NCBI RefSeq assembly: GCF_963921235.1
Contig: NC_086108.1
Location: 32,924,001-32,988,000 of the forward strand
DNA: 64,000 nt
Direction of reading: 5' to 3'
Source of the DNA: Mobula hypostoma
Lineage: Eukaryota
Shown: positions 1-64,000 of the stretch, piece by piece
Numbering within the stretch: the stretch's first letter is position 1
How the letters are laid out: every line of letters starts with the position of its first letter
The notes under the pieces: model-generated
Databases searched by the model: none
The model's input: only the letters and a program-made list of their open reading frames with translations
Told to the model about the DNA's origin: nothing
Program-made: the position numbers and the translations under genes

Positions 1-2200
1 GTTGTTTTATCTCTGCCATGGAGGTGCGTGAGAGATTACATTTAAATATATTCTCGTCCTATGGTTATTTTGGACTAAAGGAAACCGCTTTTTTACTTAG
101 CGGGTCAAGCCGGCAGAAAACAGCAATCCGTTGCAATTAATCCAATGGCCGGAAAAGTTTAATTTAGCATATGAATATCGGAGCAACATATAATTACCGA
201 TTTGATTATACAGGAACGATGCGATTCTTTCCTAACGCGAACGAGGAACTGGCCGTGCATAAGGGGGCGCCGCTCTATAGCGTAATCCCTGGGAATCCTG
301 ATCCAGTGGGAAACCATTCTCTTGATCCCTGCTTTACTGGGATCACCAGCCTATTGAGTCCCAGGAGAAGCAAAACAAAAAAAGCATTTATTTTCGCAAC
401 TGATCGCATTCATCTTCGGCAACACAGCAATGGACAGCGTGCGGTAAGAGCAGACAATGAAGGGAGCTTCCAGTAGCCGGGTAAATCTGCCATGCATAAT
501 TGCAAGAAAAAGAAAAGAATGGGTTTATATTTCTGATGTCTGGCGATCGATTCATTTCTGTTTCAACGAAGGTCTGGACCCCAGAGTTTCTTAGCCGCTA
601 CCTATGAGGACAGGAGAAAGACTGCGTTATTCCATGTGGTTCGAAAACAAATGCAGACTATGCTGGAACCAGTGGCTACAGCCCGCTTCCTCTGCTCCCA
701 GTGCTACTATATTTCAGCGGAAAGCCAGCATATCCTCTCGTTCCTCTTATCTTTTTGCCAATATGCTGCCTCGTCTTCCTGCTGCTTCCTGCCGTTTGTG
801 ACATGACAATAAGGAGGAGGAAAAAATTTTGAAAAGGGACTAGCCTGGAACGAATGACGAATTCAAACAGAAAATCAAATCCGAAGACAAACGACAGTGT
901 CTAAATTACCGCGTCCGGCAAGATCGACTCGTGCCAGTGCTGAATATTGCCCAGCCTCTATTTCCCAACCCTTTGCTTTTTATAAACTATATATAAATCT
1001 CTTCATATAGTTTAACCCTGGAACGATGGGCTGCATTCAGAGTATAACTTGTAAATCAAGAATACGGCGAGAGAATATTGTGGTGTATGACGTTTCTGCA
1101 ACGATTGATCAATGCCCAACTATAATAGAAGAAAATTCCCCTATTGTTTTACGGTACAAGACACCATACTTCAAGGCGTCCGCTCGGGTGGTGATGCCTC
1201 CCATCCCTAGGAATGAAACATGGGTGGTTGGATGGATTCAAGCTTGCAACCAAATGGAATTTTTCAACACTTACAGCGACCTCGGAATGTAAGGGAATTT
1301 AACATGGTATAGTATATGAAATGCACCGCCGTTCAGTTCTGCAATGTGCCGTGTTACCATCATAAGAGTCACAGTGGGGTCGCAAAATGACCATTTCAAA
1401 ACAGAAAACACCACCGCCGGTAAATGGATTTTAGTGTACAGAATTTACGTGTTGCCTCATTTTATTTTAAGTAAACTTGCGCGGCTGTTGTGTTAATTGT
1501 TCAATAGGGCTGTGGTGTTATAGATTTAATAAGCTGAATTACTGTGGAAGACTGAGGACTGTGTGTAATTCTTCGACAGCATGATGCGGGAATAGTGAAA
1601 ATGTGGTTTCTGTGCCGGGTTTACATTAATTTCATCCAGTAGGGCAGATAAATCGTTCCTGTTGTTTATTTTCTTGCCGCGAAACGCGTATCTATGTTTA
1701 CATTTAGTGATCGAAGTGTTACTGTGTGTGGCTTGGTGCAACGGAACGGTTAATTTCCGTGCAGACTGACACATTCAGACTAAACATTGCTTACCTGCCC
1801 ACGTTTCTTTCTAGGGAATGGAGTCAGTCCTGAGAGGCGGTTACTGCAATTGGATTAGATGTCTACCACGCAAACTATTAGGTTTATGTTTAAATAAACA
1901 AGACAATGTGCATATTTAAATAGATTTATTAATAACCTCTCATAATTTCAAATCAGTTCCAGAGATTCAAGTTAAACTTAAGCCGGGAATGATCGACTGA
2001 TCATTAATCACCTAAGATGGGTATAAAATCAAATGCATCCTTATATTTAAACTCCAGGAAAAGTAGAACATTGTATGACGAACTTCTGCAGTCTCTTTTA
2101 TCGTGATGAAACGCTAGCTCTTCACTCTGCAAATAACTTGTGCTAGGTTTCCATTGAATTTCGCTTGTTAGACACTGGAAACGCGGATTGTGTCTGTTTG
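1..2200. promoter_or_regulatory. CpG-enriched 5' region (likely unmethylated promoter/first-exon island) of FAM78B
   Basis: CG dinucleotides are visibly much more frequent here than in the rest of the window, no repeats are recognisable, and the region surrounds coding exon 1. The TSS cannot be identified. Confidence 0.45.
1026..1288 (+). CDS. FAM78B: FAM78B coding exon 1
   Basis: MGCIQSITCKSRIRRENIVVYDVSATIDQCPT...WIQACNQMEFFNTYSDLG matches the vertebrate FAM78B N-terminus as I recall it. The exon ends AT|gtaagg (phase-2 GT donor at 1289-1290). Confidence 0.96.
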
Positions 2201-4264
2201 GAAACAGACAGTAAAACTGGAGCTTGAAAATTCTGCCTTTATACCTAAACAGGTAATAACTACATATGCCTGAGGTATTCTGCTTTTTTTTAAAAGACCT
2301 TTTCACCAACTACACCATGCACTTCCAAGACCCTATAAAATTGCTACTTCAAACTCAGATCTATTAACTATACTTTAATTTTGCCCAGCGTTACCCTAAA
2401 TCACAAATTTGAAGGAAAGAAGCCCCTTTAGAGAGTTTGCGCTCTCTTTTTATTGGAACGTGGGGTTTCATGTCTTTGAAAATATCTTTAAAGATAGCGT
2501 CACCAAGCTATATTGGCAGGGATCCCTACTGAAAATAATCAAGTATGGGCAGACCTGGAGACTGTATAGGGAAAAGGGGATTTTAGTGAGTGAATCTTGT
2601 GCAGAAAATCCCACTTGGAACTGGATGATAAGCAAGAGTTCAGCAGGCTCATAACGTGGAACAATTCCAAGTGCTTCACATAGCAGAGACAGTTATATGA
2701 TATAGATAGATTGCTGTTGTTTTATGTCATCATATTGTCCTTGTGAGGAAGATTCCTTAAAGTGTTGTCCTTCACATCTTCATGCTTACCAAGCACCTAT
2801 CTGTTCTCAGCAACAAAGCAAATCAAATAAAGCTGAAAATGAAAGATGCTTAATTTCATGGGGTTGTTGAGATCAACCAACTGGATCAATTTACTTCAGT
2901 GGCCCAAATGTTAATAAATTACAGCTGTCAACAGCTTGTTTTTTTTTTGTTCATGGTATGTGGCATTTAATGTTCATCTCTAATAGTCTGATTAGGCAGC
3001 TACATTGGTGGGCATGGGATCACACATTGAGCAGGTAGGGATGTAGATTTCCGTTCATACATCAAGGTGAAGTTGATCGGTTTTCGGGATGTTTATTTTA
3101 AATTCCAAAGTTATTTAAAATAAATTCCCCAGCTTTGATGTGGGGATTTCAGCATATTTCTCTACCAATGATCTAAGGTCTTAGTCCAGTAAGACCTTAA
3201 TCATTGTGCCTTCATGATGTATATAGATAGAGACTTTTAAAGAAACAAGCCCGTCACCTGGGATTCATTGGAGCCTTTATCAAGCTGGTTACCCGGCCAC
3301 ATGAATAGATATTTTGAACAAGGGAGAGGCAGAAAAGTCTGGGGAATGGATATTGAATTTTTTCCGACATAGCTGAAGGAGAGACAAGATGATGAAAGCT
3401 AAGGAGATGGGAAACTGAGGATGAATATTCTGGGAGAGTTCATAAAGCTAGAGAAGCTTTCAAAGATACAGAAGAATGGGCAGCAATTAACTTTAAATAG
3501 TAAGATGTAAGATATTTGTTGTACAGATTGGATAATGTCCTTTATAAATGAACTCATTATCACCTCCTCATTTTTGTTTTCCAGAAGTTGTCTGGTAGAT
3601 AGCATCCCTTCCCTCACCACTTCACTTCCCTGCAACGCCCTAAAACTACGACTTTATGAAACCCCTTCCAATGGTTGAAAGATTTAATTAACTTCTTTTT
3701 ATTCTGTCATTCAACTGGTTGTTTGTGACTTTTTTTGTAAATTATCTATTGGATAGAGTGTGTCATTACAGTTCGAAGTCTAGTAATAACCAATCTGTAA
3801 CCACATGTGTTTCTGTAGTTACCTCTTAAGGAAGGATGGACATCCCTTGGGATTTAACTTTCTACTTACATGGATTGAAAATAGCTTGTAGCAATTTTGT
3901 GCAGAAGGGGAAAACTCAGTTTAGCAAATATATCCCACAGAATTTTCCAGTTTAATAAAAGCTTGTTTCTTTGTTATCCTCTCTCAATATACTGTATAGG
4001 GGCATTATACTATTCAGTAGGTCTTCTACACTGACAACATAAAAGATACAAAATAACTGATCGTTCAGGATTGGTAGGTCGATATTTCAGGATCAAGAAT
4101 CAATACACAGGAAACAACCAACAAACCATTTGGTGCATTAGACTTCCTTAATAAAAATAAGTTAATCAATGCTAAACATCAATGTATTCACCCTGAACTG
4201 TTGTGCTTCCTACGAAGAGGCAGGTGCAGCTGCAATGCTAACCATGCACTGTTTCACTTTATTG

Positions 4265-6117
4265 AGAGTATGGTATCCCAGTCACCTGTATGAATGAATG
4301 TGTGCCTTCGAGAACATACTGGATATACCCAAACCAAAAGCCATAAGATGCACCAGGAGATATGAAGTCTGCTGAAGACTAGATCGTGGCATTCAAGACC
4401 AGTGAATCAGACTATACAAGAAGTCCGGGTGGAAGACTATTTTAAGAGTGAGAAAACAATCCAGTTGGGGTTAGAGATGGAATTCGATGCACATCAGCTC
4501 TGGCAGGGTTTGCAGGCCACTGCTTCCTACAAAGTGGAACCTAACATCACTAACAACTGTGATGCTTCACTCCCTGAGGAGCTCAATATGTCTGAGTTGA
4601 AACAGAGAATAAAACTACACCTGTGCGAATCTCTGTTGCATCTGGTGACCTTGTGATCTCTGTCTTGGAGGCCAACGTCAGAACATCTTTCAAGTGGGAG
4701 AACCCTTTCAAGGCATCAGGCGCTGATGGTATGCCTGGTAGGGCTCTGAAAACCGGTGCCAACCATCTGGTGGCTGTGTTCAAGGACACTGAAGCAGTCG
4801 GAGAATCCCACATGCTTCAAAGGAGCAACAATCATACCGGTGCTTAAGAAGAGCAGGGTGAGTTGCGTCAATGATTATCACCCATGTGGCACTCATCTAT
4901 GGTGACAAAGTCCTTTAAGAGCTTGGTCATGGCTAGAATCAACCCCTGCCTAAGCAAGGACTTGGACCTGTTGCAACTTGCCTATTTCCTCAGTAGGTCT
5001 ATAGCAGATGCAATCTATCTGGCTCTCCACTTGGTTTTGGATCACCTGAACAATAGTAATACTTGCATCAGGCTGCTGCTTATTGACTACAGCTCAGCAT
5101 TCAACATGATTGTACCCTCAGGTCTAATGAATATGCTCCAAAAACTGGGCCTCTGCACCTCCCTTTGCAACTGGATCATTGTCTTCTTCATCGGGAGAGC
5201 ACAGTCTGTGTGGGTAGGAAATATCATCTCCTCCTCTCTATGGTGCACTTCAGGAGTGTGTGTTTAGCCCACTGCTCTACTCTCTCTACACCCATGACTG
5301 TGTGGCTAATCACAGCTCAAATGCATTTTCTAATGACACAACTATATTTGTCAGAATTTCAGATGGTGACAAATAGGAGCAAGATTGTTCAGTTGGTTGA
5401 GTGGTGTTGAAACAATAACCTTGTATTCAACATCAGTAAGACCAAGAAATTAATTCTGGACTTCAGGAAAGAGGATTCTAGGGAACACTCAGCAATCCTC
5501 ATCAAGGGAGTGGAAGTGGAATAGATGAGCAGCTTCAAGTTCCCGGGTGTCAACATCTCTGAAGATCTATCCTGGGCCCAACATATTGATGCAATTACAA
5601 AGAAGGCTGGACAGAGACTATATTTCATTAGAGGCTTCAGAAGAATTGGTATGTCACCAATGCTCTCGTAAATTTCAACAGGTGTACAATGGAGAGTATG
5701 CTAACTGGTTGTATCAGTTTGGAGAAACCAATGCACAGGATCAGAAAAAGCTGCTGGAAGTTGTAAACTCAGCCAGTTCCATCATGGGCCCTAGCCTCCC
5801 CAGCATCGAGGACACCTTCAAAAATCAGCATCCATCTTTATGGGCTCCCATCACGCAGGACATTGCTCTTCACATTGCTACCATCAAGGAAGAGGTAGAG
5901 GAGCCTGTTACACACACCCAGTGTTTCAGGATCAGCTCCTTTCACTCTGCAATTAGATTTCTGAATTGACAATGAACTAACGAACACTACCTCACTATTT
6001 TTCCCTCTTATGTATTTATTCTAAATGTTAGTTTTTATTATTATATATTGCAGCGCACACTGCTGCCGCAAAATGACAAATTTCACAACATATGCCAGTG
6101 ATATTAAATCTGATTCA
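4265..6117 (+). mobile_element. 5'-truncated, decayed Rex1/Babar-clade LINE in the FAM78B intron
   Basis: Frameshifted RT fragments (HLNNSNTCIRLLLIDYSSAFNMIVP; CFRISSFHSAIRFLN C-terminus), then an AT-rich 3'UTR ending ...gatattaaatctgattc. Confidence 0.85.
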
Positions 6118-6344
6118 GGTGAATCCCTTCCACCCACTTCTCTGCGATTTACAATGGAAACCTTCTCCTGGCCATTAGTGCCAATAACATTCTACAGCTA
6201 CCTAATGCAATTACAAAGAAGAATTGACAGAGCCTTGGAAAGATTACGCATCATTCAATCAATGTCAGAAAGCATTTGCTTAAATTAAACATTTGTTCAA
6301 TGGAGACCCTCTTATCACCAGCTTCAGTGTCCTAGATCACAGTC

Positions 6345-6460
6345 ATAACAATGCAGAGAAGGCAGAAAAATAGAGTTGAAAAGGAAACTAAATCAGCCGT
6401 GATTTGGTGGGCTGAAGGACATAATTCTGAACCCATGTCCTATGGTCTTAGGGTCTTATT
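6345..6460 (+). mobile_element. CR1 LINE 3'-end fragment
   Basis: Resembles the CR1 ends at 42200-42352 and 56400-56540, with a tatggtct-type tail. Confidence 0.6.
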
Positions 6461-9451
6461 TGTCCAGTGCTGTCAATTACTGATACTTTTTTTTTGAAAA
6501 GTGAAAATATCCACCTGGAGAGCATTGTGCATGAGGATGCTGGGTGACACAGTTTATTGCTGGTGTCTCAGGTTGGCTCCTCAGTGGGATAATGTTAGAT
6601 GAATGAATAAGGACCTAAGTCAGATCCCGTACAACAAACGTCACTTTAACATGCTACCATGCCAGCGAGGTTAGCAGTCCATTTGGTGTCATTATGCCCC
6701 TTTCCTCTCGCCTTTGCCACTTCTCCCACCACCCGTGAATCTTCCAGGAAGGATCAAGTTACTAAAGTGACATACTTTATGCAGCGGTGAAGCATTTTCG
6801 TATCAGTGTCGGCATGTTTCACCTCTTGTACAACGGAGATTTGTTCACAGATACATCATCACCACTGGCCTTCACAACAGACAGATGGAATTCCTTCATC
6901 TGACAACCCAATCAAAGTCCCTGCAAATCAGATGCTCTGAGGAGCAACCTCACTATATCAAGACAGCAGTTTTTATTGCACAGTGATTTATTCAAACATT
7001 CATTGGAGTTAAGGCTTACTCGTGTTTTTGCTGAACTTATGGTTTTTAGCAGAGAGGAAATGGAGGTCAAGTTGAAAGGCCCCATGAAAATGTTTTCACT
7101 GCATCAATAAAAAGTGCCTTTAATCAAATAAAGTGTCTTATTGAAGGAACAGAAAGTGGAGAGATGTAATTGCATCTAAAGTACCTAAATTTGGGAACTG
7201 TTCTGTTTCTTGCATTGATTCAACTTGTGAAAGGACAGCATAGGAGAGCTTCTGTTATAATTTAACTTTTCCAAATAGATATTTATCATACTGAACCTTA
7301 TGAGTTCAGTTATGTTTATTGTAGCAAAATCTGTATTAAATCCCCTTCTTCATCTCCACCTTAAAAAGTATAGTAAGATATTATGCTATTATCGCGACGT
7401 ACTTCAATGCTCAAACAGCATGCGACCATTTTTCCCTTCCACTTTATTGCTGTTAGTTAACATAAGATGTCAATATCTACCTTGTCATTTTCTCTTAAAA
7501 TCAATAATACATTGAAGTGGGGAGAGAAGAAGAAGCTTGGCAATTACTGTGTTCAGTGGGTGTATACTTATTTTCTACTGCCAGAGAGTCTTCCACAGCC
7601 TTTACGTCAAATTGGGGGAATGCTGTCATTTCTTTATACTTCAAGAGCAGTAAAACCCCATAGCAGCCTAATGTTGTAACTCTATATACTTAATTTGTAA
7701 GTCACAGTTTATATTCTGATATGTTTTCTCCAGGCTTTATTATTTCTTTCTGTGCCATGCACTAACTGCAGTGATGAGGAAATGATATGTTATTGTTCCG
7801 ATGTGAATGGAGGATTTTCCTAGAGAAGAAATCACCTTCCTTTTTTGTGAGAGGTGACTAGCCTTTGTATGTTGCAATATTCTGGGGGCGGCTACCAATT
7901 TTAGAGTTACCCAAATGAGACAGAACTGATTGGAATTTACTTCTCTCCTATCACCTTCTCATATGTCTTATGTTAATTCAGCTCCATGAATATATGCCAG
8001 ATTTCAGTGCTTTCCTGATCAGCCATGTCTCCCCAGTTATTCTCTCCACATTGCCCATCTGCCCAGTATCATGACTGAGACCCAGTTGGAGCTAGCTGCA
8101 GAAATCTGGGTGCAGGAGTTCGCACTTCTGCTCATGGTCCATGTGGATTTCAAAATCTATTAAAATTCATGACTGCAAAACAGTGCTGTTTACAATCAGA
8201 GACTACTGTCCTTAGATATCAAATCCTCAAATATGCTGCAGCCTGAGGAACATATCTATTCAGCGGGCCAAAATTATACAATACTCATACAATTTGCCTT
8301 CCTTCCATAGTGACTGTATAGCCTTATATGCTTTCATATCTTTCTTTGAAAAAACATGTTTTCTAATCATTTGTGCCATTCTTTTCACTTTTATAAAGTT
8401 TACAATGGTCAGATATATACACTTTGCAAAGATTTCTGATTAAGAGATACATTTATCATCTGCTACTGAAATCACCCCCATACGTTTGATAATTTTATAC
8501 AGTTGTATGACTCTTATAAATCTATACATTTTGAACTGCTGCACATGTAGGTTCTTCACCAATGATGTTTGTGGTTTGAACTACAAGTTCTTAAGTTCTG
8601 GAAATTCATCCCAAAACTCCCTTCCTCAACCTTCATCTTTAAAGTGTAGCTAGAAGCCATTGGCCATGCAACATTTAGTTGTTTTCATGTCTTCCACTAT
8701 GGCTTGGTGCCAGTTTGTTTAATGTTCTCATTTGAAACAATATAGGAAGTGTTCCTACCTTAAAGAATTTTTATAAATTGCTATCATTGGAAGTGAGCCT
8801 TCTAATTCAACAGAATGCTAATACTGTCGAATTGTACAATCTTCAGTTTGGCATTGCTTATTAGCACAGATTCATGCAGAGTAAATACTGCCAGTAATAT
8901 AGCTTCAGAATTGCCTGTTCTCAGTCAAGGCAGCTAAAACATGCCATAAAATACCGCTCCATTTTCCATACTTGCTCTGCTTCACATCCCAGCTGTTAAT
9001 GTAATGCAACAATTGGTAACTATAGAGTGCTTTTACGGTCTTACATTTACTATAGCTGAAACTGGATAGTTAAAATAATTAAAAGTGTTAAAACTGAAGC
9101 TCCTGTGGGCTAGTTTGCTGTATGAAACAATCCTATCAAATATATTAATTTGAATAATGATGTCATCTCAAATATTTTCCCAAGGGCACTTTGCTTCAAA
9201 ATCTTAAATATTCTAAAAATATAATATTTATTTTGATTCCTAAACATACTTTATGCAAATCTTACTATGGTTTTAGGTTTGTATTTTAGAAAAAAATATA
9301 GAAAACCTACAGCACAATACAGGGCCTTTGGCCCACTGTATTTTTATGACAGTAATTTTGCAATTTTACTTGTAAACTACAAAGTATTTCTTGGTCAGTA
9401 CAGGAAAGGGATGAGTCTATCAGATAGTGTTCAATATTTTTTGATCTCGAT

Positions 9452-9532
9452 CAGGGATTTCCAACCTTTTTTACGCCCTGGATCAATACCATTAAGCAAA
9501 GGGTCAGTGAACCCCAGGTTGGGAACCCCTTG
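9452..9532. mobile_element. ~80-bp hAT/Charlie-like MITE
   Basis: Terminal inverted repeats cagggatttccaacct ... aggttgggaacccct(t)g. The 8-bp TSD is only partly recognisable. Confidence 0.7.
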
Positions 9533-10916
9533 GACCAGATGATGGTTAAGAGCTTCAATCATCGTCCATTTGCTTCAGGTCGGCTTTGCTTGAAAAGACT
9601 TAATCACCATCTTGAGTCTCTGCAGTCTGTGTAAAGGATATACTCCCACACTGTTGCTGGTGAGAGATCCCAAGTTCATATCCACTAATGATCAAGTCAA
9701 CACTTGTGTGATTTGTAGAGGCGTTTGCAAGTAGTGGCTTTTTCATGCATCTATTGCCTTTGTTCTTCAAGGTAGATGCATTACAGAAAGTTGACATTGA
9801 ATCTATTGTTGACACATTGGGAATTTTTTAAACCACTGGCATTTCTCTCATATAATTTCTATTTAAACAAAGCAGAGTCTGATTATATTTGCATGTTTTC
9901 TGTTTGTTTCTCTAAAACATATTATTTGGAATATTCTTGCTGATGAAATACTAATATGATGAGACCTGACAAACTCATTTACTCCACCATACTCCAAAGT
10001 AAGGCCCTTTTCAAACTATAGCCTACAGTGAGCTACATTGCCACCACAACAATCTTCAGTTAACATCCTTAATGAGTTTCAAGACACTTCACAGAACTAT
10101 AAAAATATACAAATGAACATAAAGCCAAAGGAGGAGACAATGTGTAAAATGCCCAGTGGGTCAAGGGGCAGAGTGTACAGAATCTCTTAAGGAAAAAAAG
10201 TGGGGAATGGTGGAGGTATCTGCGTAACAAACCACATAAAGTTAACCATTCAGATAGAGAAAAGTAGAGCATTCAACATGGGATAAAAGGAATTAAAGGA
10301 TATCCTAGAAGCAATAATTGGAGCTCACAGATATTCAGGAAGGTTTCTGAGCTGAAAAAGAGTACAGAGCTGGGATAATATGATGACCATTCCTTAGGTA
10401 GTTTAGATGCAACAGTTGACTGGCGGAATTAATTTATATTTGCATTCAAATTATCTTCTTCATGGAGTAGAACAAGGACTGCTGCAAATAATATTTATTG
10501 ATGGACAAGATAATAAATTATACATTTTTCATCTGTCGGTGGTACTGTTATTAAAAAACTTGCCTTGCTACTCAGCATTTTTAAAAGTAAAATTAAGAAT
10601 TCTGATCAAGAAACACAATTTGATTCCCTAACTGCAACAACATATGGGCAATAATACCTGGGAAGCTATTATCTGATAGACAAATGTTGGGAAAACTCAG
10701 TAGGTCTAATAGTATCTGCAGAGAAAAAACAGTTGCTATTTCAGATTGAAGAGCTTTGAAAATGGTCACTCACCTCATGTGAGAATTCTTTTTTTTCTCT
10801 CCACAGATACTTCCAACATTTTCTGTTAATTCATCAATTGTCTTTTCTTAGTTTCAACTGAATTAATCTGTATGAATCAGTATAATCACTTGGCAGGATT
10901 ATTATAGTTAAAATGT

Positions 10917-11078
10917 AAACACAAGAGATTCTGCTGATGCTGGAAATGTTGAGCAACACACACAGAATGCAGGAGAAACTCAGCAGGTCAGGCGGCATCC
11001 ATGAATTGGAATAAAGTTTCAGACCGAGGCTCTTGATGAAGGGTCTCATCCGAAGCATCAACTATTTACTTCCCACAG
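10917..11078. mobile_element. Inverted (head-to-head) pair of Penelope-like terminal repeats with a degenerate hammerhead motif
   Basis: 10917-11030 is the reverse complement of the terminus at 38620-38740. 11031-11078 is the same terminus in the forward orientation (ttgatga-agggtctcatcc-gaagc-atc). Confidence 0.75.
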
Positions 11079-11509
11079 TTGAAGGCCACATTTCTTCAAT
11101 GCTTCCCAGCCATTTAACAAGATGTCATCGATCTTCTTCAGCTCCACTTTCTCACCTTATACCCATATGCCTGGATTCTCCTAGTTTCCAAACATCTATT
11201 GGAAATTAATTAATTGTGAAGAATCAATATACCCCTGGCAGTGGATCTCGATGATCCACATCTTATCTACAGTCTAAATATAACTCTCCTTTGAATTCCA
11301 TCTCATTATTCCAGTAAAAGCAATTGTCCACTGAATTCAGTCCTGCAATATCCAAACTTTCTGCCATAATAACCAATTATGTTTAGACTGTTTATATCAT
11401 TTAAAATGTTGACTTTACATTTGGTCGATTACATTGGTCTGAGAAAATTCTTGTTGAGTGAATGCCTCTTGTTTACAAATAATGCTCACTTAAACTTATC
11501 TTTATCCAG

Positions 11510-12032
11510 GTCCAGCTGGGAACTTCCTGACCTGCGGGAAGGAAGGGTTAAAGCTATCAGTGATTCTGATGGAGTGAGCTATCCATGGTACGGCAATACG
11601 ACAGAAACAGTGACACTGGTTGGCCCTATAAACAGGGTGTCCCGGTTCTCAGTCAGTATGAATGATAATTTTTACCCAAGTGTGACATGGGCGGTTCCTG
11701 TGAGTGAAAGCAATGTGTCACAACTAACCAGGATTAAAAGAGACCAAAGTTTTACCACTTGGCTGGTAGCCATGAACACGGTCAGCAAAGAAAAGATTAT
11801 ACTTCAGACAATCAAATGGAGAATGCGTGTTGACATAGAGGTTGACCCCACAAACCCATTAGGATACCGTGCAAAGCTTGTCGGAAGGACACAGCAGGAA
11901 CAGCCTCGGATATTAGCTAGGATGGAGCCGATGCCTCCAAATGCCTTGGTGAAACCCAATGCAAACGATGCCCAGGTTTTAATGTGGAGACCTAAACGTG
12001 GTATACCTCTAGTTGTCATACCTCCAAAATAA
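11510..12032 (+). CDS. FAM78B: FAM78B coding exon 2
   Basis: SSWELPDLREGRVKAISDSDGVSYPWYGNTTE...NDAQVLMWRPKRGIPLVVIPPK then TAA (12030-12032) followed by a second TAA. Joined CDS is 263+523=786 nt, i.e. 261 aa plus stop. Confidence 0.96.
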
Positions 12033-14060
12033 TAATGCAGGCTGCAGCTCTTCAAGAAATCTTAGAAGGACCTAATTTTTTATACATCTCCTATTTCATC
12101 CAGCAGCAACAAATGAACAAGGTTGGATTTTAATTATTTTGATATGTAAGTTATGCACTTTTTAGAGGAAGGGAATGAAATCTTGGTTCAGTTGTATATC
12201 ACGGGATCTTGCTTGGCTGTTTACAGAAGTCATTCCATTGTACATCCATTTGTGGTTACATTTAGTTTGTGTGTGAGTGTGTGTGCACGCGCGTCTGTGT
12301 GTTTGTATGCGCGTGTTCGTTTTGATAAGGCAAAGTTCTCAGTCCAGATGAACTGACCGTGGTGCTGAAATTGAGAAGAGAAGGTTACAATATTTTATAA
12401 TCACAAAGGAATTGGGTTGGGGCTAGCTTGTGTTGCTCCATGTGCCAACTTCAGTTGGAAGATGCTTCCTCCTCTTGTACTTAAGTACAGTTCAATCAAT
12501 TGATTGATAATCTTTCTGCATGCACTTCCTATTAAGGAAATTAGTGGTTTGGAATATCTATGTCCATTCAAATCTGTGTGTTTTGAGGAATTTCAAGCCT
12601 TTATCACAAGAATTATAGTCAATTGAATTTTATTTTAACATTGCAACATTTTTCTTTGGATTTTTTTTGGGGTCAGCATTGAAACTTTGAAGAAATAAGA
12701 CTGAAAAAAGCTCCTATTTGGTGTTCTGCATTTATTTTGCTGTGAACGTTTTTCAAGCATTAGGTGCCAATGTGACCGGGATCTTAACAAACTGTACCAT
12801 AGGTCTTGGGAATCTTAACCGAAGAAATCATCACAACATCCACTCCTTTTACCTCGGCGCAAATAACAAGGCTGCTTTTGCATATGCCGGCACAGTACTG
12901 AATGCAGTTGTTTGCTTGTAGGATTTCTGCCAGATTATGCAATTGTTCTGAAGATTTCCAACTTAACTTGGGAAGACTTAAGAGTTTTCAGAAAATGTAC
13001 TATTTTTTTGATCTTCTAACATCCAAATTCTTTGTCAGATGTTTGTATAAAGATAGTTATTTAAGATGGTCCCTCACTGTAACTTTGGCACTTTTGAAGA
13101 AATAACAATGGTCTGATGATAAATCACTTGTAGTACATGTAATGATGCTGGTTGTTCAACCACACGTTAATAAGATAAGTTGTTGCCTGTATTCTGACTG
13201 GACAATAAGTAGCCATAAACACGCACATTAATGGATTTGTTCTATGTTTGTATGTATAAATAACTATTCATAAAAGAATGAAGTGGGGACCTAGATGAGC
13301 AGAGTGACAATGTGTCAAAGCCAGCTCCTGCCATCTCAGTCTGCTTCCCAGCTTTGGTTAGATCCCAAATGAATTGAGTGTGTAATTAAAATGAAATATA
13401 AAACAATGCCAGGCAATGGAGAATGAACAAGAGAGAGGCACTAATTAGTAGCTCTTTCAGAGAGCAAGCGCCTTGAGCCCAAAAGACCTTCCTTTGTGCT
13501 GTGTAATTGGTTCAACTTAAATTCAGGAATCAAGATCATTATATTAAAAATTTCATTTATAATTTTCCATGAGAATATCGTCAAATTGTACTAAACATCT
13601 GAATGTTATGCAAATTGTGTTTTATTTATATTGCACTTTTATGTCACATTTTTAAAATGAGCTTTTTTGATTAATTGCAACTTGAGACCATGATTTTGAA
13701 CTTGACTGGGAGGATGCTGTAATACCCGGGGAAAAATGAACTGATTTGTTGTGTTGCTGAACTTGGCTCTGCTGTGTGCCTTATATACAATGAGATCTGT
13801 AGCATACCTGGCTCTCCTTAGAGCACAGATGTCTGGCAGATGTTTGGCTTACTAATTTGTTACTTGAACGTTGAAGGGTGACAAGCTGTTGGTTGGTGGA
13901 TTGCATGCATTTCTGAAACTGAGAAATTTGCACTTTGATTTTGTTCATTTATACTGGAATATGACATGTCACTTTCATTGCTGGAAAACAATGGAATAAA
14001 AATTCAATTCTTTTTCTAAGTTCAAAGAGATATTTTTCTTTATTAGTGTTTTTTTCGTGT
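12033..14060 (+). terminator. FAM78B: Putative ~2 kb FAM78B 3'UTR ending at a poly(A) signal
   Basis: AT-rich, nearly repeat-free sequence with AATAAA at 13995-14000 followed by T/GT-rich tracts. A second AATAAA lies at 14353-14358. Confidence 0.5.
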
Positions 14061-14934
14061 GGAGATATTTATATTTGTATGATCTAAAATTATATGCAAT
14101 CCCTGTATATTACGAATATACATCTGGGAGGAGTTTCAATGCACTTCAAATCAAAGGGATTCTGGGCTTCAGGTATCACAAATGTCCCAGTAAAACTCAT
14201 GATTGGGTCAGATTTTGTTTAATTATTTAGGTGGGAGAGAACTTTCTTTTGTGCTCTCCCAGGCAATTATTGACATCATTCAAGAATGGCATATACATTC
14301 TGTTTCCGTGCACTTCCAGAACAATGTATCTAGAGTAAATTACATTTACTGTAATAAAAACTGACATTAAAAGGCTGGAAACACTGACATATTGAACAAA
14401 GGGGAAGGGCAAAGATAATGTTTTAGCAGAATGGACTTCCATTGACAAAATGTTGCGTTTCTGATAGTGGCAGTTTAATATAGCGTCCAGGCTGTATTAT
14501 CTCCTTTCATAGAACGTCCAGGCTAACTATGACTTTCTGTGACCTATGGAAGCATTACAACTGATGTGATGTGACAAAATTAAGAAATACATAGAGTGGA
14601 CATTCTAAATGTATCACAGTAAAAGTAAACAGGATTGAGAATTATATTTATATTAATGCCAGTCCACAATGGGATATCTGCTCATGACTAACATACTCCC
14701 TCTGCTATGTTACAGTATAATAATCATAGAGCAGGTGTAATGATCATCACATGTATTCATATTGGGCAAACTTTTTCTTTCTTTTGACAGACAGATTTTA
14801 ACATTCATTTATTCCTATTCATGTTCAGTGGCTTATTTCTCAAAGAATTTGCATTTTCTACAGAACTCCTGCAAGCTGCAGTCATCCAACTCAGGGCCAT
14901 TGTGCATACCTCCCTCTCCCTTGATCTTGAGTGC

Positions 14935-15290
14935 TCGGGGTGAGGTCCAGTGGTGCAGCTACCTCACGGCTCCAGTGACCAGGGTTCAATCCCGACGTTC
15001 GCTCCTATGTCTATGCCGTATCCGCACCTTCTGCCTGGAGTTCCTCCAGTACTCTGGTTTCCTCCAACATCCCAAAGATAAGGGTATTAGTGGGTTAATT
15101 GGCTACTGTAACTTGCCCTTAATGTGCAGGTGAGTGGTAGAACCAGGGGTGGGGGGGGGGCACGTACATTGATGGGAATTTACGGAACATAAAATGGGAT
15201 TTGTTTTGAATGAATGTAAATGTGTGGTTGATAGTCAGCATGGACTCATTGGGTCAAAGGGCCTATTACCAAACTATGACTACTTGACTC
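14935..15290 (+). mobile_element. tRNA-derived V-SINE/HE1-like SINE
   Basis: B-box ggttcaatcc at 14983-14992, central ctctggtttcctccaacatcccaaaga motif, and a CR1-like 3' end. Confidence 0.7.
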
Positions 15291-15384
15291 CAGAGAATGC
15301 CTTTCAGTCCCACTGAACCGCTTACCTCTCTGTAACCTATTACAGTATGTTTTCCCTTTTCATTCTTTTGCCATGTACCTACAA

Positions 15385-15568
15385 TAATGGGGAATTTTAC
15401 AGTAGCAGATCAAACATCCTTGGGATGTAGAAAGAAACCACACTATCTGGGGGAAATCCACATTGTTACACAAACAATATGCAAACTTCACACAGACAGC
15501 ACAAAGTCAGGATCAAACCCAGTTTACAGGAACTGTGTGGTAGCAGTTGTTCTGACACAGTGTTGCCT
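15385..15568 (-). mobile_element. V-SINE/HE1-like SINE, antisense, facing the previous copy
   Basis: Reverse complement of the same head and central motifs (tgggatgtagaaagaaacc...gcaaacttcacacagacagc...ggatcaaaccc). Confidence 0.65.
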
Positions 15569-16169
15569 TTTGATTAAGCTTTCGACTATTTATCCCAATA
15601 CCTCCTTCGAATTATTGTTAAGTTCTGTCTGATACTTCTGTGTAAGAGCCACTGGAACTGTGTAGTATGTTTAAAACTCCCTAGAACACAGAATTGCTCT
15701 TAACAACTATTAAAACTTACTAAATCTCTCACTCATTCTAATCTTCAAATATTAACACTATCAGTGGTGCAGATACTGCATTTGGCCTCCATGTCTCTCA
15801 AATTATTAAGGGGACAAAATGGAAGAAATTTCTCTCTTATCCCAAATAATATTGAGAAGGATTGAGAGGGTGAGTTACTGAAATGGGTCTGTACCCAATC
15901 ATAATGAGATTGTCTAGAAAACAGAGGTGGAAGAAAATTTGGCAGAGAATTAGAAAAAAAATTGTAATTAAAGCAGTGTGCACATTTTATACTCAAATGT
16001 TAAAAACATCAATAAAAAGATTAATTTAATTCAAAAGAAAAACAGGTTTTGCATTGGATACCACAATTCAGATATTTAGCCATCACCTTAATAACCAGCA
16101 CTGTCATAAAGACTCTACAAATTTTGAAGCATAATATTATCCATTTATTAAGCAATTATTGTAAATGGC

Positions 16170-16770
16170 TCTTTGACCCTTTCCATTTGGGATATGCCTT
16201 CTTCATATTCCTGTCATCAAGGAGGAGGTACTTGAACCTGAGGACCAACACTCAATGTCTTAGGAACAGCTTCTGCCCCTCTGCCATCAGATTTCTGAAC
16301 GGTCCATGAACACACGAACACCACCTGACTATTTTTCTCCATTTTTGCATCATCCGGTAGGCCCTACAGGAGCCTCTGCTCCTGCACCAGCAGGCACAGG
16401 AAGAGCTTCTTCCCTGAGGCTGTGACAATTCTGAACCTCTCATCACAGGGCTAAGCAGTCTTGCATCCATATTGTACTGTCTCAGTACTTTTATATTTGT
16501 GCGCTGTAGCACTTTTTATTCGCAGTTATTTTGTAAATAACACTATTCTTTGCATTTCTGGTCAGATGCTAAATGCATTTCATTGGCTTTGTATCTGTAC
16601 TTGGCGCAATGACAATAAAGTTGGATCTAATCTAAATTATTATTTTTTACAGCATATATTCTCTTATTGCAACTTAGTGTTTTTTTTATGTATTGCACTG
16701 TACTGCTGCTGCAAAGCACCAAATTTCATGGCATATGTCAGTAATAATAAACCTGTTTCTGGTTCTGAAT
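16170..16770 (+). mobile_element. Two nested Rex1/Babar 3' ends
   Basis: The outer copy (LSSRRRYLNLRTNTQCLRNSFCPSAIRFLN, ~16170-16350, resuming ~16636-16770) is interrupted by an inner copy at ~16351-16635 ending aataaagttggatctaatctaa. Confidence 0.75.
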
Positions 16771-19212
16771 GAAGTTTCTCAAATGAATCCCATTTTAGAT
16801 TGATGGGTGCCTTTGGGAGCTGGATTAAGATAATCAAACTTGCCTTTCTTTTAGTTCCCTTAATTACCTTCAGCAAGAATATTTTTCCCTCTGAACCATC
16901 TGCACTGAATCCTCCCGAAACCGCACCTCCCGCCCCATCCCCTGAGTGTTGAGGCAGACTGGAGTTCACTTTAGCCGCCAGCTGTCCTCTGAATAAATCA
17001 ATTAACTGGCAGCTCACTTCTCATCCAATTATATTTCACATAGATCTCCAGATTATCTTAAATTGCAAAATAGGCATCCTTGCAATTGTAAGAAGCTATA
17101 TGCCCATAAGCTGCATGCAGTTTTGGAACCATGCATCTTGGATATAGTGATCTTCACAATTACAAACAGTTTCAACAGCTCAGTGAACAGATTAACATCA
17201 ATTTTACAGCCTCATGCTTCAGACACAGATAAAAGGTGGTTTCAAAGCTATTGCCTGAGAGATGTGATACTGCAACATTTTCAGAAATCTTAATTGTAGA
17301 AATGTCGGAAAGAAAATACTCTCTGTGTAATACTTCTGAAACTTTTTGAATCTTTTAAGATCTGCCTAATTATTCTCGTCTGTGTTTTTGCATTAATTGG
17401 TGATATTTTTGTATAACTTTATCACTGGCTATGAGTATATACTGATTTGGGTCTCGTATCTTTCAGTATGCTGAAGATGTTATACTTATGGCTATTCTGG
17501 TGAAAAAAATAAATTAAAACTAGAACATATAACTAAAACACTTCTATCTTGTAGTGTAAAGTGTTTATGTGCTCTATGATTGTACATCTTAACCTGATAA
17601 ACCTGGTTTATGTGATACATGGAGTTCTTGGTAGAATTTCTGTGTGTTTATCACTTTGTAGAACGTACATGGATGACTCAATCCTCTGTATCCCCTCTGC
17701 TGAACCCATATCACATTTGGACATGGCTTGGGCTACCAAGAGGGAGCTACTCTTTCACCGTTCTTCACGACTGGCACCCAATGATTTAAACAGAAACTTT
17801 TAGCTTTGTCATGGACAGAATGGCACCTATGTGTGGAGGCTGGCAGAGGCTATGAAGTGGAGTCAGAGGAACTTCTGCTGAGTGTTGTCATTTCTCCAGA
17901 TTTTATTTCTCTGCCAACCGTGGTTTCACAGTGCTGCACAAACAGGAGCTACAGGCAATCTGAGCATGCCTGAGATCCCAAAGGATTGGGAAGGAAGAGC
18001 AGAAATCCACTGACCCTATCCCCCAAGAATATAAGTAGAACAACACTTCTACTCATAGCAATGTATCAGGAGGTTAATGTTTTCAAAAAATAATAATTTT
18101 TTATATAGACTTATACATTCCACAATAAAATTGTTAATTATTCTCCTTTGTACCAATTTATAGTGATAGCTTTCTAAGTAGTTTTGTTGGTCCTAAGACT
18201 TTGTGGCAGTGTTTCTACTGTGGCTTCAGTCACCCTACTGTAAGGATGTTCTCTCGCTAAGGAGGGGTCAGGAGAGGGCCATGGAGGGTGACAGAAAGAT
18301 TGGATAACTGCACTGTATTTGTGTGGGAGCCAGCAGTTCAGGCCAGCTGAGAATGAACTTTTTGGTGGAAATAGTGTTGCTTTCTGCCTGAGAGAGGGCA
18401 GCACATTCCTGCTGTACGGATCCATTAGTCTTCTCCTGGAATGGGGTGTCAGATGAACTGGCAATCTAGTAGCGGCCAGTTCACACTGCTGCTGAGAGCT
18501 GAACCATCAGTACACAGTATTGCAGTATCATGACAGGAGCTCCCTGTGTCACCCTGTTAAGGATATGGATTGAGAGTTGATGATTGGATGGAAAACAAAT
18601 AAACGGTCCTCCCAGGATGTTTCTCAGAAAGTAGTAAACATCAGGATTTCTCTGTCTGAGTCACTGTGGAAGCCCAGTCATTGTTTTCATTCAAAACAGC
18701 CATTGAGAGATTTCTGGACTTAAAGGAAATGGAGACAGTGCTGGAAGACGGGACTGATCTTGATGAACAGTGGAACAATGGAACCAGTTCAAAGGCTGTT
18801 TGGCCTACTCCTGTTGGCACTTTTTAAATGATCCTATGGGAGTGGACTCATCCTTCACTGAATGTACAGACTTTGGATGGGCTGACATGGAAGCTATAAC
18901 CTGATGCACTGTCTTTTACATGGGAGGGGGTGTTGGTTTTTGGAGGTTAGGGATATTGTGTCCAAGGCTGATAGTGAGGAGATGTCCACCACTTTCCAAC
19001 TGAGAAGGATGGATTCTGACTGTTGAATGCTTGCAAAGGGTCAGAGGGGGTCTCCACAAGCCCCTTGAAATTTCTTAGAAGTTTAGTGGCAGTGCTAGGC
19101 ACCCCATGTGCCTCAGCTTTTGCACATATATCTCAACATAATCTTCAGTGGATGACTTCTCCTTCGTGGACTCATCATACTAAGCCTGTAAGCTACTGAT
19201 GCCAGGTGCACC

Positions 19213-19214
<2 letters not shown>

Positions 19215-19252
<38 letters not shown>

Positions 19253-19277
19253 TGTGTGTGTCTGTGTGTGTGTGTGT

Positions 19278-19340
<63 letters not shown>

Positions 19341-19369
19341 TGTGTGTGTGTGTGTGTGTCTGTGTGTGT

Positions 19370-19403
<34 letters not shown>

Positions 19404-19473
19404 CTGTGTGTGTGTGTCTGTGTGTCTGTGTGTGTGTGTGTGTCTGTGTGTGTGTGTGTCTGTGTGTGTGTGT

Positions 19474-19520
<47 letters not shown>

Positions 19521-19542
19521 TGTGTGTGTGTGTGTGTGTGTG
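19215..19542. repeat. (TG)n microsatellite with TC interruptions, ~328 bp
   Basis: Directly visible. It explains the six HT/CV-repeat ORFs in the ORF track. Confidence 0.99.
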
Positions 19543-20084
19543 CACATGTATCAGATACGAAAAGTGAGAGTATCACAGAAATGGAAATTGCTTAGTTGCC
19601 AGGTGGAATTTAAGCCAAAGCATTTATGTTGACCAAGCAAACAAGGCTTGGGATTTTCTTTCTGTACCCATCCTAGTTCCTTTAATTGTCATTTTTACCA
19701 CTGATTTCTCTTGGCAACTCCCTACAATACCATCCCAATTCAGCAAAAGATCACCTCCCTTCCCTTCCTTAAAAGGAAAATCCACTCTCTCTGCCCCTTC
19801 ATGAAACTGAGGTTGATGTCTGTGAAAGAGGAAGCTGAGGATCCATTTCTCCCATAAAAATACAAAAGACAATGATATACAGTACTGCAGTGCTCAGATC
19901 TCCTTCTCAGAAATAGAGCTCCCACATCAATTAACTCATAATCAATTATACAGGTGTACAGCATTAAAAATGTATTCAACATGCAGAAAAAAGGGGAAGC
20001 AATGGATTACACATTTAAAATGCACACATGGTCAAGAAGGTCAATGGAAAATTTGTATTGGGTGACGCACTTTGGGGGGTACAG

Positions 20085-20330
20085 TATTTCACGGAAAATG
20101 GCAAGACCCTTAACAGTGTTGCTTTAGAGAGAGAACTCTGGGAGTGGGTTCCAAGCCCACAGCTCCCTGGAAGTGTCTGTACAGGTTGATAGGGTAGCAA
20201 AGAGGCATACGGCATGCTTGCCTTTATTGAGTTCAAGAGTCATGAAGTTATGTTGCAACTTTATAAAGGTCTGGTTAGGCCACATCTGGGGAATTGCATT
20301 CAATTCTCATTGCTCTTTTACAAGAAATTC
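20085..20330 (+). mobile_element. Decayed CR1 ORF2 fragment
   Basis: VQVDRVAK...MLQLYK...PHL-type motifs, similar to the CR1 at 39310-40103. Confidence 0.65.
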
Positions 20331-22569
20331 TATGTTTTATAAAATAGGGCTCTAGTGCAACAGGGGGGCACAGGAGCAGGTAACCCACACTTCACCATTT
20401 CTGTGTACACATTTAAGGGCAAACAAAAAATACTTTGGGAAGTCCTATCAAGGCACAATCTTTAAAATAGGAGCCAACTCAGTTTGTGACCTCTGTGCAA
20501 AATATGCACAAGAATTACTCTGTGCCTGCTGTAAAGTAACAGATTCTATTTCATGTTGAGGTTGACTTCCACTGGGAAATCGGACCAATCACCACAGGGT
20601 GAGAAAATGCTTCAGAGTGGATGTCATTTCCTGATTATCACTCACATAAGTGATGGCATCATTAACATGGCGATACTGACTTCCTGAATAAGGACTCGAA
20701 TTGATGCACAGTGTGCAACCCATGACTTGCGTTTTTCACTCAGTCTAAGGAGGAGCGAGTCATCCATGAAATCATCAATCATAAATCAATTAAGCTGTTC
20801 CAATTAGAACACTGATGTATAGCTTCTCCGCTGTGTCTGTCACTGATGTGCATCAGCAGCAGGCAGTGCTTTCTTGTCCATGACTGCAATAGGTTTTAAC
20901 CTAAGAGATCAGAGCTTCTGAACACTGCAAGCTTTGCAGTACTGGTTTCAGACATGATGAGGAAAGCCATGTGTGGCTGTGGGAGGAGGGTGCAGCCAGA
21001 TGCAATTAAGATTTATTTCCCCGCATGCTCCTCTAATTTTTCCTTCTCTGTGGCAACCACAGTATCCTAGTTTTTAAGGAGCCCGGCCATAGGTCATGAG
21101 GTCAACAGGCAACAGTCATTTACTGCCCTATTCGTGGGTGAAGTTCCATTTCCAGAATGTGTTTCATTCTTGAGTTCTCGCAGAGGAATAGATGAATTGC
21201 AATAAGCCCTTTCAAATTAGCCAGGAGGTGTTTGGAAGGACGAGAGGTGCCTTCGTCGAAGTATAACATTTTTAGAGGGCTTAGTAATGCAGGATGAGAG
21301 ATTTCTTCCTTAAAATGAAGATTCTAGACTTCCCATTTTAATTGGTTAAATGGCTGGTGATGTGGCCTGAGATTAGGAGAAACCTTTTCAATCAGTTGAT
21401 TCCAGTTCTTGGGCTCAGGTGGCTGAGAATACTGATTCAAATCCATCTTTTTTGTTCCTTTGAAGTTCATTATCAGTAAGTGTGCCTTGCTTTAAAGAGA
21501 ATACAATTATATTCTCTGAATAAAAGCTGCAAAAGAGCAGGGCAATATTCTGATCCGTGAACATCACCATAGATACCAGAAGTAACTCCAGCAGAAACCC
21601 AGGAGTACAGTTTCTGTGCAGGCCATGTGAACCTTGCTCTAAAATGGACCCCAAACAACCCATTACTGTTCTTGCAGGAAGAGATCCAACAGCCAGCACT
21701 TTCAAGAGAATACATTGAAATGGTTTTCAAGGCATTGAGTGTACACTGTGTTGAATTATATAGAATTTACATCATAGAAGCAGATTAATTTGCTCAACCT
21801 TTTATGCTGATCCTTATTAGCTTCCTCGCATCTTATTTATAATGGAATCTGACAATGTTCTATCTTTAAGGCAACTTCCAAATTATTGGTCAATTTAATC
21901 AATGGTTTGCATTTGTTACTTTCTCTTTCAGTGCCCAGATTATACCCATTTGCTGCCACAATATATTCTCTTTAAGTTCATGTTTATGCTTTTTACCATT
22001 TATGATTCAATGTTTCAAGGCTGGGAAATTATCTTCTGGTTCTTTCTTTTCAGATCTTTGCTACCATTTACAGGTAAGGTGCCTAAAGTACTTAAGCATT
22101 TCTTAATATGAAGAATCAATATTCGACAATGCCCTTTTAATGGTTTGCGGTAGCATCTCAGTATTTGATCAGCCTAGTTCTAAATCTCAGTGGACTGGAT
22201 ACTATTACTAAAGAGTTAACAATCACAAGCAGGTGTCTTGTTCCATCCACTGGCTCACCTCCAGGTTGCAGTGCAGGCTTCTTCTGAATGATTTATATTG
22301 CAGTCCCCTCCAATCCCTAATGAGGAGGCTTTCATTTGCATTCCAGTGTAGTTAATTTTCCAATATCACAGTTTGTGTCCACCGGGGCTCTCCAATGACC
22401 ACACTGTCCCAGGTTAGTTTCTTGTTCGAATGAGATTGGAACAATCAATTCATCTATGAATGTGAGGGACATTATGTCTTCTTCAAATTCAAAACATTAT
22501 TAATTCAATATACACTACAGTATTTGCAGTAAATGCAATTATTACATGTCTTTTTCTGCATTGCGTATC

Positions 22570-22910
22570 ATCAATTTATAAGATTGTGAGAGGCAGCTGG
22601 TAGTTTTTTCCTGGGTCAGAATATCTAATATTGGAGGGCATTGATTTAAGGGGTGTGGTGTAAGACCAAAGACGACGTGCCGGGTATGTTTTTTTACATG
22701 GAGAGTGGTGGGTGTCTGGAATGTGCTGACAGGGGTGGTAGTTGAGGAAGGTACAACAGGGATATTAAAGAGACTGGATTGCTGTGTAGGGAATGAAGAG
22801 ATATGGTCATTGTGCGGGCAGAAGGGAATAGTTTTAGTTACTAGCCTCGTTGGTTTGGCACAACATGATGGGCCAAAGCCCTGTTCCTTTGCTCTACTAC
22901 TCTATACTGT
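22570..22910 (+). mobile_element. Decayed CR1 3' end
   Basis: FFTWRVVGVWNVLTGVVVE motif of the CR1 ORF2 C-terminus followed by a 3'UTR. Confidence 0.65.
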
Positions 22911-23459
22911 CTATTTAATTGGAAACATTTTCTTACTATGCATCAATCCCACTCATGTTTCTCCTTAAGCTAAGCACCCACAAAATATTTCAGAGGCTTT
23001 TATGCAGAACCCAGCCCCTTCGAATCCAGTGGCAGCGTTCCCTAGACTAAACTTCCCCACAGAGTTCTGTGTTTCCCCACAGCACATACAACTACACTTT
23101 ACAACGAGCCCGTTGATAGCATTCGCTTGTGGATGGCTCTTTACAATGGATGGGATTCAAGTTTCAGGCAGATGAATATGCGTCTTTCACCAGGATGATG
23201 ATCATTCAGCAGTAGTTGGTGTTTGTCTTAGTGTGTTTCCCAGTTGGTGACAGAGTTTTCTTGGAGTAACCTTGATCAGCACAACTGCAGCCTATTGCAG
23301 ACCTTCCTGGCGAGCAAACCTTCCACAGGGATTTAGATCTCCAGAGCAGCAAGTGGTGTGAGTGAGACTCCAACTATACATGACGGATTAGATCAGGAAA
23401 ATCCCACTCACTGCCAGCTTGGGGTTAATTACGAGTTGTGTTGATGAGGCACTCTATGT

Positions 23460-23722
23460 AATTTATTTATTTATATGTTTAGAAATACAGTTCAGAATAG
23501 GCCCTTCTGGCCTTTCGAGCCTGATCGCCCAGCAACCCCTGACAACAATGGTTTAACCCTTACCTGATCACGGGACATCTTTTATCTGGAAGGAAACTGA
23601 AATACCTGGTAAAAAAGGCCACATGTTCCACAGGGAGGATTTACAGAGTGCACCAGGGTTGAACTCTGAACTTCGATGCCCCAAGCTGTAATAGCACCGT
23701 GCTAGCTGCTACACTACCATGC
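23460..23722 (-). mobile_element. V-SINE/HE1-like SINE, antisense
   Basis: (ttta)n tail at 23461, CR1-like aataggccctt end, and a tRNA-like head at ~23660-23722. Confidence 0.6.
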
Positions 23723-23764
23723 AACTTTGGCAGTAAGTAAGCCTTGTAAAGAGAAGTGGTTGGA

Positions 23765-24340
23765 ACAGAGAAAAGTATAGCACAGGCCCTATTGGCCCAC
23801 AATGTCCATGCCAAACACAATGCTGAATTAAAATAAAACTCTTCTGCTTGTTCTTGATCCATATCCTCCAATTCCTCGCATATTCGTGCACCCGTCTAAA
23901 TAGCCCCTTAATGCCTATCTGCACACCACCAACCTATGATGCTTTGTGAAAGAAAAAAAATGGTTTGCACATCTACTTTAATCATTCGTCCTCTCAACTT
24001 GGTATTTGATATTCCTAACCAGGAGAAAGATTCTGTTCACCTTATCATTGTCTCTTGTAACCTTATAGATTTCTGTCAGGTCTTTTCTCATCCTCCGATG
24101 CTACAGAGAAAGTAATCCAAGTCTGTCCAACCTCTCCTTGTAGCCCATACTCTAATGCAGGTAGCATTCCAGAAAACCTCTTCTGCATACTTTCCAGAGC
24201 CTCCACATCTTTCCTGTAATGGGGGTGATCAGAATTGCACACAATACTCCCAAGTATAGCCGTTAAGTTTTATGTAGAGACAACGTGACTTCCTTGTTCT
24301 TATACTCAGTTCCCTGACCAATGAGAACAAACGTGCCTTA
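23765..24340 (-). mobile_element. Decayed CR1 3' part, antisense
   Basis: Reverse complement of LYKT...EYCVQF...RLDRLGL motifs plus a 3'UTR. Confidence 0.7.
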
Positions 24341-24669
24341 CGTTTTGTTTAAAACAGAGAATCCCTGATGATCAAGTTTTGCTTTTGGGCCAACATCACA
24401 GGTGCAATATATCAACCAGTTAGCACCTCTCTGATCTATCGAGTCATTTCTATAACTGGTAATGCAAGTACAGGATAATAAGTATGAGTCGTAAAGACTT
24501 ACACTTCCATAGTACCTTTTGGGACCTCAGCATATTCCCACTCACTGGACAATCAATTAAATACATTGGAAGTGTATTCTGTATCATATTGCTGGCAGCC
24601 AATTTGAACATAGCCAGTTATACAAAGAACAACCCAAGAAATTATTAGATCAGTTAGGTTCAGCTATCT

Positions 24670-25320
24670 GTTATGGAACAGTGGCAAAGTTGCTGGATTT
24701 TCCATCCTAAGCTTTGGTTAACAAATCAGGAGATCTAAGTTCAAATCTTATCATGGCAGTTGTAAAATTTAAATTCAGATAATAATATGATTTTCTTGTT
24801 ACATAAAGAAGCAAGTGAATCATTAGCAACAATGCCCACATTATTTGAATAACGTAAAAGCCCATCAGATTTGCTACACTATTCAGGAGAGGAAATATCT
24901 CATCCTTATTCACTTGGACTTTTTTGGGACTCTAGATTCACCAAAGCAATGATTCTTACATTATCTAGCAAGCTACTCAGATATACCATAGCTGTTGTAC
25001 GTATTAAAAAAGAGAAAGGATAAACTGGATGGCATTGACCCTAGCACTAAAACTGGATGTGGTAAAGTCACATTCATTCCCCAGTTGACCTTGCAAAGTC
25101 TTCCTCATAAACATCGAGCGGACTGGAGGTTTAAGTGTAAGAACTGTATAACAGACCACTTAAACAAGTCTGATGAATCATGCTAAATGGATCATTATAG
25201 GGAACACGCTGGGCTCCTCCATTGCAATCTTCAGACAGATCTGCCAGAGGAGGCGACATAGTGATGTACAGGTGATGAGGAGGGACCCCTGATCGAAAAT
25301 GGACAGGACAACCTCTCCCT
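24670..25320 (+). mobile_element. Old, highly decayed interspersed repeat (probable LINE 5' region with a B-box-like head)
   Basis: agttcaaatc B-box-like motif followed by a segment resembling the start of an APE endonuclease. Recognition is weak. Confidence 0.35.
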
Positions 25321-25355
25321 GGTTACCATCTAATTCCTCCCTCAACTATTGAACA

Positions 25356-25902
25356 TATACTCTGTGACCATCTGTACACCTGCTCGTTAATGCAAATATC
25401 TAATCAGCCAATCAAGTTTCAACAATTCAATACATAAAAAACATGCAGGCATGCTCAAGAGGTTCAATTGTTGCTCAGACCAGACATCAGAATGGCGAAG
25501 CAGTGTTATTGAAGTGACTCTCCTGTGCAATGATTGTTGGTGCCAACCAGTGTGGTTTGAGTATCTCAGAAACTGCTGATCTGGGATTTTAATGCACTGC
25601 AGTCCCCAGAGTTTACAGAGAATGGAAAAATCATCCAGTGAGTGGCAGTTCTGTGGGTGAGAACACATTGTTAATGCAAGAGTTCAGAGGAGAATGGCCA
25701 GACCGGTTCAAGCTGACAGGAAGATGACAGTAACTCAGATAACCATGTGCTCTGACAGTGGTGTGCATAAGAGCATCTTTGAATGCATAACACACTGAAT
25801 CTTGAAGTGGATGGGCTACAGCAGCAGAAGACGATGAACATACGCTTAGTGACCACTTTATTAGGTATAGGAGGTACCTAATAAAGTAGTTACTTGCGTA
25901 TA
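25356..25902 (+). mobile_element. Non-autonomous Tc1-like DNA transposon, copy 1
   Basis: TIR-type ends (tacactcagtggccactttattaggtac-like) and a transposase HTH remnant MIVGANQCGLSISETADL...VPRVYREW. No DDE domain. Confidence 0.8.
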
Positions 25903-28652
25903 CATTGAGCAACATTTGGAATATATACTGCAATTAACAAAGCGTCAGAATGTATCCCAGGTGGGAATTTTCAGTGCCAATCTTTAGGCGTGGGTTGTAG
26001 AACCATTATTGGATGAATTAGCAAAATACTGAAGATGGTTCGGCTTTCTCACAGCTCCGATGACCTGGATAATGCCTGATATTCTAAAGACTACCCATGA
26101 GTCTAGTTCCTTACCTAAAATAAAAATGGCCACATGATCAGCCTGCTCTCCCGCCATTCAGTGAAAATAAGCTGTTGCAGTGCTTCTTAGCAGAAAAGCA
26201 ATTGCTCTCCAGTTAAAGAAGATTTAATGTAATCATTGGAGATGGGTTTTATTCTCTGAACTCATTAAGCCTTCTGACTACATAGACTTTATTAACAAAG
26301 AGCTACTGGCGTTGAGCAGTTATGCTGCACAAGGGTTTAGTCTTCATACACAATAAAGAAGGTTTGAGCAAGATATTATTCATGACAATGTGCACTTATG
26401 TTAAAGTAAATCAGTGCATTATGAGCCCTCAATGAAATCTAAACATCTGTTGGTGAGGGGTTCTCATTACAGTCAACAAAACAGAATGAATCTTCCCCTA
26501 CATTAAGTGTGTTTTAGAGCTAAAAAAGCAATTGCATTATTTTTAATTGGTTAGAAATAATAGAAAAATATAAGTATTGGTTGATAAACAAGTGTTAGCC
26601 AAGACTTTAAAATTGATGTTTAACTCCTCATATTGAACAAGTAAACAGAGGCAGGGTTTCTGGTCCATCAAACTCACTAGAAGGCTTATTTCACTTGTGC
26701 CAAAGGTTCCTTAAGCAGAAACCACCTTAATTTTGAAGATGCGGAATATTGATCTATGACAAATATAGTTTATTCAATAGAAAAGATTGTTGCCTCCATA
26801 TGTTCGGTTTGCATTCAGAAATGATATTAAAGAAACATCCAGGAAAGGAGAGGGTCTATCACTTGATTTTCTAAAGATTAGCAGCAAATCTAGCTCGACA
26901 TCCAAACAAAATGAGCAGATTATCGTCCAGGCCTTCAACAATTTCCTTCAGCATAAATTGACAGTGAAACTGGCCTTATATTTAAATCATTGTTTTCTTT
27001 CCCTTCATTTATTTCTGATACTGTGGGGATGCTTTAACACATTTATTTTATTAGAATGACTTGCCCAATATTATTTGTAATGAACAAACTGTAGATGAAA
27101 AAGCACCAAAGGCAGATGGAGTAGTAAAACAGGGAGAACAAAAAGTCTGGATTTTGCATGTTGTATATATATGTAAACAGATGAGAATGCTTAGTCATAA
27201 AAGGAGATTTTAAGGGGAGTTAATGGAGAAGGATCTTAATAAAAGTCATAAACGAGAAGGTTAGAATGTTCGGAAGAGATTTCCTGAGCATGGGATCTGG
27301 ATTGCTGAAGGTGCACAAATGGCCAAATTCTGGATTATCTACTCCACTACATGGTTGGTCGATAAGCTTTAGGCTAACCTGCCAATCCACTGATATCATT
27401 AGAGTTAGGTGGTGGTGTAATGTTAAAATGCATGTGAATTTTCATTATCCTGGAGGTATTGGTTATACAACTTCAATATACAGCAGTCTTTAGATCCTGT
27501 AATATTAATATAGATTAAGCAGAAACCTTGGAAGATGGACATGGGTGAGATCAGGTCCAGCAAGGGTCCTTTCTATTCTGTGTGCAAATGTGCAGTTGAT
27601 TTTTACTACAGAGTCATAGATAGGAGAAATCCTGGTAAATCTGCAAAAAAAAAGATATTAAAATGAAAAAAATAATTGAAAGTCAGCAAATATTTTCAGT
27701 AGGTTTTTTGTGGGCAGGGATTGGTGAACAAAGTAGGAAGCATAAAGTTAGAAAATGATGGATTGTGGAGTTGCTATAATGATGGTAGTGTCAGAATCCA
27801 GCTTCGCCCAAGGTCAAACAAGATTTATTTGTATAGGGAAATAACCTGATATTACAATCAGGGGAAATGGAAAAAATAACGGTGTATTAGCCTGCTGCAG
27901 TTATTCACCATAGATGATTAAGTTGAACTCGACGGTAAGGACTTGTAGCAAATTTAGGTAAAGTTGACTGAGGCTTCAGTTTGTGCCAATGTAGGGGCAA
28001 GCTGGATCAGTGGCGGTGAGGAACTGTAACTAACCCAACTTCTAACATTTCCATTTCATGGCATTAAAATCTTACACAACCTTAATTGACTTTATTTTGC
28101 TTAGGAAATTATTTTCCCAAATGGCGGCTACCCATTGAAGAAAACATGAAGTCTAAAGGCAATTCATTGTTTTTGTTTCATTTGCTCGCTTAGTTATATA
28201 AATAATTGATTTTAAATTACAAATCCCCTTTTACTTCAATGACGTCCTCTGGTATCATACACAGAATTAATATTTTGGAAAAACTTTGTTTACATTCTAA
28301 CATGTCACTCAGAAAAGTCAACCTGTAGACATAATTGACTGCTGTGTTTTGGGTTGTTTTGGTTAATCATCTAAAGTAAATCAAAAAGGTTCCCTCATCT
28401 GAGGTTATTTTGTGATCTTGTGAAATGATTCAAAACCATGCAAAAAGACTAATTCAAAAATTATCTCCCCTTAATCCTTTTCAAATGCCCATTTTCTTTC
28501 AGCCAATACAATTCATTACCAACACTTAAGGTAGCTTACTTCCAGTCTCTTACTTCACCGACTTCCTTACCTAAAATTGTGCTTTACAATACAGTAAAAC
28601 ATATGACCATGAAAAAAATTGTTTCATTTTAATGTAATTCTGGTTAGAAAAT

Positions 28653-29203
28653 CTGTACCTAATAAAGTGGCCATTGAGTGTACATTCATGATTTTCTGCT
28701 GCTGTAGTCCATCCACTTCAAGGTCTGCATGTTGTGTTTTCAGAAATACTCTTTCGTACATGTCTGTTGTAATGTCTTTATCTGAGTTGAGTTTGAGTTT
28801 GAGTCGCCTTCCTGTCATCTTGACCCACTCTGGCCATTCTACTCTGACCTCACTCATTAACAGGTCTTTTCGCCCACAGAACTGCTGCTCACTGGATTTT
28901 TTTTTTATTTTTTACACCATTCTCTGTAAACTCTGGAGTCTGTTATGTGTGAAAATTCCAGGAGATCAGCAGTTTCTGAGATACTCAAACCACCCTGTCT
29001 GGCACCAGCAATCAGTGCACCGTCAAAGTAATTTAGATCACATTTTTTCCACATTCTGGTGTTTGGTCTGAACAACAACAGAACCTCTTGACTATTGTCT
29101 GCATGATTTTATGGATTGAATTGCTGCCACTTGATTGGTTGTTTAGATATTTGCATTAATGAGCAGGTGTACAGGTGTACCTAATAAAGTGGCGTTGAGT
29201 GTA
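28653..29203 (-). mobile_element. Non-autonomous Tc1-like DNA transposon, copy 2
   Basis: Reverse-complement homolog of 25356-25902, ending gtacctaataaagtggcgttgagtgta. Confidence 0.8.
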
Positions 29204-30116
29204 TGCTGCAATTTTGAAGTAGGTGGTGTGTATCTATGGTTGCTCTTCTATTTGGAATTTAGTTTGGCTGCATTTTAGTATCTATCACTCAGTCTGGTGT
29301 AGCACACATTTGCCTGCAGCTGTTTCAGGGTGACACAAGTATTTTGTCTAGAACTACACTGATCCAGCATATGACAGGTAAGTGAAGCAGGACCAAAGTC
29401 AACCTGCTGGAAAACTCAGTGGGTCAGATGACATTTGTGGGGGCGAAACAGTCAACTTTTCAGTTCTGAAACAAAACTAGGAAAGACAGAGATGCAGGTG
29501 ACGTGGGATTTGTTAATCCTGGGAATTCCGGAGAAAAGCAGTACATTCACATGAAGGATTATCCCAGGCAGTGTATCTAGTTACTTTCAGTGATTTGCTC
29601 ACAGACTTAAAGGGAATTGGTGTTATTTGAAAGCTTGGCTAAATCTCACAACATTTCCAATTTTCAGAAGTGGCTTTATGGTATTTGGGACTGGATTGCT
29701 TTGAATCGCTAAGGTAAGGTAATTTCAGGTAGTTTTGGTGATGCCTTGCTTTGATATTGGAACATTTTCAACACATTTAACACAGTTTACATCTTTTGTC
29801 CATTGTAATAGTATGTTTGTAGTTTGTAAAATAACAGTTATGTCCAGTTGTGACCTTCTGCAAATCCCTGAATTTCATTGCTCCATCCTCTTGAAAGCCC
29901 TGGAATTCCTTGATTAAACCTCTCAACCACTCCTCTATCTCTTCATGTAAGACATTTTTTGAATAAGCTGTTGCTTTTCATGGCATGGTATGAAACTCTT
30001 CTTTAAAAATATGTTAACCATGCTAAATAACTTACTTTTTGAAGTCAGTAAAAGGTGTGAGCTTGATAGCTTATGTCTAATGAAAGGCTACCGGGTGAAA
30101 TTCTACCAGGTATAGT

Positions 30117-30362
30117 AAACACAAGAAAGACTGCAGACACCAGAAGTCCAAAGCAACACACACAAAATACTGAGGGAAATTAGCGGGTCTGGCAGCATCA
30201 CTGGAAGTGAATAAACAGTCGACGTTTCAGGCTGAGACCCTTCTTCAGGATTGGAAAGGAAGAGGGAAGACACCAGAATAAGAAAATGTGGAGAGGAGAT
30301 GGAGAACAGCCAGAAGGTGATAGGTGAAGCTAGGTGGGCAGGAAAGATAGAGGACTGGAGAG
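30117..30362 (-). mobile_element. Penelope-like element 3' terminus
   Basis: Reverse complement of the pyrimidine-rich tail and terminus that follow the GIY-YIG region (38400-38740). Confidence 0.8.
30216..30253 (-). ncRNA. Minimal type I hammerhead ribozyme motif
   Basis: Minus strand reads CAAUC-CUGAAGA-AGGGUCUCAGCCU-GAAAC-GUC-GACUG. The CUGANGA and GAAA core and the GUC cleavage triplet are intact; stem I pairs 4/5 and stem II is short. Confidence 0.7.
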
Positions 30363-30949
30363 TCGTGCTTTGTTGGCTGACAGGTTTTCTAAGTTACAAG
30401 CTATTGATAAATCAGTCAGAAAATATTCTATTACATTTTTCTGATATCACGACATTTTTAAAGTGTTCTTTGAACTTGATGTAAAGCTTCATTTATATTC
30501 AAGGGGAAGATTTGCAGATACTGACAGTTTATTTCCAGGCAACAGTTTGCTGTTTCACAATAGAGAAAGACCTCTTGTTAATGTGATCTCAGCAGCATTT
30601 CAAATTAAGAGCATCATCTTATAAAAGGATCATGGAAGTTGAATTTCACTTGCAACAGGCAGGAAAACACCTGAATACAAATGCATCCAGAAGACTCAAA
30701 TTCGGAAAGCAAATCACAGTCCACGCATGATCGTAACTCTCTTCTCAGCTCAGACATCTCTCCATAAAAATGTAGGTTTCGAGTACTCCTACAAGGCACT
30801 GGAAGTGTGTGGTCCAAAGTCTATAATTCATATTAATATTTCCTTACATTATTGAAGAAAGGTATTTAATCCATTGAGTATGTCAGTTCACAGACTCTTC
30901 CCCACAATTCCAGCCCCTTGCCCCACTAATTGCTAATCTTCCCACGTGC

Positions 30950-31180
30950 TTATCAGTTCTCCTCAGATTCCACTTTGTACCTATGCACCCAGGGTGATTT
31001 ACAATGGCCAGTTGATTAACCAGCCTGCATGCCTTTGAGATGTGGGATGAAATCAGAGCAAATGGAGGAAGCCCATATGGTCGCAGAGGAAGCATGCAAA
31101 CTCCACGCAGGCAGTGCAGGAGCTCAGCATTGTACCCAGTCATTAGAGTTATAGAGTTGAAACTCTGCTAGTTGGACTAC
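30950..31180 (-). mobile_element. V-SINE/HE1-like SINE, antisense
   Basis: Same motifs as 15385-15568 (gagatgtgggatgaaatcagagc...gcaaactccacgcaggcag). Confidence 0.65.
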
Positions 31181-31699
31181 TGTAAGTTTTGTTTTCACAT
31201 GTCTGAATAAAACTTGTTTGCTATTGTTTAATGCATATTATATTTACCCTGTAAATATCTAAGTTTTCTTTTCCCATTGGGGCTTTAAATGCATGGTACT
31301 GTCATGCTTTTTCCTGCAAATAGTAGTCCTTTAACTCTCAGCGCAGAATAGTAGTTGAAATGTCTGCCTGTTCCTGGTGCCAGAAGTCTCAGCTTAGGTC
31401 TGTACCTGCCGCGTGTTCCTGGTGAGCATTGTACCCCACAGGAGAATGATGCTGCTTTCCACTGACTGATATAATGTCAGATAGCCTGGAGGTCACTCCA
31501 TACAGCAAGCAGAATAGCCTAGGATACTAGCATGGTGTCAGGTAGAGAATATGACTGGATGTGGATAGTGGAGAGTTGAACCCATATGTTCATGGGGTGC
31601 TAAGGAGGCATTCCTACTTCTCTGAAAAAGTTCTTCAAGGTGGGCATCCCTGGAAAAGACTTTGCAGGGTAGTAGTAAAAGTTAGTGTTTAATCTCAAA

Positions 31700-31832
31700 G
31701 AAGAGAAAATCTGCAGAGGTTAGAAATCAAAGTAATACACACAAAATGCTGGAGGAACTCAGCAGGTCAGGCAGCATCTGTGGAAAAGAGTAAACAGTTG
31801 ACATTCTGGGCTGACACCCTTCATTGGGACTG
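31700..31832 (-). mobile_element. Penelope-like terminal repeat with a degenerate hammerhead
   Basis: Minus strand 31832-31795 reads CAGUC-CCAAUGA-AGGGUGUCAGCCC-AGAAU-GUC-AACUG. The remainder matches 38660-38740. Confidence 0.75.
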
Positions 31833-32693
31833 TTATCATATTAGTCTTTAATCTCACTACCACCTTGCTGACTTGGCATGATTGCTCAACTATCCATCCA
31901 AATCCTGCCCTATGGTTACCAAGCTTTCCACCATTGTAAATAGATTCTCCTTGACCCTTTATGATTTTCACATCTAGAATGACCATCTCAATTTCTGATT
32001 TTTAACTTGGTATCAAGTGCTTGTACTTTTCCATTCTCTCCGTATAGATAATATCCCCTAGATATGTAAACCTCTGGAATTCTCTACCTTGTGGGATTGT
32101 GGAAGCTAGATAACTGGGGATATTGAAGGAGAAGAAAGCTTGGGGATTTGAGGTCTGGCCTAGAAGGGGAGTTACAAACATGCTGAAAATCCAAAGCAAC
32201 ACACAGAAGAGGAATTGATGGATGGGAAAGATCAGCTATGATCATAGATCAGCTACTGGAAAGAGGAAGGGGATGGTGTATGGGCAGCCATAGGAGGCCT
32301 GGTGGCCTACTCCTGGACCTATCATCCCTCCATTCTCCATACCTATGACATCCTGATACTTTGCTCAGGAATGGTTGTAGTGTTCTCACTGTCATCTAAT
32401 CAGTGATTTACAAACTCCTGCACTTCATAGAATCATTGAGAAGTAGGCCATTTGTCCCACCATGTACACTTAGCCAATATTAATATTTGTATTTGTCCCA
32501 TTTATCCAAATTTGGTCCATTCCCTTCAATGCTTTGGTGGTTTAAGTCCTCACCTAGATGCTTTTCAACTGCGGGAGTACCTGCCTCCACCACCACCTCC
32601 AACAGTGCTTTCTGAATAACAGTTACTCTCCATGGAAAATATCTCCCCCTCCCCCACAGATCCCCTTAAATCTATGACCTCTCAGCATATACC

Positions 32694-32940
32694 TGTTGCA
32701 TATTTAATATTCCAATAATATTCGAGTAATCTTCTGTATATAATGGGTGATTAAGCATTCTTGTTCATTTAGATAAATCTTACTGACTCTATGTAAAACT
32801 ATGTGAATTACGTACGTCATCACGCTGCCATGTGATACGTGCATGCCTCGCTTGAAGTAAAGATGAAGTTACACCTGCATTTTGGACTCCCGTGTCTTTC
32901 TCTGAATAAGTTTAATGCTTTGAAATTACAAAAAATAACA
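32694..32940 (+). repeat. 5' LTR
   Basis: tgttgcatatttaatattccaataat...tttgaaattacaaaaaataaca, homologous to 36024-36274. Confidence 0.9.
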
Positions 32941-33169
32941 TACCAACGAGGTATTTTTAAAGCAAACCTGATATGGTTGTCGACCTGTTGAAGTGCAGCA
33001 AGACGCTCGAACTAACAAAAATCGCAGTGAGTGAAAATAAATGCAGCCCAGCACATACAGAGTAGGTCTTCAGAAGGAAAGACATGATCAAGTTTATAAA
33101 AAAAACTGTAAATGGAAGAATTCAGTTTTCATAAAGAATGAGTACTGGGTGATAATAATCATCAATAAA

Positions 33170-34050
33170 GGCAGAAATAGCTGCTTTGATTACACACCAG
33201 GCAATTGGCTCATGAATACTGAGTTATTGGATCAGTATTTTGAAGCAAATGAAATAATCAATGAGAAGCGAGTTCTAATTTTGCTGAGTGCATTGGATTT
33301 AAAGGCATACAGTTTGCTTCAAAGTTTGACTGCTCCAACCAAACCAGCTGGAATGAGCTTTCCTGACATTTTCAAAGTAATGCAGGAACATTTAGAACCA
33401 AAGACATTGTTGATTGCAGAATACTTTAGGTTTCATAAGTGGAATAAAAAACAAGGGGAGTCCATTTCAGTGTATGTGGCTGAATTGCCGACCTTGAGCA
33501 TTGGCAATTTGTAATGGGCTTAATGATACACTAAGAAATTGTTTAGTTTGTGGAATCTGAAAAGAAAGCATTCAAAAATGGGTCCTAACTGATAGCACAG
33601 TTTACTGGAAGTAACTGTTTTAATGGAAACAGCAGACAGAAACGCAATTGAGTTGCAGTCAGGAATAAAAGTTAGTGTGATCAGAATTGCATCGAACATC
33701 AAATTAATTAAAATGGAATTCGACACTGGTTCAACTGTTTCAGTCATTCCACAAAATGAGACTAAAAGCCATTTCAAAGATACTAAAGTGAAGCTTCCAG
33801 ATACCAAATAAGAACTTAAAATGGAGAAAAGATAACTCCTGTGGGAATGACATTCATAACAGTGAAATACAACAACTAAAAGGCCACATTGAGTTTGTAT
33901 GTAGTAAAAACAGAAAGGCCTGCATTGTGGGGCAGTGATTGGCTGAGACAACTACAATTCGATTGGAGATCCATCCACAACTTGCATGCCACATCCCCTG
34001 CAATGGAGCCACCTGCAAACAAATGGAAAAAGATACTACTGAATGATGCC
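33170..34050 (+). pseudogene. Decayed Gypsy gag and aspartic protease
   Basis: Gag-like QYFEANEI...LLSAL...AYSLLQSLTAPTKP...EHLEPK...IAEYFRFHK...QGESISVYVAEL; protease IKMEFDTGSTVSVIP (DTG motif); PALWGSDWLRQLQFDW. Contains stops and frameshifts. Confidence 0.85.
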
Positions 34051-34055
34051 AAAAC

Positions 34056-34243
34056 TTTCTCCATCCTGAACACCATGAACTATTGCCTAACAGAAGGCAA
34101 TCAGGTGTAGGTGCCAACCTCTGTGCCGCTGGTTGGAAGGTACATTGGACCAAAGAAGGACCATGCTGCCCAGAGGACTTACGAAAGTGATGAAAGCAGT
34201 GGTTCGACTACAATAGTTTTTATTGGCAACATAGATGAGAAAG
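34056..34243 (+). pseudogene. RBM25: RBM25 processed fragment, 5' part
   Basis: From 34111: VPTSVPLVGRYIGPKKDHAAQRTYESDESSGSTTIVFIGNIDEK, versus human RBM25 as recalled VPTVSMVGKHLGARKDHPGLKAKENDENCGPTTTVFVGNISEK. The 5' boundary is approximate. Confidence 0.8.
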
Positions 34244-35297
34244 GACCCAGGCTGTAAAAATAGGGGACAAGCTCTCCTCTACAATCACTCTGAGCACCGG
34301 TGCCCCACAAGGCTGTGTATTCATCCCCCTGCTGTACCCACTGTACACCCATGATTGTGTGGCCAAGTTTCCATCAAACTCAATATATAAGTTTGCTGAT
34401 GACACCACAATTGTAGGCCATATCTCTGGTAATGATGAGTTTGAGTACAGAGAGGAAATTAAGAACCTGGTGGCATGGTGCAAAGTCAATAACCTATCCC
34501 TCAATGTCAGCAAGATGAAGGAATTGGTTGTTGACTTCAGAAGGAGTAGTGGACTGCACGACCCAATTTACATCGGTGGTGCACAAGTGGAACAGGTCAA
34601 AAGCTTTAAGTTCCTCGGGGTCAATATCACAAATGACCTGACTTGGCCCAACCAAGCAGAGTCCACTGCCAAGAAGGCCCACCAGTGCCTTTACTTCCTG
34701 AGAAAGCTAAGGAAATTTGGCCTGTCCTCTAAAACCCTCACTAATTTTTATAGATGCACCGTAGAAAGCATTCTTCTGGGATGCATCACAACATGGTATA
34801 GAAGTTGTCCTGTCCAAGACCGGAAGAAGCTGCAGAAGATCGTGAACACGGCGCAGCACATCACACAAACCAATCTTCCGTCCTTGGACTCACTTTACAC
34901 CGCACACTGTCGAAGCACCGCTGCCAGGATAATCAAAGACACGACTCACCCAGCCAACACACTTTTTGTCCCTTTTCCCTCGGGGAGAAGGCTCAGGAGC
35001 TTGAAGACTCGTACGGTCAGGTTTGGGAACAGCTTCTTTCCAACTGTGATAAGACTGCTGAACGGATCCTGACCCGGATCTGGGCCGTACCCTCCAAATA
35101 TCTGGACCTGCCTCTGTCCTTTTGCACTGCGTTACTTCCCCTTTTCTATTTACTATTTATGATTTATAGTTTAAATTTTTAATATTTACTATCGATTTGT
35201 AATCCAGGGAGCGCGAAATGTAGAATCAAATATCGCTGTGATGATTGTAGGCTCTAGTATCAATTGTTTGGCGACAATAAAGTAAAGTAAAGTAAAG
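34244..35297 (+). mobile_element. Young 5'-truncated Rex1/Babar LINE inserted in the RBM25 fragment
   Basis: Uninterrupted 237-aa ORF with YKFADDTT and ...RFGNSFFPTVIRLLN, a (TAAAG)n tail, and AAAG at both junctions (34240-34243 and 35294-35297). Confidence 0.92.
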
Positions 35298-35719
35298 CTT
35301 CTGCTGTGCTTAGCAGGCAGTTACTTGTGAAATGTGGCATGGTTTAAGCTGGAAGGTAGTTCAAGGAGCTTCAGGAAAATTGCAAGCACATGTCTTTTGT
35401 GAGTATAAAGAACCAGAATCTACTCTACGTGCATTAAGGTTATTGCATGAATTTCAAGTGGGAGACAAGATGCTACTTGAAAAGTAGATGCAATGACCAA
35501 GCCCAGTTGGATGAATGGAGGGCAAAATAGAAAGGAGTCAATAGGGAAACGAAAACAAAGGATTTGACAGATGATGTTGTGGATGTAGAAACAATGAGGA
35601 GAAATCAATTCATAAAGGGAGCAACAGAAAGATTAATAAGAGAATATTCCAGTGAACTAAATGGACCTTCCTACAATCAAAATGCACAAACTAGAAGTAA
35701 ATGGAAGGAGAAGGAAGAT
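35298..35719 (+). pseudogene. RBM25: RBM25 processed fragment, 3' part (RRM and downstream helix)
   Basis: Manual translation across frameshifts gives ASAVLSRQLLVKCGMV/SWKVVQGASGKLQAHVFCEYKEPESTLRALRLLHEFQVGDKMLL/KVDAMTK/QLDEWRAK*...IKGATERLIREYSSELNGPS...KEKED, matching RBM25 FCEYKEPESTLRALRLLH and LIREYSSELN. Confidence 0.9.
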
Positions 35720-36023
35720 GGCTACTGATGTCAGAGCCAATTCCTACAGTCTCAGAGTCAACTCCTCAAACCACCATGGAGGAGGCCCCAGAACCTCAGT
35801 TTGTTTCACAACCACAAGTCTCACCTGCCAAGCAGAGTGACCTCCCTCATCAGGAAAGACATTATCCAGCAGGAGTAAGAAATCCTCCACAGCGATTAAA
35901 TCTTTAGGCCTGATTGAGACTGTTTGGATGTCTGTATATAGTAGCTGTATTATATAATATACTGTGTACATAGTTGAGATACATTTTACATTGAGCTGGA
36001 GGTTATAGCTAAGCAGGGAGGAG

Positions 36024-36274
36024 TGTTGTGTATTTAATATTTCAATAATATTTGAGTAATCTTGTATATATATATATATGTTAATTAATCATTCTTGTTC
36101 ATTTAAATAATTAATTGGGTTACATGTAAAACTACATGAATTGCATATGTCATCACGTTACCACGTGATACGTGCCTGCCTCATTTAAAGTAAAGGGGAA
36201 GTTACACCCACATTCCCAGAGTCCGCTGTCTTTCTTTGAATAAGTTTAATGCTTTGAAGTGACAAAATATAACA
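36024..36274 (+). repeat. 3' LTR
   Basis: tgttgtgtatttaatatttcaataat...tttgaagtgacaaaatataaca, preceded by a polypurine tract. Confidence 0.9.
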
Positions 36275-37053
36275 ACATATATGCCCTATTATTTTAGAAA
36301 CACCTGGATGAAAACACAATTCTTATGATCTACCTTCTGGATTCGCCTCATAATTTTGTACATCTCTATAATATTACCTCACCAGCTTCCTCCACTCAAG
36401 AGGAAATCAACTCAGCCTATCCAATCTCTCCTTATGACCAAAACACTCCATCCCAGGTAATATCCAATTGAATGCCCTCTACACCCCCTCTACTGCTATC
36501 ACATCCGCCCTACAATGTGTTGACTGGAACTATTTTTTATCTCTCTTAGTTTCTAAAATGCATAGCAGTGTAGAGTTTGATAGGTGGATTGAATTAAAAT
36601 CAGCCGATAAGAATGGTGCTCTAACTGGTTATTTATTATGTTCTTGTCGAGAAAGTTACAGAAATAGCTTAATTTGGGTTTGGCAGTAAATTGAGATACT
36701 AATTATCCCTTCCACTGAGATTACAACTAATTCATTGCATGCACAGCAAATGACTAATGCTGTGTAAGAGCAAGGCACGTTACCTCCAGATACATGGGGC
36801 AGAAATGATTTTATTCGTTTCTTCCCCTGCTATTCAGCTTGACGTTTTAGCAGCTTTTGGAACATTGCTTCCTGCAGAGCTCATGCTTCGTACATTTTGC
36901 TGCAGTGTACCCAGGTATTCAACATGTTGCTTCACACACTGGCATCTGCACAGGAAAATGGTCTTCAACAATAACCATGTATAGGATTATAACGTGGGCA
37001 GCAAGCTGTAATTTACCAATGGATATCAAATAAAGGCAAGTAGGCCACACTAA

Positions 37054-37438
37054 CCCTCCAAAAGGACTAAAACCTCGTCGTGGTTTGGAAGGTTGCATGC
37101 CTCAATGACCCAGAGAGCTACGTTGGCAGAAGTCAGGGCTTTATGTGAGGTCAAAGGGCAGAGGACAGACTAAGAGTGATCCACCAGTCCTCTAGGTTTG
37201 AGGGTTCAGCTTAGGGCTAACAAGCCTGATTGGTAAAAAAAATTGTTACGGAATCAGCAATGAAGAATCCTTCTACATCTGAGTGCGACGGTACCCCTGA
37301 GTCTCCGTGCAGGACTTGCATGACTGACAGTAGTGAAAACCTAATGGAAGCCTTTGACACAATGAAGGAAGCCCTGAACACCTCCAGAGATGGAGAACCT
37401 TCATTGCTGTCCTAGACGTGAGCTGTGTAGTGGGCAGT
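37054..37438 (+). mobile_element. Bipartite non-autonomous RTE-clade element (5'UTR fused to 3' end)
   Basis: Flanked by a 16-bp imperfect direct repeat (aagtaggccacactaa 37038-37053; aagaagtccacactaa 37439-37454). The 5' part cgtcgtggtttggaaggttgcatgcctcaatgac resembles RTE 5'UTRs. Confidence 0.6.
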
Positions 37439-37540
37439 AAGAAGTCCACACTAATGGCCAATAGTTAAACACAATGCATTCTTTGTACAACAATAATGAG
37501 ATTTTAAAATTCAATGCAATCTGCAATCTGGAACAACAAA

Positions 37541-38740
37541 CTGTTGTTTGTAAAAATGCCACCCCCGTCTCTCAGTTCCTCCATTTTCACTGCATCTACT
37601 CTCAGGATGAGGCTTTTCATTCCAGTACTAATGAGATGTCCTCCTTCTTCAAAGAAAGGGGCTTTCCTTCCTCCAGCATCAATGCTGCCCTCACCCTCAT
37701 CTCTTCCACTTTGTGCATGCCTGCCTTCACACTATCCTGCCGCCACCCTACCAGGGATAGGGCTCCTCTTGTCCTCACCTACTACCCAGTAGGCTCTGCA
37801 TTTAGCACATAAATCTCCATAACTTCTGCCATTTTCAATGGAAACCCACCACCAAGTGATTTTTTCCCCTCACCCCCACTTTCTGCTTTCCGCAGGGATC
37901 ACTCCCTACATGAATCCCTTGTCCATCCATCCCTCCCCACTGATCTCCCTCCTGCCGCTTAACCTAGCAAGTGGAACAAGTGCTACACCTGCCCCTACAC
38001 CTCTTCCCTCACTACCATTCAGGGCCCCAATCAGTCCTTCAAGGTGAAGCGATACTTCACCTGTGAGTTCGTTGGGGTCATATACTGTGTCCAGTGCTCC
38101 CAGTGTGGCTTCCTGTATATCAGTGAGACCCTACACAGATTGGGAGACCGCTTCGCCGAACATCTACACTCTGTCTGGCAGAAAAGGTGAGATCTCTACT
38201 TCCTATTCCCATTCTGCCATGCCAGTCCATGGCCCCCTCTACTGTCGCGACGAAGCCACATTCAGACGGGAGGTGCAATGCGTTATATTCCGCCTGGGTG
38301 GTCACCAAACTGATGGCATGAATATTGATTTCTCAAACTTCCATAATTGCCTCACCCACCCTCACCATTCCTATTCCCCTTACCCTCCCTCACCTCATCT
38401 CCTCACCTGCTCATCACCTCCCTCTGGTGCTCCTCCTCCTTCCCTTTCTTCCATAGTCTTCTACCCCCTCCTATCAGATTCTCCCTTCTCCAACCCTTTA
38501 TCTCTTTCATCTATGAGCTTCCCAGCTCTTTACTTCAACCCTCTCCCTTTTCCAGTCTCACCTATCACCTAACACCTTCCTCCCCTCCCCCCACCTTCTT
38601 GCTCTAACTTCTTATGTTTTTTTCCAGACCTAATGAAGGTTCTCAGCCCAAAACATCGACCGTTTACTCTTTTCCATAGATGCTGCCTGGCCTGCTGAGT
38701 TCTGCTTGGATTTCCAGCATCTGCAGATTTTCTCATCTAA
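37541..38740 (+). mobile_element. 5'-truncated Penelope-like element (RT C-terminus, Cys-rich linker, GIY-YIG endonuclease, terminal repeat)
   Basis: PVSQFL...FFKERGFP...PLVLTY, then KCYTC. The frame from 38041 reads KVKRYFTCEFVGVIYCVQCSQCGFLYISETLHRLGDRFAEHL (GIY-YIG). A pyrimidine-rich 3' region and a degenerate hammerhead (38625-38662) follow. Confidence 0.88.
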
Positions 38741-39309
38741 TCTCTGGAACAATTCCATACATCAAGCAGCATCTATGTTGTAGGATCTTGACCTGAAACC
38801 ACGACAATTCCTTTCCTCTCACAGATACTGCTTGACCCGTTGAGTTCCTCTGGCAGATTGTTTATTCTTTTATAGATTTTCAATACCACTCCTAATATAT
38901 TAGAGTCTGTAACATATAGAAATCATTACCAAATTCGATTTTATGTCCCATACTTGTGCTAAAATATAATTACCTAGAAAATGGAAAGTGTTTGATTTGG
39001 GTGATTAACTTCACAGTGGACCAACAAAAGTTTTGTTTGCTGGCTAGCCGTTCAGAAGTTCAATTGGACATAATTCCCAAAAAGTTAACTCTAATATGTA
39101 GGCTTGCATGAAAGAAGGCTCTTCTTTCATGAGTTCAACATTCGTGGACTAAGCGTTGGAGGAGCTATTTAGGCTGCAGCTTGTCACATGAAGAGGTGGT
39201 GGCTTGATCTAGGGACTGGAGAAGTGTTGGTGGATCAGAAAGCTGATTGGTATGTAGAAAGGGTAAGCTAATATAGGAATAGTGGGATTGTGAGGAATGA
39301 AAGATAGAG

Positions 39310-40103
39310 AGATTGAGGTGCTACATTTTGTTAGGGCTAATCAAAATAGGACATACATGGTAAATGGTAGGGCATTGAGGAATGCAGTAGAACGGAGTGA
39401 TCTAGGAATAATGGTGCGTAATTCCCTGAAGGTGGAATCTGATGTGGATAGGGTGGTGAAGAAAGCTTTTGGTATGCTGGCCTTTATAAATCTGAGCATT
39501 GAGTATAGGAGTTGGGATGTAATGTTGAAATTGTACAAGGCATTGGTGAGGCCAAACTTGGAGTATTGTGTACAGTTTTGGTCACTGAATTATAGGAAAG
39601 ATGTCAACAAAATAGAGAGAGTACAGAGGAGATTTACTAGAATATTACCTGGGTTTCAGCACCTAAGTTACAGAGAAAGGTCGAACAAGTTAGGTCTTTA
39701 TTCCTTGGAGCGCAGAAGGTTGAGGGGGAACTTGATAGAGGTATTTAAAATTATGAGGGGGATAGATATTGACGTGGATAGGCTTTTCCATTGAGAGTAG
39801 GGGAGATTCAAACAAGGGGACATGAGTTGAGAGTTAAGGAGCAAAAGTTTAGGGGTAACACGAGGGGGAACTTCTTTACTCAGAGAGTGGTCGCTGTGTG
39901 GATCGAGCTTCCAGTAGAAGTGGTAGAGGCAGGTTCGATTTTGTCATTTAAAAAAAATTGGATAGGTATATGGACAGGAAAGGAATGGAGGGTTATGGGC
40001 TGAGTGCAGGTAGATGGGACTAGATGAGATTAAGCGCTCGGCATGGACTAGAAGGGCTGAGATGGCCTGTTTCCGTGCTGTAATTGTTATATGGTTATAT
40101 GGT
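39310..40103 (+). mobile_element. CR1 LINE, 5'-truncated, fairly young
   Basis: DVMLKLYKALVRPNLEYCVQFWS...ERRRLRGNLIEVFKI and a (ttatatgg)n tail. Confidence 0.92.
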
Positions 40104-40424
40104 TTATATATAAGAGTTGGAGCTAATTGGAAATTGGGGTGGTTGAAACTTTCTGTAGGCAGAAGGATTGAGGCTAGGAGTGATAGAAGAGTCAGGGTGA
40201 GGGCTGCTTAGAAAATGAAGGCAATGCTTGGTTGACAGGGATCAATGATAAGACAGGTGCTTACAGAATGGGCAGAGTTCTTTTGATCATGATAGTGCCA
40301 CAAAGGCCTGCTTGTGCATGAATGGTCCAAAGCTAAAAGGCCCACACCTATGATGACAGCACTCCGGCAGGCTTTTGGCACTAGTGTACATGCCCAGGTT
40401 GCTCTGCAAAACCATGAGTCAGAC

Positions 40425-41392
40425 AACAGAAGACCAGAAGACATAGGAGTAGAATTAGGCTATTTGGCCCATTGAGTCTGTTCTACCATTCAATCAGAGC
40501 TGATTATTTTTTCCCCTCCTCAACCTCACTCCCCTGCCTTCTCCCTGTAACCTTTGATGCCGTGTCCAATCAAGATCCTATCAAGCTCCACCTTTTTCCC
40601 CTCTCAGCTGCCTGTGGTAATAAATTCCACAGGATCATCACCCTCTGACTAAAGAAATTTTCTCTGCATCTCGGTTTTAAATGGATGCCCCTTTATCCTG
40701 AGGCTGTGCCCTCTTGTTCAAGACTCTCCCAACTTGGGAAACATCTTTTCCACATCTACTCTGTCTAGGCCTTTCAATATTCAAAAGGTTTCAGTGAGAT
40801 CCCCCCCGCCCCCATTCCAGCGAGTACAGACCCAAAACTATTAAACATTCCTTATATGATAACCCCTTCATTCCCAGAACCATCCTTGCGAACCTCCTCT
40901 GGATATTCTCCAATGCCAGCTCATCTGTTCTTAGATGAGGAGCCCAAAACTGTCACAATAGTCAAGGTGAGGCCTCACCAGTGCCTTATACAGCCTCAGC
41001 ATCACATTCTTGCTTTTGTATTCTAGACCTCTTGAAATGAATTTGTCTTCCTCACCACCCACTCAACCTGCAAGTTAACCTTCAGGGTGTTCTGCACAAT
41101 GACTCTCAAGTCCCTTTGCATCTCAGATTTTTGGATTTTCTCCCCCTTTAGAAAATAGTCTGCACATTTATTTCTTTTACAAAAGTGCATGACCATGGAT
41201 TTTCCAACATTGTATTTCATTTGCCATTTTCTTGCCCATTCTCCTAATCTGTCTAAGCCCTTCTGTAGCCTTCCTGTTTCTTCAACACTAGCTGCCCCTC
41301 CACCAATCTTTGTATTATCTGCAAACTTGGCAACAAAGCCATCTATTCCATCATCTAAACCATTGATATACAGCATAAAAAGAAACAGTCCC
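40425..41392 (-). mobile_element. CR1 LINE, antisense
   Basis: LYINGLDDGIDGFVAKFADNTKIGG...WARKWQMKYN on the minus strand, with the tail at ~40425-40445. Confidence 0.9.
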
Positions 41393-41809
41393 TAGAGGAA
41401 GACCCAGATGGAAAATCACAATCTTTGTGAAATTTATTATGCGTCCTTATTATGTTTCAGTTTTCATTGAAATTGAAGGCATGATAAGCAAAATAGTGAT
41501 GTTAAATCACTGATTTTTAGACAACTATTTTAACAAACCGACCACTGGAGAAGCTGTGATTGCTTTTGTGAGAATTTACAATACAGTCACATGTAATGTA
41601 GCAGCAAATGTTTAATACTGTTTTTTTTGAAATACATTCATTCGTGAGTTCAGATGCATGAAACTTCTTTAATAGCATTCCCCTCTGACCTGCACACTCA
41701 GCTGACAAAGATTGATTTAAACATTGATGGTGCAGCTTGCTGAAACAGGATCTTTCCCCTTCACATTCAGACCAGTAACGATGCTCTGTTAAAACCAAAG
41801 TTCATCGCA

Positions 41810-43670
41810 AGGACTTTCAGTACGTATTTCCTTGAAAGTGGCAACACAGGTAAACAGGACAGTGAAGAAGGTGTATGGTAAACTTGTTTTCAATGACCGA
41901 GGCACTGAGTGCAGTGGTTAGGACGTCACGTTGTATTTATTCAAAACATTGATTAATTCAATTCAATTGTCATAGAAACATTTCGAATGTTGAAAGGCAT
42001 GGCCAGACTGGATGTGGCAAAGTTGTTTCCCATGGTGGGGGAGTCTAGTACGAGAGGGCATGACTTAAGGATTGAAGGCTGCCCATTCAGAACAGAGATG
42101 CGAAGAAATTTTTTAGCCAGAGGGCAGTGAATCCGTGGAATTTGTTGCCAGGTGCGGCAGAGGAGGTGCATTTAAGGCAGAGATTGATGGGTATCTCAGT
42201 AGCCAGGGCATTAAAGGTTATGGTGAGAAGGCGGGGGAGTGGGACTAAATGGGAGAATGGATCAGCTCATGATAAAATGGCAGAGCAGACTCGATGGGCC
42301 GAATGGCCGACTTCTGCTCCTTTGTCTTATGGTCTTATGGTCTTATGGTCTTAATCATATACGAATACTCGTGAATACAGCCAAACACAGACAACATTAC
42401 TACGGGGTCAAGGTGCAAATACACATTACCAACAGTCACACATAGTAAGCGCACACATCTCCCCCGCCTCTCCTCCCCCGCCCCCGCGACATCGTGTCTT
42501 GATGCCCAGCCCTCACACATACAAGTCAACAAACCCATATGGAGTATCAGTAAAATACAACAATGCAAAATATGCATGTATTTAGTTCAGACCCCCCAGC
42601 CCACTGGTATCATCTGTCAACTGGCCCCAATGCCCACTAGGCGACATCATGGCATTGAGGCCCAGTCCTCACACATATAGAATGTTAGTAAAAATACAAC
42701 CAGACAATTATATATGTACATAGTCCAGACCCCGCAGTCCATTTGAAATCTGCAGTCACCAAAACTGTGGTACGTTGCCCCTGGTAGAGCGCGTCTGCTC
42801 GGATGTCTCTTCCCCCGATGGCTGAAAAACAAGGTTGAGGCCCCGAGGTCATAGAGTGCAGCCAAAAAAAAATCATCAGTCAGCCACAGCAGAGCTTGTC
42901 TTCTGCTGAACGAAACCCTGGAAGAGCAGTGACGCTGCTCCCCATTGTCCCAATGAAGTGCCAATGGCTTCGTCCCCTCACTTCAGGCAGCAATAGGGCT
43001 TCAGGCCTAGTCTTCACTACAAGCAAGGCCAGTAGCTCCCCCTCCATTCGCTCTGCTCTCATCCAATAAATCAGCAAATTGAATGCAGCGTTCCAGATTA
43101 ACAATGTCCAAGGATGCCTTGCATCTTTGAAAAGCCATGAAAAGCTACATTTGGAGTATTGTGTGCATTTCTGGCTACCACACCACAGGAAAGATGTGAT
43201 TAAGATGGAGAGGGCGCAGAAAAGATTCCAAGGATTCCAAGGTCCTCCCTGTTTGGAGGACTTGAATTATAAGGAGAGATTGGATAGGCTGTGACAGTTT
43301 TCCTTTAAAGAAGATTGAGAGATGAAATCATAGAGCTACATAAAATATGTGTATATAGGCAGAGAAACAATAAAGAGTCAGTGTCTATTTTCCATGGTAA
43401 GGGTGTCTGAAACTAATGGGCATAGGTTTGAGGTGAGAGGGAGGAAGTTTAAAGAGATCTGAGGGGTAAATTTTACACATGAAGAGTAATTGGTATTTTG
43501 AATGATCTGCTAGAGGCAGAAACAGCGACAATATTTAAAAGGCATCTGTCTAGACACTTTAATGAGAAGGGCATAGTGGGATATAGAACTAATGCCGCCA
43601 AGTAGGACTAGTACAAATAGGCATGATGGTCAGTGTATATGTGGCGGACTGGCCCCACCGGGCCATGTCA
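41810..43670 (+). mobile_element. Three-level nest: old CR1 (41810-41950 and 43140-43670), containing an antisense unclassified element (41951-43135), containing a young CR1 3' end (41973-42352)
   Basis: The host CR1 reads DVTLYLFKTL before the insert and LHLEYCVHFW after it. The inner CR1 ends in (tcttatgg)3, and an (attca)n tail sits at 41951-41970. Confidence 0.7.
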
Positions 43671-43699
43671 TCTTCTCTGAGCTACCTTTGGGCAGGATG

Positions 43700-44250
43700 A
43701 GGTTCCACACAGCCTAGTTCAACGACAGCTGCTTCTCTTCAGCCATTTGGTTTTTGAACCGAACCTGCTCACTGCCCCAGTACAGCAACATTTTGACTAC
43801 TTTGAGCACTTTGTTGTATTTTCAATTCTAATTGTGTTCTTTCTTGTATAATTTTTTGTATAATTTATGTAATATAATGCAATAAACATATACAACAGTT
43901 CATCTCTGTGTGACAGGAGAACACACATCATAGTACAATAGTCTCTGTTTTATTATTTTGTAAATTATTATTGCAAATTATTGCACATTTGATCATTATT
44001 ATTATAGTGTATATTAATATTCTGTACTTTATATTAGTTAAGTCTGCACACAGCTAAGTGTGTTTTTAAATGTTGCTGCAGTAACAAAAGAATTTCTCAC
44101 TCGGGATCAATAAAGCATTTATTATTATTACAACTTATGTTTGACTTGTGAACGCTGTGTATCAGATGTTATGTGCCTATGATGTTGCAGCAAATAGGTT
44201 TTTCATTGCACCTGTGCATACAAGTATTTGTCCATGTCAGTAAACTCAAC
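43700..44250 (+). mobile_element. Nested Rex1-like 3'UTR remnants
   Basis: FNDSCFSSAIWFLN-like C-terminus at ~43720 and an inner tail gggatcaataaagcatttattattatta at ~44103-44130. Confidence 0.5.
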
Positions 44251-44559
44251 TGACTGTTTCCAGGCTAACTCTCTGAGTCTGTGACTTTATTGCATTTTTC
44301 TGTTTCCCACGTTCCAACATTTATCTTGGAACCAGCTCGTCATTTCACTTCTATCACATTCTGTTCAGTTGGTAGAATGACAATTGTCACACCTGGGCCC
44401 TCTAATGATATTTTGCAATTACTGCTTTTGTTTTGAGGATTAAATGTAGGTTTCTATATGGCCTAGGGATTTATCAGCACTGACCCTGCTGCCCTGTTGG
44501 AATTTTACTGGAATTATGCAGAAATCCCGTTCATACATGTTAACGGTGTACAGTACTCA

Positions 44560-45231
44560 TCTCACCCTCTCCTGTTCCTGGGACTGAACATCACCGATAG
44601 CCTGTCTTGGTCCAAACATGTTGATGTCACGACCAAGAAAGACCAAGAAGTATCTCAACTTTCTGAAGAGGCCAAATAAATTTAACATGTCCCAGTTGAT
44701 ACTTACCAATTTTTATCGATGCGCCATAGAAAACATTTTGTCTGGATGCATAACGGCTTGGTATGGCAACTGCCCTGCACACAACCACAAGGAAGTGCAG
44801 ATGGTTGTGAATTTGCCTCAGCATGTCACAGGAACCAAACCAGCCTCCCCTCCATGGACTCTGTACTCCTCACTCCCTCAGTAAAAGACCCTATCCACCA
44901 TCAACATTTTTTCTTCACCCCTCTCCCATTGGGTAGAAGATACAAAATCCTGAAAGCACGTACCACCAAGCTCATGGACAGCTCCTACCCCACTCTTATC
45001 AATCTCTGGAAAACAGCTTTTGTACTCACAACCTACATTATTATAATGTTGTACTTTATTGTTTACCTTTATTGCACTTTTTTGGTAGCTTTTACATTTT
45101 ATTTTTCATTGTTATTGTTTTACCATATTCTAGCTCAATGCACTGTATAATGATTTGACCTGTATAAACAGTATGCAAGACGTGTTCCACCGTATCTTTG
45201 TACATGTGATAATAATATACCATACCAATAT
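44560..45231 (+). mobile_element. Rex1/Babar 3' portion
   Basis: FLGLNITDSLSWSKH; LTNFYRCAIENILSGCITAWYG; PLPLGRRYKILKARTTKLMDSSYP; accaat-type tail. Confidence 0.85.
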
Positions 45232-45488
45232 GGATAACTCTGCCATGGATGGTCCCTAGCCTGGCTGCGAAAGGAGGAGGGTTGGGCATTGGGCTAGCAA
45301 CCCCATTCTGTCAAAACTCAAAGCTACAAAAACAGCAACAGAAGTCCAACGATCACATCCCTGGGGAAGGAAGGATCTTTGATGGGTTACACTTTGAAAG
45401 ACTGAAAGACTGGCCCTGTACAGAGGACTGGCAAGCTGCTGTTGGTGGCCTACGTCCTAGTAGAGGTGATGGACTTAAGAAGAAGACG
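45232..45488 (+). mobile_element. RTE-derived short non-autonomous retroelement with a 5' twister-like ribozyme
   Basis: Probable TSD accataccaatat (45219-45231) / accaataccaatgt (45489-45502). The 3' part encodes an RTE-like C-terminus WQAAVGGLRPSRGDGL followed by an (aag)n tail. Confidence 0.75.
45235..45287 (+). ncRNA. Twister (P1-type) ribozyme-like motif
   Basis: UAA-CUC-UGCC-AUGG-AUGG-UCCCUAGC-CUGG-CUGCGAAAG-GAG-GAGGG-UUGGGC follows the order of conserved twister blocks (UAA, P2, GC/GC pseudoknot, UCCC/GGG pseudoknot, GAGGG). P4 is weak and the 5' strand of P1 is absent. Confidence 0.7.
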
Positions 45489-46619
45489 ACCAATACCAAT
45501 GTAAAAGTGATAGACTTATGCCTGAAGTTGTTGTTAAATCCTTTGCACATGTTGAACCCCTTTGCGATGTTCAGAAAAACAAAATGCATGGGGTGCCACT
45601 CAGAAACAAGTTTCAGCAACCCTTGAAGAGATCACCGCGTGTTTTTAAAAAAATATTCACTCAGGAGCTGCACTTAGTTGATCGTTCCAAGTTGTCACTG
45701 AGAAGGAGGCGTTGAGTTGCCTTCTGGAATTGAGGTTTCAGAGAGGAAGTTCCAGAATTTTGACCCACTTATTGTATTACCCAAAAATTTCTCAGTCAGT
45801 ACTCTCTGCATTCCAACAATCTTCTGTACATGATGTGTTGCTGTCTCATAAATGTATGTGCTTCAGAAGATTTACATTTTTGTTACATTGGAAGTAAAAT
45901 AAGTCTCAGCTAATTTATGCTTTATCTGCTGAGAGCATTAAATTTTGTGAACTATGGCTATTTTACTAACTACATTGAGTAGATGCAAATCAGAATGTCG
46001 CTCGACTTTGCTGAGTCTGGGGAAAAACTAATATTTATTTTAAATTGCACACACACTGTGAATTCTAATGCTTTTCTGAAATTCATTGCTTCTTCCTCTA
46101 TTCCCGATGTAAACAATATCGTCAATCTTAGTGAATGGAAGGAAACAAACAGCAACAAGTCTACGACAGGAAGGGGCTTTTGCAGCCACCACAGAGCTCG
46201 CTCACTCACTCGTTCACAAGTTCAGAGATTTCTCTTCTTGCACTTGTAGATTGCACAAAGGGCACGCACACAGTTCAAAAACCTGCTTAGAAAGATAAGA
46301 TTCGCTAATTAGCTTCAGTTCATAGCTCAACAATTCACAAAGCTAACTTATCAGAATTAATTCTAGGATGCACCTAGAGTGGCCACCAATAAGGGTTTGT
46401 TTGTAACTATGTCAATACTTCTCTTGCTACTGACAACTGCAACTTTGGTAGCTTCAGTTCTGTTGCCACGAAAATCCTGTTCTGTTCTGCAGGTGGTCTT
46501 ATTTCTCATTTCTATGTAAGTACTGGTATCGTTCAACTTTTCTAATCAAGGGAAAATATGGTTTTAAGCTCATGCTTTGAAAGATGCATGACTATTAGAA
46601 TAGTATGCTATACAGTATA

Positions 46620-47173
46620 TACATTTAGTGGCCACATTATTAGATACTTTCTGCACCTAATAAATTGACCACTGAATATATTTTTGTGGTTTCTGTTGCT
46701 GTAGCCCATCCATTTCAACGTTTGACATGTTGTGCATTCAGAGATGCTCTTCTGCACACCATTGCAGTAGCACATGGTTATTTGAGTTGCGGCTGCCTTC
46801 CTGTCAGCTTCAACCAGTTTGCCGTTCTCCTCTGAGAAGGCACTATTGCCCAGAGAACTGCTGCTCATTGGATTTTTTCTTGTTTTTCTTGCACCATTCT
46901 CTGTAAACTCGAGAGTCTGTTATGCATGAAAATCCCAGGAGATCAGTAGATTCTGAAATACTCAATCCACTCCATCTGGCACCAACAATCATTCCAACCG
47001 TCAGGGTCATTTAGATCGCATTTCTTCCCCACTCTGATGCTTGTTCTAAACAACAGCTGAACTTATTGGCCATGTTTGCATGCTTCTCTGCAATGAGCTG
47101 CTGCCACATGATTGGCTGATTAGATATTTGCATTAACTAACAGGTATACCTAATAAAATAGTCACTGAGTGTA
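46620..47173 (-). mobile_element. Non-autonomous Tc1-like DNA transposon, copy 3
   Basis: TIRs at both ends and a transposase remnant LVEADRKAAATQIT...QKSISECTTCQTLKWMGYS. Homologous to copies 1 and 2. Confidence 0.82.
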
Positions 47174-48829
47174 GAGTGAGCTCGGTTTAAATAAAAGCTA
47201 CACCTTATAACTCTCAAAAGGTAGAAAGAAAGAGATATGAGCATTGATTATTTGACTCCTGACCTTGTTTGACTTATGCCTTAAAACCTTTGAAAACAGA
47301 TATTTCCAGTAAGCTTCACTATCAGTAAATCTGAAAATGATGTTCAATTTTACTGACAAAAAGTTCAGGAGCCGGATGCATCATGAAAGATGACAAGTGG
47401 AAATTCATACTGTAACATCAAAGAAAAAGAATTCTGCTGTAAATAGGTCCTTGTGGAATACTTCTAAGGTATGTGAACTATTGCAGTGTGGAGTGGTAAG
47501 ATCTATGTGACCAAGGACATTGCAACTCTTACATTCCAGAATCATGCAGCCTTCAGCACTAATGAAAAACCTTTGCAACTTCTACATTCAATTTGTAAGT
47601 TCTTTTTCAAGATTAGACACGTTTTAGGAATAAGCTTTGTTTTATAGGTAGTCACCCTGAAATCTGAGTAGTAACTATAATGTTACATTGTGGGATCCAA
47701 ATAATATGATAAAATATAATGTAAACCCAATATAATGAAATAGTGCATAACTTATGCCACAAATGACCATGTAGATTAGAAAATGTAAAAAAAGTGAGAG
47801 AAATCATTTTTCATCGCATTTGCTGCCACAACATTAATCAACAATGAAATGGGTAATAAATACCTCAGAAGTGTTTGTGCAAATATAAATAATGTAATGA
47901 GTTCTATTCTAAGATGAGACTACCAGCATAGCTACATTTACCGTGTGATTCAATAAATTGTCATAACAATAACTTTCATTTTGTTAAGTGAAGCTGAATA
48001 TCTCAAAGAGCTTTGCAGGAGAGCTACCCTCAAAAATTGACACCTATTGCACAAAGATATTCAGATACAGCAGAAGATAGGACACTTGGTCAAAATAGCA
48101 TCTTTAAGCAGGTAAGGGAAGTGGGAATGTCGAGATAGGAAATCCCAGAGCGGGTTTAGGTAGCTGAAGGAATGGCTGCCATTAGTGGAGAGAGTAAATT
48201 CAGGGATGATCAAGACACCAAAATAGAGAACCATATATTACCTTGGAAGGTTGTGAGGTTGGACAAGGTGACAGAGATGTGAAGGCATTCTAAAAACTTG
48301 ATGTCTTAAAAGCGAGGCTTTATTAAACCTGAAACCTGATAATGCATTAGTGACGGAAGGCCACTCTGTCCCTTGGGTACATAGCACCATTTGATAATAT
48401 TGCAACTTAAGTATGCATTTCCAGCTACCCTCAGTAACTATTCATACCCTTGCTTTCATGAATCTATCTTCCTCTAATTTAACAACAATCAGAGACTCTG
48501 TTTCCATCTCCTTTTGAGGAACAGAGTCACAAGGACTTCAGACCATCTTGAAAAAAAAAAGGCATCGTCTGTCTTTAAATGGTGACCACTTATTTTTAAG
48601 AAGTGACCACTCTCTCTAGGTAATCTCATATGAGGAACCATCTTATCCATATCTTGCTTTCAACACTCCTCGGGTTCTGATATATTACATGATATGATTT
48701 GTGAAAGTTAGGTCACAGGCTGCAGATCATGGATGATCCTTGGACTATGGAGCTTGGAACAGGCAGATCTAGTGGTTACAAGTATATGCATAGGCTGAAG
48801 GTTAGAACTAATACCAGTGCATTAGGAAT

Positions 48830-50615
48830 GCAGAATGAAAAAGGATAGCAAATACAGTACTTGAAGTGTTCTATCTCAGTCCATGGAGCATACGAAATAA
48901 GATGGATGATCTGGTTGCACTATTACAGATTGTCAGGTTAATGTTTGGGCCATCACTGAATCGTGGCAGAAGGATGGTTGTAGTTGAGAGCTGAGTGTCC
49001 AAGGTTACGGACTGTATTGGAGGGATAGGAAGGCGTGGCTCTGCTGGTAAAGAATGGCATCAAATCAGTAGAAATATGTGACATAGAATTGGAAGATGTT
49101 GAATCCTTGTAGGATGAGTTAAGAAACTACAAGGGTAAAAGGACCCCAGTGGCAGTTATATACAGGCTTTCCAACAGTAGCTGGGATGTGGACCACAGCA
49201 TACAACTGGAAATAGAAAAGGCGTGTCAAAGGAGCAATGTTATGAAAGTCATGGGAGATTTCAACATGCAGGTCAATTGGGAAAGTCAGGTTGGTAATGG
49301 ATCTCAAGAGAGTGAGTTTGTTGAATGCCTATGGGCTGGCTTTTTAGAGCAGTTTGTCACTGAGCCTACTAGGGGATCAGCTATACTGGATTGGGTATTA
49401 TGTAATGAACCGGGGGTGATTAGGGAGATTAAGGTAAAAGACCTCCTAGGAGACCGTGATCACAATATGATTGAATTCAACTTGAAATTTCATAGGGTGA
49501 AAGTAAAGTCTGACACAGCAGTATTTCAGTGGAGTAAAAGAAATTGCAGTGGTAGGAGAGAGGAGTTAACCAAAGTAAATTGGAAGGAGCTGCTGACAGT
49601 GACTAGTGGTGTTCTGCAGGGACCATGTTGGGACCATTTCTTTTTATGTCGTATATCAATGATTTAGATGATGGAATAGATGGCTTTGTTGCCAAGTTTG
49701 CAGATGATATGAAGATTGGTGGAGGGGCAGGTAGTGTTGAGGAAACAGGTCGGCTGCAGAAGGACTGACAGATTAGGAGAATGGGGAAGAAAGTGGCAAA
49801 TGAAATACAACGTTGAAAAATGAATGTTCATGCACTTTGATAGTAGAAATAAATGTGCAGACTATTTTCTAAGTGGGGAGAAAATCCAAAAATTTGAGAT
49901 GCAAAGGGACTTGGGAGTCCTTGTGCAGAACACCCTAAGGATTAACTTGAGGTTGAGTCAGTGGTGAGGAAGGCAAATGCCATGTTAACATTCATGTCAA
50001 GATGCCTAGAATACAAGAGCAGGGATGTGATGCTGAGGCTTTATAAGGCACTGGTGAAGCCTCACCTTGAGTATTGTGAACAGTTTTGGGCCCCTCATCT
50101 TAGAAAAGATGTGCTGGCATCGGAGAGGGTTCAGAGGAGGCTCACAAGGATGATTCCAGGAATGAAAGGGTTATCATACGAGGAACGTTTGATGGCTCTG
50201 CGTCTGTACTCACTGGAATTTAGAAGGATGAGGGGGGATCTCATTGAAACCTTTCAAATGTTGAAAAGCCTATACAGAGTAGATGTGTTAAGGATGGTTC
50301 CCATGGTGGGGAGCTCTTGACAAGAGGCTACAGCCTCAGGGTAGGGGGGCATCCATTTAAAACAGAGATGCAGAGAAATTTCTTTAGCCAGAAGGTGATG
50401 AATTTGAGGAATTTATCACCACAGGGAGCAGTGGAGGCCTTGTTGTTGGTGGTATTTAAGGCAGAGCTTGATAGGTTCTTGATTGGACACAACATCAATG
50501 GTTATGGGGAGAAGGCGAGGGAATGGTGCTGAGAAGGGGAAAAAGGATCAGCTGTGATTAAATGGCAGAGCAGACTCGATGGGCCAAATGGCCTATTTCT
50601 GCTCCTTTGTCTTAT
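48830..50615 (+). mobile_element. CR1 LINE with an internal deletion joining the endonuclease region to the RT C-terminal half
   Basis: APE motifs VMGDFN, TRGSAILDWVL and DHNMIEF, then an abrupt switch at ~49595 to VTSGVLQG...KFADD...LEYCEQFW and the 3'UTR. Confidence 0.85.
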
Positions 50616-51499
50616 TTTTGTCTAATTTTTCTCTCTGGTTAACTAATTCCTTTTCGTATAGTAGACAAATCTAAGCCAGGAAATGTGAGCATTTAACCAT
50701 TTCTGTGTTTGTAATACAGAAATAATACCATAAAACCAACGAATATTCAAAACTGTGGTAACAGCACCTTTGATTTTGCTCTCTGCCTCCTAACCTGAAA
50801 TTCCAGCTTCTTGTAACATATGCTGACTATATTTTGGTGTAAGCAGACAGATTTTAGTTAATTTAAAGACATTTCTAGCTTCTGAACCATTTTTTCCTCC
50901 ATCCTGCCAACTGTGATATGTGGCTCTTTCACAGCCTTGCTCTTCACAGAGTATGAGGACTTGTTGAAGCATTCATGGTAAGTGCACTAGGCTACCGTGA
51001 GTTCCACTGTCATAACATTAAAAAGTTGCACTTCATGAATATTTTCACAGCAACTGGATTGGTTGTCAGATGATACAGATTTCAGGTTACTGATAACAAA
51101 TAAACAGAGGCAAACTTGTAAAAATTGTTTCTTTTATTTTGTAATTCATGATTATCTTGAATATATAATGAGTAGATCGAAAGAAGTAAATTCAAAAGAG
51201 AACTATATAAGGAAAAAATGATTGCTGAGCCCTGGTGATGACAAGCACAGATGTGATGAACTAAGTATGGCCTATCATTCAATGATCATTTTAATACCTG
51301 CTTGAGGTTGATTCAATTTCATTACCACAACATGCACACTATATATGCTTTAATGGCGATAAAGGGAGCATCACATTTTTTGATACCCGTCTAGAGTATA
51401 AGCCTTCTCAGGGGTACAATTGAGATCAATTGTTGATAGATTTTGAGAAGTAATGAAGCAGTAGACACTGAACACAAAGGAGACCAAGCAGATCTTTTG

Positions 51500-54400
51500 G
51501 CCGCTCCTGTAAACTCTGAGGTAAGTAGGCTCACTCTAAAGAGCCTACAATGGTCCTAAGAGCAGGGAATGGACATAAAGAGGGGATGAGGTGGATTTCA
51601 CGGGCAATGTTAAAGAAATTCCCAAGAAGTTCTTCAGTTATATTAACAGTAAAAGGGTGAATATGGAGAGTTTAGAACCTCCCAAAGACCATCAGGGCTG
51701 GTTATGTGTGGAGCAGCAAGAGATGTCCCCTTCTTGATTTTTCCTAAGGAGAATATCGTAGAAGACAAAGAAATGATGGTAATAATCATTGAACTCTTGG
51801 ATCCACATATATTACGAGAAAGGAGGTACTTGAAGTACCGAAGCATATTGACATAGAATATAGAACAGTACAGTACGGTACAGGCCCTTCGAGCCACAAA
51901 GTTGTGCTGACCCTTTAACCTACTGCAGGATCAATTTAACCCTTGCCTCCCACGTACCCCACCATTTTTCTTTCATCCATGTCCCTAAGAGTCTCTTTAA
52001 TGTTCCTAACATATCTGCCTCTATCACCACCCCTGGCAGTGCATTCCACACACCCACCATTCTCCATGAAAAAGCTTACCTCTGATACCCTGCCCATAAT
52101 TTCCTCCAGCCACCTTAAAATCATACGCTTTCATATGAGCCTTTTCAGTGTTGAGATAAAGGCACCAGCTGTCGTCTCTATTTATGCCTCATATCAACTA
52201 ATGTGCCTCTATCAAAAATTGTCTCATCCTCTTTTGCTCCAAGAGAAAAGCTCTATCTAATTCAACCTTCCCTCATAAAGCATGCTCTTGAATCCAGACA
52301 ACATCCTGGTAAATCTCTTCTGCGCTGTTTATGAAGTTTCCACATTCTTCTTACGATGAGGCAACAAGAACTGAACACAACACTCAAAGTCTGGTCTAAG
52401 TGGAGTTCTACTTGCACAGTAGCTTTGATGGATATAAGGATGTGGGCCCCAAGATCACTCTGTTCCTCCACACTGCTAGGAATCCTGCCATTAACTCTAC
52501 ACTTTGCCTTCAAGTTTGACCTTCCAAAGTGTATTGTGTCACACTTTTCTGCATTCAACACTAACTGCTCAGCCGAGCTTTGCCTCCTATCAGTCCTGCT
52601 GTAAACTATGACAACCGTCTACACTATTCACAATCCCACCACCTTCATATCATCTTCGAATTTATCACCTGATCCTTGCTTTCTGAACCTTAACTATACT
52701 TCTTTCTTCATCTTAGTCGATAAAAACTCAAGACATAGGAAGCAGAATTAGGCCATTCAGCCCATCGAGTCTGCTCTGGCATCCCATCATGTCTGATCCC
52801 AGATCCCACTCAACCCCATATACCTGCCTTCTTACCATATTCTTTGATGCCCTGACCGACCAGGAAACGATCAACTTCCACCTTAAGTATACCCACAGAC
52901 TTGGCCTCCACCGCAGTCTGTGGCAGAGCATTCCACAGATTCACTACCCTCTAGCTAAAAAAATTCCTCCTTACCTCTGTTCTAAAAGGTCGCCCTTCAA
53001 TTTTGAGGCTGTGTCCTCTGGTTCTGGATACCCCCACCAAAGGAAACATCCTCTCCACGTCAACCCTATCTAGTCCTTTCAACGTTTGGTAGACTCAATG
53101 AGATCCCCATGCATTCTTCCAAATTCCAGTCAATACAGGCCCAAAGTTACCAAATGCTCCTCATATGTTAACCCTTTCATTCCACGAATCATACCCTTGA
53201 ACCTTATGGACTGTCTCCAATGACAACACATCCTTTCTGAGATATGGGGCCCAAAACTGTTGATGATACTCCATGTGTGGCCTGACTAGTGTCTTATAAA
53301 GGCTCAGCATTATCTCCTTGCTTTTATATTCTATTCCCTTTGAAATAAATGGCAACATTGCATTTGCCTTCTTTACCACAGACTCAACCTGTAAATTAAC
53401 TTTCTGGAGTCTTGCACGTGGATTCCTAAGTCCCTCTGCAGCTCTGTTGTTTGGTTTTCCATATGTCTTGTCAACCATAGTTCCTTCAGCATCCTTTTCC
53501 TGCCTCAGAAGGGCAAACCTATCCGGAACTGCATGCACGTCCTCCCTAAACAACTGTCACATTTCTGTTATATATTTCCCTGAGAACATCTGTTCCCAAT
53601 TCACTCTCCCAAGCTCCTGCCTAATAGCATCATAAATTTTCACTCCCCAATTAAATACATTCCCCATCTAAACCCATGACCACAGTCCTGTTATCTCTGT
53701 ACCTTTCTAATACTTGCCTACTGACCTGCTCTTCAGTGGCTCCGTTGCTATGAGAGGAGGCTATAGAATAATCCCAATAGAGTGATTGCTCACTTCCTGT
53801 TTCTGACTCCACCCACTCTGACCAAGCGGATGATCCCTCCATGACATCCTGTCTTTCTGCAGTTGTGATACTATCTTCAGGGCTTGACCAAGCACATCCC
53901 TAGACATTATAGGAAGCCAAGGAACAAATAGGATCTTGGCTTTGTCATTAGCATCTGGCAAAGTCCCAGAGATTAGAGACAGGTGAATGCTCTTCTATTG
54001 TTTAATCAGGGTAGCAAGGACAGGTCGGGGCGATGAGGCTAACTTCAGTTGTAGGGAAGTTACTGGAAGGAATTATTTGTGGATAGTAAATAGGGGATCT
54101 TGATGATATTGTAGCAGGTTGCAATGAATTGCAAAGATATCCTGATAAATTATGGAGCTAGACTGAAGAAAGGCAAATGGAATTCAACTGTGATAAGTAT
54201 TTGATGATGCATTTTCAACAGCTAACCAGCGAAGGACTTATACAATGGATAAGACCATATGACCATAAGATATAGGGGTAGAATTAGGCCATTTGGTCCA
54301 TCAAGTTTTCTCAGTCATTTCATCATGGTTGATCCAATTTTTCTGTCAGCCCCAATCCCCTGCTGTCTCCCCATATCCCTTCAGGCCCTGATCATTCAAG

Positions 54401-57400
54401 AATCTATTAACTTCTGCCTTAAATCTGCCTTAAGACTTGGCCTCCAAAGCTGTCTGTGGCAAAGAATTCCACAGATTCACCATGCTCTGGCTAAAGAAAT
54501 TCTTCCTCATCTCTGTTCTGAAAGGACATCCCTCCATTCTGAGGCCGTGTCTTCTGGTCCTAGACTCTCCTACCACAGGAAACGTCCACTCCACATCCAC
54601 TCCATCAAGGCCTTTCACCCCTCGTTCTTTTGAATTCCAGTGAATACAGCCCCAGAGCCATCAAAAGCTCCATATGACGGGCCATCCGATCCTGGAATCA
54701 TTTTCAGAAACCTCCTTTGAGCCCTCTCCAGTTTCAACTCATCCTTTCTAAGATAAGGGTCCCAGAACTGCTCACCAGTGCTTTAGAATGTCTCAACATT
54801 ATATCCCTACTTTTATATTCTAGTCCTCTTGAAATGAATGCTAACATTGCATTTGCCTTCCTTATCACAGACTCTACCTGGAAGTTAACCTTTAGGGAGT
54901 CCTGTACGAGGACTCCCCAGTCCCTTTGCACCTCAGTTTTTCGTATTTTCTCTCCATTTAGAAAATAGTCAGCTTTTCCATTTCTTTTACCAAAGTGCAT
55001 GACATATACTTCCCAATACTGTATTCCACCTGCCATTTCATTGCAATTCTCCTAATCTGTCTAAGTCCTTCTGTAGCCTCTCTACTTCCTCAAGACTACC
55101 TGCCCCTCCACCTATCTTCATATTGTCTTCAAACTTTGCAACAAAGCCATCAAATCCATCATCGAAATCATTGACATATATAACATGAAATGAATCAGTC
55201 CTAACACAGACCCCTGTGGAACACCACTAGTCTCCGGCAGCCAGCCAGAAAGACTCCCTTTATTCCCACTCTTTGCCTCCTGCCAATCAGTCAATGCTTT
55301 ATCCATTCTAGAATCCTTCCTGGAATACCACGGGCTCGTAGCTTGTTAAGCAGCCTTATGTGTGGCACCTCTGAAAATCCAAGTACACAACATCAACCAA
55401 TTCTCCTTTGTCCTGCTTGTTATTTCTTCAAAGAATTCCAACAGACTTGTCAGGCAAGATTTTCCCTTGAGAAAACTATGCTGACTACGGCCTATTTTAT
55501 CAGGTGCCTCCAAATATCCAGAGATCTCATCCTTAATAATTGACTCCAGCATCTTCCCAACCACTGAGGTCAGACTAACTGGCCTATAATTTCCTTTCTT
55601 TTGCCTCTTTCTCTTCTTGAAGAGTGGAGTGACTTTTGCAATTTTCCAGTCTTCCGGAACCATTCCAGAATCTACTGATTCCTGAAAGATGCCTCCACAG
55701 TCTCTTCAGCCATCTCTTTCAGAACTCTGGGGTGTACACCATCTGATCCAGGTGATCTTTCAATTTCCCAAGAACTTCTTTCTAGTTGTGGTAACTTCAC
55801 ACACTTCATGACCCCCGACTTTGTAACTTCCACCATACTGCTAGTGTCCTCCACAGTGAAGACTGATGCAAAAACATTGCTTGTCAGAACATTGATATCT
55901 ATTTTGAAGCAAAGGATCCTAGGGTTTAAGTGCACACTTCTCTGAAAGCAGTCACAAATTTAGACATGGTGGTGAATAAGTCGTTTAGTATACTGTCCTC
56001 CATTGGTCAGTTCACTGAGTTTAGGAGTAGAGACATTATGTTGCAGTTTTTGGTGAGGCCATACTTGGATTACTGTGTACAATGTTGGTCACCCATTTGT
56101 AGGAAATATATTGTCGTGCTGGAGGGGGTTACAAAGGAGGATGTTGCCTGGATTAGAAGGCCCGACTTCTAGGGAGAAGTTGACCATATAGGATCTTTAT
56201 TTGCTGGAGTGCAGGAGAATGATAGGGGATTCTAGGACAAGAGGGCATGACTTCAAGATTGAAGGACATCGATGTAGAACTAAGGTGCATAGAAAATACT
56301 TTAGTCAGAGGGTGGTAAATCTGTGGAATTTATTGGAGTGGCTGTGGAGGCCAAGTCATTGGGTGTATCTAAGGCAGAGATAGATAGGTTCTTGATTAGC
56401 CAGGGCATCAAAGGGTATGGGGTGAAAGCAGAGGAGTGGGGATGACTGGAAGAATTGGATCAGCCCATGATTGAATGGCGGAGCAGACACGATGGGCTGA
56501 ATGGCCTACTTCTGCTCCTATACTTTATGGTCTTATGGACTTCATTGAAGTTTATGGAATCATGACGGGTATGGATCAAGTGAGTGGTTGCAGTCTTTTC
56601 CCCGGTGCTGAGAAGTTCAAAACAGGAGGGCACTGATACAAGATAAGAGAGGTGAGATTTAAAAGAGACCTGAGAGGTAAGTTCTTTACACAGAGGAATG
56701 AACTGACAGAGGAAGTTGTCTGGGTGGGTGCAATTGCAACATTTAAGAAGCATTTGGATGCGTACATAGATGTGAGCGTTATGGGTTGAAAGTGAGCAAT
56801 TGGGACTAGCAAGGAGGTTGCGGTGCTTGACATGGATGAGTTGGGCCAAAAGGTCTGATTCTATGCTGTGCTACTCTATGAGTCTGTCTAATTGGAAATC
56901 AGCAGAATAACTTAAGTTCAAGAACATCAGGTGACTAAGAATTTCAGAAATACTTTGACTCTCTCAAACAGTCCAATAGGTTTCATGTAGAACCACGTTG
57001 CCCATTTAGCATTTCAGTTCAATAGAAAACGAATATATAAAACCATAACAAACAGAAGCAGAAAAAGACCATTTGGCTCTGCCATTAAGTAAGATCAAGG
57101 CATATCTTTTATCTCAGCATCACTTTCATGGATTAATATTTGTATGCCTAATTCTATAATTATTCAGAACCCGTTGATCTCTGGCTATATTCCATGTCTG
57201 GGCCTCTATAGCATTCGATCTATCTGCACGACTCACCAACCCTTGGATAAAGAAACTTCTTCTCATATTCTTTCTCATAACTGGTTGACCTCTTATTTTA
57301 AGATTGTGGTTTCCTAGACACGACATCCAGGAGAAATAGCAACTCCATGTCTATCCTGACAAGCCATACAACCATTTTGTACATGTAGCATGATCTGCAT
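51500..57400. mobile_element. Cluster of nested CR1 fragments in both orientations
   Basis: Antisense copies at about 51853-52670, 52728-53870, 54252-55880 and 57040-57400; sense pieces at about 51500-51850, 53880-54250 and 55910-56885. Motifs include EDWKIAKVTPLFKK...NYRPVSLTS and VRPHMEY. Confidence 0.85.
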
Positions 57401-58224
57401 AGTTCAGCTTCAAAATTCTGCAAATGATGTGTCCATTTTCTTTATGAAGGTTACTTCTTCATTTCACATTCGCAATTACAACTGCCCATAATAGCAGTCA
57501 ACAATGACAATATGTTGTATTTGGAGAAGGGCCAACTTTCAAGATACTATGGGTTTTGTACATTTTTAGAAATTGCACAGAAAATATCTTGAAATGTAGC
57601 TCAAACCAGAGAACGTTTCTGTTTTCTTTCAAACAAAAAAAAATCCAAATCAATGCACGATCGCAGCTTTATAGAGTTTTGATTTTAGAACAATAACCAG
57701 TCCTCTGGTTAACTAACTGCTGACATCTACAGTAAATAAGCGCACTCAGCACTTGTAACCACACTGATGTAATGGCTGTCTGCCTTATTGATGTCTGGAT
57801 CTCTGTCTATTTTAAATCTTTATCAAGTGATTGAGTTTGATAGAGAATATTGGAAGCAGTGGATTTTTTTTAATGGCACACCAGTGAATATCTGCCTGCT
57901 TCAGAAAATTAAGGTGACCGTAATTCTATTTTATTTTGTACAAAATAAAATGTATTTATTTTTAATGATTGTCAGTAATTGAAGTGTCAGAGTGTTCTTG
58001 TATAATTCAAAACTTCAGGGCTTCACTTGCTTTACAAATCTAGCAATCCTGTCTCACATCAACACAGATGTCAAAGTGAACGTGCAACCTGCTTGGAAAT
58101 AAATAAACAACTTGCAATTTATTTGGTTCTTTCTGAAGTGTTGCAAAATGTTTCACAGTTAATTAAGTATACTTATTGAATTTGCATTAGCATTATTACC
58201 TTGACTCTCAACTTGAGAGATTCA

Positions 58225-61200
58225 AGTGTTAAGGAATTGGAGCTGGGATTGGATGAACTCCGGATCATTTGGGAAGCTGAGGAGCTGATTGGCAGGACAT
58301 ACAGGGAGGTAGTTACACCCAGGGAGCAGGACACAGATAACTGGGAGGCTGACAGGAGGGGAAAAGGGGGTAGGCAGCCAGTGCAGAGCATACCTGTCGA
58401 TGTTTCCCTCAACAACAGGTTTCGATAATGCTTTGGATACTGCTGGGGGTGTGTGTGAAAATGACCTAGCAGAGGACAGACGCAGTTGTCAGTTCTCTGG
58501 CACTGAGTCTGACTCTACGGCTCAGAGGGGAGGGGTGTGGGAAGAGGTGAGTTGTAGCAATGGGGATTCAAAGGTTAGGAGAACAGACAGGAGGTTCTGT
58601 GGAAGAGAACAAGATTCCAGGATAGTTTGTTGCGTCTTGTGTGCCAGGGTCAGGGACATCTCAGATTGAGTCCACAGCATCCTTAAGTGGGAGGGTGAGG
58701 AGCTAGAGGTCATGGTCCATGTCAGTACCAATGACATGGGTAGGAAGGGTGACAAGATCCTGAAAAGTGAGTTCAGAGAATTTGCTGTCAAGTTGAAGGA
58801 CAGAACCTCCAGGGCTGTGATCTAAGGATTGCTGCCTGTGTCACATGCTAGTGAGGCCTCAAATAGGAAGATCGTACAGTTTAACACATGGCTAAGGAGG
58901 TGGTACAGGAGAGAAGGCTTTAGACTTTTGAATCATTGGTCTCTCTTCCAGGGAAGGTGGGACCTGTACAGAAGGGATGGTTTGCACTTGAACTAGAGGT
59001 GGACCAATATCCTAGAGGGAAGGTTTGCTGGTGCTGCATGAAGTGGGGTTTAAACTAGAGTTGCAGGGTGATGGGAACCAGGGTGCTGGATCAGATAGTG
59101 GAGTAGTTGTGGGGAAAGATGTTGTTAAGCCTACATACAAAGTCAGGAAACGAATGGTTGAACATGGTGGGATTAATGATCTGAGTTATGTATATTTCAA
59201 TTCAAGGAGTATTGTAGGAAAGGCAGATGAGCTCAGGGCATGGATCAACACATGGAATTATGATATTGTAGCCATTAGTGAGACTTAGTTGCAGAAGGGG
59301 CAGGACTGGCAGCTCAATGCTCCAGGGTTCTGATGTTTTACACATGATAGAGCCAGAGGGACTAAAAGGGGAGGGGCTGGCATTACAAGTCAGGGAAAAT
59401 GTCATGGCAGTGCTCAGAGAGGACAGACTGGAGAGCTCGTCTACTGAGCTATAAGGATAGAACTGAGGAATAAGAAAGGGATGACTATCTTAATGTAATT
59501 ATATTATACATTACCTAACAGTCCGTAGAATTTAAAGGAACAAATTTGAAGAGAGATTGCAGACTCTTGCAAGAAACATAGTAGGTGATTTTAACTTTCC
59601 ACATATTGAGTTGGACCCCAATACTGTAACGGGGCTAGAATTTGTCAAATGTGTTCAGGTACTTGAGGAGTTTAAGAAATGCAAGTGAAATGTGAGAAGG
59701 AAATTGGGAGGGTGAAAAGAAGGCATAAGTTTGCTCTGACAGAAAAGATAAAGTATAATCTCAAGGGTTTACACACATATACAGTAATAAGAATGAAAGG
59801 ATAGCAAGGGACAACATCCTCTGGAAGGTCAGTGGTCATCTATGCATGGAGCCGAAAGAGATGGGGGAGATCTTAACTGGATTTTTTGCATCTGTATTTA
59901 CTGGGGATATGGACACAGGGTCTATAGAAATGAGGCAAAGCAGCAGTGAGGACATGGACCATCTACAGATTACAGAGGAGGATGTCTTCAGGCAAATTAG
60001 GGTGGACAAATTCCCAGGGCCTGACAAGGTGTTCACAGATTGCAGAGGTTCCAGCAGAGATATTTAAAATGTCCTTAGCCATGAGTGAGGTGCTGAAGGA
60101 TTAGTGGATGGCTAATGTTGTTCCATTGTTTAGGAAATTTATAAGAATAAACCAGGAGATTATAGGCTGGTGAGCCTGACATCAATAGTGGATAAGTTAT
60201 TGGAAAATATTCCAAGCGATCAGATATATAAGCATTTGGATAGACAGGGACTGATTAGAAATAGTCAACATGGCTTTGTGCATGATAGGTTGTGTCTAAC
60301 CAATCTTATGGAGTTTTTTTGAAGAAGCTACCAGGAAAATTGATGAAGGCAATGCAGTGGATGTTGTCTACATGGACTTAAGCAAGGACTTTGACAAGGT
60401 CCCGCATGGGAGATTGGTCAAGAACATTCAGTCACTAGGCATTCAGGATGGAGTAGTAAATTAGATTAGACATTGGTTTCATGGGAGAAGCCAGAGAGTA
60501 GTTGTAGAGGGTTGCCTCTCTGACTGGAGGCCTGTGACTATTAGTGAGTCGGGATCAATGCTGGGTCCATTGTTGTTTGTCACCTATATCAATGGCTGAG
60601 AATGTGGTAAACTGGATCAGCAAATTTTCAGGTGACACCAAGATTGGGGGCATAGTGGACAGTGAGGAAGACTACAAAGGCTTGTAACGAGATCTGGACC
60701 AACTGGAAAAATGGGCTTAAAAATGGCAGATGGAATTTAATGCAGACAAATATGAGATGTTGCACTCTGTCAGGACAAACCAGGGTAGGATTTACATAGT
60801 AGGGCACTGAGGAGTGAGATAGAACAAAGGGATCTGAGAATGCAGATCCATAATTTCTTGAAAGTGGCATCACAGATAGATAGTTTTTAAAGAGAGCTTT
60901 TGGCACATTGGCCTTCATTAATCAAAGTTTCAAGTACAGGAGTTGGGATGGTGAGGTTGTATAAGATGTTGGTGAGGCCTAAGTTGGTGTACTGTGTACA
61001 GCTTTGGTCACCTGCCTACAGCAAAGATGTCAATAAGATTGAAAGAGTGCAGAGAAATTTTACAAGCATGTTGCCAGGACTTGAGCACCTAAGTTGTATG
61101 GAAAGATTGAGTAGATTATGACTTTATTCCCTAGAGTGTAGAAGATTGAGGGGAGATTTGATAGAGGTATATAAAATTATGAGGGGTGTAGATAAAAGGG

Positions 61201-61280
61201 AATGCAAGCAGATTTTTTTCCACTGATGTTGGGAGATACTAGACTAGAGGTCGTGGGTTAAGGGTGGAGGGTGAAATGAT
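58225..61280 (+). mobile_element. Long decayed CR1 LINE (ORF1 with SGNH/esterase-like domain and ORF2 APE-RT)
   Basis: ORF1: GDSKVRRTDRRFCG...ARVRDIS...VMVHVSTND. ORF2: NSRSIVGKADEL...DIVAISET plus RT motifs. Many stops and frameshifts. Confidence 0.85.
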
Positions 61281-61282
61281 TA

Positions 61283-63980
61283 GCGAGGGCTACTGAGGTG
61301 ACTTTAAAGTAGAATGGTTGGGGGTGGGAATCAAATTAAAGAGGTTAAGCGAGAGGAGGTTAGTTCACAACAGGGGGATGGGAACCAGTGCAGAGAGACA
61401 GAGGGGTGTAAAATGAGGGTAGAAGCAAAAAGTAGTAAGGTGAAAAGTAAAAGTGGCAGGCCAACAAATCCAGGGCAAGCATCAAAAAGGGCCCCTTAAG
61501 GCTTTGAGTGTCAATGCAAGGAGCATTCATAACAAGGTGGATGAATTAAAAGTGCAGGTTGTTATTAATGAATATGATATAGTTGGGATCACAGAGACAT
61601 GGCTCCAGGGTGACCAAGGATGGGAGCTCAACATTCAGGGATATTCAATATTCAGGAGGGATAGACATGAAAGAAAAGGAGGTGGGGTGGCGTTGCTGGT
61701 TAGAGAGGAGATTAACACAATAGAAAGGAAGGACATAAGCCGGGAGGATGTGGAATCGATATGGGTAGAGCTGCATAACACTAAGGGGCAGAAAACGCTG
61801 GTGGGAGTTGTGTACAGGCCACCTAACAGTAGTAGTGAGGTTGGGGATGGTATTAAACAGGAAATTAGAAATATGTGCAATAAAGGAACAGCAGTTATAA
61901 TGGGTGACTTCAATCTACATGTAGATTGGGTGAACCAAATTGGTAAGGGTGCTGAGGAAGAGGATTTCTTGGAATGAATGCAGGATGGTTTTTTGAACCA
62001 ACATGTCGAGGAACCAACTAGAGAGCAGGCTATTCTAGACTGAGTATTGAGCAATGAGGAAGGGTTAATTAGCAATCTTGTCGTGAGAGGCCCCTTGGGT
62101 AAGAGTGACCATAATATGGTGGAATTCTTCATTAAGATGGAGAGTGACATAGTTAATTCAGAAACAAAGGTTCTGAACTTAAAGAGGGGTAACTTTGAAG
62201 GTATGAGACGTGAATTAGCTAAGATAGACTGGCAAATGACACTTAAAGGGTTGACGGTGGATATGCAATGGCAAGCATTTAAAGATCGCATGGATGAACT
62301 ACAACAATTGTTCATCCCAGTTTGGCAAAAGAATAAATCAAGGAAGGTAGTGCACCTGTGACTGACAAGGGAAATTAGGGATAGTATCAATTCCAAAGAA
62401 GAAGCATACAAATTAGCCAGAAAAAGTGGCTCACCTGAGGACTGGGAGAAATTCAGAGTCCAACAGAGGAGGACAAAGGGCTGAATTAGGAAAGGGAAAA
62501 AAGATTATGAGAGAAAGCTGGCAGGGAACATAAAAACTGACTGTAAAAGCTTTTATAGATATGTGAAAAGAAAAAGATTGCTTAAGACAAATGTAGGTCC
62601 CCTACAGACAGAAACAGGTGAATTGATTATGGGGAGCAAGGACATGGCAGACCAATTGAATAATTACTTTGGTTCTGTCTTCACTAAGGAGGACATAAAT
62701 AATCTTCCGGAAATAGTAGGGGACAGAGGGTCCAGTGAGATGGAGGAACTGAGCGAAATACATGTTAGTAGGGAAGTGGTGTTAGGTAAGTTGAAGGGAT
62801 TAAAGGCGGATAAATCCCCAGGGCCAGATGGTCTGCAGACCAGAGTGCTTAAGGAAGTAGCCCAAGAAATAGTGGATGCATTAGTGATAATTTTTCAGAA
62901 CTCTTTAGATTCTGGACTGGTTCCTGAGGATTGGAGGGTGGCTAATGTAACCCCGCTTTTTAAAAAAGGAGGGAGAGAGAAACCAGGGAATTATAGACCG
63001 GTTAGCCTAACATTGGTGGTGGGGAAACTGCTAGAGTCAGTTATCAAAAATGTGATAATAGCACATTTGGAAAGCAGTGAAATCATCGGACAAAGTCAGC
63101 ATGGATTTGTGAAAGGAAAATCATGTCTGACGAATCTCATAGAATTTTTTGAGGATGTAACTAGTAGAGTGGATAGGGGAGAACCAGTGGATGTGGTATA
63201 TTTGGATTTTCAAAAGGCTTTTGACAAGGTCCCACACAGGAGATTAGTGTGCAAACTTAAAGCACACGGTATTGGGGGTAAGGTATTGATGTGGATAGAG
63301 AATTGGTTGGCAGACAGGAAGCAAAGAGTGGGAATAAACGGGACCTTTTCAGAATGGCAGGCAGTGACTAGTGGGGTACCGCAAGGCTCAGTGCTGGGAC
63401 CCCAGTTGTTTACAATATATATTAATGACTTGGATGAGGGAATTAAATGCAGCATCTCCAAGTTTGCGGATGACACGAAGCTGGGCGGCAGTGTTAGCTG
63501 TGAGGAGGATGCTAAGAGGATGCAGGGTGACTTGGATAGGTTAGGTGCGTGGGCAAATTCATGGCAGATGCAATTTAATGTAGATAAATGTGAAGTTATC
63601 CACTTTGGTGGCAAAAACAGGAAAACAGATTATTATCTGAATGGTGACCGATTAGGAAAAGGGGAGGTGCAACGAGACCTGGGTGTCATTATACACCAGT
63701 CATTGAAAGTGGGCATGCAGGTACAGATGGCGGTGAAAAAGGCAAATGGTATGCTGGCATTTATAGCAAGAGGATTCGATTACAGGAGCAGTGAGGTACT
63801 ACTGCAGTTGTACAAGGCCTTGGTGAGACCACACCTGGAGTATTGTGTGCAGTTTTGGTCCCCTAATCTGAGGAAAGACATCCTTGCCATAGAGGGAGTA
63901 CAAAGAAGGTTCACCAGATTGATTCCTGGGATGGCAGGACTTTCATATGATGAAAGACTGGATGAACTAGGCTTATACTC
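61283..63980 (+). mobile_element. Young CR1 LINE, near-complete ORF2 in one frame with four TGA stops
   Basis: The frame from 61453 encodes APE (NARSI, ITETW, MGDFN, SDHN) then RT (YLDFQKAFD, GVPQGSVLGP, FADD at 63463-63474). Stops at 61975, 62041, 62359 and 62482; open from 62485 to the window end. Confidence 0.93.
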
Positions 63981-64000
63981 ACAACACACATCAAAGTTGC
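63981..64000 (-). mobile_element. Start of a probable Penelope-like terminus interrupting the CR1
   Basis: CR1 homology stops after LGLYS, and caacacacatcaaagttgc resembles caacacacacaaaat in the copy at ~30156. Only 20 bp are visible. Confidence 0.4.

Follow-up and report, generated by a model that had tools for sequence, protein, structure and literature searches.

The window, a stretch of 64,000 nucleotides from Mobula hypostoma (contig NC_086108.1, positions 32,924,001 to 32,988,000), contains at 32694 to 36274 a retroelement whose backbone is of the Ty3/Gypsy class and whose parts, all on the forward strand, can be read directly from the sequence. It is bounded by a 5' LTR (32694 to 32940) and a 3' LTR (36024 to 36274), both with TG..CA ends, which form a colinear direct repeat with blocks of 82–88% identity. 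The overall p-distance between them is 0.195 (246 aligned nucleotides) and the K2P distance is 0.23; by LTR-LTR divergence, the means of dating put forward in a preliminary description of this DNA, the age comes to about 0.12 substitutions per site per lineage. The flanks of this copy, ATACC and ACATA, form no recognisable clean target-site duplication (TSD), and looking through the other loci for copies with both LTRs yielded no usable case. A degenerate primer-binding site (PBS) lies at 32942 to 32953 (TACCAACGAGGT), and its counterparts in four other copies, located one base past the LTR, read TGGCGATGAGGT, TGGTGATGAGGT, TGCCATGAGGT and TGGAATAAGC, with a TGG start in three of the four. At the opposite end, a polypurine tract (PPT; AAGCAGGGAGGAG, 36011 to 36023) directly adjoins the 3' LTR.

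The gag region, homologous to that in other copies, retains an open frame of 157 amino acids (33041 to 33514), for which Pfam gave no family at the cut-off (PNMA, E 0.017). It is followed at 33691 to 33700 by a deletion point private to the window copy, where other copies hold about 330 additional bp; at least one intact CCHC motif was present at this point in three of the five other copies translated, and it is the CCHC zinc knuckles that have been deleted from the window copy. The protease region, together with the last Gypsy-only sequence, extends from 33701 to 34046, carries the DTGS motif at 33722 to 33733 and, up to position 34047, is 82% identical to an autonomous copy; a search of longer proteins with the protease end returned one candidate and nothing significant. 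Beyond it lie sequence related to the host gene RBM25 and the C-terminal tail of Gypsy pol (the integrase end; 35717 to 35907, in an open frame at 35701 to 35907), and RT, RNase H and integrase are absent between the LTRs. The same order of gag, protease, RBM25-like sequence, pol tail and PPT between two LTRs had been given in the preliminary description, as had the RBM25 identity across frameshifts and a stop, and both are borne out. In a tblastn search with a 220-residue RBM25-like protein (P0001), residues 1–65 matched 34063 to 34245 (E 1e-20) and residues 64–206 matched 35294 to 35719 (E 3e-29), the match passing through stops and frameshifts. Moreover, of 259 candidates in a protein search with the ORF at 35314 to 35487, 257 had E <= 0.001, and the source-named proteins among the best 120 listed were mostly RBM25, with 81–87% identity. 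A PDB sequence search with the RRM piece returned generic RRM proteins only (e.g., U2AF65, E 0.012), and Pfam found no family at the cut-off in the short cargo ORFs (RRM_1, E 0.034).

The cargo can be assigned exon by exon to the RBM25 gene of this genome, located at C1:99791418-99840627. It includes the last three nucleotides of exon B (ACT, 34054 to 34056), at which five of six non-autonomous copies read ..CT, as against ..CA in 18 of 18 autonomous ones, and RBM25-derived sequence begins within 34047 to 34054 rather than at 34056, where it had previously been placed. There follow the 48-nt cassette exon X (34057 to 34104; blastn to C1:99832632-99832584, 86%), whose acceptor and donor are both used in the joints of spliced contigs, and the first part of exon C (34105 to 34243; 86.5% by blastn and also matched by tblastn), with a TAG stop at 34108 to 34110. 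The second part of exon C (35298 to 35328) matches the host gene in both protein and nucleotide sequence and is followed by exon D (35329 to 35388, approximate ends; C1:99827252-99827194, 86%), exon E (35389 to 35544, approximate ends; 88% to the host, with 87% amino-acid identity to P0001) and exon F, truncated at its 3' end (35545 to 35700; C1:99819431-99819280, 82%). Exons C to E jointly cover the RRM. Contiguous element sequence thus matches separate host exons with 82–88% identity by blastn, the introns of 1.7–5.8 kb being absent, and host exon joints are crossed five times in the window copy and eight times across the longest copies. In addition, the residues HAAQR and ESDESSG are common to the element and this genome's gene and differ in P0001. 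The cargo derives from a spliced mRNA of this genome's own RBM25; this origin had been proposed beforehand, with comparison with the species' RBM25 locus as its check, and that comparison confirms it.

The two parts of exon C are separated by a nested 3' fragment of a LINE with a (TAAAG)n tail (34244 to 35297; Pfam RVT_1, 2.1e-11, and PF09004, 6.6e-11), which is missing from all seven other copies examined, is inserted at a site marked by a 4-bp overlap (AAAG) and is 89.5% identical to a LINE copy in locus L034. A further later change is visible at 35697 to 35706, the joint of a secondary internal deletion through which exons G and H were lost: other copies hold at least 100–140 bp here, made up of exon H pieces and, in two of them, also exon G. 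The purine-rich 3' junction of the preliminary description (about 35705 to 35720) is therefore right in that the original junction is present there (35707 to 35716) and incomplete in that this deletion lies there too. The longer copies include exons G and H and extend into exon I, where the cargo ends at about residue 380 of the approximately 820-residue RBM25 and is joined directly to the pol tail. The founder capture, in a long form that rests on two copies (L037 and L043), started in the end of exon B, took in cassette exon X and every exon from C to H, and stopped approximately 30 nt into exon I; it spanned the whole RRM and the RE/RD-rich region and had about double the length of what remains in the window copy, which belongs to the shortest cargo form. 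None of the copies examined has an open cargo frame.

Both ends of the cargo can be read against host gene and Gypsy sequence. At the 5' junction, the motif TGCCACA (34047 to 34053; TGCCAAA in the window) is common to host exon B (CCTGCCACAACT, followed by gtaagt) and to autonomous Gypsy copies (GATGATGCCACAGCAGTG, in an alignment of 18). Host exon B terminates in TGCCACAACT, again followed by gtaagt, the non-autonomous copies read GATGATGCCACAACT followed by GTCTCC, and GCCACAGCAGTG or a near variant of it is present in the 18 autonomous copies. This microhomology, 7 nt that the exon B end has in common with Gypsy sequence at the protease/RT boundary, places the joint within exon B, 3–10 nt from the exon end. 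At the original 3' junction (35707 to 35716), a three-way alignment of host exon I, non-autonomous and autonomous copies gives the microhomology GGAGAAGAAA, from the start of exon I (GGAGAAGGAA in the window); its 9–10 nt are common to exon I and the integrase tail and sit past the H-I exon joint. Among 300,000 random junction pairs, at least 7 nt were shared in 200 and at least 9 nt in 18 (6.7e-4 and 6e-5), the microhomologies themselves being taken from diverged copies, not from the founder, and their exact length being uncertain by 1–2 nt. Since both are far longer than expected by chance, they fit a double template switch by RT, and template switching is supported at both ends as the probable origin of the chimera. 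The switch between Gypsy RNA and RBM25 mRNA envisaged in the preliminary description therefore gains support at either end, from microhomology of the kind that it had suggested seeking against Gypsy sequence; the absence of a poly(A) tail and of a TSD around the RBM25 insert, on which it had also relied, holds as well.

The chimera is present in many copies. When the genome was searched across the 5' junction, 1,933 first-look candidates were obtained, and the 40 that were scored all proved to be matches extending over the junction; a search with RBM25 and the 3' junction gave 2,757, of which 40 out of 40 scored matched, these first-look numbers being distinct from validated copy numbers. Both junctions are common to the seven copies fetched (7/7), and the element has thus been amplified as a chimeric family, as had been supposed. 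When loci were sampled by the pol tail alone, RBM25 exons were present in 18 of the 29 obtained, and in seven the same tail comes after integrase. These autonomous relatives encode RT_RNaseH_2 (1e-25), Integrase_H2C2 (6e-6) and rve (4e-9) upstream of the shared tail and have the RT-start sequence directly after protease; first-look candidates for their protease/RT boundary numbered 929. Contigs from one other organism also span the chimeric 5' joint.

Taken together, the window element very probably belongs, as an old and decayed member, to a non-autonomous Ty3/Gypsy family whose founder exchanged RT, RNase H and integrase, by template switching, for a stretch of about 1.1 kb from the spliced mRNA of host RBM25. 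For the order of events, we infer that minus-strand cDNA synthesis on Gypsy RNA would have passed through the pol tail, after which RT would have jumped onto a co-packaged RBM25 mRNA at GGAGAAGAAA, copied it toward the mRNA 5' end and returned to Gypsy RNA at TGCCACA, just past protease. The resulting chimera would have retained LTRs, PBS, gag, protease and PPT and could have been mobilised in trans by its autonomous relatives, reaching a copy number on the order of a thousand or higher. Sublineages would afterwards have lost parts of the purine-rich cargo, and the window copy would have gained its LINE insertion and lost its zinc knuckles.

Both joints might instead have arisen in DNA, through microhomology-mediated end joining or recombination between Gypsy cDNA or DNA and RBM25 cDNA. 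Microhomologies of 7 and 9–10 nt are also expected from microhomology-mediated joining, and such joining of cDNAs is indistinguishable from an RT template switch by sequence alone. However, this route requires two joinings, in the same orientation and with exact replacement of the pol core, as well as a free intron-less RBM25 cDNA, whereas a template switch yields the whole chimera in one reverse transcription and is the documented route for such chimeras in the available text of Tan et al. (PMC5131818); a DNA-level origin is therefore very unlikely. Also very improbable is a 5' joint made by splicing, of the retroviral oncogene type, in which a Gypsy element sat in RBM25 within the intron preceding exon X and a read-through transcript was spliced from a cryptic donor past protease to the exon X acceptor, with a template switch at the 3' end only. 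This possibility arose as host similarity at first appeared to start exactly at the exon X acceptor (cccttttcag/GTCTCC), which is used in real spliced contigs, and GT stands immediately past the break in 13 of 18 autonomous copies. Nevertheless, the three nucleotides preceding exon X in the chimeras (ACT) are those of the host exon B end (..CACAACT/gtaagt) and not those of Gypsy (..CA in 18/18; GCA in 17 and ACA in one), so that the element holds the B-X exon joint and the break lies within exon B, on which ground a splice-mediated 5' joint was rejected. Moreover, the putative donor GCA/GTGTTC is a poor match to the donor consensus as commonly given, and the remnant of a progenitor insertion that this route would predict was rejected too: LTR, gag-protease and pol tail of the RBM25-carrying family were looked for inside the host gene, including the introns between B and X, and none was found, the sole family LTR match near the gene lying about 36 kb upstream of exon A on the other strand. 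Although LINEs are active in this genome and one has inserted into the window copy itself, a LINE-made RBM25 processed pseudogene dropped into an already deleted Gypsy has a negligible probability, as poly(A) and TSD are missing around the RBM25 part, the cargo lacks the mRNA 3' part and begins in the second coding exon (B), the reverse of the pattern left by 5' truncation of the LINE type, and both joints show microhomology with intact Gypsy sequence.

Real spliced contigs show mini-exon B2 joined to exon X in two runs and exon B joined to B2 in three runs, with GT..AG ends; the direct B-X joint of the element is not among the joints listed for four runs, in which B-B2-X and B2 directly into exon C were seen. 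In the cargo, an old RBM25 splice form is preserved that included the 48-nt exon X but skipped the 30-nt exon B2. The 5' switch is in phase, GCC ACA being in the same frame in Gypsy (..DDAT) and RBM25 (..TPAT), so that the founder would have encoded a fusion of Gag-protease with the complete RRM of RBM25 and its RE/RD-rich region. It is conceivable, albeit unlikely, that this fusion was more than passive cargo, as an RNA-binding module aiding the packaging or copying of the defective element's RNA by the enzymes of its autonomous partner. Alternatively, the thousands of copies of RBM25 exons might be a source of small RNAs directed at the host gene. If an RNA-binding module did help, it would explain the excess of RBM25-bearing over integrase-bearing loci (18 to 7) among the tail-sampled loci.

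With both switch points readable against donor gene and donor element inside one genome, the family offers a clean record of the mechanism and indicates that a captured-mRNA chimera can grow into a major repeat family, beyond a one-off retrocopy. For gene annotation, here and in related genomes, it means that many RBM25-like fragments will be transposon cargo. A SUDS3-carrying Gypsy in the same genome (one copy, L058) likewise has cargo beginning just past protease, but it belongs to a different Gypsy lineage with a different cargo and has no blastn similarity to the RBM25 family, and the idea of a break point common to both carriers was dropped for this reason. The two carriers nevertheless suggest unusually frequent host mRNA capture by the Gypsy elements of this host lineage, possibly as part of a wider pattern.

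Maize Bs1 has a low copy number. Like Bs1 (Elrouby and Bureau 2001, 2010, as cited in the available text of PMC5131818 and PMC13317346), the RBM25 family represents non-autonomous LTR elements that bear pieces of host genes and have gone on moving, although Bs1 is a plant element with fragments of three host genes. The crocodilian endogenous retroviruses with KIT-ligand and nectin3, as far as the available portion of PMC4299795 describes them, are likewise a vertebrate LTR lineage with captured host mRNA that has multiplied in the genome; however, they are retroviruses, in which nectin3 has taken the place of env, six insertions are reported and the ORFs are under purifying selection, whereas the RBM25 carrier is a Gypsy element devoid of RT, RNase H and integrase, with no open cargo frame in the copies examined. 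Close parallels are the animal LTR-mediated retrocopies of Tan et al. (2016, Genome Res 26:1663, PMC5131818), in which, according to the available text of that study, part of the internal ORFs has given way to an intron-less host mRNA piece while both LTRs are retained, the two fusion points show microsimilarity (median 6 bp), poly(A) is lacking and the mRNA is copied only in part. Such chimeras can retropose again as pseudo-LTR elements, as the RBM25 family has done. The cases described there are young and have one or few insertion sites, whereas the RBM25 chimera has candidate counts in the thousands, nested deletion sublineages and about 0.12 substitutions per site per lineage. The kind of chimera is thus already known, and its large copy number is the unusual part.

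The Gypsy element at 32694-36274 (the window copy) presents the order that the preliminary description had given, with gag, protease, a non-retroviral insert, the pol tail and the polypurine tract lying between two LTRs. The 5' LTR (32694-32940, + strand, TG..CA) is a direct repeat colinear with the 3' LTR (36024-36274, + strand, TG..CA), which directly follows the polypurine tract, and block identities of the pair are 82-88%. Between the LTRs, a degenerate PBS is followed by a gag open frame (33041-33514), a protease bearing the DTGS motif at 33722-33733, RBM25-like sequence and a pol C-terminal tail in an open frame reaching 35907, and no Gypsy RT, RNase H or integrase was found there. At 33691-33700, ~330 bp that other copies retain are missing, a stretch containing the two gag CCHC zinc knuckles and the protease start. 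The insert is RBM25, as had been proposed: of the 259 candidates that a protein search with the ORF 35314-35487 brought up, 257 reached E <= 0.001, the named proteins among the best 120 matches being mostly RBM25 (81-87% identity), and in tblastn residues 1-65 and 64-206 of P0001, a 220-aa RBM25-like protein, match 34063-34245 and 35294-35719, respectively, across several stops and frame changes. The insert is split, in exon C, by the 3' part of a LINE (34244-35297), which holds an RT C-terminus (Pfam RVT_1, 2.1e-11), ends in a (TAAAG)n tail and shows a 4-bp AAAG overlap at the insertion point. Since 34243 is directly joined to 35294 in 7/7 other chimeric copies, the LINE fragment is private to the window copy; it is younger than the cargo around it. 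Another copy of this fragment, in locus L034, shares 89.5% identity with it.

The cargo derives from the spliced RBM25 mRNA of the same genome. In the 3.48 Gb searched, the host gene lies at C1:99791418-99840627 (minus strand), and contiguous sequence of the window element matches its separate exons X (48 nt), C, D, E and F with 82-88% nucleotide identity, the introns between those exons and the B-to-X interval (1.7-5.8 kb) being absent from the element. Thus, exon junctions are crossed and no introns are retained, as expected for a captured mRNA. Moreover, the element agrees with the host gene (HAAQR, ESDESSG) where P0001 departs. Exon X is a real exon. It is joined to the upstream mini-exon B2 in contigs from two runs, with GT..AG ends, B2 is joined to exon B in contigs from three runs, and loose contig ends at the donor of exon X continue with the first bases of exon C; these runs are RNA by guess only, but 4.8 kb and 0.9 kb are skipped at the joints. 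Between exons B and C of host RBM25 lie two small cassette exons that preserve the frame, B2 (30 nt, L015:7476-7505) and X (L015:2586-2633), and the portion of exon X aligned to P0001 is identical in 14/14 residues, P0001 differing elsewhere. Three runs give summed contig depths of 765-1,587 over a short intron stretch of the gene (L015:4868-5081), which presumably represents a highly repeated and possibly expressed element. The Gypsy family is also represented ~36 kb upstream of host RBM25, by an LTR on the opposite strand (L019:6648-6892, C1:99876648-99876892). In many fish assemblies, short RBM25 forms (P0003-P0059) end by read-through into the intron that follows exon G (..KFRDTHKV..); they look like a conserved truncated isoform and are unrelated to the Gypsy element.

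At the 5' junction, host exon B terminates ..CCTGCCACAACT|gtaagt, the chimeras read ..GATGATGCCACAACT|GTCTCC.. and autonomous copies ..GATGATGCCACAGCAGTGTTC... Host similarity at first appeared to begin exactly at the exon X acceptor, and GT directly follows the break in 13/18 autonomous copies, as if the joint had been made by splicing onto that acceptor, as in retroviral oncogene capture; however, the exon B ending matches the chimeras, in which the three bases preceding exon X end in ..CT in five of six, versus ..CA in 18/18 autonomous copies, and a splice-made joint is thereby rejected. Since these bases match the end of exon B and not Gypsy, the B|X exon joint is part of the element and the break falls inside exon B, within the common TGCCACA (34047-34053). 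At the 3' junction, host exon I begins AGAGAAAAGCCGAGAAAAGGAGAAGAAAAGGGAT, autonomous copies read ATTATT(A/G)GAGAAGAAAGGTG and chimeras ..GAGAAAAGGAGAAGAAAGGT.. followed by the tail, which places the switch within 9-10 common bases (35707-35716). These microhomologies exceed chance at both junctions: when 300,000 junctions were drawn at random, each pairing a single autonomous copy (2,690 nt) with the host mRNA (1,364 nt), 200 had at least 7 nt and 18 at least 9 nt.

The original capture was longer than the piece left in the window copy. Among 29 loci sampled by the pol tail alone and then compared with host exons, 18 bear RBM25 exons, nine of these with pieces of the RE/RD-rich exon H and two (L037, L043) additionally with exon G, and the longest copies read F|G|H|I, stopping ~30 nt into exon I. 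Exons G and H, which longer copies keep, are missing from the window copy and from L002-L008; the window copy has therefore undergone a later internal deletion, joined at ~35697-35706 and adjoining the original junction. Thus, the purine-rich sequence at ~35705-35720, described earlier as a junction compatible with both partners, does contain the original junction, and the deletion joint has to be set beside it.

The template switching between Gypsy RNA and RBM25 mRNA suggested at the outset is supported by the microhomology at both joints, and all evidence fits the double template-switch model of Tan et al. 2016 (PMC5131818). In the order that we infer, RT, while synthesising the minus strand, would have switched in the pol tail from Gypsy RNA to a co-packaged RBM25 mRNA, copied this mRNA from exon I as far as the end of exon B, and finally returned to Gypsy RNA just past the protease. 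Gypsy and RBM25 read GCC ACA in the same frame, which puts the 5' switch in phase, so the founder could have encoded a Gag-protease-RBM25 fusion; the phase is not kept at the 3' switch. In the window copy, the frame 33880-34110 extends from protease through exon X to a TAG shortly after the start of exon C. An open cargo frame is absent from every copy examined.

The chimera was amplified as a family, in agreement with the initial suggestion. Genome searches gave first-look candidates, which do not equal copy numbers, of 1,933 across the 5' junction (40/40 scored match, all spanning it, at 80-83%), 2,757 with RBM25 plus the 3' junction (40/40, at 80-85%), 4,991 with the pol tail (40/40), 929 with the protease/RT boundary of autonomous copies (40/40) and 443 with the long-form segment (40 scored, 41 matches, 68-82%), the identities excluding the query's own place. 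The autonomous relatives carry RT_RNaseH_2 (1e-25), Integrase_H2C2 (6e-6) and rve (4e-9). Six contigs from a single run of another organism extend past exon X and across the joint into Gypsy sequence. The family is old: copies show 80-92% identity to host exons over most exons, and the LTRs of the window copy, whose divergence had been put forward for dating, have an overall p-distance of 0.195 and K2P of 0.23 (246 aligned bases), which together indicate ~0.12 substitutions per site per lineage, an uncalibrated age in substitutions. At locus L052 lies a further non-autonomous element derived from the same Gypsy, which lacks RBM25 but has gag, protease, the tail and a fragment of RT (YLDDIIV..). 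A SUDS3-carrying Gypsy copy (L058, C59:53254950-53256350) belongs to a different Gypsy lineage; its cargo begins at the SUDS3 start codon or close to it, ~12 codons past the protease motif ..LDWHTIKAL, and a Pfam Sds3 genome search yielded 119 matches, with 331 first-look candidates.

The finding is real, and the RBM25 element is an LTR-mediated retrocopy turned pseudo-LTR family. In full-text literature searches for RBM25 with LTR retrotransposon, retrocopy or Gypsy, no description of such a capture was found among the papers listed. Related cases are Bs1 of maize (as cited in PMC5131818 and PMC13317346) and the captures of KIT-ligand and nectin3 by crocodilian ERVs (PMC4299795). The RBM25 family is another case of this known kind and stands out by its scale and by the clean legibility of both junctions.
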